Assembly (NCBI GenBank): GCA_963662655.2
Contig: CAXXTU010000001.1
Location: 64,001-128,000 of the forward strand
Source: Candidatus Cloacimonadales bacterium
GTDB taxonomy: Bacteria > Cloacimonadota > Cloacimonadia > Cloacimonadales > JAIOQZ01
Direction of reading: 5' to 3'
DNA length: 64,000 bases
Positions within the stretch are counted from its first letter, which is position 1, and each line of letters starts with the position of its first letter. The notes under the pieces are model-generated. The model ran no database searches, had not been told where the DNA came from, and saw only the letters and a program-made list of their open reading frames with translations. The translations under genes were made by a program, and so were the position numbers. Shown piece by piece: positions 1-64,000 of this stretch.

Positions 1-1064
1 CAGTACCTTTGTATCAGTAGCGAATTAACCTTTTCACCGGCAAGTTTCTGTTTGGCGTCCATCGCCTCGTCACGCGTGCGATAGGGTCCGGCCGCCACGA
101 CAAAGAGCTCTTTTCCCGCAGCGACTTTGGAAAACGAAATGGCCGGATAACCGGAAGCAATCATCTCCCGGCGATAGCGATCCGCGTTCTCCTCCGTGCT
201 GAACGCCCCGACCTGAAGATAGAACTTCAGCACGTTGTCCGGTATCGACTCCTGCTTCGGAGTCTCTTCGTTCTTCTTCCCGGTCGAATCGAACGTACTG
301 AACTGCGTAACATCGACATCACCCTGATTCCGGTCGTCAAGCTGATGCAGGCGATCCTCCGCCGTGTAGCAATATTGTGTGTATCGGTAGTCGCTCATGA
401 TCTTGCGGTAGGCGTTGATTGCTTGGGCATAATCCCCAAGCTTTTCGTGGCACTCTCCGATCTTCAGCCACAGAAGGGGGATATTGTTGACCTTGGTCGA
501 ATTGCGCATCGATTCCAGCGTACGGAGCGCGGAGGAGAAATCCCCCTTGTTCAGTTGTGCGGTCGCGATGGTAAACCACGACGACTCGACCATCACCGGA
601 TCCTGCGAATGGCTGATATAGACCTGTGCGGAAGATATCGCGAGGTTGTTTTTCTCCAGCCGTTCGTAAGTCTTGGCAAGCCAGTAGTCTTTCTCGATCA
701 AATCGGACTGGGCCAATCCGGCAAGCGCGGCTTCGGCACTCGTGTAATCGCGCTCGAAAAAAGCGAGCTTGGCGATCTCGAGCAAGGCCATTTTCCCGTA
801 ATGCGTATGCGGATACGATTCGTTCAACGCCAGCAGCTTCCCTTTCTGATCCTCACCGGCGAGCAACGCTCCGAAGTAACCGGCGCACGCCTTTTCATTC
901 GCCTGTTCGGCAGTCTGCTTCACCAGCGCTTGCAAACGCGCGATATCGCCTTTCCGATAGGCGTCTTCGCAGTCTTCGACGATACCGGCGAAAAGACATT
1001 GCACTGTGATTAAAACAAGGCCGATTACCAGAGCGATTCTCATCGTTATATCTTTAACTCTCAT
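1..1064 (-). CDS. Secreted TPR-repeat protein with C-terminal SPOR (peptidoglycan-binding) domain; ends at or just beyond the window edge
   Basis: Translated by hand (not in the ORF track): MRVKDITMRIALVIGLVLITVQCLFA signal-like start, TPR-like helices (LLWLKIGECHEKLGDYAQAINAYRKI), SPOR motif FYLQVGAFSTEENA...VAAGPYRTRDEA. Confidence 0.8.
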   Translation of the reverse strand, partial: MRVKDITMRIALVIGLVLITVQCLFAGIVEDCEDAYRKGDIARLQALVKQTAEQANEKACAGYFGALLAGEDQKGKLLALNESYPHTHYGKMALLEIAKLAFFERDYTSAEAALAGLAQSDLIEKDYWLAKTYERLEKNNLAISSAQVYISHSQDPVMVESSWFTIATAQLNKGDFSSALRTLESMRNSTKVNNIPLLWLKIGECHEKLGDYAQAINAYRKIMSDYRYTQYCYTAEDRLHQLDDRNQGDVDVTQFSTFDSTGKKNEETPKQESIPDNVLKFYLQVGAFSTEENADRYRREMIASGYPAISFSKVAAGKELFVVAAGPYRTRDEAMDAKQKLAGEKVNSLLIQRY

Positions 1065-1074
1065 GGTTGAACTT

Positions 1075-2268
1075 CTATTTCACTTTCATTCTCACGATTG
1101 AATGTTCTCCCGGATCGGCATCGCACGGTACCTTCACGGTGGTGTTGGGCCTCGCCGAGGTCGTCGGCGTTCCATCTTCTTCAAAAATCGATTCCACTCG
1201 CAAGCTTGCATCATGGACAAAGTCAGGCGCGATAACCTCGATGGCATCTCCGGGCTCGAACTTTGATTTGCAGCTTATCTCGGCCATCCCGTCCCGGTAG
1301 CGGAGGACCTCGCCCAGATACTGGTAGTCCCTGATGTAACCAGATGTGGGATAGTATTGTGCCCCCGTGGAGGAGAATCCGTCGAAGAAGCCTTCGTAAT
1401 AGGGACGATGGCTAACCTTCCCGAGCTCTCCGGCCAATCCGGGATCGATCGCCTCTCCCCTTCTCGCCGCGTCGATCGCATTGCGGTACGCCCTGGTGAC
1501 TGCCGCGACGTAATACAGGCTCTTCATGCGTCCTTCGATCTTGACGCTGGAAACACCCGCGTCAAGAATCTCGGGGATCCTGTCGATCAGGCACAAGTCA
1601 CGTGAATTGAAGAAGTAGGTTCCTCGCTCGTCCTCGTTGACGGTGAATACCTCACCTTCGCGAGAGCTCTCTACAAGGTGGTACTCCCAGCGACACGCCT
1701 GCGTGCACAATCCCTGATTGGCACTGCGGTCATTGAGAAATGCGCTTATCAGGCACCTTCCCGACCATGCGATGCACATCGCGCCGTGGACGAACATCTC
1801 GAGTTCCATCTCGGGTACACGCTTCTTGATCTCGCGAATCTCCGCCAGCGTCAATTCCCGCGCGAGGATAATCCGGCTCGCTCCGAGCTTGTGCCAGAAC
1901 TCCACCGATTTCCAGGATGTCACATTCGCCTGCGTGCTGATGTGGATATTCAATCCGGCGTCACGAGCAAGCTGGAAGACTCCCGGATCGGACACGATGA
2001 CCGCGTCGACTTCGATCTCTTTCAGGAATTCGAGGTAGGATGGCAGGGAGGAGACATCCTCATTGCGAGCGTAGATGTTGACCGTGACGTAGATATTCTT
2101 GCCGAGGCCATGCGTATAATGCACCGCCTGGATCAGCTCCTCGTTGCTGAGGTTGACCGCCTTGGCGCGCAAACCGAACTGACGGCCTCCCGTATAGATT
2201 GCGTCCGCACCGTATAAAAGGGCATACCGGAGCTTTTCAAGGCTGCCGGCAGGAGAGAGTAGTTCCAT
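1075..2268 (-). CDS. Peptidase U32 family protein (TrhP/YegQ-like, tRNA hydroxylation)
   Basis: ELLSPAG start, HISTQAN, FVHGAMCIAWSGRC, CTQACR and KIEGRMKS motifs; its ATG overlaps the rho stop. Confidence 0.9.
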   Translation of the reverse strand: MELLSPAGSLEKLRYALLYGADAIYTGGRQFGLRAKAVNLSNEELIQAVHYTHGLGKNIYVTVNIYARNEDVSSLPSYLEFLKEIEVDAVIVSDPGVFQLARDAGLNIHISTQANVTSWKSVEFWHKLGASRIILARELTLAEIREIKKRVPEMELEMFVHGAMCIAWSGRCLISAFLNDRSANQGLCTQACRWEYHLVESSREGEVFTVNEDERGTYFFNSRDLCLIDRIPEILDAGVSSVKIEGRMKSLYYVAAVTRAYRNAIDAARRGEAIDPGLAGELGKVSHRPYYEGFFDGFSSTGAQYYPTSGYIRDYQYLGEVLRYRDGMAEISCKSKFEPGDAIEVIAPDFVHDASLRVESIFEEDGTPTTSARPNTTVKVPCDADPGEHSIVRMKVK

Positions 2269-3527
2269 TACTGTCCCATGATATTCAGGAATTCGTCGTT
2301 GTTCTTGGATTGCAGCATTTTATTGCGCAACGTCTCGATCCCCTGGAACGGACTCATTGTCTTGAGGAATTTACGCATGACATACATGCGGTTGATCTCG
2401 TTCTGTGTTAGCAGCAGCTCTTCACGACGGGTTCCGGACTTGACGAGGTCGATAGCCGGGAACATGCGGAGGTCGCTGATGGAGCGATCGAGCACGAGTT
2501 CCATATTGCCGGTGCCCTTGAATTCCTCGAAGATCACCTGGTCCATTCGGCTTCCCGTATCGATCAGCGCGGAAGCGATGATGGTGAGCGTTCCCGATTC
2601 GAGTGTGTTACGCGCAGCGCCGAAGAATTTCTTTGGGCGGTGCAAGGCGTTCGCGTCCACACCACCGGAAAGCACCTTACCGCTGGAGGGCTGGATATTG
2701 TTGTACGCACGCGCCAGACGAGTGATGCTGTCGAGCATGATAACCACGTCCTGACCCATCTCGACCATGCGTTTGGCCTTGGCGAGAACCATCTCGGCAA
2801 CCTGGATATGATTGCGTGGAGTTTCGTCGAATGTGGAAGCAACCACTTCCGAGTTCGTCGGAATCAGGGTGCGCCTCATCTCGGTGACCTCTTCTGGGCG
2901 TTCATCCACAAGGAGGACGATCACGTAGACTTCCGGATGATTGGTAAGTATCGCGTTGGCAACATTCTGCATGAGGACGGTTTTACCTGTTCTTGGAGCT
3001 GCGACAATCAACCCACGCTGCCCTTTCCCAATGGGCGTGAAGAGGTTGATCATGCGGGTGGATACGTTCTTGCGATCCGTCTCGAGATCGAGTTTAACCT
3101 CGGGGAAATAAGGCGTGAGCGAATCGAAATTCTTAACTTCGACCACCATATCCGGCTTCTCGTAGTTGACCATGTCAACGCGGAGTAGCGCGTAGTATTT
3201 TTCGCCCTCTTTCGGCGAACGAACCGGACCGGAAACGATATGCCCCTTCTTGAGATTGAAGCGTCTTATCTGCGTGAGCGACACGTAAACGTCGTCGCGT
3301 CCGGGATTGTAATTGTTGTGCTGGAAACGCAGGAAGCCGTAGCCGTCGTCCATGATCTCCAAGCAGCCGTTAACGAAAGCCAGACCTTCTTGCGCGGCAA
3401 GGTTTTCAAGCACCTTGTGGATCAGCTCGTTCTTGCGAAGCGTGGTCATGGAAGGGATTTCAAGCTCGGATCCGATTTTACGCAATTCCTCCATTGTCAT
3501 TGCATAAATATCTTCGGGAATGTTCAT
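2268..3527 (-). CDS. rho: Transcription termination factor Rho
   Basis: DGYGFLR RNA-binding motif, PIGKGQRGLIVAAPRTGKT, DERPEEVTEM, FEEFKGTGNMEL. Confidence 0.98.
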   Translation of the reverse strand: MNIPEDIYAMTMEELRKIGSELEIPSMTTLRKNELIHKVLENLAAQEGLAFVNGCLEIMDDGYGFLRFQHNNYNPGRDDVYVSLTQIRRFNLKKGHIVSGPVRSPKEGEKYYALLRVDMVNYEKPDMVVEVKNFDSLTPYFPEVKLDLETDRKNVSTRMINLFTPIGKGQRGLIVAAPRTGKTVLMQNVANAILTNHPEVYVIVLLVDERPEEVTEMRRTLIPTNSEVVASTFDETPRNHIQVAEMVLAKAKRMVEMGQDVVIMLDSITRLARAYNNIQPSSGKVLSGGVDANALHRPKKFFGAARNTLESGTLTIIASALIDTGSRMDQVIFEEFKGTGNMELVLDRSISDLRMFPAIDLVKSGTRREELLLTQNEINRMYVMRKFLKTMSPFQGIETLRNKMLQSKNNDEFLNIMGQ

Positions 3528-3747
3528 AAATTCTCCTTAGTTGTGCTGGACTCATATGATCCAACCAAAGCAAAATGATTTGCCTGCAACATGATATGTT
3601 TTCTTTTTATTCACTTCAATTGTTCTGACACTCAAGTCATTGAGTCCCTGCGAACAAAAAATGTCAAGATTTTTCGGGGAATGGGCGGAATAGGTGAAAA
3701 ATCCCTTGGGAAACGGGGCGCGCGCCCCTGATGATCAAGCGGATAAC

Positions 3748-3780
3748 AAAACCGGATCACTGAGAAAGCGATCCGGTATT
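3748..3780 (-). terminator. Probable intrinsic terminator after the patatin gene
   Basis: accggatc...gatccggt stem followed by T-run on the minus strand. Confidence 0.55.
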
Positions 3781-3783
3781 CAT

Positions 3784-4839
3784 TCAGCTCCAAACAAGTT
3801 TATTCTTCTTCTCATCATCCTTATCAGGGTCTTTAAACCATTCGAAGTAAACATTTGCGCCCTTTTCTCCTTGCTCAATGAGATTATCCTTCTCCTCGCT
3901 CGTCAAATTGAAATCTGCCGTTTTCACTTTGAGGGTGTTAACGTAAATTGTCCTATTCCAGTCGTCCCCGTGTAAATGGCTGATACCCTGAGCGTTCATG
4001 ATGGACTTGACCAACGCAGTTGAGTAGTTGACAAAATTCTTGATCGGCTTCCTCTCCGTTGCCAAGCGCTTTTGGAACTGCGAGATTTCTTCTTCCGTAT
4101 CCAGCCTGAGTCCCAGGGTCTGGCGGTTGTAGACGAAAGCGTCAGGATCGTCTGGGGCGATATTGTTTTTTGTGTTGACCTTCGCGTAGTATTCGGGAGT
4201 CCCCACAGCCGCTTTTCTTTCATCTTCATCGATGTATTTCAGGCGATCGAAGAGCTTGATTGGATAATTCCGCATTACACCGCCATCTGTATAGATATCC
4301 TGATATACGCCATACTTCTTTGCAGTGAAGATTAAAGGCAGCGACATGCTGAGGCGCAGGGCTTTCACGATGGGCATGTTGGGATGATTATCGAGCGAAA
4401 ACACCTCGGAGAAGCATGTGCTCAGGTTCGTTGCGACGACAAACAATTCCGGCCTTCCGGAATTCACCAGGTCCTTGAACGTAGCATTCCGATTGCCAAG
4501 CACTTCCGCGATGCACTCACCGACCCATCGTTCAAAGAAGTCTCCGCTGGCCCATCCGAATTTTGCTGCGATGTTGAAGATATGCCCAACCCAGTTGATC
4601 GGGCTCCAGCTGGTCTGCATGAAATCCATGAAATCCGTGGTATACATTTTCTCTTTCAATCTGGCGGAATCGTAGCCCAAAGCAAAAAGCAGGGCGTTGA
4701 TCGCACCCGCGCTTGTCCCACCCACGCGCTTGATCGCTTCGATATTGATTTCCCTCTCGAGGACTCTCATCGCCCCGACGTAGGCGATTCCCTTCACGCC
4801 ACCACCTTCGAAAATAAGATTCCTGAATTGCTCAATCAT
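3784..4839 (-). CDS. Patatin-like phospholipase
   Basis: GGGVKG oxyanion motif, GTSAG nucleophile elbow, DGG catalytic Asp. Confidence 0.92.
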   Translation of the reverse strand: MIEQFRNLIFEGGGVKGIAYVGAMRVLEREINIEAIKRVGGTSAGAINALLFALGYDSARLKEKMYTTDFMDFMQTSWSPINWVGHIFNIAAKFGWASGDFFERWVGECIAEVLGNRNATFKDLVNSGRPELFVVATNLSTCFSEVFSLDNHPNMPIVKALRLSMSLPLIFTAKKYGVYQDIYTDGGVMRNYPIKLFDRLKYIDEDERKAAVGTPEYYAKVNTKNNIAPDDPDAFVYNRQTLGLRLDTEEEISQFQKRLATERKPIKNFVNYSTALVKSIMNAQGISHLHGDDWNRTIYVNTLKVKTADFNLTSEEKDNLIEQGEKGANVYFEWFKDPDKDDEKKNKLVWS

Positions 4840-4982
4840 GAACTCCTCCTTGTCTTTCGTTGTTGAATCGCATATAAGAAAGCCACAGAGATAGCCAACA
4901 AACGATTATTGAAGAGAACTCACTTGTCAAGAATATTAATAATAGTTTTAACGCATGCGAATGATCGGAGCATCTTTTAAAA

Positions 4983-5020
4983 GAAAAAAGCGCTACCGCC
5001 AAACGTCAGTAGCGCTAAAA
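4983..5020 (-). terminator. Intrinsic terminator downstream of the small ORF
   Basis: agcgctac...gtagcgct stem with T-tract on the minus strand. Confidence 0.7.
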
Positions 5021-5070
5021 TCTAGATCCGGCAGAGATAACCACCTCAACCCGGCAATGAAAAAGACAAG

Positions 5071-5217
5071 CTATTCTTCGGTGTCGTCGAGGTCCTCTGT
5101 ATCTTCAGGGACGTCCCACTCTTCTTCCTCGCAAGCATCGAAGAAGTTTTTCTTGATCAAAAAGAACGCACCGGCAATCAATCCAGCAAAGAATAGGAAT
5201 TTGAAGAATTTTTTCAT
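5071..5217 (-). CDS. 48-aa small membrane-anchored protein with acidic tail
   Basis: MKKFFKFLFFAGLIAGAFFLIKKNFFDACEEEEWDVPEDTEDLDDTEE*; GGAG RBS upstream; terminator downstream; below the ORF-track size cutoff. Confidence 0.7.
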   Translation of the reverse strand: MKKFFKFLFFAGLIAGAFFLIKKNFFDACEEEEWDVPEDTEDLDDTEE

Positions 5218-5512
5218 CCAAGGCTCCTGATTTATCTTCTTTTTTGTTTAACCATTTTCCCTTTGATGTTATGGATTCCATTACAACTTTCGCAAACCAT
5301 GAAAAGAAAACGCACAGAAATCAGAAGAATGCTTATCTTCATGAGCGGAACAAGTAATCCAATGATTTCCATCTCGTTTCCTCCATTTATCGATAGAATA
5401 TTCAGCCGCTTCTATTTGTAAAGTAATTTCTTGGAGAATGGATGATTTCTCTGGATTTGCTCTCATGAAAAAAGAATTGGACAAAAAAAGCCCTCTTGTT
5501 GATGAATTAAAC

Positions 5513-6259
5513 ATGAGAAGAAACACTATTTTCCTGGTAACCCTTATCCTTCTTGCCCTCAGCGGATGCAAAAAAGAGGGCGACCGGCCAGGCCCGGAAG
5601 CTGCCAACAAGCTCGTGCAGCCAGTGAAGATCGAGGCGTATGCGAAGAACAGCCTAATCGGGCACGCACTGATCGGATACATCGACGGCAAGCTCAGCGA
5701 CATTCGTTTCTACGACAGCAGCGAGAAGCTGATCCTGATGCTGATGCCTGAAATCGACAGCGCTATCAACCGAGTCAACTGGACCCTCCTTTCGAGGGGA
5801 TTCACCGCGACCTACAACTACCGCGATGACGGTCTCGACAGAATCACCTTCGACGGAGACCCGATCTTCTCGATCATCCGCATCGTCGGTGACAGCATGC
5901 ACAATATCAAACGCATGATCGCCGTAAAAGCCGGGAATGAGGAGTCGGATCAGGAAGATTTCCCAACGGAATCGCTCGAGATCGAGAACGAATTCATTTC
6001 GGGGAATCGCATCACCGCCTCAGCGATTTTCAGAATCGACGACTATGACGCCCCCGCAGGATATCTGATCTACCATTACAACGATTTGGGCAACCTTCAC
6101 GCGATCGAATATAAAAATCCGCTCATGAAGAAGCACGACGAATACAAGATATTGTTCAAATACTCCGGTATCGGAGAGACGGACCGCGACAAGATGCAGC
6201 AAATCGAGAGAACGATGCTCCTTCCGACACCCGTTATCTTTGAATGGATTCTGGATTGA
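5513..6259 (+). CDS. Hypothetical lipoprotein
   Basis: MRRNTIFLVTLILLALSGC lipobox; start moved from 5438 to the signal-peptide Met. Confidence 0.7.
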   Translation: MRRNTIFLVTLILLALSGCKKEGDRPGPEAANKLVQPVKIEAYAKNSLIGHALIGYIDGKLSDIRFYDSSEKLILMLMPEIDSAINRVNWTLLSRGFTATYNYRDDGLDRITFDGDPIFSIIRIVGDSMHNIKRMIAVKAGNEESDQEDFPTESLEIENEFISGNRITASAIFRIDDYDAPAGYLIYHYNDLGNLHAIEYKNPLMKKHDEYKILFKYSGIGETDRDKMQQIERTMLLPTPVIFEWILD

Positions 6260-6668
6260 TCGGCTTTTTACCAAGCCTGTCCCAGCGCATTTCGAACGCC
6301 TTCACAACAACATAAGCCAATAGCGCGAACACGAAGAATATCAAGAGCAGCCAGGCAATCCCCGAAAGGGAACCGATCACCGTGCGATACACCTCCAGAA
6401 ACAACCGCGAGTAGTTCAGCGGAATGACCTTGCTGTTTTCCAGGTACTGCGATGGGTTGATGTATTGCTCGATGCTGTTGATCCGCACGCCAGCGGATAT
6501 CCCCACGATATAAATCGCGAACTTGATGTAGCGCAGCCAGGCCGTGTAGATATCCTCGTTGATCAGCCGTTGCAGGATCATGCGAAGCGGCTTGCTGAAG
6601 ATCAGTACGCAGACGTTGCATACGACGATCGAAATCAGAAACGTCATCAGTAGCAGGGAAAAGAACAT
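6234..6668 (-). CDS. Hypothetical membrane protein (about 3 TM)
   Basis: Hydrophobic segments; GGAGG RBS; downstream of the lemA-TPM cluster. Confidence 0.75.
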   Translation of the reverse strand: MFFSLLLMTFLISIVVCNVCVLIFSKPLRMILQRLINEDIYTAWLRYIKFAIYIVGISAGVRINSIEQYINPSQYLENSKVIPLNYSRLFLEVYRTVIGSLSGIAWLLLIFFVFALLAYVVVKAFEMRWDRLGKKPINPESIQR

Positions 6669-6721
6669 GCGTCCTCCCCGTTAAACGGTTTCAGAACTAG
6701 AGAATATGCTTTCGACGCTTT

Positions 6722-7486
6722 CTACCAACTTCCACTGGAGCCACCGCCGCCAAAGCCGCCGCCGCCACCGAAGAAACCGCCGCCACCGCCGAAGCCGCTT
6801 CCACCACCGAATCCACCGCGGGACGAACCGCCGGAACGTCCACCGCTCAGGAGCAGCAACCACAGGAGGCCGCTACCGCGCCGCCCTCTTCTCAATCCGC
6901 CGAACAGAATGAAAAGAACGAACACAATCATTCCTACCGGTATGTGGGTTACTCTTTTTCTGGATGCAGTTTTCTGGGTCTTTTGAAGCTCTTCCGGGCT
7001 GATCTGGAATTCCTTGGTGATCAGGCCCTCGAGCTGCGTTGTGGCGTTGCTCAGCCCTTCGTAGTAATTTCCTTTGCGAAAGCTGGGTATAAGGGTTTTT
7101 CGTATGATGTAATCGCTTTTCAGATCCGTGATAACGCCCTCGAGCCCGTAACCGACCTCGATGCGAACCTTTCTGTCGTCCCTCGACACAACGATCAGGA
7201 CGCCGTTGTCGTCTTTCTGGGTCCCAAGTTTCCACTTGTCTGCGACTCGTATGGAGTAGCTCTCAATCGGCTCTCCGTGCAGCGATTTCACCGTAAGGAT
7301 TGCGACCTGTGCCGATGTCTTTGCCTGGATATCGCGCAATTTCTGTTCGAGCTGCCTCTCTTGCGTCGAGGACATGATATCCGCCTGGTCGTTCACCGCG
7401 TAACCGCTCTGTTTGGGAACATCCAGAGCGAACAGAGGAACGAGGAATATAATGATCAGCGCTGTGGTGATGATTTTATTCGTCAT
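6722..7486 (-). CDS. TPM-domain protein (YgcG-like) with Gly-rich tail
   Basis: VNDQADIMS, DDNGVLIVVSRDDRKVRIEVGYGLEG, terminal GGGGFGGGGSSGSW. Confidence 0.92.
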   Translation of the reverse strand: MTNKIITTALIIIFLVPLFALDVPKQSGYAVNDQADIMSSTQERQLEQKLRDIQAKTSAQVAILTVKSLHGEPIESYSIRVADKWKLGTQKDDNGVLIVVSRDDRKVRIEVGYGLEGVITDLKSDYIIRKTLIPSFRKGNYYEGLSNATTQLEGLITKEFQISPEELQKTQKTASRKRVTHIPVGMIVFVLFILFGGLRRGRRGSGLLWLLLLSGGRSGGSSRGGFGGGSGFGGGGGFFGGGGGFGGGGSSGSW

Positions 7487-7488
7487 GA

Positions 7489-8169
7489 TCAGCGCTCCAG
7501 TATGTTTATTCGGTTCGAGAGTTCATTGGTGTCGTCCGCCTTGATGGGGAAATGCGTTTCGAGAAGGTTTCCGCACATCTCAACGGCCTTACACAGGGAA
7601 TCGGCCAGCTTCCGGTTACAAATGCCTTTGATAATGATATCGACAATATGATCCCACTCGTCCTGTGGAATCTTCTCCGCGATGCCCTTATCGGCGATCA
7701 ACTCGACTCTCCGCTCGAGCTGCGAGATAAAAATGAGAATCCCGGTGCGATCACGGGTATCGTACACGCCCGAATCGAGAAACTCGCGGTGCGCGCGCTG
7801 CTTCACCTTTTCTTCCCGGTATCTGCGCGGAACGATCAGACGATCGATCAAAGGGATATTCGCCAGCGCGTACGCGATGGAGATAATCAGAAAGCTGCCG
7901 AAGCCGTAGAACATGACCAGCGGATATGCCCTGCTCTCGACGCCCGAGCCCCAGAAAAGGCTCGAAAGCCAGTTCTCGATTCCTTGAATCCAGAACAGCA
8001 TCGCGACGAAGCAGACGAAGCCGCAGACAACGGCGGTCATCAATTCAAAAATCGCATAGCTGTCGCTCTGTGGGATCATCGCAAGGGCAATTTCACCCGA
8101 GGTGTTCTTCTCCGCCTTCTCTACAGATTTACCGATTCGTTCGATTTCCTCTTGCGCAAGCTTGATCAT
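7489..8169 (-). CDS. TPM-domain membrane protein
   Basis: AEKNTSGEI, TRDRTGILIFISQLERRVELIADKGI, NELSN. Confidence 0.88.
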   Translation of the reverse strand: MIKLAQEEIERIGKSVEKAEKNTSGEIALAMIPQSDSYAIFELMTAVVCGFVCFVAMLFWIQGIENWLSSLFWGSGVESRAYPLVMFYGFGSFLIISIAYALANIPLIDRLIVPRRYREEKVKQRAHREFLDSGVYDTRDRTGILIFISQLERRVELIADKGIAEKIPQDEWDHIVDIIIKGICNRKLADSLCKAVEMCGNLLETHFPIKADDTNELSNRINILER

Positions 8170-8798
8170 TTATCCTTCGCCTTGTCCATCAGTTCCTGCA
8201 CGTTCGGAGCCTGATCCGCTCCTTGCTGGGCGGTGAAGTAAGGCCTCTCGTCAAAACCCATCAAGTTGGCAATGAACATCGCGGGGAACTTCTTGATCGC
8301 TGTGTTGTATGCACGGGCGGTCTCGTTGAAGCGTTGACGCTCGACCGTGATCCGGTTCTCGGTTCCTTCGAGCTGACTCTGAAGAGCCAGGAAATTCTCG
8401 TTCGCCTTCAGATCCGGATATCTTTCCACCACGACCATCAGCCGGGAGAGCGCACCGCCAAGAGAATTCTGCGCTTGCTGGAACTGCTGGAAAGCAGCCG
8501 GGTTGTTCAGCATGTCTTGACCGACCTGGATCGTGCCGCCAACCTTTGCGCGAGCTTCGGTAACGGCAGTCAGCGTTTCCTGCTCGTGAATGGCGTATCC
8601 CTGAACGGTCGCGACAAGATTGGGAATTAAATCGAAGCGACGTTGGTAAACGTTCTCGACCTGGCTCCATTTCTCCTTAACGGCTTCGTCCATCGCCACA
8701 AGCGAGTTATAGGTGTTTTTACCCCAGATAAATACGGATATTACGGCAATAAGCAGTATCGCAAAAACGATAAGACAACCAATCGCGAATTTCTTCAT
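8166..8798 (-). CDS. lemA: LemA family protein
   Basis: WSQVENVYQRRFDLIPNLV, ERYPDLKANENF, LEGTENRI. Confidence 0.95.
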   Translation of the reverse strand: MKKFAIGCLIVFAILLIAVISVFIWGKNTYNSLVAMDEAVKEKWSQVENVYQRRFDLIPNLVATVQGYAIHEQETLTAVTEARAKVGGTIQVGQDMLNNPAAFQQFQQAQNSLGGALSRLMVVVERYPDLKANENFLALQSQLEGTENRITVERQRFNETARAYNTAIKKFPAMFIANLMGFDERPYFTAQQGADQAPNVQELMDKAKDK

Positions 8799-8840
8799 TT
8801 CTCCTCCAGCGTGATATAAAAATTGTGTATTGAAAGAATG

Positions 8841-9155
8841 TTATTTCTTGGGTTCACTGTTTTCAGTATCTTTGTCTTCGTTCGTTTCGTTTCCACGGAT
8901 GTAGGTTGTGGGTTCTTCGTTCAGATTGCTGAGCTGGCTAATGAACCGATTGAAACTCAGGTTGGCAACGCGCATGTAGATACCGAAAAGCACAAAACCA
9001 AGAACGATCGTCATCAAACTCAGGTAGAAATAGAATTCGATATCTGTATCACCGATAAATTTCATGAAAAAGAATCCGAAGCCAAGAATCCCGGCAGCCA
9101 GGAAAATATATGCAAGCACAGTAAAAATTCTGTTTACAATCGTAGGATTTACCAT
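8841..9155 (-). CDS. Small 2-TM hypothetical protein
   Basis: Two hydrophobic helices; same strand and upstream of lemA. Confidence 0.6.
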   Translation of the reverse strand: MVNPTIVNRIFTVLAYIFLAAGILGFGFFFMKFIGDTDIEFYFYLSLMTIVLGFVLFGIYMRVANLSFNRFISQLSNLNEEPTTYIRGNETNEDKDTENSEPKK

Positions 9156-9352
9156 TTTATCCCCTTTTCGAGAAAATTCATTTTATCACAATCTATATCA
9201 TGTGTCTTTTATCTTTTAAATTGTCAAGCACAAATATGAATTATCCGCGATACACAGTCTTGAAGCATCGTGCAAAATCGAAGCGGGACGATTCTCCAAA
9301 GGTTTTCCTCGACAGATTCACCGCCGGGTGATCACCTGCAACCGGAGGCGAA

Positions 9353-10231
9353 ATGAACGAGGCCGAGTTTTCCAGGTTTGTGAGCAACCACCAAGTTGTC
9401 CTTCTCGACGGGGGTTGGGGGCATCAATTGCTCCAATACGGCACTCCATGCCCCGATTACCTGAACATCGTAAATCCCGCCGCTGTAAAGAAGATTGCCG
9501 AATCATTCCTTCGAGCCGGATCGGCCATCATCGGTACGAACACCTTTGGGGCCAACAGAATTCGACTCAGTGATCTCGACTTGGATAAGCACGCAAGAGA
9601 GATCAATCGACGCGGTGCGGACATTTCCCTGAATGCAGCCGCCGGCAAAGCCCTTGTGGCGGGGACAATCGGACCGGCGGTCAGCGTGTGGAACATATCG
9701 CTCTCGAATCGGCTTTACGATTGTTTCGCCGAGCAGGCGATGTTCCTCAGCGATGCCGGCGTTGACCTCCTCTGCCTCGAGACCATGCAGGACATCCGGC
9801 AACTGGAGATCGCACTCGTTGCCAGCTACGAGGCATGCGGATTACCGGTTCTGTGCAGCGTTTCCCCTCCTCGCGGCGAGCGGGAATCTCGATCCGGGCT
9901 TGTCATCGCTTGTTGCGAATTCGCCGTCCGTCACTGCGTAGTAGCTTTTGGCGTCAATTGCGGTGAAAGCGCGGACGACCTCCTCCCTTTCATCGAGCCA
10001 CTCCGCAGCGTTTTCCCGGAAACGCCCATCCTTTTCAAGCCCAGCGCCGGTGTTCCCGAAAAGATCGACGGTCAATGGCGTTATCCGATCAAGCCGGAGC
10101 CGTTCGCGCAGTACATCCGGGAAGCCGTAAACGCCGGAGCGAAACTCGTGGGTGGTTGCTGCGGAACGGATGCCTCCTACATTGAAGAGACACGCACAAT
10201 ATTGAATGATATAAACCCGGAGGAGTCATGA
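9353..10231 (+). CDS. Homocysteine S-methyltransferase family protein (stand-alone MetH N-terminal domain)
   Basis: LLDGGWG, TNTFGAN, GVNC and GGCCGT zinc-ligand motifs. Confidence 0.88.
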   Translation: MNEAEFSRFVSNHQVVLLDGGWGHQLLQYGTPCPDYLNIVNPAAVKKIAESFLRAGSAIIGTNTFGANRIRLSDLDLDKHAREINRRGADISLNAAAGKALVAGTIGPAVSVWNISLSNRLYDCFAEQAMFLSDAGVDLLCLETMQDIRQLEIALVASYEACGLPVLCSVSPPRGERESRSGLVIACCEFAVRHCVVAFGVNCGESADDLLPFIEPLRSVFPETPILFKPSAGVPEKIDGQWRYPIKPEPFAQYIREAVNAGAKLVGGCCGTDASYIEETRTILNDINPEES

Positions 10232-10677
10232 ACATCGAGAACATTCAGGAACTCACATCGCTATTGCAATCGTCCATCGCACCGGTCGTGCTGATATCGG
10301 GAATCGGCCTGCTGCTACTCTCCATGACAAATCGGATCGGGCGCGTGATCGACCGGGTCCGGCAGCTCACGGACGAAAAAAAAATTGTCTCGCCGGAAGT
10401 TGAACGCTTCACAAACAAGCAGGTGAACAACCTCTATCACAGGGCGAGAAACCTGCGCCTCTCCATCATTCTTGCGATCGGATCGGTGCTGATGGCTTCG
10501 CTTATCATCATTACGCTTTTCATCCTGCAATTGATGAGGATCGATCTCACCATCGTCATCGTGATGGAGTTCGTGCTTTGCCTGGTATTCCTGATCCTTG
10601 CGCTACTGTTGTACATCAAGGACATCAGCCTGACCCTGAAAGCCCTGGACTACAAAATGGAGCAGGACGGGAAATAG
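10228..10677 (+). CDS. DUF2721-like membrane protein
   Basis: IAPVVLISGIGLLLLSMTNRIGRVIDR signature; 3 TM. Confidence 0.8.
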   Translation: MNIENIQELTSLLQSSIAPVVLISGIGLLLLSMTNRIGRVIDRVRQLTDEKKIVSPEVERFTNKQVNNLYHRARNLRLSIILAIGSVLMASLIIITLFILQLMRIDLTIVIVMEFVLCLVFLILALLLYIKDISLTLKALDYKMEQDGK

Positions 10678-10691
10678 TCGACAGCCGATAA

Positions 10692-11204
10692 TCAGAGATA
10701 CTCCACTAGCTCCGCAAGAGGCTTTCTCTTCAGGTGGCGCTCCGGAACTTCGTCCTTTTTGGGGTAACCCACGGGCAGGATCACCACGGGCTCGATTCCT
10801 TCCGGAAGTTTCAGCGACTGGCTCAGCATGAAGGAATCGAAGTAACCGACCCAGCATGTTCCCAGCCCCATTTCCGTGGCGGCGAGCGTCATGTGATCCA
10901 CGGCAATCGCAGCGTCCACATCGCCGTAGCTCTTGCCGTCCGGACGACGCCACGCCTGCGAGTGATCGACGCATATCACGATGAACACCGGGACTTCCTC
11001 CGCCCACTTGCGCGGGTATGCCCTGACGACATGTTCTTTCGCCTCGGGTGATTCGACCACCAGGAACTTGAACGGTTGAAGGTTCTTCGCTGTCGGCGCA
11101 AGGCGTGCCGCTTCCAGTATCTTCTCGATTTTATCCTTCTCCACCGTACGATCCGAATAGCTCCGAACGGAGTAACGGTTTTTGACTAACTCGATGAATT
11201 CCAT
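10692..11204 (-). CDS. Nitroreductase family protein
   Basis: RYSVRSY, APTAKNLQP, LAATEMGLGTCWVG. Confidence 0.93.
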   Translation of the reverse strand: MEFIELVKNRYSVRSYSDRTVEKDKIEKILEAARLAPTAKNLQPFKFLVVESPEAKEHVVRAYPRKWAEEVPVFIVICVDHSQAWRRPDGKSYGDVDAAIAVDHMTLAATEMGLGTCWVGYFDSFMLSQSLKLPEGIEPVVILPVGYPKKDEVPERHLKRKPLAELVEYL

Positions 11205-11316
11205 AGCTTTTCTCCTTTTCTTCGCAGATTATCGCAAACCGGGGAATCGTCAACTGAAAAGTGATCGCTCGTTGGAAGCCACGCACGGAGAAATTCCTTG
11301 CCGGTTAAAATACTGG

Positions 11317-11365
11317 TTGACAAATGGAGCGAATCGCACGATATTGAGAATGATATTCAGTCTCA
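11317..11365 (+). promoter_or_regulatory. feoB promoter with Fur-box-like operator
   Basis: TTGACA at 11317; near-palindrome TGAGAATGATATTCAGTCTCA (11345-11365) resembles the Fur consensus and sits between the promoter and the RBS. Confidence 0.7.
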
Positions 11366-11380
11366 AAAATGGGAGTCGAA

Positions 11381-13639
11381 ATGGATCAGGTTACAATCGC
11401 TCTGGCCGGAAACCCGAACTCGGGCAAGACAACGCTTTTCAACGCACTTACGGGCGCAAAGCAGCGCATCGGTAACTGGCCGGGCGTTACGGTCGAGCAC
11501 AAGGAAGGCTCTTACCAGGATGGCGATACTCGCATCAACGTGATCGATCTCCCGGGGATTTATTCCTTCTCCGCGTGGTCGGTCGATGAGAAAGTCTCCC
11601 GCGAGTATATCCTCTACCAGAAACCGGACGTGGTCGTCAACATCATCGACGCCTCCAACCTGGAGCGGAATCTATACCTGACCACCCAGCTTCTGGAGAT
11701 TCAGGCCCCTATCGTGGTCGCGCTGAACATGATCGACGTCGTTCAGAAGCAGAAGATTCGCATCGAGATCGAGCACCTTGAGCGCCACCTCGGCTGCCCG
11801 GTGATTCCGATGGTCGCAAGCCGCAAAGAGGGCCTGGACGAGCTGAAGAAGAAGGTTCTCGAAATCGCCGATTCACGCCGGGTATCCCCCACACGGGTCG
11901 CTTACGACTCCGTGGTCGAGACATCCCTGAAAGAATTGCGGCCCAAACTGGAATCGATTGCTGCCGACAAGAAAGTGGATTCTCGCTGGCTGGCAATCAA
12001 GCTCCTGGAGAACGACCCCATCGGCGCTGAGATCACCCAAGATCAATTCAAGGAAGAAGTCGCGAAACACGCGTCGAAGATCGAGAAGCATGTCGGCGAT
12101 TCGATTGAAATTGTCGTAGCCGATGGTCGGTACGGGTTCATTCATGGCCTGGTCAAGGATGTGACGCATCGCGATTTCGAGTTCCGCAAGACGGTCTCCG
12201 ACAGCATCGACCGCGTGGTGCTGAACCGTATTCTCGGGATTCCGATCTTCCTCGCGGTCATGTACCTGCTCTTCTTTTTGACGATCAACCTTGGCAATCC
12301 ATTCATCTTTTTCTTCGACAGGCTTTTCGGAGCAATCTTTGTAGACGGATTCGGATCAGTTCTGCAATCGATCGGCTCTCCGGGATGGTTGAACCTCTTT
12401 CTGGCTAAAGGACTCGGGGAAGGCATCCGCGTGGTTTCGACCTTCATCCCCCCCATTTTCTTCATCTTCCTTTTCCTCTCGTTTCTGGAGGACTCCGGCT
12501 ACATGGCGCGCGCTGCGTTCGTCATGGATCGCTTCATGCTCGTGATCGGCTTACCCGGAAAGGCGTTCATCCCGATGCTGATCGGCTTCGGCTGCAACGT
12601 CCCAGCAATCATGGCAACGCGCACGCTGGAGAACCACCGCGACCGCATTCTCACCATACTCGTGAATCCCCTGATGTCCTGCGGTGCGAGGATTCCCGTG
12701 TACGTGCTCTTCGCGACGATCTTTTTCCCACAGCGAGGCGGAACGGTGATCTTCGGACTTTACATGACAGGCATCCTGCTGGCGATCGTCTCCGGCCTGA
12801 TCTTCAAGCGAACCCTCCTGCAGGGCGAGACATCGACCTTCGTCATGGAGCTGCCCTCGTACCATATCCCCACGTTCAACGGCGTGATGCTGCATACGTG
12901 GATCCGGCTCAAATCGTTCATTTTCCGCGCCGGAAGGCTGATCATGTTTTTCATCATCCTGTTGAGCATCCTGGGGTCTCTCGGCACCGACGGTACCATC
13001 CACGAGGATTTCTCCGACAACTCCGTGCTTTCGGCGATCGGGAAATTCATCTCGCCGGTTTTTCGTCCCATGGGTATCGAGAAGGACAACTGGGAAGCGG
13101 CGGTCGGTCTCTTCACCGGCATTTTTTCCAAAGAAGCGGTTGTGGGCACGTTGAATGCGCTCTACGCCCGTGTGGATACCGCTCAGCAAGAAGCTTCCTT
13201 CAATTTCTGGCAGGAGGTGAGCGCATCGTTCCGACAGCTTCCCCTTGACCTCGGCGACGCCTTGAGAAGCTTTACGGATCCACTGGGTATATCCTCCGAG
13301 CTCGAGGAGACCGAGACCGACTCCTCCATCAGCGAGGTTTTCCACCGCAAGTTCACGTCCATCGCGTCTGTTATCGCGTACCTTCTGTTCATCCTGATCT
13401 ACACGCCATGTATCGCTGCAATCGCGGCCACCTACCGTGAAACGAACGCCGGATGGGCCATTTTCTCCGTGGTTTACCTCACCGGCCTGGCCTGGCTTAT
13501 CGCGACGATATTCTTCCAGATTTCCACCTTCCCGTTGCATCCCGAAAGCTCGGCGATCTGGCTCGCGGGTTGTCTCGCCACAGTCGGCCTTTTCTTCGGA
13601 GCAATCCGCTTTTGGGGTAAAACGCATCCCATCGAGTAG
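11381..13639 (+). CDS. feoB: Ferrous iron transporter FeoB
   Basis: GNPNSGKT G1, GNWPGVTVE, DLPGIYS, GFGCNVPA, FVMELPSY; start taken at ATG 11381 after GGAG. Confidence 0.96.
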   Translation: MDQVTIALAGNPNSGKTTLFNALTGAKQRIGNWPGVTVEHKEGSYQDGDTRINVIDLPGIYSFSAWSVDEKVSREYILYQKPDVVVNIIDASNLERNLYLTTQLLEIQAPIVVALNMIDVVQKQKIRIEIEHLERHLGCPVIPMVASRKEGLDELKKKVLEIADSRRVSPTRVAYDSVVETSLKELRPKLESIAADKKVDSRWLAIKLLENDPIGAEITQDQFKEEVAKHASKIEKHVGDSIEIVVADGRYGFIHGLVKDVTHRDFEFRKTVSDSIDRVVLNRILGIPIFLAVMYLLFFLTINLGNPFIFFFDRLFGAIFVDGFGSVLQSIGSPGWLNLFLAKGLGEGIRVVSTFIPPIFFIFLFLSFLEDSGYMARAAFVMDRFMLVIGLPGKAFIPMLIGFGCNVPAIMATRTLENHRDRILTILVNPLMSCGARIPVYVLFATIFFPQRGGTVIFGLYMTGILLAIVSGLIFKRTLLQGETSTFVMELPSYHIPTFNGVMLHTWIRLKSFIFRAGRLIMFFIILLSILGSLGTDGTIHEDFSDNSVLSAIGKFISPVFRPMGIEKDNWEAAVGLFTGIFSKEAVVGTLNALYARVDTAQQEASFNFWQEVSASFRQLPLDLGDALRSFTDPLGISSELEETETDSSISEVFHRKFTSIASVIAYLLFILIYTPCIAAIAATYRETNAGWAIFSVVYLTGLAWLIATIFFQISTFPLHPESSAIWLAGCLATVGLFFGAIRFWGKTHPIE

Positions 13640-13799
13640 CGTCGCAAAACCGTACGATTTCGTTCACCCCCTCTTTAAAATCGGAAACGAACAGCACCCT
13701 TTTTTGCGAATTGCTTGACGTTAACCGCCTTTTCGTAATGGTATTGGTTTTGCTTGTATTCAAAGAAAAACGCTTCAAAATAAATTCAATGGAGATGCG

Positions 13800-16199
13800 A
13801 TGTCATTTTTCAGATTAAAACTCATTTTGCGCGGTTACATGCGCCATCGGTTGCTGTTCGTCCTCAATCTTTCGAGCCTGGTTATCGGGCTTGTCGTATG
13901 CTTCCTCATCGGCGCTTTTATCGCCTTCGAGCTCAGCTTCGATAGAGAAGTCCCCGACTACGAGAGAATTTATCGAATCAGCATCCACGGCAAAATATCG
14001 AGCCTGCCCATCCATTACGCGGTTACCATGCCTCCCCTTACCGAGAAGCTGAAACAGACCTATCCTGAGGTAGAATCGACAACGGCCTTGGCGCTCGTGA
14101 ACAGCTTCAACGAAGTACAGGTCGGGGACAAGCACTACAGCATGAAAAACCTCTATCAGGTAACCCCGGGATTCTTCGATGTCTTCGGTGTGAAAGTTCT
14201 TGCCGGAGACGACCAGAACCTGCTTGCGGAGCCCGGAAAGATCGTTCTGACACAAGCAGCGGCTGAAATGCTTTATGGCAAAGACGATCCGATAGGTAAA
14301 AGCCTGAAGATTAACAATCAAACAGATTATACGATAGCAGCGGTTATCGAGAACCCGGACGAAAACATGCATTTCACGTACGATTGCCTGATCCGCTCCG
14401 AAGAAGTGGAAGTGGATAACCCTGCTTACTGGGGAAATTTCAGCAGCTATACGTACGTTAAACTCCGGGAAGGAACCGATCCGCAGAAATTCGAGGAAAG
14501 CATCCGTATGCTCGCCATGGATCAGATGCACATGAAGCCAGGCGATCAGGGAATGGAGTTCAACCTGGCGCTCCAGCCGATCTCCGACATCCACCTTCGC
14601 TCCAAGCTCGAATACGACATGGCCTTTACCGGAAACATCCACTACATTTATCTCTTCGTCGCGATCGGTGTTTTCATTCTGGCGCTTGCCTGCATCAATT
14701 TCGCCATGCTTATTACGGCGAACGCGTCGATACGCAGTCGCGAGATCGGCGTTTCCAAGGTTTACGGAGCGTCACGCGGAGCTCTGATCAAGCAATTCTT
14801 GCAGGAATCGCTCTTGCTGGCTGTTATCGCGTCGATCCTTTCGGTGATTATCATCTCGATCATCAAACCCTATTTTATGGAACTCACCGGTCATGAGCAC
14901 ATGTTCGATAAAGCGCTCAACTGGAAGATGGTCTCTGGCAGTATGTTATTCGTTCTCGTAACGGGATTCTTCGCGGGGATTTACCCGGCGCTGTATCTTT
15001 CGAGCGTGGAAACGATCCCCATCCTGAAAGGCTTCATCACGGGCGGTAAAGGTTCGGGAAGATTCCGTAACTTGCTTACGTTATTTCAGTTTGCCATCTC
15101 CATCGCGTTGATCTGCGGTACCCTCACCATTTACAACCAGTTGCGCTACATACGGAACTCGGACCTCGGTTTCGACAAAGAGAACAAGCTCTACGCGCTG
15201 ATCATGGGGGAAAATGTCGAGGAACGCAGCGAGCGTATCAAGGAGGAGTTCAGCAAAATCATGGGCGTTAACAATGTAAGCATCTCAACCGGATTCCCCG
15301 GCGCCGGCGCGTGCTCGGGAAACGGCATGACGCCCGAAGGGGAAGCCAGCGATACCATCGTCCTCGTGAAATGGTTCAACACGGACCCGGATTTCCTCTA
15401 TACATATAATATCAGAATGACCCAAGGCGACACCATTCACGTGGATCAATACCCGAGCAACAAGTACATTCTGGTGAACGAGACGCTCGCCAGAGGATTT
15501 GGTTGGGACGATCCGCTGGGCAAGAAAATATTCGATATGAGCCGGGCCAATAACGACGGCACCCATCTGGAATATACGGTTGTCGGCGTGTTCAAGGACT
15601 TTCATGTACGTTCGTTCCGGGAATCGATCGAACCCATGATTATCTTCATGAGGGGTGGCCCCAAGCCGATCATCAATATATCGATCGAAGGCCAGAACCG
15701 CAAAGAAACCGTGGCCCGTCTCGAAGAGAAGTGGAAAGAACTCGAACCAGGATTGCCCTTCAACTACCGTTTTGTGGACGAGCATTTCACCCAGTTGCAC
15801 GAGTACGAATTGCGCCTCGGCAAAATCTTCTCATGGTTCTCGGGACTGGCGATCGTCATCGCATGCTTGGGTCTTTTCGGTCTGGCCTCGTTCACGCTCA
15901 AGCGAAGGATCAAGGAAATCGGCATTCGCAAAGTGCTCGGATCGACCAACGCCGAACTCGGTTTCATCCTCGCGCGCGATTTCGTGAAGTGGGTGCTTCT
16001 GGCGAACATCATTGCCCTGCCAGTGGCCTGGTACGCGATCCGCAAGTGGATCGTCTCGTTCAGTTTTCATGCATCCGTTTCGCCGTGGATATTTATTTTC
16101 TCGGGAGTTATTGTTATTTTTATTGCGGTAATTACGGTTTTATATCATACTGTCAAGGCTTCACGCATGAATCCTGCGGAAGCGCTCAAGTACGAATAA
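13800..16199 (+). CDS. ABC transporter permease, duplicated MacB-PCD/FtsX type
   Basis: Two FtsX repeats (REIGVSKVYGA; KEIGIRKVLGS), DLGFDKEN, C-terminal NPAEALKYE. Confidence 0.92.
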   Translation: MSFFRLKLILRGYMRHRLLFVLNLSSLVIGLVVCFLIGAFIAFELSFDREVPDYERIYRISIHGKISSLPIHYAVTMPPLTEKLKQTYPEVESTTALALVNSFNEVQVGDKHYSMKNLYQVTPGFFDVFGVKVLAGDDQNLLAEPGKIVLTQAAAEMLYGKDDPIGKSLKINNQTDYTIAAVIENPDENMHFTYDCLIRSEEVEVDNPAYWGNFSSYTYVKLREGTDPQKFEESIRMLAMDQMHMKPGDQGMEFNLALQPISDIHLRSKLEYDMAFTGNIHYIYLFVAIGVFILALACINFAMLITANASIRSREIGVSKVYGASRGALIKQFLQESLLLAVIASILSVIIISIIKPYFMELTGHEHMFDKALNWKMVSGSMLFVLVTGFFAGIYPALYLSSVETIPILKGFITGGKGSGRFRNLLTLFQFAISIALICGTLTIYNQLRYIRNSDLGFDKENKLYALIMGENVEERSERIKEEFSKIMGVNNVSISTGFPGAGACSGNGMTPEGEASDTIVLVKWFNTDPDFLYTYNIRMTQGDTIHVDQYPSNKYILVNETLARGFGWDDPLGKKIFDMSRANNDGTHLEYTVVGVFKDFHVRSFRESIEPMIIFMRGGPKPIINISIEGQNRKETVARLEEKWKELEPGLPFNYRFVDEHFTQLHEYELRLGKIFSWFSGLAIVIACLGLFGLASFTLKRRIKEIGIRKVLGSTNAELGFILARDFVKWVLLANIIALPVAWYAIRKWIVSFSFHASVSPWIFIFSGVIVIFIAVITVLYHTVKASRMNPAEALKYE

Positions 16200-16212
16200 C
16201 GGAGAATCCGAT

Positions 16213-18153
16213 ATGCGTGATATCCTTTTACTTGCTCTACTGTTCGGCAGTTCGCTGCTGTTTGCATACGATGAATCATACATTGATTCGACCAACAGGC
16301 CGCAAGACGATTTCTATAACTTCGCGAACGGCTACTGGATCAAGACAAACGTACTACCCCGCGGAGTCTCCCGTTACAACCAGATGAGCGAACTGGACAA
16401 TCTCATGCTCCACAAAGTTTCTGAAAGCCTGGGGGAACGGCCCGACGGTCCCGTTGGCCGCATCGAGGAAACGCTGAGACTTTATTACTACGCCGGGATA
16501 AATGAATACGCCAATCTCGACAGAGAAAGGGAAGTTCTCCTGGAGCAAATTGCCAGAATCGAGTCTGCGGTCTCCGAAGACAAGATCATGGAAGCAATTG
16601 CCATGCTCCACTCGCTGGGCGTGGATCCACTTTTCCGTATCCACGATCCGGAAAAGTGGCAGGTTCCCGAAGAGCATTTGCTGGTTCTGTGCCAGCCGTA
16701 TGTGAATGTGTCCAATGGCGCTAACGAGCACTACAAGAGTTTTCTTCGCGATCTCTTCGTACTGACCGGGCAATCCGCCGACGAGGCACAAACCAGCGCC
16801 GAAACGGCCATCAGGCTGGAAAGCGAGATTGATTTGCTCCTGATGCCGCAGCCCGATTCCCCGTGGGACCTCTACAACAAGAAGTCCGTGTCGAGCGTAT
16901 CCAAGTGGTTCAAACCGCTGGATTTCGGCATCTGGATGAAAGCGCTGTCCGTCAGCACGGATCACAAAATCGTAATCGATCATCCCGAGTATTTCCAGCA
17001 GCTCGGTTCATGGCTGCAAAAGGTTGATCGACCGGAGCTCGCGACCTACATGATCTCACGCCTTCTTACCGTATATTGCCGCTACATGCACGGTGACTTC
17101 AAGGACGCGAGAAAGGTATTCTACTGGAATCAATACGGATTGCAACTGACGGATTCCGTCACCGAACAAATGACCCGTGATTTGCCCGAATACTTGAACG
17201 AGTACGACCTCCATGAATTCGTAACGCAGGATGTGAACGAACAGCTCGCCTCAATGGTCGAGAACATCCGCACTGCCTGGCTGAAACGCATCGTGGCCAA
17301 CGACTGGATGGGGTCATCGGAAAAGAAGCGTGCACTCGAAAAAATCACCGCGATGGAGTTCGTCATCGGGGGGAAATCGAACCCCGATCTGCTGATTCAA
17401 GAGACGCTTTCGAGGCAACTCACGCGTGAGATGACATTCATCGAGATCGCGATGAAAGTTCGCAACTGGCGCACAACGCAGGCGATCGCCCGAATCGGGA
17501 GCATGTGGGACGCGAATCGTCCTGAATGGTGGGCCTTCTCACTGACCTGCCATTACCGGCTGGACGAGAACATCGTCGAAATCGGCGGCGGGAATTTTCT
17601 ACTATCAGCATTCGATCCGAACGGTGATATCGCTGCCAACTACGGCAACATCGGAACCCGCATAGCTCATGAAATGACGCATGCAATCGACAGTCAGGGA
17701 CGCTTGTATGATGCGAATGGAAAACGCTTGGGATGGATGAGCAAATGGATGCTGACCTCGAAATTCGCGAAACGCTCGCAAGCGCTAATCGACCAATACA
17801 ACCACTTCAAGGCCTTCGAGGACTGCGCGGTGGACGGCTCTGCGACGCTCATGGAGAATCTCGCGGACCTTGGCGGTGTGCTGACGGCTTTCGACGCCAT
17901 GCACATCGAGCTCGGTGGGCAGGCGAAACACGACGCCGGGATCGACCGCGATTTCTTCATCACCTATGCCCAGAGCTGGCGGGAATTGATAACGGACGAT
18001 GCGCAGCGAAATCAGTGTAAGGGGCCTCACGCTCCAACACGGTTCAGGGCGTACGGACCGCTGCAGAACGTGGACAGGTTCTACGAGGTCTTCGATATCC
18101 AGCCCGACGATCCGATGTTCCTCGAACCGGAGAAACGGGCGAGTATCTGGTAA
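16213..18153 (+). CDS. Secreted M13 family metallo-endopeptidase (PepO/neprilysin-like)
   Basis: Signal peptide; PQDDFYNFANG; HEMTH zinc motif; ENLADLGG; C-terminal IW. Confidence 0.92.
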   Translation: MRDILLLALLFGSSLLFAYDESYIDSTNRPQDDFYNFANGYWIKTNVLPRGVSRYNQMSELDNLMLHKVSESLGERPDGPVGRIEETLRLYYYAGINEYANLDREREVLLEQIARIESAVSEDKIMEAIAMLHSLGVDPLFRIHDPEKWQVPEEHLLVLCQPYVNVSNGANEHYKSFLRDLFVLTGQSADEAQTSAETAIRLESEIDLLLMPQPDSPWDLYNKKSVSSVSKWFKPLDFGIWMKALSVSTDHKIVIDHPEYFQQLGSWLQKVDRPELATYMISRLLTVYCRYMHGDFKDARKVFYWNQYGLQLTDSVTEQMTRDLPEYLNEYDLHEFVTQDVNEQLASMVENIRTAWLKRIVANDWMGSSEKKRALEKITAMEFVIGGKSNPDLLIQETLSRQLTREMTFIEIAMKVRNWRTTQAIARIGSMWDANRPEWWAFSLTCHYRLDENIVEIGGGNFLLSAFDPNGDIAANYGNIGTRIAHEMTHAIDSQGRLYDANGKRLGWMSKWMLTSKFAKRSQALIDQYNHFKAFEDCAVDGSATLMENLADLGGVLTAFDAMHIELGGQAKHDAGIDRDFFITYAQSWRELITDDAQRNQCKGPHAPTRFRAYGPLQNVDRFYEVFDIQPDDPMFLEPEKRASIW

Positions 18154-18198
18154 TCTGCATTTTTTTCAATCTTTACGGGTTTATCCGATTCCAACCCG

Positions 18199-18247
18199 TG
18201 TCATGCTGAGTGATCCCGATTTACCGGGATTGTATCGAAGGACGACA
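18199..18247. repeat. REP-like element (GTCA..TGAG...TCGAAGG family) with an internal hairpin
   Basis: tgtcatgctgag-[tgatcccgatttaccgggattgta]-tcgaaggac; ends match the units at 61516 and 61579. Confidence 0.45.
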
Positions 18248-18369
18248 GAGGGGACACTGCCTGATTACTGTATTTGATTACGAACCGATAAGAACGCCTC
18301 CCGATTGACAAATTCCTTGACGATCGTCTTCCCTCTTGTTTTTTTTCAGCAAACTGTAGGAGCAATCGG

Positions 18370-18999
18370 ATGGAACGACATGACGACTACTACGTAAGCA
18401 CACATCGATTCGAGGCCCTCAACGACGGCGTTTTCGCCATTGCAATGACGCTGATGGTCATGGGGATCGAGGTGCCTGAGAACACCAGCATCACAAACTC
18501 TGCGGATATGCTTAAAGCGCTTTCCGCGATGTGGCCGCAATTCTTTAACTACCTGCTGAGCTTCGCTATCATCATGTCGATGTGGATCAGCAACAATGGC
18601 ATTCTGCGACACATCGAGAAGCTGAGCAAGCCTTACACACTCATTTCACTGGGCTCGCTGATGTTTATCTGCCTGCTTCCGTTCTCTTCGTCGCTCATGG
18701 GCGATTACTCCAACAATGTCGTCGCCGAGATGGTGTTCCACGTGAACCTGCTTGCGCTTGGCATCCTCAACATGATGCGATTCATGCATTTGAAGAAGCG
18801 CAAGGAAATCATGTACGAAGAATACCGTGGGCATATCAATCGGGATCGATTCCTCCACGAGACGGCGATCTACATTATCGTGCCTATCCTTGCGCTGATC
18901 GCCGCGCCCATCATCCCGGGCTACAGCACCATGTGCTATCTGCTGATGCCCGTGCTGGGATCGATACACCGGAGGAAGAAGAGTATTTCGGCTTCATGA
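18370..18999 (+). CDS. TMEM175/DUF1211 family putative K+ channel
   Basis: RFEALNDGVFAIAMTL (canonical RxxAFSDGVFAI); about 6 TM. Confidence 0.85.
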   Translation: MERHDDYYVSTHRFEALNDGVFAIAMTLMVMGIEVPENTSITNSADMLKALSAMWPQFFNYLLSFAIIMSMWISNNGILRHIEKLSKPYTLISLGSLMFICLLPFSSSLMGDYSNNVVAEMVFHVNLLALGILNMMRFMHLKKRKEIMYEEYRGHINRDRFLHETAIYIIVPILALIAAPIIPGYSTMCYLLMPVLGSIHRRKKSISAS

Positions 19000-19127
19000 G
19001 GTAAAAGCGCTGGTTGATTCTCTCCTGCTACGGTCGCGAGTTTTTGTTACCGTTGCTTTCTGCTTGACAATAACAATCCGCCATAAACACATGTATGGAA
19101 AGAGAAAATCATTACTGGAGACAATCT

Positions 19128-20324
19128 ATGGAACAGTGGAATCAAATCCTTAGAAAGAGCGAGGAATACCGCGACGATATGGTGCGGTTCCTTAAAGATA
19201 TTGTGTCGATCCCATCCTACAGCTGCCAGGAGAAGGACGTTGTCGAGCGGATCGTGGAAGAGATGAAAAAACTGGGCTTCGACGAGGCGTACTCGGACTC
19301 TCTGGGCAACGCCGTCGGCAGGATGGGCAACGGCGAAACCGTTCTCCTCTACGACGCTCACATCGACGTCGTGGGAATCGGAGATCCGGATAGTTGGGAC
19401 TACCCGCCCTTCCCCGCATTCGAGAAATACGGCAAGATCTATGGTCGCGGAAGCGTGGACGAGAAACCGGCCGCGGCGTGCATGGTTTACGCTGCGCGCA
19501 TCATGAAGGACCTCGGACTTCTGGACGGAATTACCCTCTACTGCGTGGGCTCCGTCATGGAAGAGGACTGCGACGGTCTGCCTCTCACCCACATTTTCGA
19601 GAACGAGGGGATCAAGCCGGACTTCGTCGTCCTGGGCGAACCCACCGACCTGCATGTCTATCGCGGGCACCGCGGCAGGATGGAGATCATCATCCGCACC
19701 AAGGGCAAATCGGCGCACGGCGCGCACGAGCACCTCGGGGACAACGCCGTTTACAAAATGGCTCCGATCATCGAGGGAATCAAAGCGCTCAACCATCGCC
19801 TGAAAGACGATCCATTCCTCGGAAAAGGCTCCGTCACTATCTCGCAGATAACTTCGACCAGCCCTTCGCTGTGCTCGGTGGCCGATAGTTGCGAGCTTTA
19901 TCTCGACCGACGCATGACCGTAGGCGAAACGAAGGAATCGGTTATCGCCGAATTGAAGGAAATCACCGGCGACGATGCGGAGATCATCATCCCGCAGTAC
20001 GACGCGACAAGCTGGAAAGGCTACAAGGTCAACCAGGAGAAGGTTTACCCGACTTGGATACTTCCCGAAGAACACCTATTGGTGCAAGCCGCGAAGCGAG
20101 CTGCCGATCTGGCTGTCAAACCTGCCAAGCCGATTGGAAGATGGTCATTCTCCACCAACGGCGTCTCGAGCATGGGACATTTCGGGATCCCGTCGATCGG
20201 TTTCGCGCCCGGTAGAGAAGAGCTTTCGCATTCGACGGAGGAGCACGTGAAAATCAGCGACCTCGTCTTCGCAACACAGTTCTACGCTGCTTTCCCGCAT
20301 TTCTTGAAAGAACAAATGAAGTAA
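19128..20324 (+). CDS. YgeY-like M20/ArgE family hydrolase
   Basis: DAHIDVV, GRGSVDEK, VMEEDCDG, GEPT..VYRGHRGRMEI, FSTNGV. Confidence 0.85.
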   Translation: MEQWNQILRKSEEYRDDMVRFLKDIVSIPSYSCQEKDVVERIVEEMKKLGFDEAYSDSLGNAVGRMGNGETVLLYDAHIDVVGIGDPDSWDYPPFPAFEKYGKIYGRGSVDEKPAAACMVYAARIMKDLGLLDGITLYCVGSVMEEDCDGLPLTHIFENEGIKPDFVVLGEPTDLHVYRGHRGRMEIIIRTKGKSAHGAHEHLGDNAVYKMAPIIEGIKALNHRLKDDPFLGKGSVTISQITSTSPSLCSVADSCELYLDRRMTVGETKESVIAELKEITGDDAEIIIPQYDATSWKGYKVNQEKVYPTWILPEEHLLVQAAKRAADLAVKPAKPIGRWSFSTNGVSSMGHFGIPSIGFAPGREELSHSTEEHVKISDLVFATQFYAAFPHFLKEQMK

Positions 20325-20342
20325 TAGATTTGGAGGATCATT

Positions 20343-21560
20343 ATGGCATTAGAAGGTAATGTAGTCGTCGCGCAAGGAGGCGGACCAACCGCCGTTATCA
20401 ACCAATCGCTGGTTGGCGTGGTGCTGGAATCGCGTAAGTTTTTCCAGGTCAATCGCGTTTACGGCGCGGTGCATGGAGTACGTGGAATTATTGACGAGAA
20501 TTTCGTCGATCTTACACAGGAAACCACCAACAATCTCGAGAAGATCGCCTGCACTCCGTCTTCAGCGCTACTTTCCACACGGGACAAACCGGACGAGGTC
20601 TACTGCCGCGAGATATTCAAGGTTCTCAAAGCCCACAACGCCCGTTACTTCTTCTATATCGGTGGAAACGATTCTTCCGACACGGTTCGCATCGTGAATC
20701 ACGAGGCAGAAAGAGCCGGCTATGATTTCCGCGCAATACATATCCCCAAGACAATCGACAACGATCTCGTTCTGAACGACCACACCCCCGGATACGGCTC
20801 AGCGGCAAGATTTGTGGCATCCGCATTCATCGGAGCCAACCTCGACAACCGCGCCATCCCGGGCGTATATATTGGCGTAGTGATGGGACGCCACGCCGGA
20901 TTCCTTACCGCTGCCGCCGCTCTGGCGAAGAAGTATCCGGACGACGGTCCGCACCTCGTTTATCTTCCGGAGCGTCCATTCGACGTGAACAAGTTCCTCG
21001 AAGACGTCAAGTGCTGCCACGAGCAGTACGGTCGTTGCGTTATCGCCGTTTCAGAGGGCATCAAGGACAACTCGGGGCAGGAAATCGTGACGCAGCTTGT
21101 CGATAACATCGAGCACGACGCGCACGGCAACGTACAGCTCTCGGGAACCGGTGTCCTGGGTGATCTTCTTGCCAAGTACATCCGGAAGCATCTGAAGATC
21201 AAGCGCGTTCGTTCGGATACTTTCGGCTACCTTCAGCGCTCCTTCATCGAGTGCGTATCCGATGTCGATCAGAACGAAGCACGGGAAGTGGGCGAGAAAG
21301 CGGCACAGTACGCGATATGGCATGATCTGGACGGGTCCATCACCATCAAGCGTACCGGCTACTACTCTGTCGATTACCAGCTTGTGAAGCTGGAAGATGT
21401 CGCTGGGAAAACCCGCGTGATGCCCAAAGAATTCATCAACGCTGCGGCAAACAACGTAACCGACGATTTCCGCTACTATATCCGGCCGCTCCTCGGCTCG
21501 GGGTTCCGTCAACCCCATCGCCTCAGAGCGCCGCAAGTTGCGAAAATCCTGAATAAATAA
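20343..21560 (+). CDS. pfk: 6-phosphofructokinase, probably PPi-dependent
   Basis: QGGGPTAVIN, GGNDS (Asp typical of PPi-dependent enzymes), PKTIDND, MGRHAG. Confidence 0.9.
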   Translation: MALEGNVVVAQGGGPTAVINQSLVGVVLESRKFFQVNRVYGAVHGVRGIIDENFVDLTQETTNNLEKIACTPSSALLSTRDKPDEVYCREIFKVLKAHNARYFFYIGGNDSSDTVRIVNHEAERAGYDFRAIHIPKTIDNDLVLNDHTPGYGSAARFVASAFIGANLDNRAIPGVYIGVVMGRHAGFLTAAAALAKKYPDDGPHLVYLPERPFDVNKFLEDVKCCHEQYGRCVIAVSEGIKDNSGQEIVTQLVDNIEHDAHGNVQLSGTGVLGDLLAKYIRKHLKIKRVRSDTFGYLQRSFIECVSDVDQNEAREVGEKAAQYAIWHDLDGSITIKRTGYYSVDYQLVKLEDVAGKTRVMPKEFINAAANNVTDDFRYYIRPLLGSGFRQPHRLRAPQVAKILNK

Positions 21561-21575
21561 TCCGTTTGGAATCTT

Positions 21576-21609
21576 AACGCCAGCCGGTACGAATCGGCTG
21601 GCGTTTTTA
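21576..21609 (+). terminator. Intrinsic terminator after pfk
   Basis: aacgccagccg/cggctggcgtt stem followed by T-run. Confidence 0.85.
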
Positions 21610-21747
21610 TACAAATCGGTTAAGGAATAAAATGCGCAAATGGCGTATCAGGCTTTCGAAATATCCATTGACACGAGCGCGATTGAAATGAGAATTTGTT
21701 AGTCTATTCTGAATCTTTCATAGATTCGGGTGATTGGAGCGTCGAAT

Positions 21748-22776
21748 ATGATATTGGACAGTATTTTCTTTCAATTCGCAACGTTGATTTTTGCTTTCGC
21801 GATTCTTTTCAAGAGCGCGGATCTGTTTGTGGATAGCGCTGTTGGCATTTCCAACGATTTCGGTATCCCGCGCATTGTCGTGGGTATCATCATTGTCGGG
21901 TTTGCGACAACTGCGCCGGAAATTACTGTGTCAATCATCTCTGCTGCCAAGGGCAAGAGCGAATTCGCCCTGGGGAACGCCTTGGGCTCTGTCATTGTTG
22001 ACGACGGGATCGCGCTGGGCCTTGCCGCCATCCTTGCACCGGCGGCAATCATGGTGGATAAACGCACGTTAAAGACGACAGGCATTTTCCTGCTCGCAGT
22101 CATCCTATTGGGATATCTTCTTGGATTCAACGGAGTTTTCGGCAGACTGGAAGGCTCGCTTTTCGTCCTGATCCTGCTTGGCTATTGGGGATCGATGGTA
22201 TGGGCGGAGCGGAAGAGAAAGGCGAAGGGATTCGATATCTCCCAGGATTTCCCTGAAATCTCTGGACACGACAAAAAGCCTCTTTCGAAGCATATCATTC
22301 AATTGTTGATCGGTCTTGCAGGAGTCATCGCCGCAAGCCATCTGGTTGTGTGGTCGGCGGAGAAGATTGCAATATTCTACCATGTGCCGGAGGTCATCAT
22401 CGGCTTGACGATCATCGCGATCGGGACGTCGCTTCCCGAGATAAGCACCGCGATCATCGCCGCGCGGAAAGGCGAAGGCGAGTTATCGGTCGGCAACATT
22501 CTTGGGGCCGACATCCTGAACATCCTTTGGATCATCGGTATGTCCTCCATCGTCAATCCCATCGACGTCCGTCACGACAAAGTCCACCTATCGATCTTCG
22601 GATTCGACTTCGGTATCGTTGGCTCCATTCATTTCTCGTTCGTTTGGGTGATGATCATCGTCGTAACGATGCTTACCATGATGAGGACCGGATACAAGCT
22701 GAAGAAATCGGAGGGGATCATCCTTATCGCGATGTACGCAGTTTACCTCTTGATGAACTACTCCATTTTCAACTAA
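21748..22776 (+). CDS. Calcium/sodium antiporter (YrbG/CaCA family)
   Basis: Alpha repeats GFATTAPE...GNALGS and IGTSLPE...GNILGA. Confidence 0.92.
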   Translation: MILDSIFFQFATLIFAFAILFKSADLFVDSAVGISNDFGIPRIVVGIIIVGFATTAPEITVSIISAAKGKSEFALGNALGSVIVDDGIALGLAAILAPAAIMVDKRTLKTTGIFLLAVILLGYLLGFNGVFGRLEGSLFVLILLGYWGSMVWAERKRKAKGFDISQDFPEISGHDKKPLSKHIIQLLIGLAGVIAASHLVVWSAEKIAIFYHVPEVIIGLTIIAIGTSLPEISTAIIAARKGEGELSVGNILGADILNILWIIGMSSIVNPIDVRHDKVHLSIFGFDFGIVGSIHFSFVWVMIIVVTMLTMMRTGYKLKKSEGIILIAMYAVYLLMNYSIFN

Positions 22777-22786
22777 ACCCTTTGCC

Positions 22787-23401
22787 ATGAGCGGATTCAT
22801 CGATTTCTTGAAAAGACACGGCAACGACATCGATGGAGAAGTCGTTTCCGATATCACCTGCCGGGAAGAATCGATCAATCGGGCCAGTTTTATCGACTGC
22901 ACTTTCAAGAACTGCGATTTTACCGAGACGAAGTTCATAGGCTGCCGTTTCATCGATTGTTCGTTCGAGCGATGCGAGCTCAGCATGGTAAGTCTGGGGG
23001 GATGTTCTTTTCGCGATACGCGTTTCGAAGATTCCAGGCTGGAGGGAATCGACTGGACGCGCGTTGACTGGGGCAAGATGTCGTTTAGCGCGCCGGTGTC
23101 TTTCAAGAGGTGCTCGCTGAGCCACTCAACGTTTATCGGCCTCTCGCTGCAAGAGCTTCAACTCGAGGACTGCCGGTCACACAACGTCGATTTCCGTCAG
23201 GCGAACATGGAGAGTGCCTCGTTCAAAGGCACCGATTTCACGGACTGCCTTTTCCAGAACACGAACCTCGCCAGGTGCAATTTTATGCAAGCACAACATT
23301 ACCAGATCAATCCGGCGAGCAACAACGTAACGAAAGCGAAGTTCAGCATGCCAGAAGCTATGGAACTTCTGTATTCGCTGGATATCGCCATCGAAGACTG
23401 A
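22787..23401 (+). CDS. Pentapeptide repeat protein
   Basis: Regular (S/T/C)xFxx pentapeptides; KAKFSMPEA C-terminus. Confidence 0.9.
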   Translation: MSGFIDFLKRHGNDIDGEVVSDITCREESINRASFIDCTFKNCDFTETKFIGCRFIDCSFERCELSMVSLGGCSFRDTRFEDSRLEGIDWTRVDWGKMSFSAPVSFKRCSLSHSTFIGLSLQELQLEDCRSHNVDFRQANMESASFKGTDFTDCLFQNTNLARCNFMQAQHYQINPASNNVTKAKFSMPEAMELLYSLDIAIED

Positions 23402-23439
23402 TCCAATGCAGCTCGATCGTCGTTTCATGAGCACCATCC

Positions 23440-23554
23440 GCGCGGAGGCGGCGCAGAATCCCCGAAGGGGCTTCTGCATTCCATTGCAATGTTTTCTTGC
23501 AAAAAACATTGCAATGGAATGTTAGTGCGCGGAGCGCACGCGCCGCCCCCGCGC
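23440..23554. repeat. Four-way-junction palindromic element, copy A
   Basis: 15-bp closing stem (1 mismatch) enclosing three hairpins; same architecture as 51435-51546. Confidence 0.75.
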
Positions 23555-23674
23555 AAGCGTGTCGAGCAAAACCCAGAGGGGCCTTCCCCTGAAAATTCGA
23601 TTATCCCAACAATAAACTTTACAAATCAGGATATTCCAGCAACATGATCGTAAGATGAATTTTACGAGGATACG

Positions 23675-26600
23675 ATGAGAAATTTACGGGGAATTATACC
23701 CGACTACATTCATAAGCTTCTGGGGCATTACAGCGACATCGAAGAAGTCCAACTTCCGTTGATCCACCGCGAAGACATGGCCGCGCTCTTTACGGATATC
23801 AAGGCCTTTACGCGACTCACGGAGCAGGTCAGCCAGGAAGGCCATTATGGCGTTGAGACAATCACTGCAATCCTGAAGAGCTATTTCGAGGTGATGGAGA
23901 ATTGCATCCGCACGCACGGAGGTTCCCTCGTTAAATTCGGGGGAGATTCCCTCCTTTCGGTTTTTCCCGGAGGAGAGTCCGAAGCGATACGCTGCGCGGT
24001 TTGTTGCAGCAATTCCATGCAGCATGAGCTAAAGGAATTGAACATCGATTTCCTGCGTCAGTACGGCGTCCAGATACAAATCCACGGTGGAATATCCTGG
24101 GGTAATGTAGCACTGCGTATCGTTGGGGATTTGCAATATCACCTCGATTACTATTTCTACGGCGAAGCGCTACAGCAGGCTTACGAAGTCGGCGAAACCT
24201 CCGGCGCTGGAGAAATCAAGCTGCATGATTCCCATAAAAAACCCATATCAAACCATCACGAATGCACTCCGTTGACCGTAGCCGATAGTGGATTCTCATC
24301 CCACTTCATCGGAGGGATGGTCAAGTCCCGGATATCGGCGATGGAGTTTTCCGCAGAGCTGCGCAACGCGGCAGTCATGTTCATCGGCATCAGTTCCGAA
24401 TCGACGGAAGAAACGATTTCCTGCGAGGTATATCATTCATTCTACAAGCTTGTTCAACAGCAAGTGTATGCAATGGAAGGGACCATTAATAAAATCGACT
24501 ACAACGACAAAGGCTTCATCCTGATCATCACCTTCGGGGTCCCCAATATTCACTACGACGACACGGAACGAGCCTTCATCTGTGCGTGGAAACTCCAGCA
24601 AATCAGAGACATCAATCTCGATATCCGCATTGGAATCACCTACAGCAATATCTTCGCCGGAACACTCGGCTCGGAAAGGCGATGGGAGTACGGCATCATC
24701 GGGAACGCAGTCAACATCTCAGCTCGCCTGATGTCCACCGCCCGAAATGGAGAAATCGCGTTCTCTTCAGAGATTCTCCCGAAAATCAGCTCGCATTTCG
24801 AATCAAAATTCCTCAACAGAGTTCGGGTCAAAGGTATCAAAGACGAAATTGATATTTACACTCCCGTCAGAGAACTCCCCGAAAGCTGGACCGCCTTCAA
24901 GCAGCAATATGACAGGCAGGATTTCGCTGGAATTCACCGGTTCGACAACGAAATAAATGAATTCACGAACAGCGGTCAAGGCAGCATTGTTTACATCTCC
25001 GGACACGCAGGCACAGGTAAATCATTCCTGACCTACGAACTTCTGAAACGCGGAATTACGGAGGACAGAAACTTTGATTTGTACGTTATGGACGAGTTCA
25101 GTCGCAACACACCCCTTGAATTTATCCGTAAAGCGCTCAACCGAAAGCTTAACATCGAACAACTACCTCAGGATTTGCCCAAGCTGCTTTCCTGGTGTGA
25201 AGCGCACAAGATTTTCGCCAGCGATTCATTACTGGAACGCTACTTTTCGACGACCGCTAGCAAGGATTCTGAGGCAATCCCGGAGGAATCGATTGCCATC
25301 GTCGAGCAAACGCTCGCGTCCATCCTGCTCATGCTGTGGAAGGACGTGGATATCCTGGCGCTGGACAACTACCAGTGGCTCGACAGGCAGTCCCGCAAAA
25401 TCGTCGAGCGAACGATCCCTCTTCTCGAACGAGAAAACTCAGATGTTATAATCACCTCTCGTGAAACAGATTCTCCCGAACGGTTCGAGCATTTGAATCT
25501 TCGCCGCATCACCCTGGAAAATCTTGAGGTCGAAGACGCCACCGCCTTGATTCGCAGTAAAATACCAAACATCACCGGAGATGCAGCCAGGAACCTGGTT
25601 AAAATAACCGACGGCAATCCCATGTTCATCTATGAGATGTGCCGATTGATACAGGCCAACTTCGATTGCCACGACAACATCCTCAACGAAGCCAATATCA
25701 GCATCATGCTGCGTCAGGGGATTATCCCTCAGACGCTGGAAAACCTGTTTGTCCGCCAATATGAGAACCTCGAAGATGCGTCCCGGCAACTTCTGAAAGT
25801 TGCTTCAATCGTTGGACGCGCCTTTTCCATCGACGCACTTTCCGTTATCGGCAAGGCCGAGTTTTCTCAGAGGGTTCTCGAAATCCTGCAAATGCTCAAT
25901 GCCATAGAGATCATCAACGAGAAGAACATCAATCCGGAGATCGAGTATATCTTCAGCAACAACCTGATGCGTGAAGCGATCTACCGCACCATCCTCAAAG
26001 GTGAAAAGCGAGACTTGCATAACCGCATCGCGCATTACTACGAGGAGAGGCACAGGGGAAACCTCCATCCGTGGATCGAGCTCATCGCCAATCACTTCAT
26101 CCTGGCCGATAATCCCGAAAAATCCTGCCACTACGCCCTGCTGGCCGCCAGAAAGAACTTCCGTCTGTTCGCACTCGCCGAAAGCGCGTACTTTTTCCGG
26201 ATTGCGGAGAAGCATTGCTCCGATGCTGCGCAGAAAATCGAAATCGATTTACACATTATCGAAATACTGCTTCTTCAGGGCGATACAAGTGAAGCCAAGC
26301 GTTGCCTGGAAGCAACACAACTGACCGATCTTTCGGGTCCGACCCTCGATTATTATCACTATCTCCTTGCGAGATTGTACGATAAAACATCCCGCTATCA
26401 CGAACAGATTCAGTTTGTCGAGTCGGTTATCGATTCCATGACAGACCGGGAGCGATACCATCAGGTTAAAATCCTCTATCTGAACGCCCTCAGGGGAACC
26501 GGCAAGGGATTTGAAGAGCAGGCATTGAGCTTCCTCGAAGAGGTGAAGAATACCGATAACGACCGGATCATCGCGCAAATGGCATCGATCCTGGGGCAAT

Positions 26601-27472
26601 ACTACCTGGATCAATCCCGCTACGAGAATGCGCGGAAATTCTTCGAGCAACGCTACGAAATCGCACTCAAGCTGAAAGACCAGGTACAGACACGCCTTGC
26701 ACTAACCGGGCTGGGAGCGCTCGCGTTCTATCTCGGGAAAACCGATGAGGCGGAGCGCTATCATCTTCAAGCGCTCGAAACAGCAGAGAAATTGGGCGAT
26801 AAGGATGGCTACGGCAAGGTGCTGATGGATCTAGCCTCCCTGGCGCGCCGACGCGGGAACAACCAGAAAGCGCTCGAAACCTATCGAAAATCTCTCAAGC
26901 TCGCGCGGCTCTCCGCGAATCGCAAACAGGAATGTACGGTGCTGTATAATATCGGCGAAGTGCACTATTTTATGGAGGCGTTCGAGAAAGCTCTCGAATA
27001 CCTCTACCCCGCCCTGGAAATCGCCAGGGAAATTAGCGACCAGGTCATGATAACCTATTGCCAGGACGCCATCGGCGACATGACATTCCAGCTCGGGAAC
27101 ATCGCCGAGGCCAAGAAGATGTACACGAACAACCTGCAATTTCAGGAAAGACTGAACGATCTGGAAGGAATAGCTCATACTTACGGAAATCTAGGTAACG
27201 TCGCCAAGATGGAAAAGAATTATAAACTGGCGATCGAATACTACGGGAAACAGCAAAGTATGCTGGCGGAGATCGGCGACAAGGACGGCGAGGGCCGGGC
27301 ATGGTTCAATTGGGCAATGATCCACGTTGAAAAAAACGAGCAGGATCGGGCAATCGAAAAACTCGAGAAGGCCCATGACCTGTTCGCGGAAATCGGGGCA
27401 AAGCAGCTCGTCGACTTCACGCAGCAACAAATCGATAACTTGAGGACTCCCGCATCCGATGGATCCGAGTGA
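23675..27472 (+). CDS. Tandem class III adenylate/guanylate cyclase + STAND (AAA_16-like) ATPase + TPR protein, sAC/ADCY10-like architecture
   Basis: C1: LFTDIKAFT, KFGGDS; C2: NDKG, GNAVNISARL; Walker A GHAGTGKS; Walker B LALDNYQWLD; TDGNPMFI; C-terminal TPRs. Confidence 0.9.
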   Translation: MRNLRGIIPDYIHKLLGHYSDIEEVQLPLIHREDMAALFTDIKAFTRLTEQVSQEGHYGVETITAILKSYFEVMENCIRTHGGSLVKFGGDSLLSVFPGGESEAIRCAVCCSNSMQHELKELNIDFLRQYGVQIQIHGGISWGNVALRIVGDLQYHLDYYFYGEALQQAYEVGETSGAGEIKLHDSHKKPISNHHECTPLTVADSGFSSHFIGGMVKSRISAMEFSAELRNAAVMFIGISSESTEETISCEVYHSFYKLVQQQVYAMEGTINKIDYNDKGFILIITFGVPNIHYDDTERAFICAWKLQQIRDINLDIRIGITYSNIFAGTLGSERRWEYGIIGNAVNISARLMSTARNGEIAFSSEILPKISSHFESKFLNRVRVKGIKDEIDIYTPVRELPESWTAFKQQYDRQDFAGIHRFDNEINEFTNSGQGSIVYISGHAGTGKSFLTYELLKRGITEDRNFDLYVMDEFSRNTPLEFIRKALNRKLNIEQLPQDLPKLLSWCEAHKIFASDSLLERYFSTTASKDSEAIPEESIAIVEQTLASILLMLWKDVDILALDNYQWLDRQSRKIVERTIPLLERENSDVIITSRETDSPERFEHLNLRRITLENLEVEDATALIRSKIPNITGDAARNLVKITDGNPMFIYEMCRLIQANFDCHDNILNEANISIMLRQGIIPQTLENLFVRQYENLEDASRQLLKVASIVGRAFSIDALSVIGKAEFSQRVLEILQMLNAIEIINEKNINPEIEYIFSNNLMREAIYRTILKGEKRDLHNRIAHYYEERHRGNLHPWIELIANHFILADNPEKSCHYALLAARKNFRLFALAESAYFFRIAEKHCSDAAQKIEIDLHIIEILLLQGDTSEAKRCLEATQLTDLSGPTLDYYHYLLARLYDKTSRYHEQIQFVESVIDSMTDRERYHQVKILYLNALRGTGKGFEEQALSFLEEVKNTDNDRIIAQMASILGQYYLDQSRYENARKFFEQRYEIALKLKDQVQTRLALTGLGALAFYLGKTDEAERYHLQALETAEKLGDKDGYGKVLMDLASLARRRGNNQKALETYRKSLKLARLSANRKQECTVLYNIGEVHYFMEAFEKALEYLYPALEIAREISDQVMITYCQDAIGDMTFQLGNIAEAKKMYTNNLQFQERLNDLEGIAHTYGNLGNVAKMEKNYKLAIEYYGKQQSMLAEIGDKDGEGRAWFNWAMIHVEKNEQDRAIEKLEKAHDLFAEIGAKQLVDFTQQQIDNLRTPASDGSE

Positions 27473-28358
27473 TTTCGTAAATACCTATTCGAGATACATG
27501 CGCGAGAAATACAGCAGGCGAATGCAGCGCGTGCCGCTCGCCACCGGAATCGCATGTCCGCATCGCATATCGACGGGCGGATGTGTTTTCTGCCGTCCCG
27601 ATACCTACACGGACGCAGTTTCAACCGAGGACATCGTTACTCAATTCAACACAATCACAACCAGGATGCGCAAAACTTTCCCCGATTGCGGCTGGATTCC
27701 CTATTTCAACGCGGAGACATCCACTTACGGCGAGATTGATCACTTGAAACAACTTTTCCAGAAAGCGTTACATCAACAGGATGTATTCGAGCTTGCACTT
27801 TCCACGCGTCCGGACGCAGTTACGGACGAAATCGCAGCCATGCTCGAAACGCTGGGACTGCCGGTAACCGTGGAAATCGGTATGCAATCCATCCACGAGC
27901 GGAGTCTGAAGTTCCTGAAACGGGGGCACACGTTTCAGGAATGCGTAACCGCGCTGGAGACGTTGCGAAGACATCACATCAGGACTGGCGTTCACATCAT
28001 TATCGGCATCCCGGGAGAATCTACCGAGAGTATACTCGAAACCATCCGCTGGATTTCGGATTGCAGGATCGTCGACGAGGTTAAGTTTCATCAGTTGGTT
28101 GTGTACCGCGATACAGCGCTGGAACAGATTCTGCGTGAAGGCAGGTTTATCCCGTTGACAATGAACGACTACCTCGCCATTTTGACTGTACTGATACCGG
28201 AGCTCGATGAGCGCATCGTGGTAAGCAGATTGTTCACCTCGAATGTGCGCCGAACCGGCGTGGCAACCGCACCGGAGACCGGCTTGAAGCGTACGGCCAT
28301 GAATCGGCTGGCGAAGCTGCTTTCCGACGGAAGCATCCGCCAGGGCATGAACCGGTGA
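27459..28358 (+). CDS. Radical SAM protein, TIGR01212/YhcC-like
   Basis: CPHR...GGCVFC motif, TRPD, EIGMQS, RGHT; overlaps the cyclase stop. Confidence 0.88.
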   Translation: MDPSDFVNTYSRYMREKYSRRMQRVPLATGIACPHRISTGGCVFCRPDTYTDAVSTEDIVTQFNTITTRMRKTFPDCGWIPYFNAETSTYGEIDHLKQLFQKALHQQDVFELALSTRPDAVTDEIAAMLETLGLPVTVEIGMQSIHERSLKFLKRGHTFQECVTALETLRRHHIRTGVHIIIGIPGESTESILETIRWISDCRIVDEVKFHQLVVYRDTALEQILREGRFIPLTMNDYLAILTVLIPELDERIVVSRLFTSNVRRTGVATAPETGLKRTAMNRLAKLLSDGSIRQGMNR

Positions 28359-28578
28359 TCGGTGGAGTGGAGAAAAGGCTGCCCCGAGATGGCGGTGTTT
28401 CTCCTGACGGTGAGGCACATTCGCCCAATCTCCTCCCTTTACGGCTTATAACGACACAACGTTCGTTGTGTAAGAATACGCCTCGGGACAAGATTGAACG
28501 AATCTGCACTCCCCTGAGGGCAATCACACAATTTCCGCACAGAATGGGAATAAGGACAGAGTAACTCGGCAGGAGACG

Positions 28579-31500
28579 ATGGAACAGAATTTCGAGAAGA
28601 CAATCCACGCGTTGAAGCGTAAACAGAATCTGGTATACAGCGCTTACTATGTGATTCTGGCAGCGATGCTCGCGCTGATTTTATTCAGCGTGTATCATGG
28701 CGGATACCAGATAGTGCTGCTGCGCGGTGGGCTGATCAACGAGCTGCGAGCGATGTTCATTCTCGCGCTGGGGGTCCGCATCCTTCTGGCACTTCTTTGG
28801 ATATATCTGGCGATGCAGGCGTGGAGAAGCCTTCTGACTCCCTTCCAGGCGGCGCGCCAGCTCGATGATGATAATGGGGATCCACACGACACTTATCAGA
28901 ATGCGTGGGAGCTGAAGCAGGAGACGCCTGACCACCCGCTTTTGGAAAGGGTTCTTGCGCTCGCAGACGAGAAGGCTACGAGTCAGGCGATATCCCCGAA
29001 GACGGACGCGCTTCGCAAAATCACGTTCCCTGCGATCCTCGTTTTCGCGGTAACGCTGATCACGTTGTTCATCAATCCGAGCGCGCTCGAGAAGAGTTGG
29101 ACAGCATTTCAGATGAAGGAATACCCACAGGTGAGGCATCAGACGCACATCGATGTCCTACCCGGCGACAAAACCATTTTGCGCAACGAAGCGATCGATA
29201 TCGTCGTGGTGAATCCCGAGCCGCAGGTGGAATACTCGCTGCTTTACACGATGGGGGAAGCATGGCGGGAAGTTGCGATGCCAGAAGCCCACAAGCGATT
29301 TACCAACACCGAAAACAGCTTACGGTATTACGTTAAAAACAACTGGGCGGTCTCGGATACGTTTGCGGTGGAGGTCTTTGAGCAGCCGACGGTCACGCGC
29401 ATAGACGTACGGTACGATTTTCCGCGATATACCGGCATGGCAACCGAGACGTACATGAATACCGACGGCAATCTCAAGGCGATCGACGGAACCGTCGCCA
29501 CATTGACGGTGGAGACCAACAACCCTATCGAGGACGCCCGTATCGTGCTGAACGACGGATCAACGAACGAGATGGATCGACTGGGGAAAACCTCGTTCTC
29601 GGTCGAAATCCCTATCGAGGATAACGGCAGCTACTACTTCAAGATGATCGACCTGCTGGGAAGCCAGTCGGAGAAACTCGTTAGAAGCATTACGGCTATC
29701 TCTGACAAGGTTCCTGAAGTGCGCATCGCGTATCCGGGACGTGATACCATCCTCACACAGAATCACCTGCTCCCGCTGAAAATTCTAGGCGCGGACGACT
29801 TCGGGCTGGACGACCTCTCCCTCCACTACGACGTCAACAGCTCCGGCGAGCAGGCGATCGACCTGAACACGAATATCAGGAACCAACTGCTGGATTTCGA
29901 TACGGTTTTCGACCTCACAGCCATGCAGCTATTGCCCGGCGACCGGGTGGTTTACTGGGCAGAGCTCACGGACAACGCGCCCGACCAGAATTCGGGCGTG
30001 AGCAAGCGGTACACGGTCCGCTTCCCGTCCATCGAAGAAATCTACCAGGAGATCGAGAAGCAGGAAGAAGAGAAGCGCGAGACCCTGGAAAACACACGGG
30101 ACGAGGCTAGGGAACTGACCAAGGAGTTCGAGGAAAAACGTCGAGAGCTCATGAAGAAAGAAGAAGCCGATTGGGAAGACCGGAAGTCGCTGGAAGAAAT
30201 GATGAAGCGCCAGGAGAACCTCAACGAGCAGGTCGAAAAAGTGGCGGAAGAATACCAGAAGCTCGCGGAGAAATTCAACGAGAACGATGCGCTCTCGCAG
30301 GAAACCCTTCAGAAGATGGAGCGCATCCAGGAGCTGATGGAGCAAATCAGCAACGACCAGCTGAAACAGGCCATGCAAAAGATGCAGCAAGCGATGGAAA
30401 ATATGAAGATGGAGGACATGCAGAAGGCCATGGAGCAGATGAAATTCTCCATGGAAGAGTTCATGCAGAAGCTCGATCAGACCATCGACCTGCTGGAAGA
30501 TATCAAGAAGGAACAGGCGCTGCAGAAGTCCGCCGAGATCGCCGAAGAAATGCTGAAGATGCAGCAAGACCTGAACCAGCGGACGCAGGAAGGCAAAGAA
30601 TCTCCCGAGCAGCTTGGCAAGGAGCAGGAGAAAATCGGCGAAAAGCTGGATAACCTCGAGAAACAACTGGATAAAACCGGTGAAATGCTCGACCCGAAAA
30701 AGGACGGGGAGCTGCAGAAGATGATGGAGGAACTCCAGAAGATGATGCAGCAGGACAGCCTTTCGAAGGATATACAGGAGAGCTCCGAGAACCTGCAGAA
30801 CAAGCAGATGAAGGACGCGATGAAATCGCAGCAGAGCGCTGCGAACAAGATGCAGAGCATGCTGGACAAGATGAAAATGATGCAGTCGATGATGTCGGGC
30901 GGTATGCAGGCAGAAATCGGAACGATCATTCAGGACAGCATCGCAAGGCTGCTCTTCTTCTCGCAGATGCACGAGCGATCATCCAGACGTTACGTGCGCG
31001 ATCCCTTCGTGATCATCAACGATCAGCTCGCCAACTTCGAAGGCATTCAGCTTACCCTGCAAAAACTCTATTCAGTGCCGATGATAGCGCTGTTCCTGCA
31101 CCCAAAGTTCTTCTCGGACGCATCGGGAACCGTGAAAGATTACCAGACACTATTCACCACAGTCAACGATGCTCCCAACCAGCGAATCACGGCCAACCTT
31201 GAGGATATCCAGGAAGGAATCAACCTGATGATCTACGACCTGATGCAGTCCGCCGCATCGATGTCTCAAGGACAGGGCGGTGGCATGCAAAGCATGATGC
31301 AACAGCTCCAACAGATGAGCGGCGAGCAGATGATGCTCAATTCGCTTACCCAGCAACTTCTCCAGCAGATGCTTTCCGAGGGCAAGATGTCCGGCAACGC
31401 GCGATCCGAACTGGGTCGTCTCGCGGGTGACGAAGAGCGAATTGCCGAAAACATGCGCCGCATGATGCAGAACAACCCCGACGCCATGAAGGGCGGATCG

Positions 31501-31848
31501 GGTCTTGAAAAAGCTGCGCAGGAACTGGAGGAAATCGCGAAAGATATGCGCTACAACCGGCTGGACCAAGAGCTCGTGGATCGCCAGCAACGCATCCTGT
31601 CCCGCATGCTGGACGCACAGAAATCGATTCACGACCGTGACCACTCCAAGAAACGCAAAGCGGAGGCCGGGAAGGAACAGGATTGGGAGCTCCCGGCAGA
31701 CTTGCAGTTGCGCTTCGAGGAGTTCAAGCGCAAGGCCCTCCTTCAGGATGACTACAAGGCCTACCCGAAAGAATATCAGGAAGTGATTCTGGAATATCTC
31801 CGGCAGCTCAACGAACGTTCGCTGGAGAGAAGCGGAGGTTCCGAATGA
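28579..31848 (+). CDS. DUF4175-like membrane-anchored coiled-coil protein
   Basis: N-terminal TMs, Ig-like segment (ADDFGL, LLPGD), long Q/E/M-rich coiled coil, YPKEYQEVILEY end. Confidence 0.75.
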   Translation: MEQNFEKTIHALKRKQNLVYSAYYVILAAMLALILFSVYHGGYQIVLLRGGLINELRAMFILALGVRILLALLWIYLAMQAWRSLLTPFQAARQLDDDNGDPHDTYQNAWELKQETPDHPLLERVLALADEKATSQAISPKTDALRKITFPAILVFAVTLITLFINPSALEKSWTAFQMKEYPQVRHQTHIDVLPGDKTILRNEAIDIVVVNPEPQVEYSLLYTMGEAWREVAMPEAHKRFTNTENSLRYYVKNNWAVSDTFAVEVFEQPTVTRIDVRYDFPRYTGMATETYMNTDGNLKAIDGTVATLTVETNNPIEDARIVLNDGSTNEMDRLGKTSFSVEIPIEDNGSYYFKMIDLLGSQSEKLVRSITAISDKVPEVRIAYPGRDTILTQNHLLPLKILGADDFGLDDLSLHYDVNSSGEQAIDLNTNIRNQLLDFDTVFDLTAMQLLPGDRVVYWAELTDNAPDQNSGVSKRYTVRFPSIEEIYQEIEKQEEEKRETLENTRDEARELTKEFEEKRRELMKKEEADWEDRKSLEEMMKRQENLNEQVEKVAEEYQKLAEKFNENDALSQETLQKMERIQELMEQISNDQLKQAMQKMQQAMENMKMEDMQKAMEQMKFSMEEFMQKLDQTIDLLEDIKKEQALQKSAEIAEEMLKMQQDLNQRTQEGKESPEQLGKEQEKIGEKLDNLEKQLDKTGEMLDPKKDGELQKMMEELQKMMQQDSLSKDIQESSENLQNKQMKDAMKSQQSAANKMQSMLDKMKMMQSMMSGGMQAEIGTIIQDSIARLLFFSQMHERSSRRYVRDPFVIINDQLANFEGIQLTLQKLYSVPMIALFLHPKFFSDASGTVKDYQTLFTTVNDAPNQRITANLEDIQEGINLMIYDLMQSAASMSQGQGGGMQSMMQQLQQMSGEQMMLNSLTQQLLQQMLSEGKMSGNARSELGRLAGDEERIAENMRRMMQNNPDAMKGGSGLEKAAQELEEIAKDMRYNRLDQELVDRQQRILSRMLDAQKSIHDRDHSKKRKAEAGKEQDWELPADLQLRFEEFKRKALLQDDYKAYPKEYQEVILEYLRQLNERSLERSGGSE

Positions 31849-33575
31849 AGCGATTCATCTTGATTGCGCTGCTGCTCGTAATTACGGCTGGAGCCCTCCA
31901 CGCCCAGTACGATATCACCAAAATCTATATGGAACGCGCTCGCAGCATGGAGATGCGGCGTCAATTCGACGAAGCCAACCAGATCTATCGCGAGCTGCTC
32001 AAGGATAATCCAACCCATGCTCCGGCCATTGAGAAGCTGATTCGCAATCTGCTCCTGCAATCGAAGACCGAAGATGCCTCCGAGGTCATGCAGCAATACG
32101 GAAGCGCGCTGCCGCTCGCCGCTCGCGTCCGCAACCAGCTATCGATCATCCTGAAAAACAGCGACTTCAAGGGCGCGGAGCGATACGCCAGAGAACAGGC
32201 GAAACAGCATCCGGACGATATCGCCCTGCACAGTGAAATCTCGGCGATATTCGAGGCCTACCGCGAGTATTCCAACGCGATCCACTACCTGCTGAAGGCT
32301 CGCGAGATATCCGGCATCGAAGACAGCTACCACCTGGAATTATCCAGAATGTACCAGGCCGAAGGGCAATTCGATGAAGCGATACCCGAACTCTTTGCGC
32401 AGTTGAAAAGTCAACCCGGGTATTTCCACTACGTGAACCGCCAGATCAAGGAGATGATCCTGGTGAAACCGGATATCGTGAATGTAATCAGAGATAAAAC
32501 GCTCGAAAGCGGCGATCCGCTTCTCGTCGAGATTTACGCCAAGGCGTTGATCGAAACAGGCGATTTGGACGCAGCGTTCAGGATTTACAATGACCTCGCA
32601 CCGGAGAAACTGCTCTCGTTTGCCGATGAACGCGTTGCTGCCGGCGACTACCTGCTGGCGCAACGGGCATATAACAATTTCATCGCCAAGACGCCCAATG
32701 TTCTGAATACCGCGGATGCACGTATCATGCTGGCGCGGATCGCGATCGCGCAAGACAGCCTCCGGCTGGCGGAAGAGATTTTGCAGGATATTCGAAGCAA
32801 TGCCGATCTGAGCAGGGGGTCCAATCTTTACCGCCTGAAGGCCAATCTTGAAGCTCGGGAGCTCCTCGCCAATCTGGCGTTGATTCAGCAGAAGGAATCC
32901 GACGTGGTCGTTGAATTTCTCAACGAGGCCGTCGCCTGCACGATGAATCACCGCGAGAAGAAACGAATTGGATTCGAGATCGTGAATTTCTATCTGCTGA
33001 ACAAGCAATTCGAGCAGGCGGACAACGAGCTTTCCCAGATTCTCCGCGGCGAAGAAACCGGCTCGGAGACAGAGACCACGAGCTTCTACTATCGTTTCCT
33101 TTCATATGCCTTTCAGAGCGACGCACGAGCGGATACGCTCCTCAACATGATGATCGTCCGCGATGCAGGCATGGAAAACGTGAACGACGCGCTGAACCTC
33201 ACGAACATGATCAAGGATCTTGGAGAAGAAGAACGGGCTCTGTTTCTCGACGCTTTCTGCGCGTTCAGTCTGTTCCGGTTTGACGAGGCTTTTGCGAAGA
33301 TATCTCAGCTCATCGAGAAGAGCAACGGGGAGGCGTACCGATTGCTGGCTACCGAGTGGGCCATCATGAGTGGTAGAAAGCAGTATGCACTCGAGTTACT
33401 CGAGTATCCCTACGAAAACGAGATTTACGCAGGTTACGCAAACCTCTTGAAGCTCGATTTGGCGGATACCCCGCAGCAGAAGCAGGACATCGCCATCATG
33501 TTCCTCACCGAGCACGATCAGAGCGTGTTCGCTCCAGCCGTGAGAGGCTACATTCAGACGAAATCTTCAGAATAG
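31845..33575 (+). CDS. Secreted TPR-repeat protein
   Basis: Signal peptide; helical repeats; 4-nt overlap with the upstream gene. Confidence 0.75.
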   Translation: MKRFILIALLLVITAGALHAQYDITKIYMERARSMEMRRQFDEANQIYRELLKDNPTHAPAIEKLIRNLLLQSKTEDASEVMQQYGSALPLAARVRNQLSIILKNSDFKGAERYAREQAKQHPDDIALHSEISAIFEAYREYSNAIHYLLKAREISGIEDSYHLELSRMYQAEGQFDEAIPELFAQLKSQPGYFHYVNRQIKEMILVKPDIVNVIRDKTLESGDPLLVEIYAKALIETGDLDAAFRIYNDLAPEKLLSFADERVAAGDYLLAQRAYNNFIAKTPNVLNTADARIMLARIAIAQDSLRLAEEILQDIRSNADLSRGSNLYRLKANLEARELLANLALIQQKESDVVVEFLNEAVACTMNHREKKRIGFEIVNFYLLNKQFEQADNELSQILRGEETGSETETTSFYYRFLSYAFQSDARADTLLNMMIVRDAGMENVNDALNLTNMIKDLGEEERALFLDAFCAFSLFRFDEAFAKISQLIEKSNGEAYRLLATEWAIMSGRKQYALELLEYPYENEIYAGYANLLKLDLADTPQQKQDIAIMFLTEHDQSVFAPAVRGYIQTKSSE

Positions 33576-33588
33576 TGCGGCTGCGTTC

Positions 33589-35970
33589 TTACTCCGATCG
33601 GAGGAAATCGATCAACTTCGTGCGATGCAATCTCAGCCAGTGGATGACAACGGCGGATAGAATCAACACGACAACAATGAACAATCCCATGAAGTAATCA
33701 AGCACGGTCAGGCTTACCCTACTCGCGAAACCTTCCAGCCAGCGATTCAACAAGTAGTGCGTTACCGGTATCGTGATACCGAGTGACACGCCGAGCAGGA
33801 TCATGTAATTGCGTAACATGTACTTCAGCGTATCCCAGGGCGTGGCTCCCAGCACCTGCCGTATCGCGAGATTCTTCATTTGATGACGCAATGTATAGGC
33901 TGTCAGCCCGAAGATGCCGACGAACGTGAAGAACATCCCGACGATCGCGACAAACACCATGAGTTTCATGAAATTGCGCTCGGGATCGCATTGATGGGTA
34001 ACTTCCCAGTTTGTATCGTACATCGTGGCATAGAAGAAGTTCTCGCGCGCTTTGTCCTTGAATATTTCCCATAGCTGCTGGCGCGCCGCGGTCTCCATGC
34101 CCGGAGCAATCCTGAAGTTGAAAAAGGATTCGTAGAAGTTCTGTTTGCCATATACGATGGGCTCGACATTCTTGCGCAGTCCTTCCCAGTAGGAATCTTC
34201 CACCACGCCGATAATGGGTCCGTGGTAGTATAGCATCCCTTCTCTGTCTTCGCCCATCTCGATCTCAGTTCCGAGCTCGATTCCATGATGGCCGTACAGT
34301 TTCATGAAGGCTTCATTCACTACAACGCCGGTGGTGTCATGGAAATCCCAAACCCGCCCCTGGACCACGGGGATGCGATACATATCAAAGAAATCACCGC
34401 CCAGCAACCCGAGCCTGCATTGTGAATACTGAATCCTGGACTTTGCGCTATGAATCGTCAGCTTTGTCCTTTCCAGCTTCCGCGAGGGCATGAAATTCGA
34501 GTGGGATACTTTTTCCACCCCGGGGATAACTTTCGCGCGCTCCATAACTTCATCGTGGAAGCGATCGGCATTCAGCATCAGGTAGAAGCTTGTAACGCCT
34601 TTGGGGTCATAGCCCGGGTACTTGTGATCCAGCAGGTGAATCTGCCGGATCAACAGCATCGCGCTGATTATGAGCACCAGCGAAACCGTGATCTGGGCCA
34701 GCATGGCGAGCTTCCAGTGACTTGCAGAGCGCTTTCGGTACATGATCATGCGTGCAATGAAGGAGGGATAAATTACAATGACAATTCCCGCTGCCGCCAG
34801 CCCAACGGCTATCCAGGATATCGTTTTGGCCCAGTTGATGTTCTCGATGGTGTATCCGGGAATCACGACATTCAAATATGGCAATAAAAGGTAGATCACG
34901 AACGCGGCGAGGCCGACCATTCCCAGATACAGAATCAGGTGCTCGCCGATGAACTGGCGGAAGATATCCCCTGCTCCAGCTCCAACATTACGCCGGACGT
35001 CGATCTCTTTCTTGCGGCTCATGGTACGTACCGTCAGAAGAATCATACTGTTGGTCACGAGCACCATCAGTATGGCGAACGCCACGATCGCGTATTTGAT
35101 CAATTCCCCTTTATCGAATGTCTCGAACTGGGTAACAAAAGTCTTGTCGTAATGCGTTTCATCCATGCGCACAACCCTGAACGAGAATTCCAAATCGTCT
35201 ATCATGTCTGCGATGAGAGCTCGATTCTCTTCCACAATTTTACTCGCTTCATCCGCCAATATCTGTGGATCCGTTCCTTCCTGGAGAACGACATAGGTTT
35301 GTTCCGTATAGAAGAAATCATCCGGCGATTCTATCACTGTTGTGGAATCGCCAACCTCATGATTGTAATCATAAGTGAAGTAATCGCCCTGTATGTGCTG
35401 ATTGTGCGGGACATCCTCGAAAACCCCGGAGATGGTATATCGATGAATCTTGTTTCCCTTAACGTTGAGCATTAACTGCTCACCGCGAGGATCGGTATCT
35501 CCAAATATCTGAAGCGCTCGAGAACGGGAAATGAGAAGCGCTTTACTATCTTCCAGGCAATCATCCCAAGTTCCGTAGACCATCTTGAGGTTGAGCTTTT
35601 CGGGTACGTTCTTCGAGCAGAAAATGATGTCGTTCAATGGGACGCTTTCATCGTTATGGGTGAAAAGCAGCTTGAAATCGATGGGGTTTACGATAAACCA
35701 GTCTTTGATTTGCGGCACTCTATTCCGGAGTACTTTGAAGACTTCTACCGACATCCCTGGGGAGCTGTATTCAATTTCACCGTACTGGGTCATTTCTATC
35801 CGCCAGATGTTTTTGTAATCGTGTATGTGCTCGTCCCATGAGAGCTGATACGAAATATGGATGGTCAACAGGATAAAAATCGCGATCCCGGTAACCATGC
35901 AGATGGTCAGAATCGTGCTCAGTAGTGGTTCAGTAAACCAGATACGCAGCAATCGAGGGATGTTTCTCAT
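33589..35970 (-). CDS. MacB/FtsX-type ABC permease (paralog 2)
   Basis: RKKEIDVRRNVGA and KNLAIRQVLGA FtsX motifs; start set at ATG 35970 after GGAG. Confidence 0.85.
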   Translation of the reverse strand: MRNIPRLLRIWFTEPLLSTILTICMVTGIAIFILLTIHISYQLSWDEHIHDYKNIWRIEMTQYGEIEYSSPGMSVEVFKVLRNRVPQIKDWFIVNPIDFKLLFTHNDESVPLNDIIFCSKNVPEKLNLKMVYGTWDDCLEDSKALLISRSRALQIFGDTDPRGEQLMLNVKGNKIHRYTISGVFEDVPHNQHIQGDYFTYDYNHEVGDSTTVIESPDDFFYTEQTYVVLQEGTDPQILADEASKIVEENRALIADMIDDLEFSFRVVRMDETHYDKTFVTQFETFDKGELIKYAIVAFAILMVLVTNSMILLTVRTMSRKKEIDVRRNVGAGAGDIFRQFIGEHLILYLGMVGLAAFVIYLLLPYLNVVIPGYTIENINWAKTISWIAVGLAAAGIVIVIYPSFIARMIMYRKRSASHWKLAMLAQITVSLVLIISAMLLIRQIHLLDHKYPGYDPKGVTSFYLMLNADRFHDEVMERAKVIPGVEKVSHSNFMPSRKLERTKLTIHSAKSRIQYSQCRLGLLGGDFFDMYRIPVVQGRVWDFHDTTGVVVNEAFMKLYGHHGIELGTEIEMGEDREGMLYYHGPIIGVVEDSYWEGLRKNVEPIVYGKQNFYESFFNFRIAPGMETAARQQLWEIFKDKARENFFYATMYDTNWEVTHQCDPERNFMKLMVFVAIVGMFFTFVGIFGLTAYTLRHQMKNLAIRQVLGATPWDTLKYMLRNYMILLGVSLGITIPVTHYLLNRWLEGFASRVSLTVLDYFMGLFIVVVLILSAVVIHWLRLHRTKLIDFLRSE

Positions 35971-36094
35971 AATCAACTCCAATCAACAATAATCCAAATC
36001 ATTTCTTAGCGGCATCGAAATACACTCGGAGAGAAGCGGTCCCGCTTTCCATGCATTAGGCGAGTGTATTTCGAGAGAGAAGAGCGAGCACCGA

Positions 36095-38488
36095 TCACTC
36101 GGTTCGCAAGAATTTAATCAAATTGGATCGGTAAAACCTGATCCAGTGAATCACAACAGCGAGCAGAATCAGGATGATACCAGCTATCAAAGCCGCAGCG
36201 AAATCGAGCGCTGTCAGACTGATACCGTTGCTGAAACCCTGCAACCATTTTTGCAAGAGGTAAACCGCGATGGGGATCGAAATCCCGAGCGCGATACCGA
36301 GCAGAGCAAGATAGCTTCGCAGCAGAATCCAAATCGTGTCGATCGACGATGATCCCAAGACCTTTCGAATGGCGAGGTTCTTCATTTGACGGCGCAGAGT
36401 GTAAGCCGTCAGACCGTAGATCCCCACGAATGTGAAGAACATGCCCAGCGCAGCGATGAAGACCGTCAAACGCATGAAATTCCGTTCAGGATCGTACTGG
36501 TGGGCGACTTCCCAGTCCGTATCGTACATCTCCGGGAAAAAGATGCCGGTATACGCGTTGTCTTCCAGTATTTCCATGATCTGCTTCTGAGCTTCTATCT
36601 CTCTTGACGGCGCAATCCTGAAATGATAGTAAGCGCCGATATCGCCTCCGCGTTTAAAGACAATCGGGGCGGCGGTGTAGCGCATACCGCGCCAGTAGGT
36701 ATCCTCCACAACTCCGATAATCGGCCCCTCGAACGTGGCCCCTTCCGGATCACCCGAGCCGATTTTTACATGCGTCCCCATGCCGATGCCGTGCACCGCG
36801 AATCTGTCCATGAAGGTACGGTTCACCAAAACGCCTGTCGAGTCGGAGTCCTCCCAAACATGGCCCTGCAACAGGTCGATGCGGAAGACGTCGAAGAAGT
36901 TGGCCTCGACCATCCCGAGTCCGCACTGCCGGTAGTTGCCAACGGACTTATGACCGTGGATTGTCACCGACTCCTGGAAGTAGTACATGACCGGTGTGAA
37001 ATTCAGGTAGGTTGAGGATGTAACCGATTCTACGCCCGGGATTTTCATGATCCTGTCGATATCCTCTTGTGGAAGCTGGCGTGCGCCGGCCCCAAGGTAA
37101 GAGGTGATCCCGCTCGCATCGAAGCCCGGACTGCGATCGGTGAGAAAATGAACCTGGCGGAACAGAAGAATCGCGCTGACCATCAAGATAATCGAGATGA
37201 TGAGCTGTATCAGCATGGCGAGCTTCCAGTAGTTCGTCGACCGCTTTCCGAAGTGGATCGTTCGCGCCACCAGCGCCGGATAAACGACGATGATCGCTCC
37301 GGCTGCGAGAAGCCCGAGCAATGAGACGTAAACCGTCTTCTGCCAGTTCGTGTTATCGACGGTGAATCCGGGGATAATGAGATGCAACCACGGCAGGATC
37401 GTGTGGATCAAGAAAGCGGAAAGCGCGATCATCAGGCAGTAGAGCCACAGGTGTTCCTTCACGAACTGGCGCAGAATGTCCGAACCGCTCGCGCCCATGC
37501 TTCGGCGGATGTCGATCTCCCGCCTCCGGCTCATGACACGCACCGTGAGCAGGATCATGCTGTTGGTGACCAGCACCATCAGAATCGCCAGCGCCACGAC
37601 GCCGTACTTCGTCATCTTCCTGCGATCGAACTTCGGATAGTCGAAAATCTCGTCCGTGTTGTCGTCGTAATGGATATCGTCCAGCCGTGTCACCCGGAAG
37701 GAAACCTTCTCGCCATCCGCGAGGTCTTCGATATTCCCCCGGTTCTCCTCGAATATACGGTACGCTTCGTCCACAAGGATTTGAGGATCCGTTCCTTCTT
37801 CCAGAACGGCGTAGATTTGTGTCGTAAGCCCAAAAGTGGTTGGATTCTCCCAGACCGTGGACGTTCGGTCGAGATCGTAGCGGTTCATATAGCCGTAGGC
37901 TTCGCCCTGCAAATGCTGATTTTGCGGTTGATCTTCAAACACACCCGAGATAGTCACGCGAGGCACCAACATCCCATCATCCCAAACCAGGAGCCTCTCA
38001 CCGGTAGGATCGATATCGCCGAATATCTCCTGCGCCTTCGAATGGGAGATGATCATGGATGTTTCATCCGGAAAGCAGTTGTTTCGCGTGCCGTAGACCA
38101 TCTTGAGGTCGAGCAGCTCGGGGAAATTTCTCGAGCAGTAATTGATGTTGTCGAATATGACGTTCCGATCTTCATAGATGAAACTGTGCTCGATCAGAAC
38201 CGGAAGAATCATATACCAGTCGCGAATCTGGGGTAATCTCCCCAGCATGGCCCGGAACATCTCGTTCGAGATGGTGGACGAGCGCTCGATGTTGTTCGAC
38301 TCGCGCGTCATCTGGATGCGCCAGGTGTTCTCGCAGTTCGGAAGATGTTCATCCCAGGAAAGCTGGTAGGTAATATGTATCGTCAGGAGCACAAAGACGG
38401 TGATGCCGACAACCATGCACAGCATCAGGATCAGGCTCAACAGCGATTCGGAAAGCCAGAAACGAAGAAACTTCGGGACCTTGTACAA
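36095..38488 (-). CDS. MacB/FtsX-type ABC permease (paralog 1)
   Basis: RREIDIRRSMGA and KNLAIRKVLGS; clearly homologous to the adjacent gene; TTG start. Confidence 0.85.
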   Translation of the reverse strand: MYKVPKFLRFWLSESLLSLILMLCMVVGITVFVLLTIHITYQLSWDEHLPNCENTWRIQMTRESNNIERSSTISNEMFRAMLGRLPQIRDWYMILPVLIEHSFIYEDRNVIFDNINYCSRNFPELLDLKMVYGTRNNCFPDETSMIISHSKAQEIFGDIDPTGERLLVWDDGMLVPRVTISGVFEDQPQNQHLQGEAYGYMNRYDLDRTSTVWENPTTFGLTTQIYAVLEEGTDPQILVDEAYRIFEENRGNIEDLADGEKVSFRVTRLDDIHYDDNTDEIFDYPKFDRRKMTKYGVVALAILMVLVTNSMILLTVRVMSRRREIDIRRSMGASGSDILRQFVKEHLWLYCLMIALSAFLIHTILPWLHLIIPGFTVDNTNWQKTVYVSLLGLLAAGAIIVVYPALVARTIHFGKRSTNYWKLAMLIQLIISIILMVSAILLFRQVHFLTDRSPGFDASGITSYLGAGARQLPQEDIDRIMKIPGVESVTSSTYLNFTPVMYYFQESVTIHGHKSVGNYRQCGLGMVEANFFDVFRIDLLQGHVWEDSDSTGVLVNRTFMDRFAVHGIGMGTHVKIGSGDPEGATFEGPIIGVVEDTYWRGMRYTAAPIVFKRGGDIGAYYHFRIAPSREIEAQKQIMEILEDNAYTGIFFPEMYDTDWEVAHQYDPERNFMRLTVFIAALGMFFTFVGIYGLTAYTLRRQMKNLAIRKVLGSSSIDTIWILLRSYLALLGIALGISIPIAVYLLQKWLQGFSNGISLTALDFAAALIAGIILILLAVVIHWIRFYRSNLIKFLRTE

Positions 38489-38753
38489 TCAACTCTCTCC
38501 TCAAAATCAGTGGAATAATTTCATGCAACAATTGTGCCGCATTTCTTAAAATATTGCAAATTGCAGCCTGTACATTGCAAGATAATCGGTTACGCGCTCG
38601 CTTCGGAAACCGGCGGCCGGGAAGCGCATTCGGAACCGCCGTCACACCCGGCACTACCGTTCATGGAGTGTTCGGATTCGCACGCGATGAAAAAACATAG
38701 ACAAAATCGCTCCTAATTTTTTTCTGCCGTAAGATTTCGTAATCGGAGGCGAC

Positions 38754-40853
38754 ATGCAGCGCAAAGATTTTCTTTTCGAAATCGGGGTGGAAGAAATACC
38801 GGCCGGTTTCATCGACAAAGCCATGAAAAAGCTGGAATCCTGGTTCAAGGATCAGCTCAAACAAAATATACTCTCCTATGAATCGATGTCTCTTTTCAGC
38901 ACACCAAGACGGTTCGCGATCATGATCGAGCAACTTCAGACGATGCAAGAGGATGAAGTGCTGGAGAAGATCGGCCCGGCCGAAAGGATCGCCAAAGACG
39001 CCGAAGGAAACCTTTCCAAGGCGGGACAGGGCTTCCTGAGGGGCGCCGGCGCAACGGAAGACGACATCTTCATCAAAGAAACCGACAAAGGCAACTACAT
39101 CGCGGTCCGTATCGAGAAGAAGGGGCGTCCGGCGATGGAAATCCTGCAAGAGATTTGCTCCGGCGTTCTTCGCGACTTCAATTTTCCGAAATCGATGCGC
39201 TGGAACAACCGCGATTTCTCCTTTGCGAGGCCGGTCCGCTGGCTTCTTGCGCTCCTTGGCGATGAACTGGTCCCCGTTCGCGGAGCGGGACTCGAGAGCG
39301 AGCGCTTCACATGGGGAAATCGCTGGCAGAAGCTTGAAAACAGGATCGAGATCAAATCGCCTCAGGAATACGTCGAGAAGCTGGAAGCCACATGGGTGAT
39401 CCCCCAGCGGGAAAAACGCCTCACGATCATCCGCGAACAGCTCGAAAACCTCTCTTCCGACCAAAATCTGCGAGTCATCATGGACGAACGACTCATCGAG
39501 ATCGTCACCGACCTGGTGGAACACCCTACCGTGGTGATAGCGGAATTCGACGAGCGCTTCCTGCGTCTCCCTGCGAAGATCATCACGTCCACACTATCGG
39601 AGCATCAGAAGTGCTTCGCGGCGGAGGACGCCGAAGGCAACCTGGTCAACAAATTCATCTTTATCTCCAACGGCGATCCCGAGTATTCCAATCTGATCAA
39701 GCTCGGTAACGAGAAGGTGATCCGTCCGCGCCTCAACGACGCCGAGTTCTACTACAACGAAGACACCGCGCAGCCGTTGGAGAGCTTCGTGCAGAAGCTC
39801 GAAGAGGTAACGTTCCAGGCGAAGCTCGGTAACTTGAAAGAGAAAACCGAGCGCATTCGCAACCTCTGCAATACCATGAGTGCGAAACTATCCATAGAAA
39901 GTAAAACGACCCAAGACGCGGACCGCGCAGCGCTGCTTTGCAAGGCCGACCTGGTTACAACCATGCTGGGCGAGAAGGAATTCACCAAGCTGCAAGGTTA
40001 CATTGGTGGAAAATACGCCCTCGCTTCCGGCGAATCGCCCGAAGTGGCGATCGCAATCGAAGAACATTATCTCCCGCGCGGCCAGAACGACGACCTTCCT
40101 ACAACGATCGAAGGCGCGCTTGTCGCGGTGGCGGACAAGATGGACACCGTATGCGGAATCATCGGCGTCGACATGATCCCTACCGGATCGAACGATCCTT
40201 TCGCGCTTCGCAGGGCAGCCAACGGCATCGTCCAGATCATCGACCGGTTCAGCTTTGAATTCAGCATCCTCGATCTGATCGACAGGAGCTTCGAATTGCT
40301 CGCCGGGAAACTCTCCGAGCCCAACCACAACATGAAAATCGTGCGGGAGTTCTTCCGTCAGCGCGTTGACTGGCTTCTTCAGCAGAAGAATATCGATTAC
40401 GACGTCATCGCCAGCGTGATGCACATCGACTACAGCAACATCCCCGATCTGGTTCACCGGGCACAGGCTTTGCAGAAATTCAAGACGCGCGACGACTTCG
40501 TTCATCTGGTGCTTGGCTTCAAGCGCGTATCCAACATAATCGAAGAAGCTGGCGACTTGAAAGACGTGGACACCGCCCTTCTCGCAGAACCAGCCGAAAA
40601 AGCCCTTTACGATGGCTACTTGGCACTCGAGAAGCGGATTAGCGAGCTGCTCCCCGCCAAAGACTATCTCACCTGCCTGGAAGGACTCGTCGAGTTCGGC
40701 GCAGCCATCGACAAGTTCTTTGACGACGTGCTGGTGAACACCGAAGACATACCAACAAGAAAAAACCGATACAGCCTGTTAGCCGGCATCAGGAAGCTCT
40801 TCCTGCGCATTGCCGACATCGCTAAAATCGTTGTGGAAGGAGATCAATCATGA
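38754..40853 (+). CDS. glyS: Glycine--tRNA ligase beta subunit
   Basis: FLFEIGVEEIP, STPRR, FPKSMRW, CKADL, PTGSNDPFALRR. Confidence 0.97.
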   Translation: MQRKDFLFEIGVEEIPAGFIDKAMKKLESWFKDQLKQNILSYESMSLFSTPRRFAIMIEQLQTMQEDEVLEKIGPAERIAKDAEGNLSKAGQGFLRGAGATEDDIFIKETDKGNYIAVRIEKKGRPAMEILQEICSGVLRDFNFPKSMRWNNRDFSFARPVRWLLALLGDELVPVRGAGLESERFTWGNRWQKLENRIEIKSPQEYVEKLEATWVIPQREKRLTIIREQLENLSSDQNLRVIMDERLIEIVTDLVEHPTVVIAEFDERFLRLPAKIITSTLSEHQKCFAAEDAEGNLVNKFIFISNGDPEYSNLIKLGNEKVIRPRLNDAEFYYNEDTAQPLESFVQKLEEVTFQAKLGNLKEKTERIRNLCNTMSAKLSIESKTTQDADRAALLCKADLVTTMLGEKEFTKLQGYIGGKYALASGESPEVAIAIEEHYLPRGQNDDLPTTIEGALVAVADKMDTVCGIIGVDMIPTGSNDPFALRRAANGIVQIIDRFSFEFSILDLIDRSFELLAGKLSEPNHNMKIVREFFRQRVDWLLQQKNIDYDVIASVMHIDYSNIPDLVHRAQALQKFKTRDDFVHLVLGFKRVSNIIEEAGDLKDVDTALLAEPAEKALYDGYLALEKRISELLPAKDYLTCLEGLVEFGAAIDKFFDDVLVNTEDIPTRKNRYSLLAGIRKLFLRIADIAKIVVEGDQS

Positions 40854-41839
40854 ACATTATTGAAACCCTGAGAAACAAGGCGAAGCAGAACCTTCGTACC
40901 GTCGTTCTGCCCGAAGCATTTGATGACCGTACACTCCAGGCTTGCGCCGACATCCAGCGTATGGGGTTCGCAAAGCCGATCCTGCTGGGAAACCCCGAAA
41001 CCGTTAAAGCGCAAGCCGATAAGCTTGGCGTTGACCTCGGCAATGCGAAGATCGTCGATCCAGAGAACTTCGAGAAGAACGCTGAGTTCGCGGAATACCT
41101 CTACGAAAAACGCAAAAAACGCGGGATGACGCCGGAAGTCGCAGCCGAAACCGTGAAAAACGCCCTCTTCTCGGGCGCGCTGATGGTTAAATTTGGCGTT
41201 GCAGATTGCATGGTTGCCGGTGCAGCCAACACAACCGCAGACGTCCTCCGCGCCGCGTTGCAGGTGGTAGGCGTAGCGCAGGGACTCAAGACCGTCTCCA
41301 GCGCTTTCATCATGGTCGTGCCGGACTACATGGGCGAAGACCGCATCTATCTTTTCTCCGACTGCGCTGTGGTTCCCAATCCCGATTCGGCCCAGCTCGC
41401 GGATATCGCGATGAGCACCGCGACAACCTACAAGAAACTCATCGGCAACGACCCGAGAGTCGCGCTACTTTCCTTCGCGACAAAGGGCAGCGCTCAGCAC
41501 GAACTCGTCGACAAGGTACTTGAAGCCCGTGGAATCCTCGGCGAACGACAGGTCGATTTCGAATATGACGGAGAGCTCCAGCTCGACGCGGCCGTCGTAC
41601 CGAAGATTGCTGAGAAGAAAGCTCCCGGCAGCAAAGTCGCAGGACACGCCAACGTGCTGATATTCCCCGACCTCCAGGCCGGAAACATCGGCTACAAGCT
41701 CGTACAGCGCTTTGCAAAAGCCGAAGCCATCGGTCCCGTTATCCAGGGTCTCGCAGCGCCAATCTGCGACCTCTCGCGCGGGTGCTCGGCGGAAGATATC
41801 GTCAACACATCCGTGCTGGCGTCCCTCATGTCGATCTAA
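40850..41839 (+). CDS. pta: Phosphate acetyltransferase
   Basis: VLPE, SDCAVVPNP, DGELQLDAA, FPDLQAGNIGYK, DLSRGCS. Confidence 0.97.
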   Translation: MNIIETLRNKAKQNLRTVVLPEAFDDRTLQACADIQRMGFAKPILLGNPETVKAQADKLGVDLGNAKIVDPENFEKNAEFAEYLYEKRKKRGMTPEVAAETVKNALFSGALMVKFGVADCMVAGAANTTADVLRAALQVVGVAQGLKTVSSAFIMVVPDYMGEDRIYLFSDCAVVPNPDSAQLADIAMSTATTYKKLIGNDPRVALLSFATKGSAQHELVDKVLEARGILGERQVDFEYDGELQLDAAVVPKIAEKKAPGSKVAGHANVLIFPDLQAGNIGYKLVQRFAKAEAIGPVIQGLAAPICDLSRGCSAEDIVNTSVLASLMSI

Positions 41840-41855
41840 TCATACCTTAGATACA

Positions 41856-41888
41856 GAAACGGGAACAGGTCTCCTGTTCCCGTTTTTC
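41856..41888 (+). terminator. Intrinsic terminator after pta
   Basis: aaacgggaacagg/cctgttcccgttt stem plus T-tract. Confidence 0.85.
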
Positions 41889-41923
41889 TATGCAATGTCA
41901 AACATCTGCAATTACCACCGCGA

Positions 41924-42049
41924 GGCGCGAGCAGGTTCGTTCGATCCGCTCTTCAGCGTGGTGTTTCACAGCGGAGTTTCAATATCAACTTCCTTTCGGA
42001 GCTGTGGTATATCCACGTTGAAGAGCGGATCGGGCGAAGATGCCGCGCC
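41924..42049 (+). repeat. Long-hairpin element family H, copy 1
   Basis: Nearly identical to 47027-47154; structurally homologous to 57393-57520. Confidence 0.85.
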
Positions 42050-42086
42050 GGAAAGCAAGTCACAAAAACCCTACTTCTCCCAAAGC

Positions 42087-44273
42087 CTATTTCAGCAGCA
42101 TCATCTTCCTGACGATGCTCTTTTCTCCTGATACCAGACGATAGAAATATACGCCCGATGCGGCCGATTTACCTATATCGTCTCGCCCATTCCACACAAC
42201 TTCGTGTTCTCCGGCCTGGAAATCGGGATAAGACATCACCTTCTGCCCTTTCAGATTATAAATGGTAAGATTTCCTACCTCTCCCCCGGCCACGCTGAAA
42301 GAAATGGTTGTGCTCGGATTGAACGGATTGGGGTAATTAGCATGAAGCGCTGTTACCGATTGAACCACCGGAATAACATCCTCATCTTCAACCGGTGAAA
42401 CATTCTGCCAGGCCAAGTAGGGGTACCCGTTGTTGAAGTCGCTCAACATCGACCAATAATCCGCATTACCGTTCCCGGTTTCGTTGACAAAATCCCATCC
42501 TGCATCGAGATAGGTGGATAACGTCTGCATTTCTTCCGTCGTGAGGCCCGTTCCGCCAGCGCTCTCGGATTGTCCGGAGCTCTCGATATTCCAGAATGAA
42601 TTATATATTCCGGCTTCGTTCACACTTCCGGCAAATCCGCCGACATCCTCGATACCGGATACACTTCCGACGCTATAGCATTTCGATATGGATGATTCCA
42701 TTCCCAGATGCCCGACAAAACCACCGCATATCCGATCTCCGTTTACCACCGATTCGCTGTATGAATTGCTGATGGAAGCCATAAAAGCTCTTCCGGTGAA
42801 GCCGCCGACGTATTCCTCACCCTCAACAAATCCGTCGCTGATACAATTATCCGTTGTCGAATAGCTACTATAACCCGCAAAACCGCCAACATACTCCGTT
42901 CCGGAAACTGTTCCGCCCCATTTACAGAAACGCACGATAGAACCTGAATCTTGAAGCCCAATGAATCCACCGACCTTGCTTTCTCCCTGAACATCGCTAT
43001 AACTATCGCAATGAACAACCGTTCCAACTCTATCAATCTTGCCGATAAAACCGCCAACATCAGTTGCGCCTCTCACATTTCCCGAACTCCAGCAATCCGT
43101 GACGATATACCCCCCGCAAGATCCAATAAACCCACCGACCATGTATCCACCAGCTACATCACCCGTGGCATAACAATCCCTAACGACATATGTCTCTTCA
43201 TCACAGGACAAAAGCCCCACAAAAGCTCCAACTGCTCTAATCGTACAATCGCCTGTTTCATCGTCAATATCACCAGTACTGTGGCAATTCTCAATTGTTG
43301 AGCGCTCAACAATTCCTGCGAAACCTCCAATACTAGCTTGATACCCGAACGAAAAACCTACAGAACAGATAAGATTACCTTCGCTGTAGCAGTCAGAGAT
43401 ATCGCTGGAACAAATCCTCCCAATGAAACCACCCACACTTCCAGATTGCCTCACAGCCAGAGGTATTGACATTGAAGAATAACATCCAATCACTTCACTA
43501 CTACCACACTGCCCGATAAAACCTCCAACACAAGAAAGGTAATCTGTATAATCGAATATTCCTGTACAGTAACAATTCTGGATTAAACTCGAGTATACCC
43601 AGGCGATCAAACCACCTGCGTATATAAATGCTCGATCCGGTCGAGATAAACCACCGGCAAGTAAACCATCCGTCCAGCAATCCAAGATCGTCGAGTTCGC
43701 ACATCTCCCAATTAACCCACCGACTTTGAAATCACTGTACATCTCACAACTGCTATGGCACCCGGAGATAACGCTTCCTGCAGAGCACTCGCCAATCAGA
43801 CCACCGGTAAATAATTGAGCCGACTGGCATATCCTGCCGCTGGTATTGCAGTTAATAACCTGAGAACTATCACACAGGCATATCATTCCGCCGATTATTT
43901 CATCCGCATCGATCATCAAGTTTGTCATGCCAAGGTTACGTATCTCCGCCTCGGATATCGTGCCGAACAATCCATTGCAATGCAGGCTGTCAATGACGTA
44001 CCCCATCCCGTTATAAACACCCGTGAAAGCGTTATATCCGGGCAAATTCGCAATGCGAACAAAGGGATCATCAATTGTTTCAGAGGCATTGATATCGCAA
44101 GTTTGAATGAAGCGCTTCGTCCAGCTCAGGCCCGTAACGCTCATCCACCGCAGATTGGCGAGAGACTCTATTTGATAGGGATTTTCAGATGTACCGTCAC
44201 CTTCCGGTTGGGTAATTTCAGCAAAGGCACTCACAGCAATCATTAGAATAAAAAGTACGACACCAGTTTTCAC
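42087..44273 (-). CDS. Secreted GLUG-repeat protein with FlgD-Ig/T9SS-A-like C-terminal domain
   Basis: Signal peptide; GDGTSENPYQI; many VGGFIG repeats; NYPNPFNPSTTI...SGVYFYRL...KMMLLK. Confidence 0.88.
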   Translation of the reverse strand: MKTGVVLFILMIAVSAFAEITQPEGDGTSENPYQIESLANLRWMSVTGLSWTKRFIQTCDINASETIDDPFVRIANLPGYNAFTGVYNGMGYVIDSLHCNGLFGTISEAEIRNLGMTNLMIDADEIIGGMICLCDSSQVINCNTSGRICQSAQLFTGGLIGECSAGSVISGCHSSCEMYSDFKVGGLIGRCANSTILDCWTDGLLAGGLSRPDRAFIYAGGLIAWVYSSLIQNCYCTGIFDYTDYLSCVGGFIGQCGSSEVIGCYSSMSIPLAVRQSGSVGGFIGRICSSDISDCYSEGNLICSVGFSFGYQASIGGFAGIVERSTIENCHSTGDIDDETGDCTIRAVGAFVGLLSCDEETYVVRDCYATGDVAGGYMVGGFIGSCGGYIVTDCWSSGNVRGATDVGGFIGKIDRVGTVVHCDSYSDVQGESKVGGFIGLQDSGSIVRFCKWGGTVSGTEYVGGFAGYSSYSTTDNCISDGFVEGEEYVGGFTGRAFMASISNSYSESVVNGDRICGGFVGHLGMESSISKCYSVGSVSGIEDVGGFAGSVNEAGIYNSFWNIESSGQSESAGGTGLTTEEMQTLSTYLDAGWDFVNETGNGNADYWSMLSDFNNGYPYLAWQNVSPVEDEDVIPVVQSVTALHANYPNPFNPSTTISFSVAGGEVGNLTIYNLKGQKVMSYPDFQAGEHEVVWNGRDDIGKSAASGVYFYRLVSGEKSIVRKMMLLK

Positions 44274-44298
44274 TTCTACCTCCCAGAGTTGAATCAGA

Positions 44299-46941
44299 TC
44301 ACTTCAGCAACATGATTTTTCGAACCAGGTTTTGCTTTTCTCCTTGCAAGCGACACAAATAGACACCCGATGCTACGGATTTTCCCACATCGTCTAGCCC
44401 ATTCCACACGATATCGTGTTCTCCGGAGTGGAATACGGAGAAATCCTTCACCTTCTGCCCCTTAAGATTATAGATGGCAAGACAGCCCGTCTCGCCATTG
44501 GCTACGCTGAAAGAAATGGTTGTGCTCGGGTTGAACGGATTGGGGTAATTGCCGCGCAAGGAAGTCGAGGACACCTTCAGCGCTATCCCTGGATCTTCCG
44601 CATCGAGGTATCCCTGCCAGCTAAGGAACGGATACCCGAAATTCACATTCGGGTTGAGTCCCCAGACATCGTCCAGCCCATTCACGCTTTCCCCCATGAA
44701 ATCCCATCCCGCAGCGATAAACGTATCCTGCACCATCATCTCGTGCGATGGCAATCCGGTCGCTCCGGCATCTTCACTCTGCCCGGAGGTTTCAATGTCC
44801 CAGAATGAATGGCTGATGGTCATCTCGTCCGCGCTTCCCGCGAATCCCCCGACTTGATCCTCGCCTGACACTTCCCCGATCGAATAGCATCGCGTGATCG
44901 CACACTCTCCAGCCACGGAACCGAGGAATCCGCCCACGTTGCTCTTCCCGATAACGCTCCCCTGAGAATAACAGTCGAGCACGTACGAATCTTCATTTAC
45001 CCTGCCGAGAAATCCCCCGACATAGTCGCTGGCCGCAACTTGCCCATCGATGTAGCATTGTTCGATAACTGATGATGAAACCTTGCCGATCATGATTCCC
45101 GCATTTTGCTGGGCCTCTACAGCGCCATCCATCATGCATTCACGCACGATGGTTTCGTATTGCGACGAACCGGCGAGAATCCCGACGTTCTCTCGTCCCG
45201 TAACGGAAGCTGAAACAATGCGGATGTTTTCTACCACTGCATGATCGAGCCTTGCGAAAAAGCCCTGGTAATCGGATTCAGGACGGTTGATAGTCAAATT
45301 GCTTAGCTGATACCCATTTCCGTCGTAGGATCCTCCGAATCGAATGTGTTCGTTACCAATCGGACTGAACCCTGTGTCGTTCAACCAGATGGATGCCTCG
45401 GATAGATCAATGTTATCCGTTTGCACAATATGCGACATCCACGCGCCTTCATTCACGCTCAGCCAGTACAGCTCATAGAGATCGCCGACAAGGAACGGCT
45501 CGTCCTCCGTCCCATCTCCCAGTGGTCGCACGGGAGGCTGGTGTTCGTATTCTTCGTAATACTTGGAGAATGGATAGCCGTTACTCACGGCAGGATTGAT
45601 TTTCCAACGATATGATCCTGAATCACTCTGAAAGAGCCATTCGAATGCCTGATAGGTTGCCGGATTCCTCATCTCGCAGGTCGTACGGGCATTTCCACCC
45701 GCGCTTGTGGATTGTCCCGATGCCTGCGCATCGTAAAATGTCTTCATTGTATAGCAATCGTTTTCTCTTTCGGCAGTTATCCCGCCCGTTACACCCAGTC
45801 CCGATACTCTTCCCGCGTTGTAACAGCGCTCGATCCGGCTACCAAAGAAATTCCTTCCGGATATTCCACCAATGTAGTTTTCGCCTTCCACACTACCAAG
45901 ATTGTAACTATAGAAGCAATCGGTTTCAAACGTGAGAACACCGGAGATTCCGCCAACGTCGATCGTTCCGATTACACGTCCATGGTTGTTACAATAATAA
46001 ACCACACCTGCGGTACTGTTTCCGAAAATTCCTCCGGTTTCCACTTCTCCAAGCACTTCTCCATGATTTGAGCATAGGTACATGTCATCATTGTTGCTGA
46101 AACCGACTACTCCACCGACTTTCTCAAGACCCCTAACAACCCCTGAATTGTCTATGTAACCGAACATACATACATGAGAATAGCCAGCAACTCCACCCAC
46201 AAGCGTATTTCCTGTCACATTTCCTTCGTTGTTGCAATAAAAAGTACTGCCGCTATTATAATATGATTCTCCGATCAACCCTCCGACTGATTGATTACCT
46301 GAAACCCAGCAATAATTAATCGAGGATTGCATATTAAAACCATACGCAAAGCCAATCATTCCACCAACCCGACAATCTCCGGCTATTTCACCCTCACTTG
46401 TACAATACAAAATAGATGTATAACGCATCTCTCCTACAAGTCCACCGACACTGCTATTGCCAGTAACCTCTCCCGCTAGAGTACATGATTCGATGTAAGA
46501 ATCTTGGCAGAATCCAATCATTCCCCCGACACAGCTATCGCCACGTACCGTGAAATCTACCAGATTCAGGCTATCGATTATCGCTTCCACCGCCACACCG
46601 AAAAGACCCTGATGTGTTGAATCGGGACGATCGATCACCAGGTTCATGATGGAATGCAGGTTGCCTTTGTAAACGCCGGTAAATGCCATATCTTCACTGC
46701 AACCTATCGGTGAAAAGCCAGCGCCGTCGTTCCAATTCTCCGTATCGGAAGCATCGATGTCCGCAACCTGACTGAAATGCGACGACCAACAGCTATCGGT
46801 CGTGCTTACCCACAAGAGATTGTCCAGCGTTTCAATCTGATAAGGATCCGCCTCCGTTCCCAGACCATCGGGGTGTGCCCCATCCGAATATACATACACA
46901 CAAAGCGCTACCATAAGCATAAACAATATCAATCGGCGCAC
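44299..46941 (-). CDS. Secreted GLUG-repeat protein (two GLUG modules) with FlgD-Ig/T9SS-A-like C-terminal domain
   Basis: GTG start after GGAGG; two GxGTxxxP(Y/F) modules; VGG repeats; NYPNPFNP...KIMLLK. Confidence 0.88.
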   Translation of the reverse strand: MRRLILFMLMVALCVYVYSDGAHPDGLGTEADPYQIETLDNLLWVSTTDSCWSSHFSQVADIDASDTENWNDGAGFSPIGCSEDMAFTGVYKGNLHSIMNLVIDRPDSTHQGLFGVAVEAIIDSLNLVDFTVRGDSCVGGMIGFCQDSYIESCTLAGEVTGNSSVGGLVGEMRYTSILYCTSEGEIAGDCRVGGMIGFAYGFNMQSSINYCWVSGNQSVGGLIGESYYNSGSTFYCNNEGNVTGNTLVGGVAGYSHVCMFGYIDNSGVVRGLEKVGGVVGFSNNDDMYLCSNHGEVLGEVETGGIFGNSTAGVVYYCNNHGRVIGTIDVGGISGVLTFETDCFYSYNLGSVEGENYIGGISGRNFFGSRIERCYNAGRVSGLGVTGGITAERENDCYTMKTFYDAQASGQSTSAGGNARTTCEMRNPATYQAFEWLFQSDSGSYRWKINPAVSNGYPFSKYYEEYEHQPPVRPLGDGTEDEPFLVGDLYELYWLSVNEGAWMSHIVQTDNIDLSEASIWLNDTGFSPIGNEHIRFGGSYDGNGYQLSNLTINRPESDYQGFFARLDHAVVENIRIVSASVTGRENVGILAGSSQYETIVRECMMDGAVEAQQNAGIMIGKVSSSVIEQCYIDGQVAASDYVGGFLGRVNEDSYVLDCYSQGSVIGKSNVGGFLGSVAGECAITRCYSIGEVSGEDQVGGFAGSADEMTISHSFWDIETSGQSEDAGATGLPSHEMMVQDTFIAAGWDFMGESVNGLDDVWGLNPNVNFGYPFLSWQGYLDAEDPGIALKVSSTSLRGNYPNPFNPSTTISFSVANGETGCLAIYNLKGQKVKDFSVFHSGEHDIVWNGLDDVGKSVASGVYLCRLQGEKQNLVRKIMLLK

Positions 46942-47026
46942 AATTCCTCCCTTACCAGTTGATCCGGCTACCGTTACGAACAATGATTACCCGATTGTAA
47001 CTTGTCTTGTCAAGTAATTAAGCAGA

Positions 47027-47154
47027 GGCGGGAGCAGGTTCGTTTGATCCGCTCTTCAGCGTGGTGTTTCACAGCGGAGATTTTTATCATCAATCTCCTT
47101 TCGGAGCTGTGGTATATCCACGGTGAAGAGCGGATCGGGCGAAGATGCCACGCC
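47027..47154 (+). repeat. Long-hairpin element family H, copy 2
   Basis: Direct repeat of 41924-42049. Confidence 0.85.
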
Positions 47155-47182
47155 GGTCGGACATTGCCCGGCTTACCCGGAC

Positions 47183-47210
47183 AAAAAAAAGCCCGTCGAA
47201 ACGGGCTTTG
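47183..47210 (-). terminator. Intrinsic terminator (UUCG loop on the minus strand)
   Basis: aaagcccgt-ttcg-acgggc followed by T8 on the minus strand. Confidence 0.85.
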
Positions 47211-47232
47211 AAAAATCTCGCATTGCTTGCGG

Positions 47233-47856
47233 TTAAAAATCGTCTGTGTTCATCTGATCCATTTTCTGAAGCGCGCGATCGATCATCTCTTGCTCTTTCT
47301 GATCCTGAAGCTTCGCCTTCTCCTGATTGAGGATATTCTCCATCAATTGTTTCGGATATTCCTTCGGAACCATGTAACGGCAGTAGGCGATATAATAGTA
47401 ATCGAACTTCCCGTCCGATTTCTTCTTCCATTTCTGCACATAGTATTCCTGAGGCTCTCCCACCGAGATTCCCGACGCTTGAATCCTACTCATCTCATCG
47501 CGTACTACGGCCGGTGCTAGAATGTTGTTCCCCATATCTACAGAAGAAACCACTTCATCGATTTTACTCTTCACATATACGCCCAACGCTTCGACCGCCT
47601 GACGATAAGCGTCCCTACGTGCATCGGATCGGGCGTCCTGTTCCATGCTGTGCTGACGTGACACGCCGATGAAAGCTTTTTCCTCATCGGTGGAAGCTTT
47701 TTCCGGTGTCTGTGCCCAGGAGGGCATCGATCCACCCTCGACCTGTATCGCCTCCCCTTCGGCCATTTCTTTATTGCCTGCGCATCCCCAAAATGCTGTG
47801 AATGCGATGAATAGCGCCATCCAAGCAAGCCACGTAATACGTGCGGATAACTTCAT
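47233..47856 (-). CDS. Hypothetical lipoprotein (LPP20-like)
   Basis: Lipobox FWGC, PSWA motif. Confidence 0.7.
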   Translation of the reverse strand: MKLSARITWLAWMALFIAFTAFWGCAGNKEMAEGEAIQVEGGSMPSWAQTPEKASTDEEKAFIGVSRQHSMEQDARSDARRDAYRQAVEALGVYVKSKIDEVVSSVDMGNNILAPAVVRDEMSRIQASGISVGEPQEYYVQKWKKKSDGKFDYYYIAYCRYMVPKEYPKQLMENILNQEKAKLQDQKEQEMIDRALQKMDQMNTDDF

Positions 47857-47925
47857 GATTCCTCCTGTTATCGTTTCGTGATTCTGTTTCTCAATGTACT
47901 CTTTTGCAAACGTTATGCCAAATTC

Positions 47926-48651
47926 TTACTTACCGGCATACATTGCTTGCGCTTTCTCCAAATCTTCAGGCGTATCGATTCCGATTCCACGATACTCCGA
48001 ACACACGGTCCGAATGGCAATACCGTTCTCCAGCAGTCTAAGTTGCTCCAGGCTTTCGGCCAGTTCCAGTTTACCCGGCGACAGTGAGACAAATTCAAGG
48101 AGCGCTTCCTTCCGGTAGGCATAAACGCCGATGTGCCGATAGTAGTCGGGAACATAGTCCCGCGCCCGATTGGGAATTGCACTCCTGGAGAAATAAATCG
48201 CGTCGCCATTGGAAGCCGCGACAACCTTCACGACATTGGGATTATGCAGATCGTCCAAATTCTCCAGCTTGTGAATGAGCGTTCCCACCTTTACAGAGCC
48301 ATCCTCAAAAGCCGCAAGCAGCTTCTTCAGCGGCTTCCTTGATATGAACGGCTCATCGCCCTGAACGTTGAATACCACATCGCAATCGATATCTCTCACC
48401 ACCTCGGCAATTCGGTCGGTCCCACTACGATGCTCCGCTGAGGTCAATGCCGCTTTACCCCCGGATTTCACAACCGTATCGAAAATTCTTTGGTCGTCCG
48501 TCGCGACAATGACATCCGAAAACAGCTCGGTATCAACAACAGCCTGATACACTCGGATAATCATTGGAAGACCGCCAAGCAGTTCAAGGGGCTTTCCCGG
48601 AAATCGGCTTGAATCATATCGGGCAGGAATTACTGCTAATGTTCGAATCAT
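47926..48651 (-). CDS. kdsB: 3-deoxy-manno-octulosonate cytidylyltransferase
   Basis: IPARYDSSRFPGKPL, SGTDR, NVQGDEP, LEQLRLLENG. Confidence 0.96.
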   Translation of the reverse strand: MIRTLAVIPARYDSSRFPGKPLELLGGLPMIIRVYQAVVDTELFSDVIVATDDQRIFDTVVKSGGKAALTSAEHRSGTDRIAEVVRDIDCDVVFNVQGDEPFISRKPLKKLLAAFEDGSVKVGTLIHKLENLDDLHNPNVVKVVAASNGDAIYFSRSAIPNRARDYVPDYYRHIGVYAYRKEALLEFVSLSPGKLELAESLEQLRLLENGIAIRTVCSEYRGIGIDTPEDLEKAQAMYAGK

Positions 48652-49472
48652 TGTTCCATCCCCATTTCCACATGCACTGTGTAGCTGAAAAGATTGTTAT
48701 TGTAATTACGTTGAACATGCAGCCGGTTGAGCGTCAAACCATCCAACTGCACAACCGTCTCTATTGCTGTGGCCTGATGTGTCTTGCTATAATCATCGGT
48801 GACTTCGTACTCCTTGAGGGCCTCCACTTTCTTCAGCTTGTACCGGGCAAGCTGCAAACGCGCGTCAATCAACGCCTCCTCGTAAGCCCTTATCAAGTCC
48901 TGGTCTCTGTACGTTGCAACGGACGAGACGTACCCGTCCATTTCTTCCACGGCAAGCCGGTCGATCCATTCTGGCTCGGTGTGAGGTTCAAACGTGACGA
49001 TTGTTGTATCCACATCCGTTGAAAGGTCGGAGAATAGACAGATGTGGTAACAATCCAGATCGAAATCCTCCACACAGCGTAATGCGTCAAAGAGCTTGCG
49101 TGCGTTGGGCGAGGAGCTTACATTGACCTCGAACTGCGCCTTCGAATCCTGCTCGATGTAATCTGAACGATCCGAGATAAGAATATCCTTTTTCACGTTG
49201 TACGAACTCCGGTTACGCGAAAGGATCACAGCCGCCTGATTCTTCGCGCTTGTTTCAGCGCTGTCAGGATTCATATCGCAATAGGATATGCCAATTACGT
49301 GATGAGCCGTGGCCGGCGGATTCAGAAACCAACTCGGTAAAGAGAGTTCAGGATTGGCGACTTCAATCTTCTGCTGATCACGAGCTGCCGGGACATAACT
49401 TTTGGGAGTACTGCTGCATCCACCGATCATGAGAGTTACTGAGACAAGAATCAGAATGATACGTCTCATCAT
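48648..49472 (-). CDS. Hypothetical lipoprotein
   Basis: Lipobox IGGC, PSWF motif; overlaps mnmG and kdsB. Confidence 0.7.
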   Translation of the reverse strand: MMRRIILILVSVTLMIGGCSSTPKSYVPAARDQQKIEVANPELSLPSWFLNPPATAHHVIGISYCDMNPDSAETSAKNQAAVILSRNRSSYNVKKDILISDRSDYIEQDSKAQFEVNVSSSPNARKLFDALRCVEDFDLDCYHICLFSDLSTDVDTTIVTFEPHTEPEWIDRLAVEEMDGYVSSVATYRDQDLIRAYEEALIDARLQLARYKLKKVEALKEYEVTDDYSKTHQATAIETVVQLDGLTLNRLHVQRNYNNNLFSYTVHVEMGMEQ

Positions 49473-51328
49473 GATTCATCCTTTTTGTATCGTTGTTTTC
49501 TGATATAGACCATTAACGCCGTTACGTCCGTGCGATTTACGCCCGATATCCTCGCGGCCTGCCCAAGCGAACGCGGCTTTTTCTTTCTCAGCTTTTCGCG
49601 CGCTTCCCAAGCGACGGTCTCGATCGACATATAGTCGATGCCTTCCGGCAAAAGCTGCTCTTCCATCTCTTCGAATCTGCGAATATCCTGCAACTGTCTC
49701 TGAAGATAACCCTCGTATTTGCATTCGATGGATATCCTCTCCTTGATCGCGCGCGTTACATCCGCCGGAATTTGATAACCGAATCGGGTCAGGTCGTCAA
49801 ACTCGATCTCGGGACGCTTGAGAATATTGTAAAATTTCACAGGTTCTTTGAGGAAATCCGTGACCGTTGTGTTCTTCGTTTTCAGAATATCAAGTTCGCG
49901 CTCCTTGATCTTCAGGGTCTCAAGATACCTCTGCCAGCGTACGTCTTCCACGAGTCCAAGCTTGTACCCCAGAGGCATCAAACGCTCGTCCGCGTTGTCC
50001 TGGCGAAGGAAGAGGCGGTATTCCGCTCGCGATGTAAAGAGGCGGTAGGGTTCTTCCGTTCCGCGAGTTACGAGGTCGTCAATCAGCACGCCAATATACG
50101 ATTTTGAGCGATCGAAGATAACGGGATCCTTGCGATCGAGGGTGAGAACCGCGTTGATCGCGGCGACCAAACCTTGTGCTGCGGCCTCTTCATAGCCGGA
50201 AGTTCCATTTATCTGCCCGGCGAGGTACAGGCCCTCGATGGTTCGCGTCTCGAGCGTCGAAGTGATTTCAGAAGGAATCACGATATCGTATTCGATGGCG
50301 TAGGCATAGCGGATCACTTTCGCGTTTTCGAGTCCTTCCACCGTTGCCAGCGCTTCTTTCTGGATTTGGGGCGGTAAACTGTTGGATATGCCGTTGACAT
50401 ACGCTTCGTGCGTGTGTTCGCCCTCCGGTTCGATGAAAAGCTGGTGCCTTGGTTTGTCGCGGAATTTCACGATTTTATCTTCCACCGACGGGCAGTACCG
50501 CGGCCCCACGCCGCTGATGTTCCCACCATAGAGCGAGGAACGCTTCAGGTTCTCTTCGATGATACGGTGCGTTTGTTCGTTGGTGTACGTAAGCCAGCAA
50601 CTAACCTTGTTGTGCAGCGGGATATCGCGGTAGAAAGTAAACCCCTCCGGATCCGGGTCGCCTGGTTGTTCCTCGAGTCTGGACAGGTCAACCGTACGCA
50701 AATCGACTCTCGGCGGCGTTCCGGTCTTGAAACGGGCCGTCTGCAAACCGAGTTTCTCGAGCGAACCTGTCAGGACGTTCGCTGCCGGTTCACCCGAGCG
50801 GCCTCCGCTGAAATTCACGTCTCCAACATGGATCGTTCCGCGCAAAAAGGTACCGGTTGCAACGATTACTCGTGGTGCGAAATAGTCCTCGCCCAGATGC
50901 GATCGCACGCCAACAACTTTCTTCCCGGAGCTATCGACAAGAATTTCGTCGATGATCGATTCCTTGATGTCCAATCCCGGCTGGTTCTCCAGGCTCATCC
51001 GCATTTCGATGGAGTACTGCAATCGATCGTTCTGCGAGCGCGGCGCCCAAACCGCCGGTCCCTTCTTCCGATTCAGCATTCTGAACTGGATGCCTGTCAT
51101 ATCACCGATTTTGCCGATCTCACCGCCCAAAGCGTCCAACTCGCGCGCCAAATGACCTTTCGCCGGTCCACCCAGCGAAGGATTGCAAGACATCCGACCG
51201 ATGCTTTCGAATTTTACAACGAAAACGAGCGTCGAAGCACCCATCCTCGCCGAAGCGAGCGCTGCCTCGCAGCCGGCGTGACCCGCGCCAATCACTATTA
51301 CATCGTATTTTCTGTTATTCACTGCCAT
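49469..51328 (-). CDS. mnmG: tRNA uridine 5-carboxymethylaminomethyl modification enzyme MnmG/GidA
   Basis: GAGHAGCEAA, MSCNPS, GPRYCPSVEDK, AGQINGTSGYEEAAAQG. Confidence 0.98.
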   Translation of the reverse strand: MAVNNRKYDVIVIGAGHAGCEAALASARMGASTLVFVVKFESIGRMSCNPSLGGPAKGHLARELDALGGEIGKIGDMTGIQFRMLNRKKGPAVWAPRSQNDRLQYSIEMRMSLENQPGLDIKESIIDEILVDSSGKKVVGVRSHLGEDYFAPRVIVATGTFLRGTIHVGDVNFSGGRSGEPAANVLTGSLEKLGLQTARFKTGTPPRVDLRTVDLSRLEEQPGDPDPEGFTFYRDIPLHNKVSCWLTYTNEQTHRIIEENLKRSSLYGGNISGVGPRYCPSVEDKIVKFRDKPRHQLFIEPEGEHTHEAYVNGISNSLPPQIQKEALATVEGLENAKVIRYAYAIEYDIVIPSEITSTLETRTIEGLYLAGQINGTSGYEEAAAQGLVAAINAVLTLDRKDPVIFDRSKSYIGVLIDDLVTRGTEEPYRLFTSRAEYRLFLRQDNADERLMPLGYKLGLVEDVRWQRYLETLKIKERELDILKTKNTTVTDFLKEPVKFYNILKRPEIEFDDLTRFGYQIPADVTRAIKERISIECKYEGYLQRQLQDIRRFEEMEEQLLPEGIDYMSIETVAWEAREKLRKKKPRSLGQAARISGVNRTDVTALMVYIRKQRYKKDES

Positions 51329-51434
51329 TTGTTCCTCAAGAATTTTAGGTTCTCCTTCTGTGCATTATTGTCAACAGAATTCGCTTTCGTCATGCGATCG
51401 GGCCCCGTGCTTCAAAGTCGTTCAGCGTACTCCC

Positions 51435-51546
51435 GCGCGGCGGCGGCGTTGGACGCCAAAGGCGTCCTCGAAAGTTCCCGATGTTGCTTTGCCCTGAGCA
51501 ACATCGGGAACCTTCGGTGCGCGAAGCGCACACGCCGCCGCCGCGC
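51435..51546. repeat. Four-way-junction palindromic element, copy B
   Basis: Perfect 15-bp closing stem gcgcggcggcggcgt/acgccgccgccgcgc enclosing three hairpins. Confidence 0.75.
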
Positions 51547-51599
51547 TGAGCGGGGCACAAACTCCGCAACCTGCACCTCGTGGATCAAGCAGGCCCAAT

Positions 51600-51627
51600 A
51601 ATGAACTCGTTCATTTTTATCTTGACA
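51600..51627 (+). promoter_or_regulatory. Putative TetR operator next to the -35 of the tetR promoter
   Basis: Palindrome AATGAAC-TC-GTTCATT (51600-51615) just upstream of TTGACA (51622). Confidence 0.5.
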
Positions 51628-51673
51628 AGATGGAATCCGCCTGCTCATCTTGTCGACAGATAAAGGAGATTCG

Positions 51674-52273
51674 ATGCAAACGAAGAAGACCGAGCTTGAA
51701 GAGAAGATACTGAATGCAGCTCGCAGAGCTTTCCTGAGTGATGGCTACGACAAGAGCAGCCTGCGCAGGATAGCGAAGGAAGTTGGGATCACGGTCGGCA
51801 ACCTTTACCACTATTTCAAGAACAAGGACGACCTCTACATGACCGTTTTTCTCGAGTTCAACGAGAAACGCCTGGAGTGGGTCTTCGAGAAGATAAGTCA
51901 CGGCAGGGATCCCATCGAGCAGCTCCGTTTGTACGGCAAGGCGCAGCTCGAATACATACGCGAGCACCCCGACGAATTCCGTCTCGCGATGCAGTACGAC
52001 CACCACGGCATTAACGAGGATGCGCTTTCCGAGGAGGTCGACGCGGCCTTCGAGCGCCAGAAAAAGCCCTATATTAGTCGATTCAAATCTATATTCGACG
52101 AGGGAAAAAAGCTCGGACAAATCCGCACGGATTACAGCACCGACATGCTGATTCAGTGGGTCAGCATGACACTGCGCCTGATCCTCAACGAAGTCGTAGT
52201 CCTGGGATATTTCGACGACTCGTTCTACCAGAGCTATGTCAATTTCCTCATCGACGCAATCCAGCCACGCTAA
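51674..52273 (+). CDS. TetR/AcrR family transcriptional regulator
   Basis: ILNAARRAFLSDGYDKSSLRRIAKEVGITVGNLYHYFKNKDDL HTH. Confidence 0.93.
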   Translation: MQTKKTELEEKILNAARRAFLSDGYDKSSLRRIAKEVGITVGNLYHYFKNKDDLYMTVFLEFNEKRLEWVFEKISHGRDPIEQLRLYGKAQLEYIREHPDEFRLAMQYDHHGINEDALSEEVDAAFERQKKPYISRFKSIFDEGKKLGQIRTDYSTDMLIQWVSMTLRLILNEVVVLGYFDDSFYQSYVNFLIDAIQPR

Positions 52274-52286
52274 GTAAGGAGGCACT

Positions 52287-53381
52287 ATGAAAGTTGCTAT
52301 GATTATATTCATGGGGGTGATTTGTATGTCCCTTTTCGCTCAAAGTTTACTGAACGGTCCGGAAGGTGTTACGTGGGACCCGATCGGCTATCGCTACTTC
52401 GTCGCAAACTACAGCAGTAACAATATCATCGCGATCGACCTCGAAGGTAACGAGACGGTTTATGCAGAAGGCACGACCCAACCCCTCGGCGTTCTTGTCC
52501 ATGAAAGAATGCTCTACGTTACGGGAAACAATCCGCCGACTTTGTACGGTTACAGCTTGGACACCGACTTCCTCATGCTCGAGATGGGAATCGATAACTG
52601 CCTTGCATGCGCCGAGTTATGCGCTGACGATTCAGGGAACCTGTACATCGCGGATCAGGGTGGAAAAATCCACAAGATCGATCTGGCAGCCGGCGAGAGT
52701 GAAGTATGGATCAGCGGAGGAATGCCATCCGGCCCCCAGGGCGTAGCTTATGATCCCGCAGGCGAGAGATTGATCGTCGCGTGCTACGGAAGCGGCCCCA
52801 TCAAGGCGTTCGATATCAATACGCAGGAAGCTGAAAATCTGATTTCCTCGGCACCAGGACAATTTATCCAAATCTGTATGGACTCCGCCGGAAAAGTCTA
52901 CCTCTCATGCTGGAACGGCAATCGCGTCTATTGGTTTCAGCCCGGCGTGGTTGATGAACTTCACATCATCACGGGACTGGTAACCCGTCCCAGCGGCCTG
53001 TACGCCAATGAATCCACCGGCCAGCTCGCGGTCGCATCCTTCGCGTCCAGCAACATGAACTACTTCCCTCTCTCGATGGACGCCTCGCAGAGCGATACCC
53101 CGGAGTTGAACACGTTGATAACCGTCTCTCCCAATCCCTTCAACCCGGAAACGACGATCACCTACAACATCCCCGTGTCGTCCAGCGTCTCAATGAACGT
53201 CTACAACGCGCGGGGACAACGCATCACAACGCTGGTCGATCAAAACATGGAAGCAGGTACGTATAAAGTAGTCTGGAACGGCACCGACAACGTCGGGAAA
53301 GCAGTTTCATCCGGCGTGTATTTGCTTGTGCTAAAGTATCAAGGAAAAGAATTGAGCAGGAAAATGGTCCTCATGAAATAG
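52287..53381 (+). CDS. Secreted beta-propeller (SMP-30/NHL-like) protein with FlgD-Ig/T9SS-A-like tail
   Basis: GPEGVTWD, GNLYIAD, GPQGVAYD repeats; SPNPFNPETTI...KMVLMK. Confidence 0.8.
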   Translation: MKVAMIIFMGVICMSLFAQSLLNGPEGVTWDPIGYRYFVANYSSNNIIAIDLEGNETVYAEGTTQPLGVLVHERMLYVTGNNPPTLYGYSLDTDFLMLEMGIDNCLACAELCADDSGNLYIADQGGKIHKIDLAAGESEVWISGGMPSGPQGVAYDPAGERLIVACYGSGPIKAFDINTQEAENLISSAPGQFIQICMDSAGKVYLSCWNGNRVYWFQPGVVDELHIITGLVTRPSGLYANESTGQLAVASFASSNMNYFPLSMDASQSDTPELNTLITVSPNPFNPETTITYNIPVSSSVSMNVYNARGQRITTLVDQNMEAGTYKVVWNGTDNVGKAVSSGVYLLVLKYQGKELSRKMVLMK

Positions 53382-53419
53382 TGATTTGTGCGGTCTCATC
53401 CAATGGAGATCGTTGCGTG

Positions 53420-55630
53420 TCACAATCCTCGATTCAATCCTGAGTGCATGTAGAAACCATTTTTCAGCGGAAAATCCCGTTTCATCGAAGGGAGCAGGTG
53501 ATGGAACGAGAACGGCTCTGAAATCGGTTCTACATGCGCTTTTTCAGAAAGCCCCGCTCGATGCTTCGCATAGCGTATTGCATCCTCGATCCCACCGATC
53601 TCATCCGCCAGGCCACGCGTGAGGACATCGCTTCCCACAAGCAAATAGCCTTCCCCAAGCCGATTCACCTCAATCATGGGTATATCCCGCGCGGAAGAGA
53701 TTCGCGTCAGAAGCTGACGGTAATACACGCTAGCCATATTCTGATACTCCGAGCCATTCGCCTCGGTCGCGTAGATCATCTCGCTTCTTAGGCCCAGCTT
53801 CGAAAACAATCCTCCGGCGTCGAACCGGTATGCCGTTACGCCGAATCCACCTGAAACCGTGTAGCGGTCCACAAAAATACGTTCCGCGGGAAGCGCTAGA
53901 TAATACGCCCCCGAAGCACAGATACCCGAGCAGGAGATTACCACCGGTTTGCGCCGGTTGATCTCGCGGATTCTGTTCCAAAGCGAGGAAACGGCAGCCA
54001 CATCACCCCCGCCGCTATCGATACGCAATACGATAGCCTTATAGATAGAACCATTCTCCGCCCTCTCGAGTTGGCGCATGATGCGATCGAGACCGGCGAT
54101 TTTCCCGCCGAACATCGGCAGCGGCAGAATGCAGTCCCGGTCTTCACCCGGCATAATGTTACCCTGTATGTCGATCAATGCGATCCGGGATTCCACCGCC
54201 CAATCCCGCTGCATCGAGACCATTCCTTCAAGAGACTCGATCCGCGGCTCTGGAAATCGTTTGGACGGCTTCAGGAAGTTCTCGGCATTCCCGATGTATC
54301 CTTCCTCATCGATCAATCCCGCTTCAAGCGCCTGACTCGCCGTCATCGGAGAAGGCAAGGCGGTTATATCTTGCGTAATGCTCCGCGATTCCTTGATCGC
54401 TCTTTTAACGTCGTCAATCGCCTGACGCCGCAACGCCAGTACCTGCTCTTTGAGGTCTCCGGGCAATTCGCTTTCCTTGTAAGCATCGGATCCGCGGAAT
54501 TTCTCTCCTACTTGCCAGCTCTCCACGTCGATATCGAGCTCATCGAGTAGTCCACTCCATTGAAGGAGCGTCTGCCCGGTATCGCTCAGGTCGACACAAG
54601 CTGCCGGAGAAGCCACGATGTAATCCGCTGCGGAAGCGAGATAGAGGCTTTTCAGATCGGCGTAATCGAGGTAGCAGGCAACCTTTCCGTGCTTGCGGAA
54701 CCGCATCAATTCATTCCTGATTTCCTCAAGCTGCGCGAACGACGCATCCGGCTGTTGAACGTGCAGCAGAATGTTTCGCACTTTGGGATTCGCTTCTGCC
54801 TCTCGGATTTTTTCCAGTATCCGGAAATCGCCCTTTTGCCTTTCCATGAAAGAGAATCCCGAATCGTCCGTTGTGAAACCGTTTCCGACTTTTATGATCT
54901 CCATACGGTTTCCCGGCGTAAACAGACTCTGCCAGTCAACTGCCGACCACGTGACAATTTGCCTCGTGTTGTAGCTGTCGCTCTCTTTCCCCTGAGAGAG
55001 ATAGCCCACGGACAAGTGATCGAGACCGATGCGCAGCATGATCTGCCAGTTTTCGTCCTGGTCGTAATTCGCATCGAATTCCAGACCATTAAAGGGGCGT
55101 AGCACCGCCCCCATGAAATAGTAATCCCGGCTGTACTCCTCATCCGAGTAGTTCCAGAAGATTTCCTGCTCCGCGTACAGCGTCAGGTAATCGCGATACG
55201 GACGAACGGCCAGCCCCAGATTCATATCGGGTTTCTCATGGGCGAAATCGTAAACCGTCCAGCCCAGCGAGATTTGGTTGAACGGACGATACAATGCGCC
55301 GAAATCAAGTAGCGTGTCGTCCGCCTTGCGCATCAGGATGCCGGTGTGGAGGTTGCGTAATGGAGAAATAGCCCCGCCAAGGTAATATCGCTCGTTGTCG
55401 AAGTCGTACGAATAGGCAAAATAACGCGGGAAACGGAAGGTCAGCATTTGTTCGCGGTTATCGTTGTAATCGAACAGGTAGGATACACCGCAATCCCGAT
55501 CTCCCGATAGAAAAGCGGGATTGTATAAATATGATTCCATTCCGGTGAAGACCGAATTGGAGTAATTCAACGCATTGGATAAACTTATCATTGACAAAAG
55601 CGCAAAAAGGAGCAATATCCTTGTTTTCAT
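53420..55630 (-). CDS. SppA-like (S49) peptidase fused to an N-terminal beta-strand-rich domain
   Basis: YLASAAD, VLRIDSGGG, CASGAYY, GLADEIGG; N-terminal aromatic beta-strands (NPA, GLAVRP). Confidence 0.78.
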   Translation of the reverse strand: MKTRILLLFALLSMISLSNALNYSNSVFTGMESYLYNPAFLSGDRDCGVSYLFDYNDNREQMLTFRFPRYFAYSYDFDNERYYLGGAISPLRNLHTGILMRKADDTLLDFGALYRPFNQISLGWTVYDFAHEKPDMNLGLAVRPYRDYLTLYAEQEIFWNYSDEEYSRDYYFMGAVLRPFNGLEFDANYDQDENWQIMLRIGLDHLSVGYLSQGKESDSYNTRQIVTWSAVDWQSLFTPGNRMEIIKVGNGFTTDDSGFSFMERQKGDFRILEKIREAEANPKVRNILLHVQQPDASFAQLEEIRNELMRFRKHGKVACYLDYADLKSLYLASAADYIVASPAACVDLSDTGQTLLQWSGLLDELDIDVESWQVGEKFRGSDAYKESELPGDLKEQVLALRRQAIDDVKRAIKESRSITQDITALPSPMTASQALEAGLIDEEGYIGNAENFLKPSKRFPEPRIESLEGMVSMQRDWAVESRIALIDIQGNIMPGEDRDCILPLPMFGGKIAGLDRIMRQLERAENGSIYKAIVLRIDSGGGDVAAVSSLWNRIREINRRKPVVISCSGICASGAYYLALPAERIFVDRYTVSGGFGVTAYRFDAGGLFSKLGLRSEMIYATEANGSEYQNMASVYYRQLLTRISSARDIPMIEVNRLGEGYLLVGSDVLTRGLADEIGGIEDAIRYAKHRAGLSEKAHVEPISEPFSFHHLLPSMKRDFPLKNGFYMHSGLNRGL

Positions 55631-55714
55631 ACAATCCTCAAACCGGTTTATTATTCTGCTTTCATAAGTAATGGAAAGAGCCTGAAACTGTCAAGCGTTC
55701 TGATTACAACCTTT

Positions 55715-56911
55715 TTACAGCACAATCAACGCAACGACGAACACGAGAGCGATTGTGATCACGCCCGGAGCCCACACGCGCATCAGGAACGACTTCAGGC
55801 TGGTTCCGAAAAACTCCAGCGTCACCAATATACAGGGATGCAGGGGTGAAATCACGTAACCCATGAAGACCGACATATACATCAGGGTGAACGCCATATA
55901 GCCGATCTCACCGAATTTGGCGTAATAGAGAGGCAGCAGAATCGACATCCCCAACTGCGTGCGTGCCGTGATGAATCCCACAAGCGCTCCGATCCCCACT
56001 ACGAGGACCGCAGGAGATACGTCGAACGCGGCAATCACATCGGGTATGCCGGCCGTCTTGAACGTATTGAGAAACAAGAAGATCGCCAGCATCAGGAGAT
56101 AGAAATTCCAGGGCTTCATCTTCCGTGCCGATTTGAAGAAATCGGGTCTGGACAGTCTCCCGGCTACGATTGCCAGGATCAACGAGAGGCTTACGCCGAT
56201 GAGCAGGAACAGCTCGTCCATCACGCCCGGGAAAATGTGGCTCAGCACAAATTGCGTGACAGGCGCCGCCAGAATGATCCCGATCGGAACCAGCACCTTT
56301 ACGATGTCTCGTTTCCCCTGTATCATCAGCCGACCCTTGACTTTACGCAAGAAGAAGAAGTAGCCCAGAACGGTTATCAGCAGAGCGCCGGGTATGAGAT
56401 AGACCATTGCGGTGAACATGCTCAGGTGCGCGTCCTGAATCGTGGAAACCATTTTCGTCGTCGGCAACAGCGCAGCCAGGGGATAGATGAATGTCAGTAC
56501 ATGACGGAACCACACGTTGATAACCGCGTAATCGCGGTCGCTTATATCGTCTCCGGCGCGGAACACCAGCGGCGCGGATAGAAGCGCGCCGCCCGGAACG
56601 GGAAGAAGTCCCAGGAAAGCCGGAGCCGACATCAGATACGCGTCCCGGCGCATATTGAGATTGCTCACCATGCCGGTCAGCATTCCCGACGCTTGCAACA
56701 CACCACCGATGATGGGAATAATCCCCACGGCAACCGCCATGAACTGCAACGATGGATCGCCAATCGTTTGCAGAATCAAATGCAGAAACGCCAGCGGCTT
56801 CAACAGGATGAATCCGATCACCGCGCAGGCCGAAAGCAGCGCTATCCAAATGCTCTTTCTTGCCAGCGAGAACAGAACGATCAGAGCTATCCCGAGCGTG
56901 ATCCACTTCAT
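55715..56911 (-). CDS. DUF401-like multi-TM membrane protein
   Basis: GLLPVPGGALLSAP, NVWFRH, SPLHPC; ATG overlaps the yjbQ stop. Confidence 0.8.
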   Translation of the reverse strand: MKWITLGIALIVLFSLARKSIWIALLSACAVIGFILLKPLAFLHLILQTIGDPSLQFMAVAVGIIPIIGGVLQASGMLTGMVSNLNMRRDAYLMSAPAFLGLLPVPGGALLSAPLVFRAGDDISDRDYAVINVWFRHVLTFIYPLAALLPTTKMVSTIQDAHLSMFTAMVYLIPGALLITVLGYFFFLRKVKGRLMIQGKRDIVKVLVPIGIILAAPVTQFVLSHIFPGVMDELFLLIGVSLSLILAIVAGRLSRPDFFKSARKMKPWNFYLLMLAIFLFLNTFKTAGIPDVIAAFDVSPAVLVVGIGALVGFITARTQLGMSILLPLYYAKFGEIGYMAFTLMYMSVFMGYVISPLHPCILVTLEFFGTSLKSFLMRVWAPGVITIALVFVVALIVL

Positions 56912-57312
56912 CAGCATTCGGATATCCCCAGGATACACTTGCGGTTGCGCGGTCCGTCGAACTCGCAGAACCAGACACCCTGCCAGGTCCCCAGAACTGC
57001 CTCGCCATCCTTCACCAGGATATCTTGCGAGCACCCGAAGAGGCTGCTCTTGATGTGGGCGTCGGAGTTGCCTTCCATGTGATGGAATCCGCTGCTCTGC
57101 GGGATCAGCTTCGTTAGGAACATCAGGATATCCCGCGGGACATCCGGATCGGCGTTTTCGTTGATGGTCACAGCCGCGGTTGTGTGTGGCACATGGACGG
57201 TCATACGCCCGTTCACGATACCGGATTCTCTTACAAACTGAATCACTTCGCGAGTGATATCCACCATCTGGTTACGCTGCGCCGTGCGGACTGCTATCGT
57301 CTTGTACTGCAT
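56911..57312 (-). CDS. yjbQ: YjbQ / UPF0047 family protein
   Basis: PHTTAAVTINENADPDV, HMEGNSDAHIKSSL, LGTWQG, EFDGPR. Confidence 0.93.
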   Translation of the reverse strand: MQYKTIAVRTAQRNQMVDITREVIQFVRESGIVNGRMTVHVPHTTAAVTINENADPDVPRDILMFLTKLIPQSSGFHHMEGNSDAHIKSSLFGCSQDILVKDGEAVLGTWQGVWFCEFDGPRNRKCILGISEC

Positions 57313-57392
57313 AAGGTTCTCCTTTGACTGTGAAGGCTGGTTTCACGGGCGTGGATGTCAATGAAAATGTGTGTATGCATTCATCGGTTCGA

Positions 57393-57520
57393 GACGTTAG
57401 CAGATTCGTTCGATCCCCGCCTGCACAGGGTGTTCCACAGCCTTGTCGCCTTACATTAGTCCATTCTCAAGGGTGTGGTATATCCCTGTGCAGGCGGGGA
57501 TCGGGCGAAGATGCCACGTC
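57393..57520 (+). repeat. Long-hairpin element family H, copy 3 (divergent, compensatory changes)
   Basis: Same end motifs and internal loops as copies 1 and 2; central stem replaced but still fully paired. Confidence 0.8.
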
Positions 57521-57529
57521 GTTAGCGCA

Positions 57530-58039
57530 TTACACTTCCACCCAATACTGCCGGAACAGCTTACCTTCATACGTGGAAGTGGTATACTCCTTCCCGCCGT
57601 TGTTCTCGATCGTCTTCGCCGAACCGATATTGTCGTCGTGGCAAGTGATCAGAACACTTTCGTATCCCTTGTTCCGGGCAATCGCCAGCATGTGGCGTAG
57701 CATGAGCGTCGCGTAACCCTTCCTGCGCTCGGTAGGACGTACTCCGTAACCGATATGTCCGCCGAAATGCTCCAGAAAATCATTGAGCTCATGCCGAAAT
57801 TGGATCGCGCCACAAATACGCCCCCGGGCATCGACCAGGTAGTACAACGTTGCGGGAACCAGTCCCGGCTCGCACGTTTCCCACGATGAAGCCAATTCCC
57901 AATATTCCTTAAGCTCCTCGTACGTGAGCTTCCCATTGATGATCGCCGAAGGAGATACCGGTTCGCCCGATGCGAGAATCTCCTCGATGTATTCATAGTA
58001 AGCTTCTCTCGTAATTCCATCAAATCTAACAAGTCGCAT
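57530..58039 (-). CDS. GNAT family N-acetyltransferase (paralog 2)
   Basis: FRHELNDFL..FGGHIGYGVRPTERRKGYAT, DNIGSAKTIENNGG. Confidence 0.9.
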   Translation of the reverse strand: MRLVRFDGITREAYYEYIEEILASGEPVSPSAIINGKLTYEELKEYWELASSWETCEPGLVPATLYYLVDARGRICGAIQFRHELNDFLEHFGGHIGYGVRPTERRKGYATLMLRHMLAIARNKGYESVLITCHDDNIGSAKTIENNGGKEYTTSTYEGKLFRQYWVEV

Positions 58040-58073
58040 CATAACTCCTTCATCGTTTCGAGACGTTAGCGCT

Positions 58074-58583
58074 TTACAATTCAATCCAATACTGCCGGAA
58101 CAGCATACCTTCATACGTGGAAGTGGTGAATTCCCTCACGCCGTTGTTCTCGATTGTTTTGGCCGAACCGATATTGTCGTCGTTGCAGGTGATGAACACA
58201 CGGTCATAGCCTTTCTCGCGAGCCACATCCAGCATCATCTTCAGCATCATAGTTGCATACCCTTTCCGCCGCTCGGATGGACGAACGATATATCCGATGT
58301 GACCACCGAAGTGCTTCAGGAAGTCGTTGAGCTCGTGCCGGAAATGGGTCGAGCCATAGATTCGCCCCTTATCGCTGACCATGAAATACAATGTCGATGG
58401 CATCCAACCGTCAGGACAATTCTCTACCATCGTCTCGTCTCTCCATTGCTCAACCGTCTCCTCGAATGAACATGTCTCCCGCACAAGCACCGACGGCACA
58501 CTGATTTCTCCCGCCTCATCCAGCTCTCGGATGTAATCGTTGTATTCTTTCTCCGTAATCTTGTCGTATGGCACCAGTTTCAC
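58074..58583 (-). CDS. GNAT family N-acetyltransferase (paralog 1)
   Basis: Same motifs; tandem duplicate of the adjacent gene. Confidence 0.9.
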   Translation of the reverse strand: MKLVPYDKITEKEYNDYIRELDEAGEISVPSVLVRETCSFEETVEQWRDETMVENCPDGWMPSTLYFMVSDKGRIYGSTHFRHELNDFLKHFGGHIGYIVRPSERRKGYATMMLKMMLDVAREKGYDRVFITCNDDNIGSAKTIENNGVREFTTSTYEGMLFRQYWIEL

Positions 58584-58630
58584 GATTTCTCCTTTCGTTT
58601 GAACAAAAGACCTCCGAGAGGTTATTCTCC

Positions 58631-58657
58631 ATCCTGTAAATCATGTAAATCCTGAGA
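58631..58657. repeat. 9-nt tandem repeat (ATCCTGTAA-like, x3)
   Basis: atcctgtaa atcatgtaa atcctgaga. Confidence 0.55.
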
Positions 58658-58677
58658 AATCTGATTCAGACAAACAT

Positions 58678-58704
58678 AAAGGGGAGAACCGAAGCTCTCC
58701 CCTG
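58678..58704 (-). terminator. Terminator after valS
   Basis: ggggaga/tctcccc stem with T-run on the minus strand. Confidence 0.7.
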
Positions 58705-58722
58705 AATCTATTGCGATAATTT

Positions 58723-61371
58723 CTATCTCAAATCTTCGAGAAGAGCCCGAGTCTTTTCAAGCGTGACACGAACTTCCTCATACTTTTCCTTCTCTTTATC
58801 GACAACCTCTTGAGGAGCGCGAGCGGTGAAACTCTCGTTGTTCAGCTTGCCCTCGATGCGCTTCAGGTCTTGCGAAAGCTTTCCTTCCTGCTTCTCGAGA
58901 CGCGCGATTTCGCCGTCGATATCCACCAAACCCGTCAGCGGCAGGTAAATCTCGATATCGGTTACTACATCCGCAAGAGAAGGCTTCGGACGTGCCACAT
59001 CGGTTCCGACTGTCATCTCTTCGATCTTTGCCAGCTTGGAGAAGTAACCGAGATTCTCTTCGATGATCGATTTCTGTTCACCGGTGGCAACCCTGATCGA
59101 GACGTTGACCATCTTGCCCGGCGCTATACCCATCTGCTTGCGCAGGTTACGGATACAACTGATGCAATCCTGAACGAGTTGCATGTCGCTCTCGATGGTT
59201 GCCTCGATCATTCCATCGTCGCAAACCGGATACTTGGCGATGATCAGCGCTTCCTCTTGCAGCGGCATCTGCTCCTTCAAGCTCTGCCAGATTTCCTCGG
59301 TAATGAACGGCATCAGCGGATGAAGAAGCCGCATGGAATGCTCCAGCACGTGCAGAAGGATGTACTTCGCTGTGCGTTGCGCCTTCTTGTTGTCCTCGTT
59401 GTAAATACGATCCTTGCTGAGCTCCAGATACCACGAGCAGAACTCCTTCCAGATGAATTCCTGGATGAGCTGCGCGGCATCGTTGAACCGAACGTTGGCA
59501 AAATCTTCGTTCGCCTGCTTTGTCACCTGATTCAAGCGAGAAAGAATCCATTTGTCAGCAAGCTCCAGCTCGAGCTCGTCTTCCTTCGGGAGCCCTTCGA
59601 TCTTCTCCACGCTCATCATGATGAAGCGATACGCGTTCCATATCTTGTTCGCGAAATTGCGTCCGTTCTCGATGACAGATTCCGAGAAGTAGCTGTCCTG
59701 ACCGCGCGGCGTATTGAAGATCATGCTGAAGCGGAGCGCGTCGGCGCCATAGATCGCGATGAGGTCGATCGGATCGGGCGAATTGCCCAGCGACTTGCTC
59801 ATCTTGCGGCCCTGCTCGTCCAGAACCATCCCATGCAGGAACACGGTATCGAACGGAATCTTGCCCGTGAACTCCAGCGTAGACATGATCATCCGCGCCA
59901 CCCAGAGGTAGATGATTCCGGGCGCGGTAACCAGCAAATTCGTCGGCAGGAAGTACTCGAGGTCCTGCGTCTTCTCCGGCCAACCCATCGTCGAGAAGGG
60001 CCACAGCCATGAGGAAAACCAGGTATCGAGCACGTCTTCGTCCTGACGGAGTTTATCGCTTCCGCACTTCGGGCAGGTTGTCGGATCCTCTTCGGAGACG
60101 ATCATCTCGCCGCATTCGCAGTACCACGCAGGGATGCGATGTCCCCACCAAATCTGGCGAGAGATACACCAGTCGCGGATGTTCTCCATCCAGTGCAGGT
60201 AAACCTTCGTCCAGCGCTCTGGAATGAACTTCACCTCTCCCGAGTTCACCACGTCGATTGCGGGTTCGGCGAGCGGTTGCATGCGCACGAACCACTGATC
60301 GGAAAGATAGGGCTCAATGACGGTTGCACAGCGGTAGCAATGTCCCACCGCATGCTGATGATCCTCGATCTTGTTCAGAAGCCGCTGCTGCTTGAGCAGT
60401 TCAACGATCTTCTCACGGCAGGCGAACCGGTCCATGCCCTTGAAGAGCGGACTCGCGTTCTCGTTCATGATGCCGTGATCGTCCATCACGAGGATGGGCT
60501 CCAGACCGTGGCGCTGTCCCATCATGAAGTCGTTGGGATCGTGCGCCGGGGTGATCTTCACGCACCCGGTTCCGAAGTCTTTGTCGACGTATTCGTCCGC
60601 GATAATGGGAATCTCTCGCCCGACGAACGGCAGCAGCACCGTCTTACCGATCATGTGCTTGTAGCGCTCGTCGTTCGGATTCACCGCCACCGCAACGTCG
60701 CCCAGCATGGTTTCCGGTCGGGTGGTGGCGACGGTCACGAAGTCGCTTCCGTCACTGAACGGATAGCAGAGGTACCAGAGTTTTCCGGTCTCGTCCTCGT
60801 GATCCACTTCGTCGTTGGAGAGCGCGGTATTGCATCGCGGACACCAGTTGATGATGTAGTTGCCCTTGTAGATCAGGTCCTTTTCATAGAGGTGCACAAA
60901 CACCTTGCGAACCGCGCGAGAGAGCACGTCGTCCATGGTGTAACGCTCGCGTGACCAGTCGCAGGAAGCGCCGAGCTGCTTGAGCTGCTCGATGATGCGA
61001 CCGCCCTTCTGCTCCTTCCATTCCCAGATGCGTTCCACGAGCTTCTCGCGTCCCACGTCGAAACGGGTGAGTCCCTCTTTCGCGAGCTCCTTCTCCACCA
61101 CGTTCTGCGTGGCGATTCCGGCGTGGTCCACACCGGGGAGCCAGAGGGTTGGCCTACCGGTCATGCGCTGATAGCGCACCATCACGTCCTGATAGGTGTT
61201 GTTGAGCACGTGGCCCATGTGTAGGATGCCGGTCACATTCGGCGGCGGAATCAGGATGGTGTAAGGCTCCTTGTCCTTGCCGATCTTCGGCGTGAACATG
61301 CCCTTATCCATCCAGTATTTATACCACTTCTTCTCGGTGGCTTGCGGTTGATATATTTTCTCGATATCCAT
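58723..61371 (-). CDS. valS: Valine--tRNA ligase
   Basis: PPPNVTGILHMGH, DWCISRQIWWGHRIP, KMSKS, C-terminal coiled coil. Confidence 0.98.
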   Translation of the reverse strand: MDIEKIYQPQATEKKWYKYWMDKGMFTPKIGKDKEPYTILIPPPNVTGILHMGHVLNNTYQDVMVRYQRMTGRPTLWLPGVDHAGIATQNVVEKELAKEGLTRFDVGREKLVERIWEWKEQKGGRIIEQLKQLGASCDWSRERYTMDDVLSRAVRKVFVHLYEKDLIYKGNYIINWCPRCNTALSNDEVDHEDETGKLWYLCYPFSDGSDFVTVATTRPETMLGDVAVAVNPNDERYKHMIGKTVLLPFVGREIPIIADEYVDKDFGTGCVKITPAHDPNDFMMGQRHGLEPILVMDDHGIMNENASPLFKGMDRFACREKIVELLKQQRLLNKIEDHQHAVGHCYRCATVIEPYLSDQWFVRMQPLAEPAIDVVNSGEVKFIPERWTKVYLHWMENIRDWCISRQIWWGHRIPAWYCECGEMIVSEEDPTTCPKCGSDKLRQDEDVLDTWFSSWLWPFSTMGWPEKTQDLEYFLPTNLLVTAPGIIYLWVARMIMSTLEFTGKIPFDTVFLHGMVLDEQGRKMSKSLGNSPDPIDLIAIYGADALRFSMIFNTPRGQDSYFSESVIENGRNFANKIWNAYRFIMMSVEKIEGLPKEDELELELADKWILSRLNQVTKQANEDFANVRFNDAAQLIQEFIWKEFCSWYLELSKDRIYNEDNKKAQRTAKYILLHVLEHSMRLLHPLMPFITEEIWQSLKEQMPLQEEALIIAKYPVCDDGMIEATIESDMQLVQDCISCIRNLRKQMGIAPGKMVNVSIRVATGEQKSIIEENLGYFSKLAKIEEMTVGTDVARPKPSLADVVTDIEIYLPLTGLVDIDGEIARLEKQEGKLSQDLKRIEGKLNNESFTARAPQEVVDKEKEKYEEVRVTLEKTRALLEDLR

Positions 61372-61457
61372 CGATTACTCCTATGTATGCAAATCATTGG
61401 GACTGCTACCAGCAGTCAATCTTTTTTATGCCGCTGTTGTTTCGGTTGCTACACAGA

Positions 61458-61607
61458 TCACTCTGACTACCTCAATGTCACTCTGACTACCTAAATGTCA
61501 CCATGACTACCTCATTGTCACTCTGAGCGGAGTCGAAGGGGCATTCTCACTACCTCAATGTCAGCATGACTACCTCAATGTCACCTTGAGCGGAGTCGAA
61601 GGGGCAT
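61458..61607. repeat. 20-nt tandem repeat array interspersed with two REP-like units
   Basis: tcactctgactacctcaatg-type units (x3, then a partial and a fourth unit) and two tcaNNNtgagcggagtcgaaggggcat units. Confidence 0.85.
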
Positions 61608-61683
61608 ACAACTGGCAACCCAAACACAGCGAGAGCACGTTATGATTCTTGTGGAAAATTGTAAGACCTGCCTGTTAAGTGGT

Positions 61684-62214
61684 TTACGCGAGTCCCTTGA
61701 GCTTCTTCGCCTCTTCGATGAAATGGCGATGCGAAGCAAAGGCGATCGGCGGCAGGTCGCTTAGAGGGACGAAACTGGCTTCTGCAGCGTCATCCCCTGC
61801 AAGAAGCCGACCTCCCTCGGCCTTCATGAGAAAGCCGAACGAAAGAATGCTTTGATAGAGTGGAGAAGAGCCCGTGAAATACCCCAGGAACCGCTCGTTG
61901 CGCCCGATGAGACCGGTTTCCTCTTCCAGCTCGCGCACAGAGGTTTCCTCCGGCGTCTGGTCGATCTCGATGTAGCCGCTGGGAAGCGCCCACTCACCCG
62001 CCTTGGGCTCGTTCTTGCGAAGGATGATCAAGAGGCGGTCCTCCTCATCGAAAACCACGCACGCCGCCGCCGGCACCGGGTTCTTGTAGTAAACCCAGCC
62101 GCAACTGTGGCAGTGCGGGCGCTCGCGTCCCTCGTGGTCGCGCCGAATATACAGCTCGCCGCCACAACGAACGCAGTAGTTGATTCCTTCGTAGGTCGCT
62201 TTCGTGTATTCCAT
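61684..62214 (-). CDS. NUDIX hydrolase with N-terminal zinc ribbon
   Basis: CVRCG...CHSCG..YKNP; Nudix box GYIEIDQTPEETSVRELEEETGL. Confidence 0.92.
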   Translation of the reverse strand: MEYTKATYEGINYCVRCGGELYIRRDHEGRERPHCHSCGWVYYKNPVPAAACVVFDEEDRLLIILRKNEPKAGEWALPSGYIEIDQTPEETSVRELEEETGLIGRNERFLGYFTGSSPLYQSILSFGFLMKAEGGRLLAGDDAAEASFVPLSDLPPIAFASHRHFIEEAKKLKGLA

Positions 62215-62268
62215 AGCCAAATAGCTTACTCACCGGGATTTTTTGTCAAGGGGGAAATATAGAATTAC

Positions 62269-62306
62269 TTGACACGAATCATTCACAAACAAATATTTAA
62301 TAAAAT
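62269..62306 (+). promoter_or_regulatory. Putative sigma70 promoter for the structured RNA/HNH transcript
   Basis: TTGACA at 62269 followed by an AT-rich -10 region, ending just before the first paired base (62309). Confidence 0.55.
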
Positions 62307-62308
62307 TG

Positions 62309-62556
62309 CCAGCATTGGATTGTCTTAGCTCACTTTCTTGTCGTATCCTTAGTCCATTTTCTGACTAATGTAATTAATCTAAACGGACAGGAGGCAATTA
62401 TGGGAATAAATGCTCAAATAAGTGCTGGCTTCAAGGTTTCTCCACCATGTCTGGGGCGATAAGGAGAGACCTTAGCTTTGGCTTTGTTGAGCATTGAGCT
62501 AAGCGACAGCGATATACTGGAGACATGGGGAGGGAACTTCCCTCCTCGCCCCGCCA
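62309..62556 (+). ncRNA. Candidate structured RNA / regulatory leader of unknown class
   Basis: Nested stems (cttagctca/tgagctaag; aatgctcaa/ttgagcatt; aaggtttctcc/ggagagacctt; ttagtc/gactaa) plus two loop-to-3' pairings (ccatgtct/agacatgg; ggggcga/tcgcccc); G-U pairs favour the + strand. Confidence 0.6.
62400..62462 (+). CDS. Putative 20-aa leader peptide
   Basis: GGAGG RBS at 62390; MGINAQISAGFKVSPPCLGR*. Confidence 0.4.
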   Translation: MGINAQISAGFKVSPPCLGR

Positions 62557-62569
62557 ACAAGGAGAAGAT

Positions 62570-63337
62570 ATGAGCAGTAATAAGAAAGGCATTTCAACTT
62601 CAGTGATAAAACGACTATGTGCGACATCACACAATCAATGTGCTTTTCCGGGATGTAATCAAGAGCTTTATTTCGAAGATGCAAGCCTTGGTCAAATCTG
62701 CCATATCAAAGGGGAGAATCCATCTTCTGCGAGATACGATGAAAAACAATCTAGTGAAGACAGGCAATCATTCAGTAACCTTATATTGTTATGCCCCAAT
62801 CATCACAAAATCATTGATGACAATCCAAACAAATATACCACTGAATTCCTTTACAATATGAAAGAGAAACATATCGGTGCATTTCCTTATGAATCCAACA
62901 AGGTTGATCCAAAGTGGGTTGAGCTACTCAAACAAAAACTTTCAATAAAAATTGAAACGAATGAAGCCCCAATCTTCACACAGAATCTTACAATAAAGCA
63001 ATCAAAAGGTGCGATAAATAAAGTCCCACTCGAAGGTTCTATCGGCGCAAGTGAGGAACATAGAGCATATATAAAGTATTTAATTGATAGGTATCATAAA
63101 TGTGCAACCGAGGGAATCCATCAAAGGAAAGATTTCAGTTATGCTGTCATATACGTTAATATACGAAAAAAGTTCGGGAATAATTGGGACCGGATTAAGA
63201 TTGAACGATTCGATGATTTGGTAAAGTATCTTCAAGGGTGTATTGACAGAACAGAGTTTGGACGTAATAATAAAAAGGGAAATGAACGAAATTTCCACTC
63301 TTTCGACGAGCACATAACGATAATGATTGGAAAATGA
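62570..63337 (+). CDS. HNH endonuclease-domain protein with ORF6C-like C-terminal domain
   Basis: CAFPGC...ICHI...RY...NLILLCPNHHKIID zinc-HNH; C-terminal YVNIRKKFG..W..I...F..LVKYL; AAGGAG RBS; AT-rich. Confidence 0.8.
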   Translation: MSSNKKGISTSVIKRLCATSHNQCAFPGCNQELYFEDASLGQICHIKGENPSSARYDEKQSSEDRQSFSNLILLCPNHHKIIDDNPNKYTTEFLYNMKEKHIGAFPYESNKVDPKWVELLKQKLSIKIETNEAPIFTQNLTIKQSKGAINKVPLEGSIGASEEHRAYIKYLIDRYHKCATEGIHQRKDFSYAVIYVNIRKKFGNNWDRIKIERFDDLVKYLQGCIDRTEFGRNNKKGNERNFHSFDEHITIMIGK

Positions 63338-63540
63338 TATACTAAGTGAGTAATCTTCCTGTCGAATGATATGTTTTCTCACAGTGAAAAGAAATGTTCA
63401 CTCATCCCCTTCTTTTCCGTTATCCCCCTCCCCCCTCCCCCAGCTTTTTTCTTGACGAAAACGAATCCGCAAGTAAATTGAGTACAGACGATTATCATGA
63501 TCCGAGTTTCCTTGGAAAGAACCTACATTTTGGAGGATAA

Positions 63541-64000
63541 ATGCAAAAGTTTTCACTGAACGAAGTCATCGAAATGGCGGTACAGATCGAGCAGAGCGGC
63601 TACAGCTACTATGATAAGGCGTTGCAGCGCAAGGACCTCGACGAAGAGGCGAAGAACCTGATCACCTTCCTTCGCGATGAAGAAATCCGGCACGAAAAGA
63701 CCTTCATGGCCCTGCGCGACCACCTGGACGAAGTCGAGATCGAGCAGTCGCAAGACTGGGATGTGGTGGGCTCCTACATGCAGGCCATCGTCGATTCGCG
63801 CATCTTCTCGTCGCCTGCGTCGGCCATCCAGACCGCGATCGAAGCCAAGAACGTCACCGAGGTACTCCTGAACGCAATTTCGTTCGAGAAAGACACCCTT
63901 CTTTACTTCCACGCCCTCGACGACCAGGTCAACGGCGGCAAGGCGAAAGAAGCCATTCGTATCATCATCAACGAAGAAATCAGCCACGTTCGCAAACTGA
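63541..64000 (+). CDS. Rubrerythrin/ferritin-like protein (3' truncated by the window)
   Basis: Translated by hand: MQKFSLNEVIEMAVQIEQSGYSYY...DEEIRH...AISFEKDTLLYF...NEEISH; GGAGG RBS. Confidence 0.88.
   Translation, partial: MQKFSLNEVIEMAVQIEQSGYSYYDKALQRKDLDEEAKNLITFLRDEEIRHEKTFMALRDHLDEVEIEQSQDWDVVGSYMQAIVDSRIFSSPASAIQTAIEAKNVTEVLLNAISFEKDTLLYFHALDDQVNGGKAKEAIRIIINEEISHVRKL

Follow-up and report, generated by a model that had tools for sequence, protein, structure and literature searches.

Leader-peptide translational attenuation of the ermC/cat type and type III toxin-antitoxin systems of the ToxIN type are two described arrangements with which a structured RNA standing before a nuclease gene can be compared. 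In the first a short upstream open reading frame (uORF) occupies the 5' arm of a stable hairpin that precedes the gene, and in the second a structured RNA is found immediately ahead of a nuclease gene with toxic potential. Among proteins, the closest described relatives of the nuclease considered here are Cap5, the HNH-SAVED effector of CBASS (7rwk, 7rwm and 8fmf), and SPARHA HNH-APAZ (9om4). The HNH domains of Cap5 and SPARHA are described as being activated by oligomerisation, and the guide dependence of SPARHA as residing in Argonaute and not in the HNH domain (PMC12738770). The locus described here lies in a 64-kb window, by which we mean the whole stretch of DNA that was analysed, and its features are collected in Table 1. 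A preliminary description had proposed that a switchable, pseudoknot-like RNA and an HNH nuclease gene form a compact module at this locus, the RNA acting as antitoxin, guide or switch. The reading favoured here, to which we give a probability of about 0.62, is that of a horizontally acquired islet with a single defence-type nuclease gene and a lineage-specific leader, and not an RNA-nuclease module.

Table 1. Features of the islet, the leader and the HNH gene (positions are those of the window)
Feature	Position	Strand	Remarks
AT-rich islet	62258..63443		between NUDIX block and rubrerythrin-like block
sigma-70-like promoter candidate, TTGACA-17 nt-AATATT	62269..62297	+	10/12 consensus matches
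putative 5' leader of the HNH mRNA, ~270 nt	62298..62569	+	orphan sequence
closing stem cttagctca/tgagctaag	62324-62332/62495-62503	+	nine perfect pairs; encloses weak AT-rich left arm and the 87-nt hairpin
uORF, 20 codons	62400..62462	+	GGAGG at 62390-62394, spacer 5 nt
87-nt imperfect hairpin	62409..62495	+	only clearly non-random structure
short G+C-rich hairpin ggagggaa/ttccctcc	62529..62545	+	two blocks complementary to the apical loop at its sides
HNH gene, 255 aa (Cap5-type HNH, linker, helical C-terminal domain)	62570..63337	+	AAGGAG at 62560-62565
HNH nuclease domain, aa 8-103	62591..62878	+	Pfam HNH_2, E 4.9e-5
low-confidence linker, aa 108-150	62891..63019	+	pLDDT below 50
undescribed five-helix C-terminal domain, aa 150-255	63017..63334	+	predicted fold

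That the gene occupies an AT-rich islet, as had been noticed at the outset, was confirmed by a GC content of 0.34-0.41 within the islet against 0.55-0.63 in the flanks. Genomes of the same genus align to the window up to position 62257 and then again only from 63444, and in these genomes the NUDIX and rubrerythrin-like blocks are found at separate loci, 594 kb apart in G001. Runs X1 and X2, which come from one sample, contain a contig of 1935 nt that covers positions 62059-63993, and next to none of the words of the stretch are present in run X3. The HNH gene is the only ORF content of the islet and has the NUDIX gene and the rubrerythrin-like gene as its neighbours. The site adjacent to the NUDIX gene holds an ApeA-like HEPN gene in a sister genome (G003) and a membrane protein in G001 and G002. 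No flanking direct repeats were found in the region scanned.

The start of the HNH gene was placed at the ATG at 62570 because the N-termini of homologues begin there and the AAGGAG precedes it; an ATG at 62525 was rejected, the homologue N-termini being level with the later codon. The assignment of the encoded protein to the Cap5-type HNH nucleases proved sound. A PDB profile search matched the Cap5 chains at E 8.9e-15 to 1.7e-12, the VIA structure match to 7rwk_B reached Z 12.7 (rmsd 2.5 A, 97 residues, 28% identity) and Foldseek matched 8fmf_C at E 4.9e-4. The best sequence match in the PDB profile search was 9om4_A (E 7.7e-20, residues 5-113 of 435). In PADLOC the domain matches PDC-M68A (E 3.6e-29, model positions 5-106 of 253) and the Shedu SduA model (E 1.2e-22, model positions 16-141 of 326), and these models, like that of the Cap5 effector, all match the N-terminal part only. 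McrA, ScoMcrA and TagI are weaker HNH structure matches (Z 6.7, 5.8 and 4.8), and a match to IscB is confined to the HNH (Z 6.9 and 6.5). The residues C24, C29, C44, N70, C75, H78 and D83, which are zinc and catalytic positions of the HNH domain, are invariant in 18 sequences, and H45 is nearly so. NCBIfam contains no family for the protein at E <= 1, PHROGs gave unnamed families that match the N-terminal part only, and tblastn against phages gave two records in which only the HNH part is matched. No RuvC, APAZ or other RNA-binding or guide-binding domain was found by the searches run. The best non-self protein among 5.8 billion shows 43% identity.

When folded alone the C-terminal domain is predicted with a pLDDT of 93.9, and no Pfam or PADLOC model matches it. 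It had been likened to ORF6C, a resemblance that was not upheld: Pfam ORF6C (PF10552) does not match the protein at E <= 0.1 or any of 18 family members at E <= 1, and the only lead is a language-model match at rank 5 with a score of 0.82, under the 0.9 line. A phmmer search with the C-domain gave 254 cluster representatives at E <= 1e-3. Among the best 149 of these, 61 have a Pfam match, the best match being HNH in 24, HNH_2 in 17, TIR in eight, HNH_3 in three, and Mrr and HetE-N in two each, with one protein each for guanylate cyclase, C5 methylase, PFK, zf-Di19 and DUF4062. The C-domain is predicted to form a homodimer, with a prediction score of 0.46 against 0.26 for the best control, a value that lies barely at the mark and was obtained with an alignment compiled for this analysis. 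Of 30 proteins whose structures were solved as pairs 20 attained this mark, against one of the 23 with a single-chain structure. The dimer runs agree in 92% or more of their contacts, and the partner pLDDT is at least 77. In a VIA-wide fold search the best matches to the C-domain were 8qe9 Stl (rmsd 2.1 A, 66 aligned) and 1pc6 NinB (rmsd 3.2 A, 75 aligned), both with a Z of 6.2 that is within the range for unrelated helical bundles, and Foldseek against the PDB gave a best E of 1.4, which does not in itself establish a novel fold. We regard it as an evenly balanced question whether these proteins constitute a new single-protein defence family in which the C-domain is a common sensor or assembly platform for interchangeable effectors, namely Cap5-type HNH, classical HNH, TIR and Mrr domains.

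The family is sporadic in its distribution, being present in five of 41 related genomes and in none of the three of the same genus. Its members sit among restriction and defence genes. When 50 representative upstream ORFs were compared with Pfam, 20 were matched at E <= 1e-5, 16 of them within 100 nt of the HNH start. These neighbours are a type I R subunit, DNA methylases, MmeI, type ISP, Abi_C and AAA_13, and further JetD, DndB, NERD, subtilase, DUF6035 and DUF4238. Downstream, 14 of 63 ORFs have a PADLOC match at E <= 1e-6. It is these neighbours that suggest a defence activity for the family. They are also consistent with a narrower role, in which the protein would be a strict restriction endonuclease and not an abortive-infection effector, either the orphaned R subunit of a type II system or a type IV enzyme with a C-domain that reads DNA. 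Many homologues adjoin methylases, MmeI, type ISP, Vsr or a methyl-directed restriction endonuclease, one representative of 684 aa has C5 methylase, Cap5-type HNH and C-domain in a single chain, and the weaker matches to McrA, ScoMcrA and TagI noted above are a further point in favour of this role. However, the same C-domain is also found behind domains that do not have DNA as their target (TIR, HetE-N and cyclase), and the HNH is far closer to Cap5 than to the type IV enzymes. Moreover, no methylase lies beside this copy, so that its solitary state would be unexplained if it were an ordinary restriction nuclease. We consider a strict restriction enzyme unlikely.

The leader was the centre of the preliminary description. 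A TTGACA promoter had been reported at its start, and a site of this kind with an AATATT is indeed present, but the promoter-like sites of the region number five against a shuffle mean of 3.7, which is not above chance, and the candidate is therefore a consensus match only. The complementary blocks that had been listed were all found, within 1 nt of the positions given for them. Taken as a whole, positions 62275-62575 have a minimum free energy (MFE) of about -90 kcal/mol (z -2.95), and none of 100 shuffles was equally stable. The description of the whole leader as densely paired was, however, too broad: the hairpin and its closing stem surpass shuffled sequence and the parts on either side do not. 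The hairpin itself folds at -39.3 kcal/mol (z -4.3) and, together with the closing stem (62320-62505), gives z -4.4, with 0/300 shuffles equally stable in each case. The left part alone (62275-62405, z +0.4) is at chance level, as is the region 62505-62575 that holds the ggaggga/tccctcc hairpin (z -1.1, 40/300 shuffles equally stable). No T-run follows this small hairpin, and a scan of the + strand from the leader to the HNH gene gave no terminator-like site. Five of the 32 pairs of the large hairpin are G-U, and because of these the hairpin is about 11 kcal/mol better on the + strand than on the - strand (-28.1 kcal/mol). When the + strand of the 64-kb window was scanned in 100-nt windows with 12 shuffles each, that of the hairpin took rank 13 of 1279, so it is notable and not unique. 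Direct repeats in the leader amount to two 7-nt pairs, and there are no tandem repeats.

The switch had been proposed from the complementarity of the apical loop to two downstream blocks. With the loop fixed beforehand this complementarity is found at P 0.0012 (5000 shuffles), but when any 19-nt segment is allowed it is not significant (P 0.14, 300 shuffles). The two pairings cross, and forcing them costs 17 or 9 kcal/mol relative to the MFE of -90.4. A full pseudoknot formed by the loop, the downstream blocks and the small hairpin was rejected, as its crossing helices would have to be joined by loops of 0 and 3 nt and the energy cost is added to this. The proposed switch and pseudoknot pairings thus did not survive the correction for the choice of segment.

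It was also observed that positions 62521-62552, when reverse-complemented, read as a circular permutation of the apex of the hairpin, and that the window contains further strong palindromes and repeated hairpin elements. Along with the variable site and the break in synteny, including the wide separation of the two blocks in G001, these features would suit an origin of the inverted repeats at the level of DNA, as a quasi-palindrome left by template switching or as the scar of recombination or of a mobile element at a hotspot and synteny breakpoint. Such a relic is very unlikely in our estimation: the sequence is single-copy in the genome, no direct repeats flank it in the region scanned, and the advantage of the + strand through G-U pairs is not expected of a pure DNA palindrome.

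Relatives of the leader were sought in several ways. By blastn the best match among 172 other loci was at E 0.47, the genome itself contained only the self match, phage and plasmid records gave short chance matches at most, and the 202 other genomes of the order gave a single match of 22 AT-rich nucleotides. At 98 loci of full-length homologues neither a sequence search nor a covariance model found the leader. The model, built on 62320-62505, recovered only itself in 99 sources (389 kb), although a model built from a single sequence has low power for diverged sequences. That the leader might be a decayed gene was considered and rejected, the best blastx match among 1381 ORFs of the homologue loci having E 2.1. 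That the RNA had not been recognised as a described family agrees with the Rfam searches, which gave no match at gathering scores in the whole window and, in 61300-64000 at E <= 10, four chance-level matches with a best E of 1.6 (the best sub-threshold match being mir-593, whose 18.5 bits compare with a threshold of 100). Neither a tRNA nor a tmRNA was detected. Further evidence came from a survey of 88 loci of full-length homologues for which 400 nt or more of upstream sequence is available. The HNH gene is preceded in 70 of these, at a distance of less than 200 nt, by an ORF of 100 aa or longer, the median gap being 60 nt. The 18 loci in which the gap is 200 nt or wider have no structured leader, their best 100-nt z ranging from -0.2 to -2.4. 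Clustering of 89 upstream regions gave 59 sequence clusters in which the region of the window is a singleton, and no homologue upstream region could be aligned with its leader. The conserved unit of RNA and nuclease, for which the preliminary description had looked to conserved structure upstream of homologues, is therefore contradicted, since the homologues have none. In the preferred reading the leader does not serve the nuclease family as a conserved partner RNA, a guide or an antitoxin. The folded RNA occurs nowhere else and is therefore most likely the gene's own leader and not an RNA partner of the enzyme; it is a single-copy orphan for which nothing beyond a structured 5' leader is demonstrable.

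These results bear directly on the idea that the leader gives rise to a trans-acting RNA, either a type III-like antitoxin or a guide or scaffold of the OMEGA/IscB or Argonaute kind. A stable, strand-specific hairpin does adjoin the nuclease gene, and 9om4_A, the closest solved relative of the HNH, is described as the effector of the guide-dependent SPARHA system (PMC12738770). Against this, the leader offers neither the tandem repeats of an RNA antitoxin nor, in the scan, a terminator-like site at which a separate RNA could stop, Rfam gives no family (HEARO and omega RNAs included), the matches to SPARHA and IscB span the HNH domain only, and the 255-aa protein has no guide-binding domain that the searches could find. 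In addition, the 70 loci with a close upstream ORF leave less than 200 nt free for an RNA, and no homologue locus shares that of the window. Both the antitoxin and the guide readings of the preliminary description are accordingly most improbable.

A role in cis is a different matter. The leader is non-random in its hairpin, in its uORF, in its GGAG motifs (five against 1.5 expected, P 0.0065) and in the complementarity of its loop, and the RNA may therefore have a specific function. When the leader was shuffled 5000 times with its dinucleotides preserved, a combination of Shine-Dalgarno (SD) motif, ATG and ORF like that of the uORF appeared in 1.1% of cases. The uORF spans exactly the 5' arm and loop of the hairpin, its stop codon lies at the 3' edge of the loop, and its peptide ends in ...SPPCLGR-stop. 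Its own SD is mostly paired in the predicted ensemble (unpaired probabilities 0.02-0.43). A second frame (62478-62573) ends in an ATGA that overlaps the HNH start, although by a rough estimate an overlap of this kind is not unusual. These features, with the strand specificity of the hairpin, could be taken to suggest a switch in which translation of the uORF, or stalling on it, remodels SD-like and anti-SD-like stems and so sets the level of a toxic nuclease, after the fashion of leader-peptide attenuation. However, the SD of the HNH gene is already largely open, with five of seven positions at least 0.6 unpaired, and no structure is seen for the uORF to open; the alternative pairings lie 9-17 kcal/mol above the MFE, the scan gave no terminator-like site in the leader, and nothing similar precedes any homologue. 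A cis switch is thus somewhat unlikely, though we hold it as a tentative alternative. That both layers exist together, a single-protein defence family built on a dimerising C-domain platform and a uORF-hairpin leader that gates a self-toxic nuclease, seems distinctly doubtful; in that joint reading the SD-like and anti-SD-like stems may be a lineage-specific RNA control that evolved after transfer.

The reading that we prefer, a single-gene islet with its own leader, can be set out as follows. The islet would be horizontally acquired DNA at a variable spot beside the NUDIX gene, and would carry one self-contained, protein-only defence-type gene. The product would be an N-terminal Cap5-type HNH DNA nuclease joined by a flexible linker to the helical C-terminal domain, which may dimerise and so provide a regulatory or sensing platform. 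If the HNH domains must assemble for nuclease activity, as those of Cap5 and SPARHA do, the assembled nuclease would then cleave invading or cellular DNA. The approximately 270 nt from the TTGACA to the start codon would be a lineage-specific 5' leader, presumably transcribed with the gene, and any effect of the hairpin and the 20-codon uORF would be in cis, through the stability of the mRNA or the translation of a potentially toxic gene.

Comparison with known systems places the leader apart from both of the arrangements with which it shares a position. In ermC/cat attenuation the uORF likewise occupies the 5' arm of a stable hairpin ahead of the gene, whereas here the predicted ensemble does not sequester the downstream SD and there is no alternative fold of comparable energy. 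ToxIN, too, places a structured RNA immediately before a nuclease gene with toxic potential, but the present locus has no tandem repeats and no terminator-like site in the scan, and its protein does not belong to an endoribonuclease family. OMEGA/IscB systems differ in that neither a RuvC domain nor an omega (HEARO-like) RNA was found here, and in that the IscB match of the 255-aa protein is to the HNH only. The type IV enzymes McrA, TagI and ScoMcrA are weak matches through the HNH, and where they would have a reader domain for modified DNA the searches run could assign no fold to the C-domain here. The strongest match in the defence library, PDC-M68A, which is one component of a multi-gene candidate system, covers only the N-terminal 100-130 residues, and no partner gene is present in the islet; the name PDC-M68 was not found in the literature searched. 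The HNH-bearing models of Shedu SduA also match the N-terminal part, and there is no Pfam DUF4263 match. SPARHA provides the closest solved HNH sequence, but the match ends after the HNH domain and this copy has neither an APAZ match nor an adjacent Argonaute gene. The SAVED domain of Cap5 is likewise absent, Cap5 chains and the PADLOC SAVED-HNH model aligning to residues 5-113 only, and in place of the CD-NTase neighbour of CBASS there are the NUDIX and rubrerythrin-like genes. What is shared with Cap5 is the HNH fold and its zinc/His-Me signature, and probably also the need to oligomerise for activity. While the reading as an RNA-nuclease module fails, the protein is a useful remainder: it fuses a Cap5-type HNH to a confidently folding C-domain outside the Pfam and PADLOC models. 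SAVED and APAZ/Argonaute are already known as regulators of Cap5-type HNH and TIR effectors, and if the C-domain is a shared sensor or dimerisation platform it would add a further regulatory module for both, and the 255-aa protein would offer a compact experimental system.

The HNH nuclease gene lies in an AT-rich islet (62258-63443) with a GC content of 0.34-0.41, against 0.55-0.63 in the flanks. In three same-genus genomes (G001, G002 and G003) the match to the window ends at 62257, in the NUDIX block, and restarts at 63444, in the rubrerythrin-like block. In G001 a distance of 594 kb separates these two blocks, while G002 and G003 have them on separate contigs, which places the islet at a break of synteny (62257/62258 and 63443/63444). 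Both junctions are spanned by one 1935-nt contig seen in two runs of one sample; since the assembly may derive from this very sample, the contig is not independent support for the junctions. Across the genus the NUDIX-adjacent site is a hotspot of variable content, being occupied by a different gene in G003 than in G001 and G002. The islet is most likely imported AT-rich DNA with a single-gene, protein-only nuclease of the defence type. On its far side, 3' of the rubrerythrin-like gene, ORF lengths and order match G001, suggesting that synteny with that genome resumes. The ORF listing gives a 270-codon frame opening at ATG 62525, a start that was dropped since homologues align from the next ATG, 62570. 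Their N-termini are level with this codon and AAGGAG stands just 5' of it, so the HNH gene was taken as 62570-63337 (255 aa).

Features of the islet and of NUDIX-adjacent loci in same-genus genomes (z and shuffle counts refer to predicted folds)
Feature	Position	Details
Promoter-like site	62269-62297	TTGACA-17-AATATT
Left part of leader	62275-62405	z +0.4
87-nt hairpin with closing stem	62320-62505	z -4.4; 0/300 shuffles equally stable
Upstream ORF (uORF)	62400-62462	20 codons; reads MGINAQISAGFKVSPPCLGR
87-nt hairpin	62409-62495	Folded as 62405-62505: -39.3 kcal/mol, z -4.3; 0/300 shuffles equally stable
Second frame	62478-62573	31 codons; TTG start; TGA stop overlaps HNH ATG as ATGA
Region with ggaggga/tccctcc hairpin	62505-62575	z -1.1; 40/300 shuffles equally stable
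213-216-aa membrane protein	L006:2191-2841 (G001); L007:2203-2844 (G002)	NUDIX-adjacent; weak 8xMP match below Pfam cutoff
ApeA-like HEPN protein (PF18739, PF18862)	L008:84-1475 (G003)	NUDIX-adjacent

The putative 5' leader of the HNH mRNA, between the promoter candidate and the start codon, had been proposed in the preliminary description to form a compact ncRNA-nuclease unit with the gene, not recognised as a described family. Rfam indeed holds no family for it (best E 1.6; nothing reaches gathering scores anywhere in the window). No second copy was found in its own genome and no match in phage and plasmid collections, and a search of 202 other genomes of the order returned one 22-nt match. 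The nearest relative of the HNH protein among 5.8 billion proteins is 43% identical, and there is no close relative with an alignable leader. Homologue loci came from two collections, genomic and metagenomic (296 of 597 and 302 of 594 candidates confirmed, 80 kept per collection), with further loci contributed by relatives; a tblastn match was present in 164 loci and covered at least 200 residues in 98, of which 88 had 400 nt or more of upstream sequence. The closest upstream ORF with 100 aa or more is a median 60 nt away, and less than 200 nt away in 70 of the 88. Pfam matched 20 of 50 representative upstream ORFs at E <= 1e-5, 16 of the 20 being within 100 nt, and those loci thus have no room for a 250-nt RNA. 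The 18 loci in which 200 nt or more are free showed no structure (best 100-nt z -0.2 to -2.4, whole-region z -1.0 to +2.6). Upstream regions of 350 nt from 89 loci formed 59 clusters, that of the window being a singleton, and the blocks common to clustered regions are upstream coding genes. A covariance model of 62320-62505 found itself as sole match in 99 sources, and blastx of the leader against all ORFs of the homologue loci gave nothing. The homologues are without any conserved upstream structure, an outcome that the preliminary description had itself set against its proposal.

The complementary blocks reported in the leader were all found, each within 1 nt of its expected place. The fold of the whole leader, 62275-62575 (-90 kcal/mol, z -2.95), was equalled in stability by 0 of 100 shuffles, and subregions were folded separately to locate the signal, with 300 shuffles each. 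The 87-nt hairpin has 32 pairs, five of them G-U. Folded as the + strand it reaches -39.3 kcal/mol, and as the - strand -28.1, which favours a structure formed by RNA of the same sense as the HNH gene. When the + strand was scanned across the window (100-nt windows, 50-nt step, 12 shuffles each, pooled sd) it ranked 13th of 1279, with z < -4 in 13 windows, and those outranking it are other hairpins and palindromes. The 87-nt hairpin is real, yet an ordinary kind of outlier.

Several repeats and hairpins were seen elsewhere in the window. An element with conserved arms GTGTTTCACAGC...GCTGTGGTATATCCAC recurs at 41961-42016, 47064-47121 and about 57414-57500, twice with exact arms and once in a related form (100-nt fold z -4.5, -6.6 and -9.7), without an Rfam family match. 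Very strong palindromic hairpins at 23451-23550 and 51451-51550 (z near -7 and -8), both with a small hairpin of the GCGCGNNGCGCAC type behind them, may be terminators or belong to a repeat family. The spacer that separates the NUDIX end from the valyl-tRNA synthetase start carries a 20-nt unit (TCACTCTGACTACCTCAATG) six times at 61458-61607, with a 63-nt super-period repeated twice; these repeats look like iterons or binding sites.

Complementarity of the apical loop to two downstream blocks, read earlier as a switch or pseudoknot, is present in the leader, but chance level, energy and geometry do not bear out the switch. With the loop fixed beforehand, a pair of perfect blocks, each 7 nt or longer, arose in 0.12% of 5000 shuffles; when any 19-nt leader segment was allowed as the loop, 14% of 300 shuffled leaders did equally well. 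Forcing either loop-to-downstream helix carries a penalty of 16.8 or 9.0 kcal/mol relative to the MFE of -90.4, and the two helices cross each other. A full pseudoknot, with loops of 0 and 3 nt over helices of 12 and 17 pairs, was judged sterically impossible.

The uORF, like the GGAG motifs and the second frame not remarked on in the preliminary description, is preceded by GGAGG (62390-62394) with a 5-nt spacer and spans precisely the 5' arm plus the loop of the 87-nt hairpin. A comparable SD-ATG-ORF arose in 1.1% of 5000 leader shuffles. GGAG occurs five times in the leader where 1.5 occurrences are expected, as in 0.65% of 2000 shuffles. The overlap of the second frame with the HNH start could allow translational coupling, although by rough estimate such overlaps are nothing unusual. 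The predicted ensemble leaves most of the HNH SD unpaired and most of the uORF SD paired; the model thus shows no evident masking of the HNH start that the uORF could lift. Most likely the leader is a 5' UTR particular to this lineage, bearing one stable hairpin and the uORF. An action in cis on expression is plausible but unproven, and a trans-acting RNA partner of the nuclease is unlikely.

Residues 8-103 of the protein are a Cap5-type HNH domain and match Pfam HNH_2 (E 4.9e-5). In PADLOC the N-terminal part alone was matched, by PDC-M68A (E 3.6e-29) and next by the SduA and Cap5 effector models. PDB profiles matched the HNH domain to 9om4_A (E 7.7e-20) and Cap5 chains, and Foldseek and VIA both matched it to Cap5, VIA with Z 12.7 and an rmsd of 2.5 A over 97 residues, all of which supports the Cap5-type HNH recognised earlier. 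Among 18 family members the zinc and catalytic residues are all invariant or almost so. 9om4 is described in text from PMC12738770 as the HNH-APAZ effector of SPARHA, its HNH being superimposable on that of Cap5 and both being activated by oligomerisation.

The family is sporadic (present in 5 of 41 related genomes) and its neighbours are largely restriction and defence genes, with PADLOC matches at E <= 1e-6 in 14 of 63 downstream ORFs of homologue loci. In six loci the HNH homologue adjoins an MmeI-type restriction-modification gene: L017, from an Acidobacteriaceae genome, and L098, L105, L111, L113 and L134, most of which are metagenome contigs. The two genes are divergent in L017 and L111, and the upstream 330 nt are 75-85% conserved across five of these loci.

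Model confidence is low at residues 108-150; residues 150-255 form a five-helix domain (the C-domain; pLDDT 93.9 folded alone). This domain has no Pfam family, and ORF6C, mentioned earlier, matched none of 18 family members. A phmmer search with the C-domain alone against 1.84 billion representatives returned 254 proteins at E <= 1e-3, and in almost all of them the domain is C-terminal. Among the best 149 of these, 61 had a Pfam match and 88 had none; the best match was HNH (PF01844) in 24, HNH_2 in 17, TIR in eight (one also with DUF2321), HNH_3 in three, Mrr-like in two, HetE-N in two, and guanylate cyclase, C5 methylase, PFK, zf-Di19 and DUF4062 in one each. The C-domain is most likely a new, shuffled module. 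One natural fusion of 684 aa (P0178) joins a C5 DNA methylase (6-395), a Cap5-type HNH (about 420-550) and the C-domain (584-681), a hint that the module may serve in restriction-modification. A C-domain homodimer was predicted, using a custom alignment, with a score of 0.46 against 0.26 for the best control; among proteins of solved structure, 20 of 30 pairs and 1 of 23 single chains attained that mark. Contacts were at least 92% alike between runs, with a partner pLDDT of at least 77, and on these models the C-domain is probably dimerising. It probably stands in the regulatory place, where Cap5 has SAVED and SPARHA has APAZ/Argonaute.
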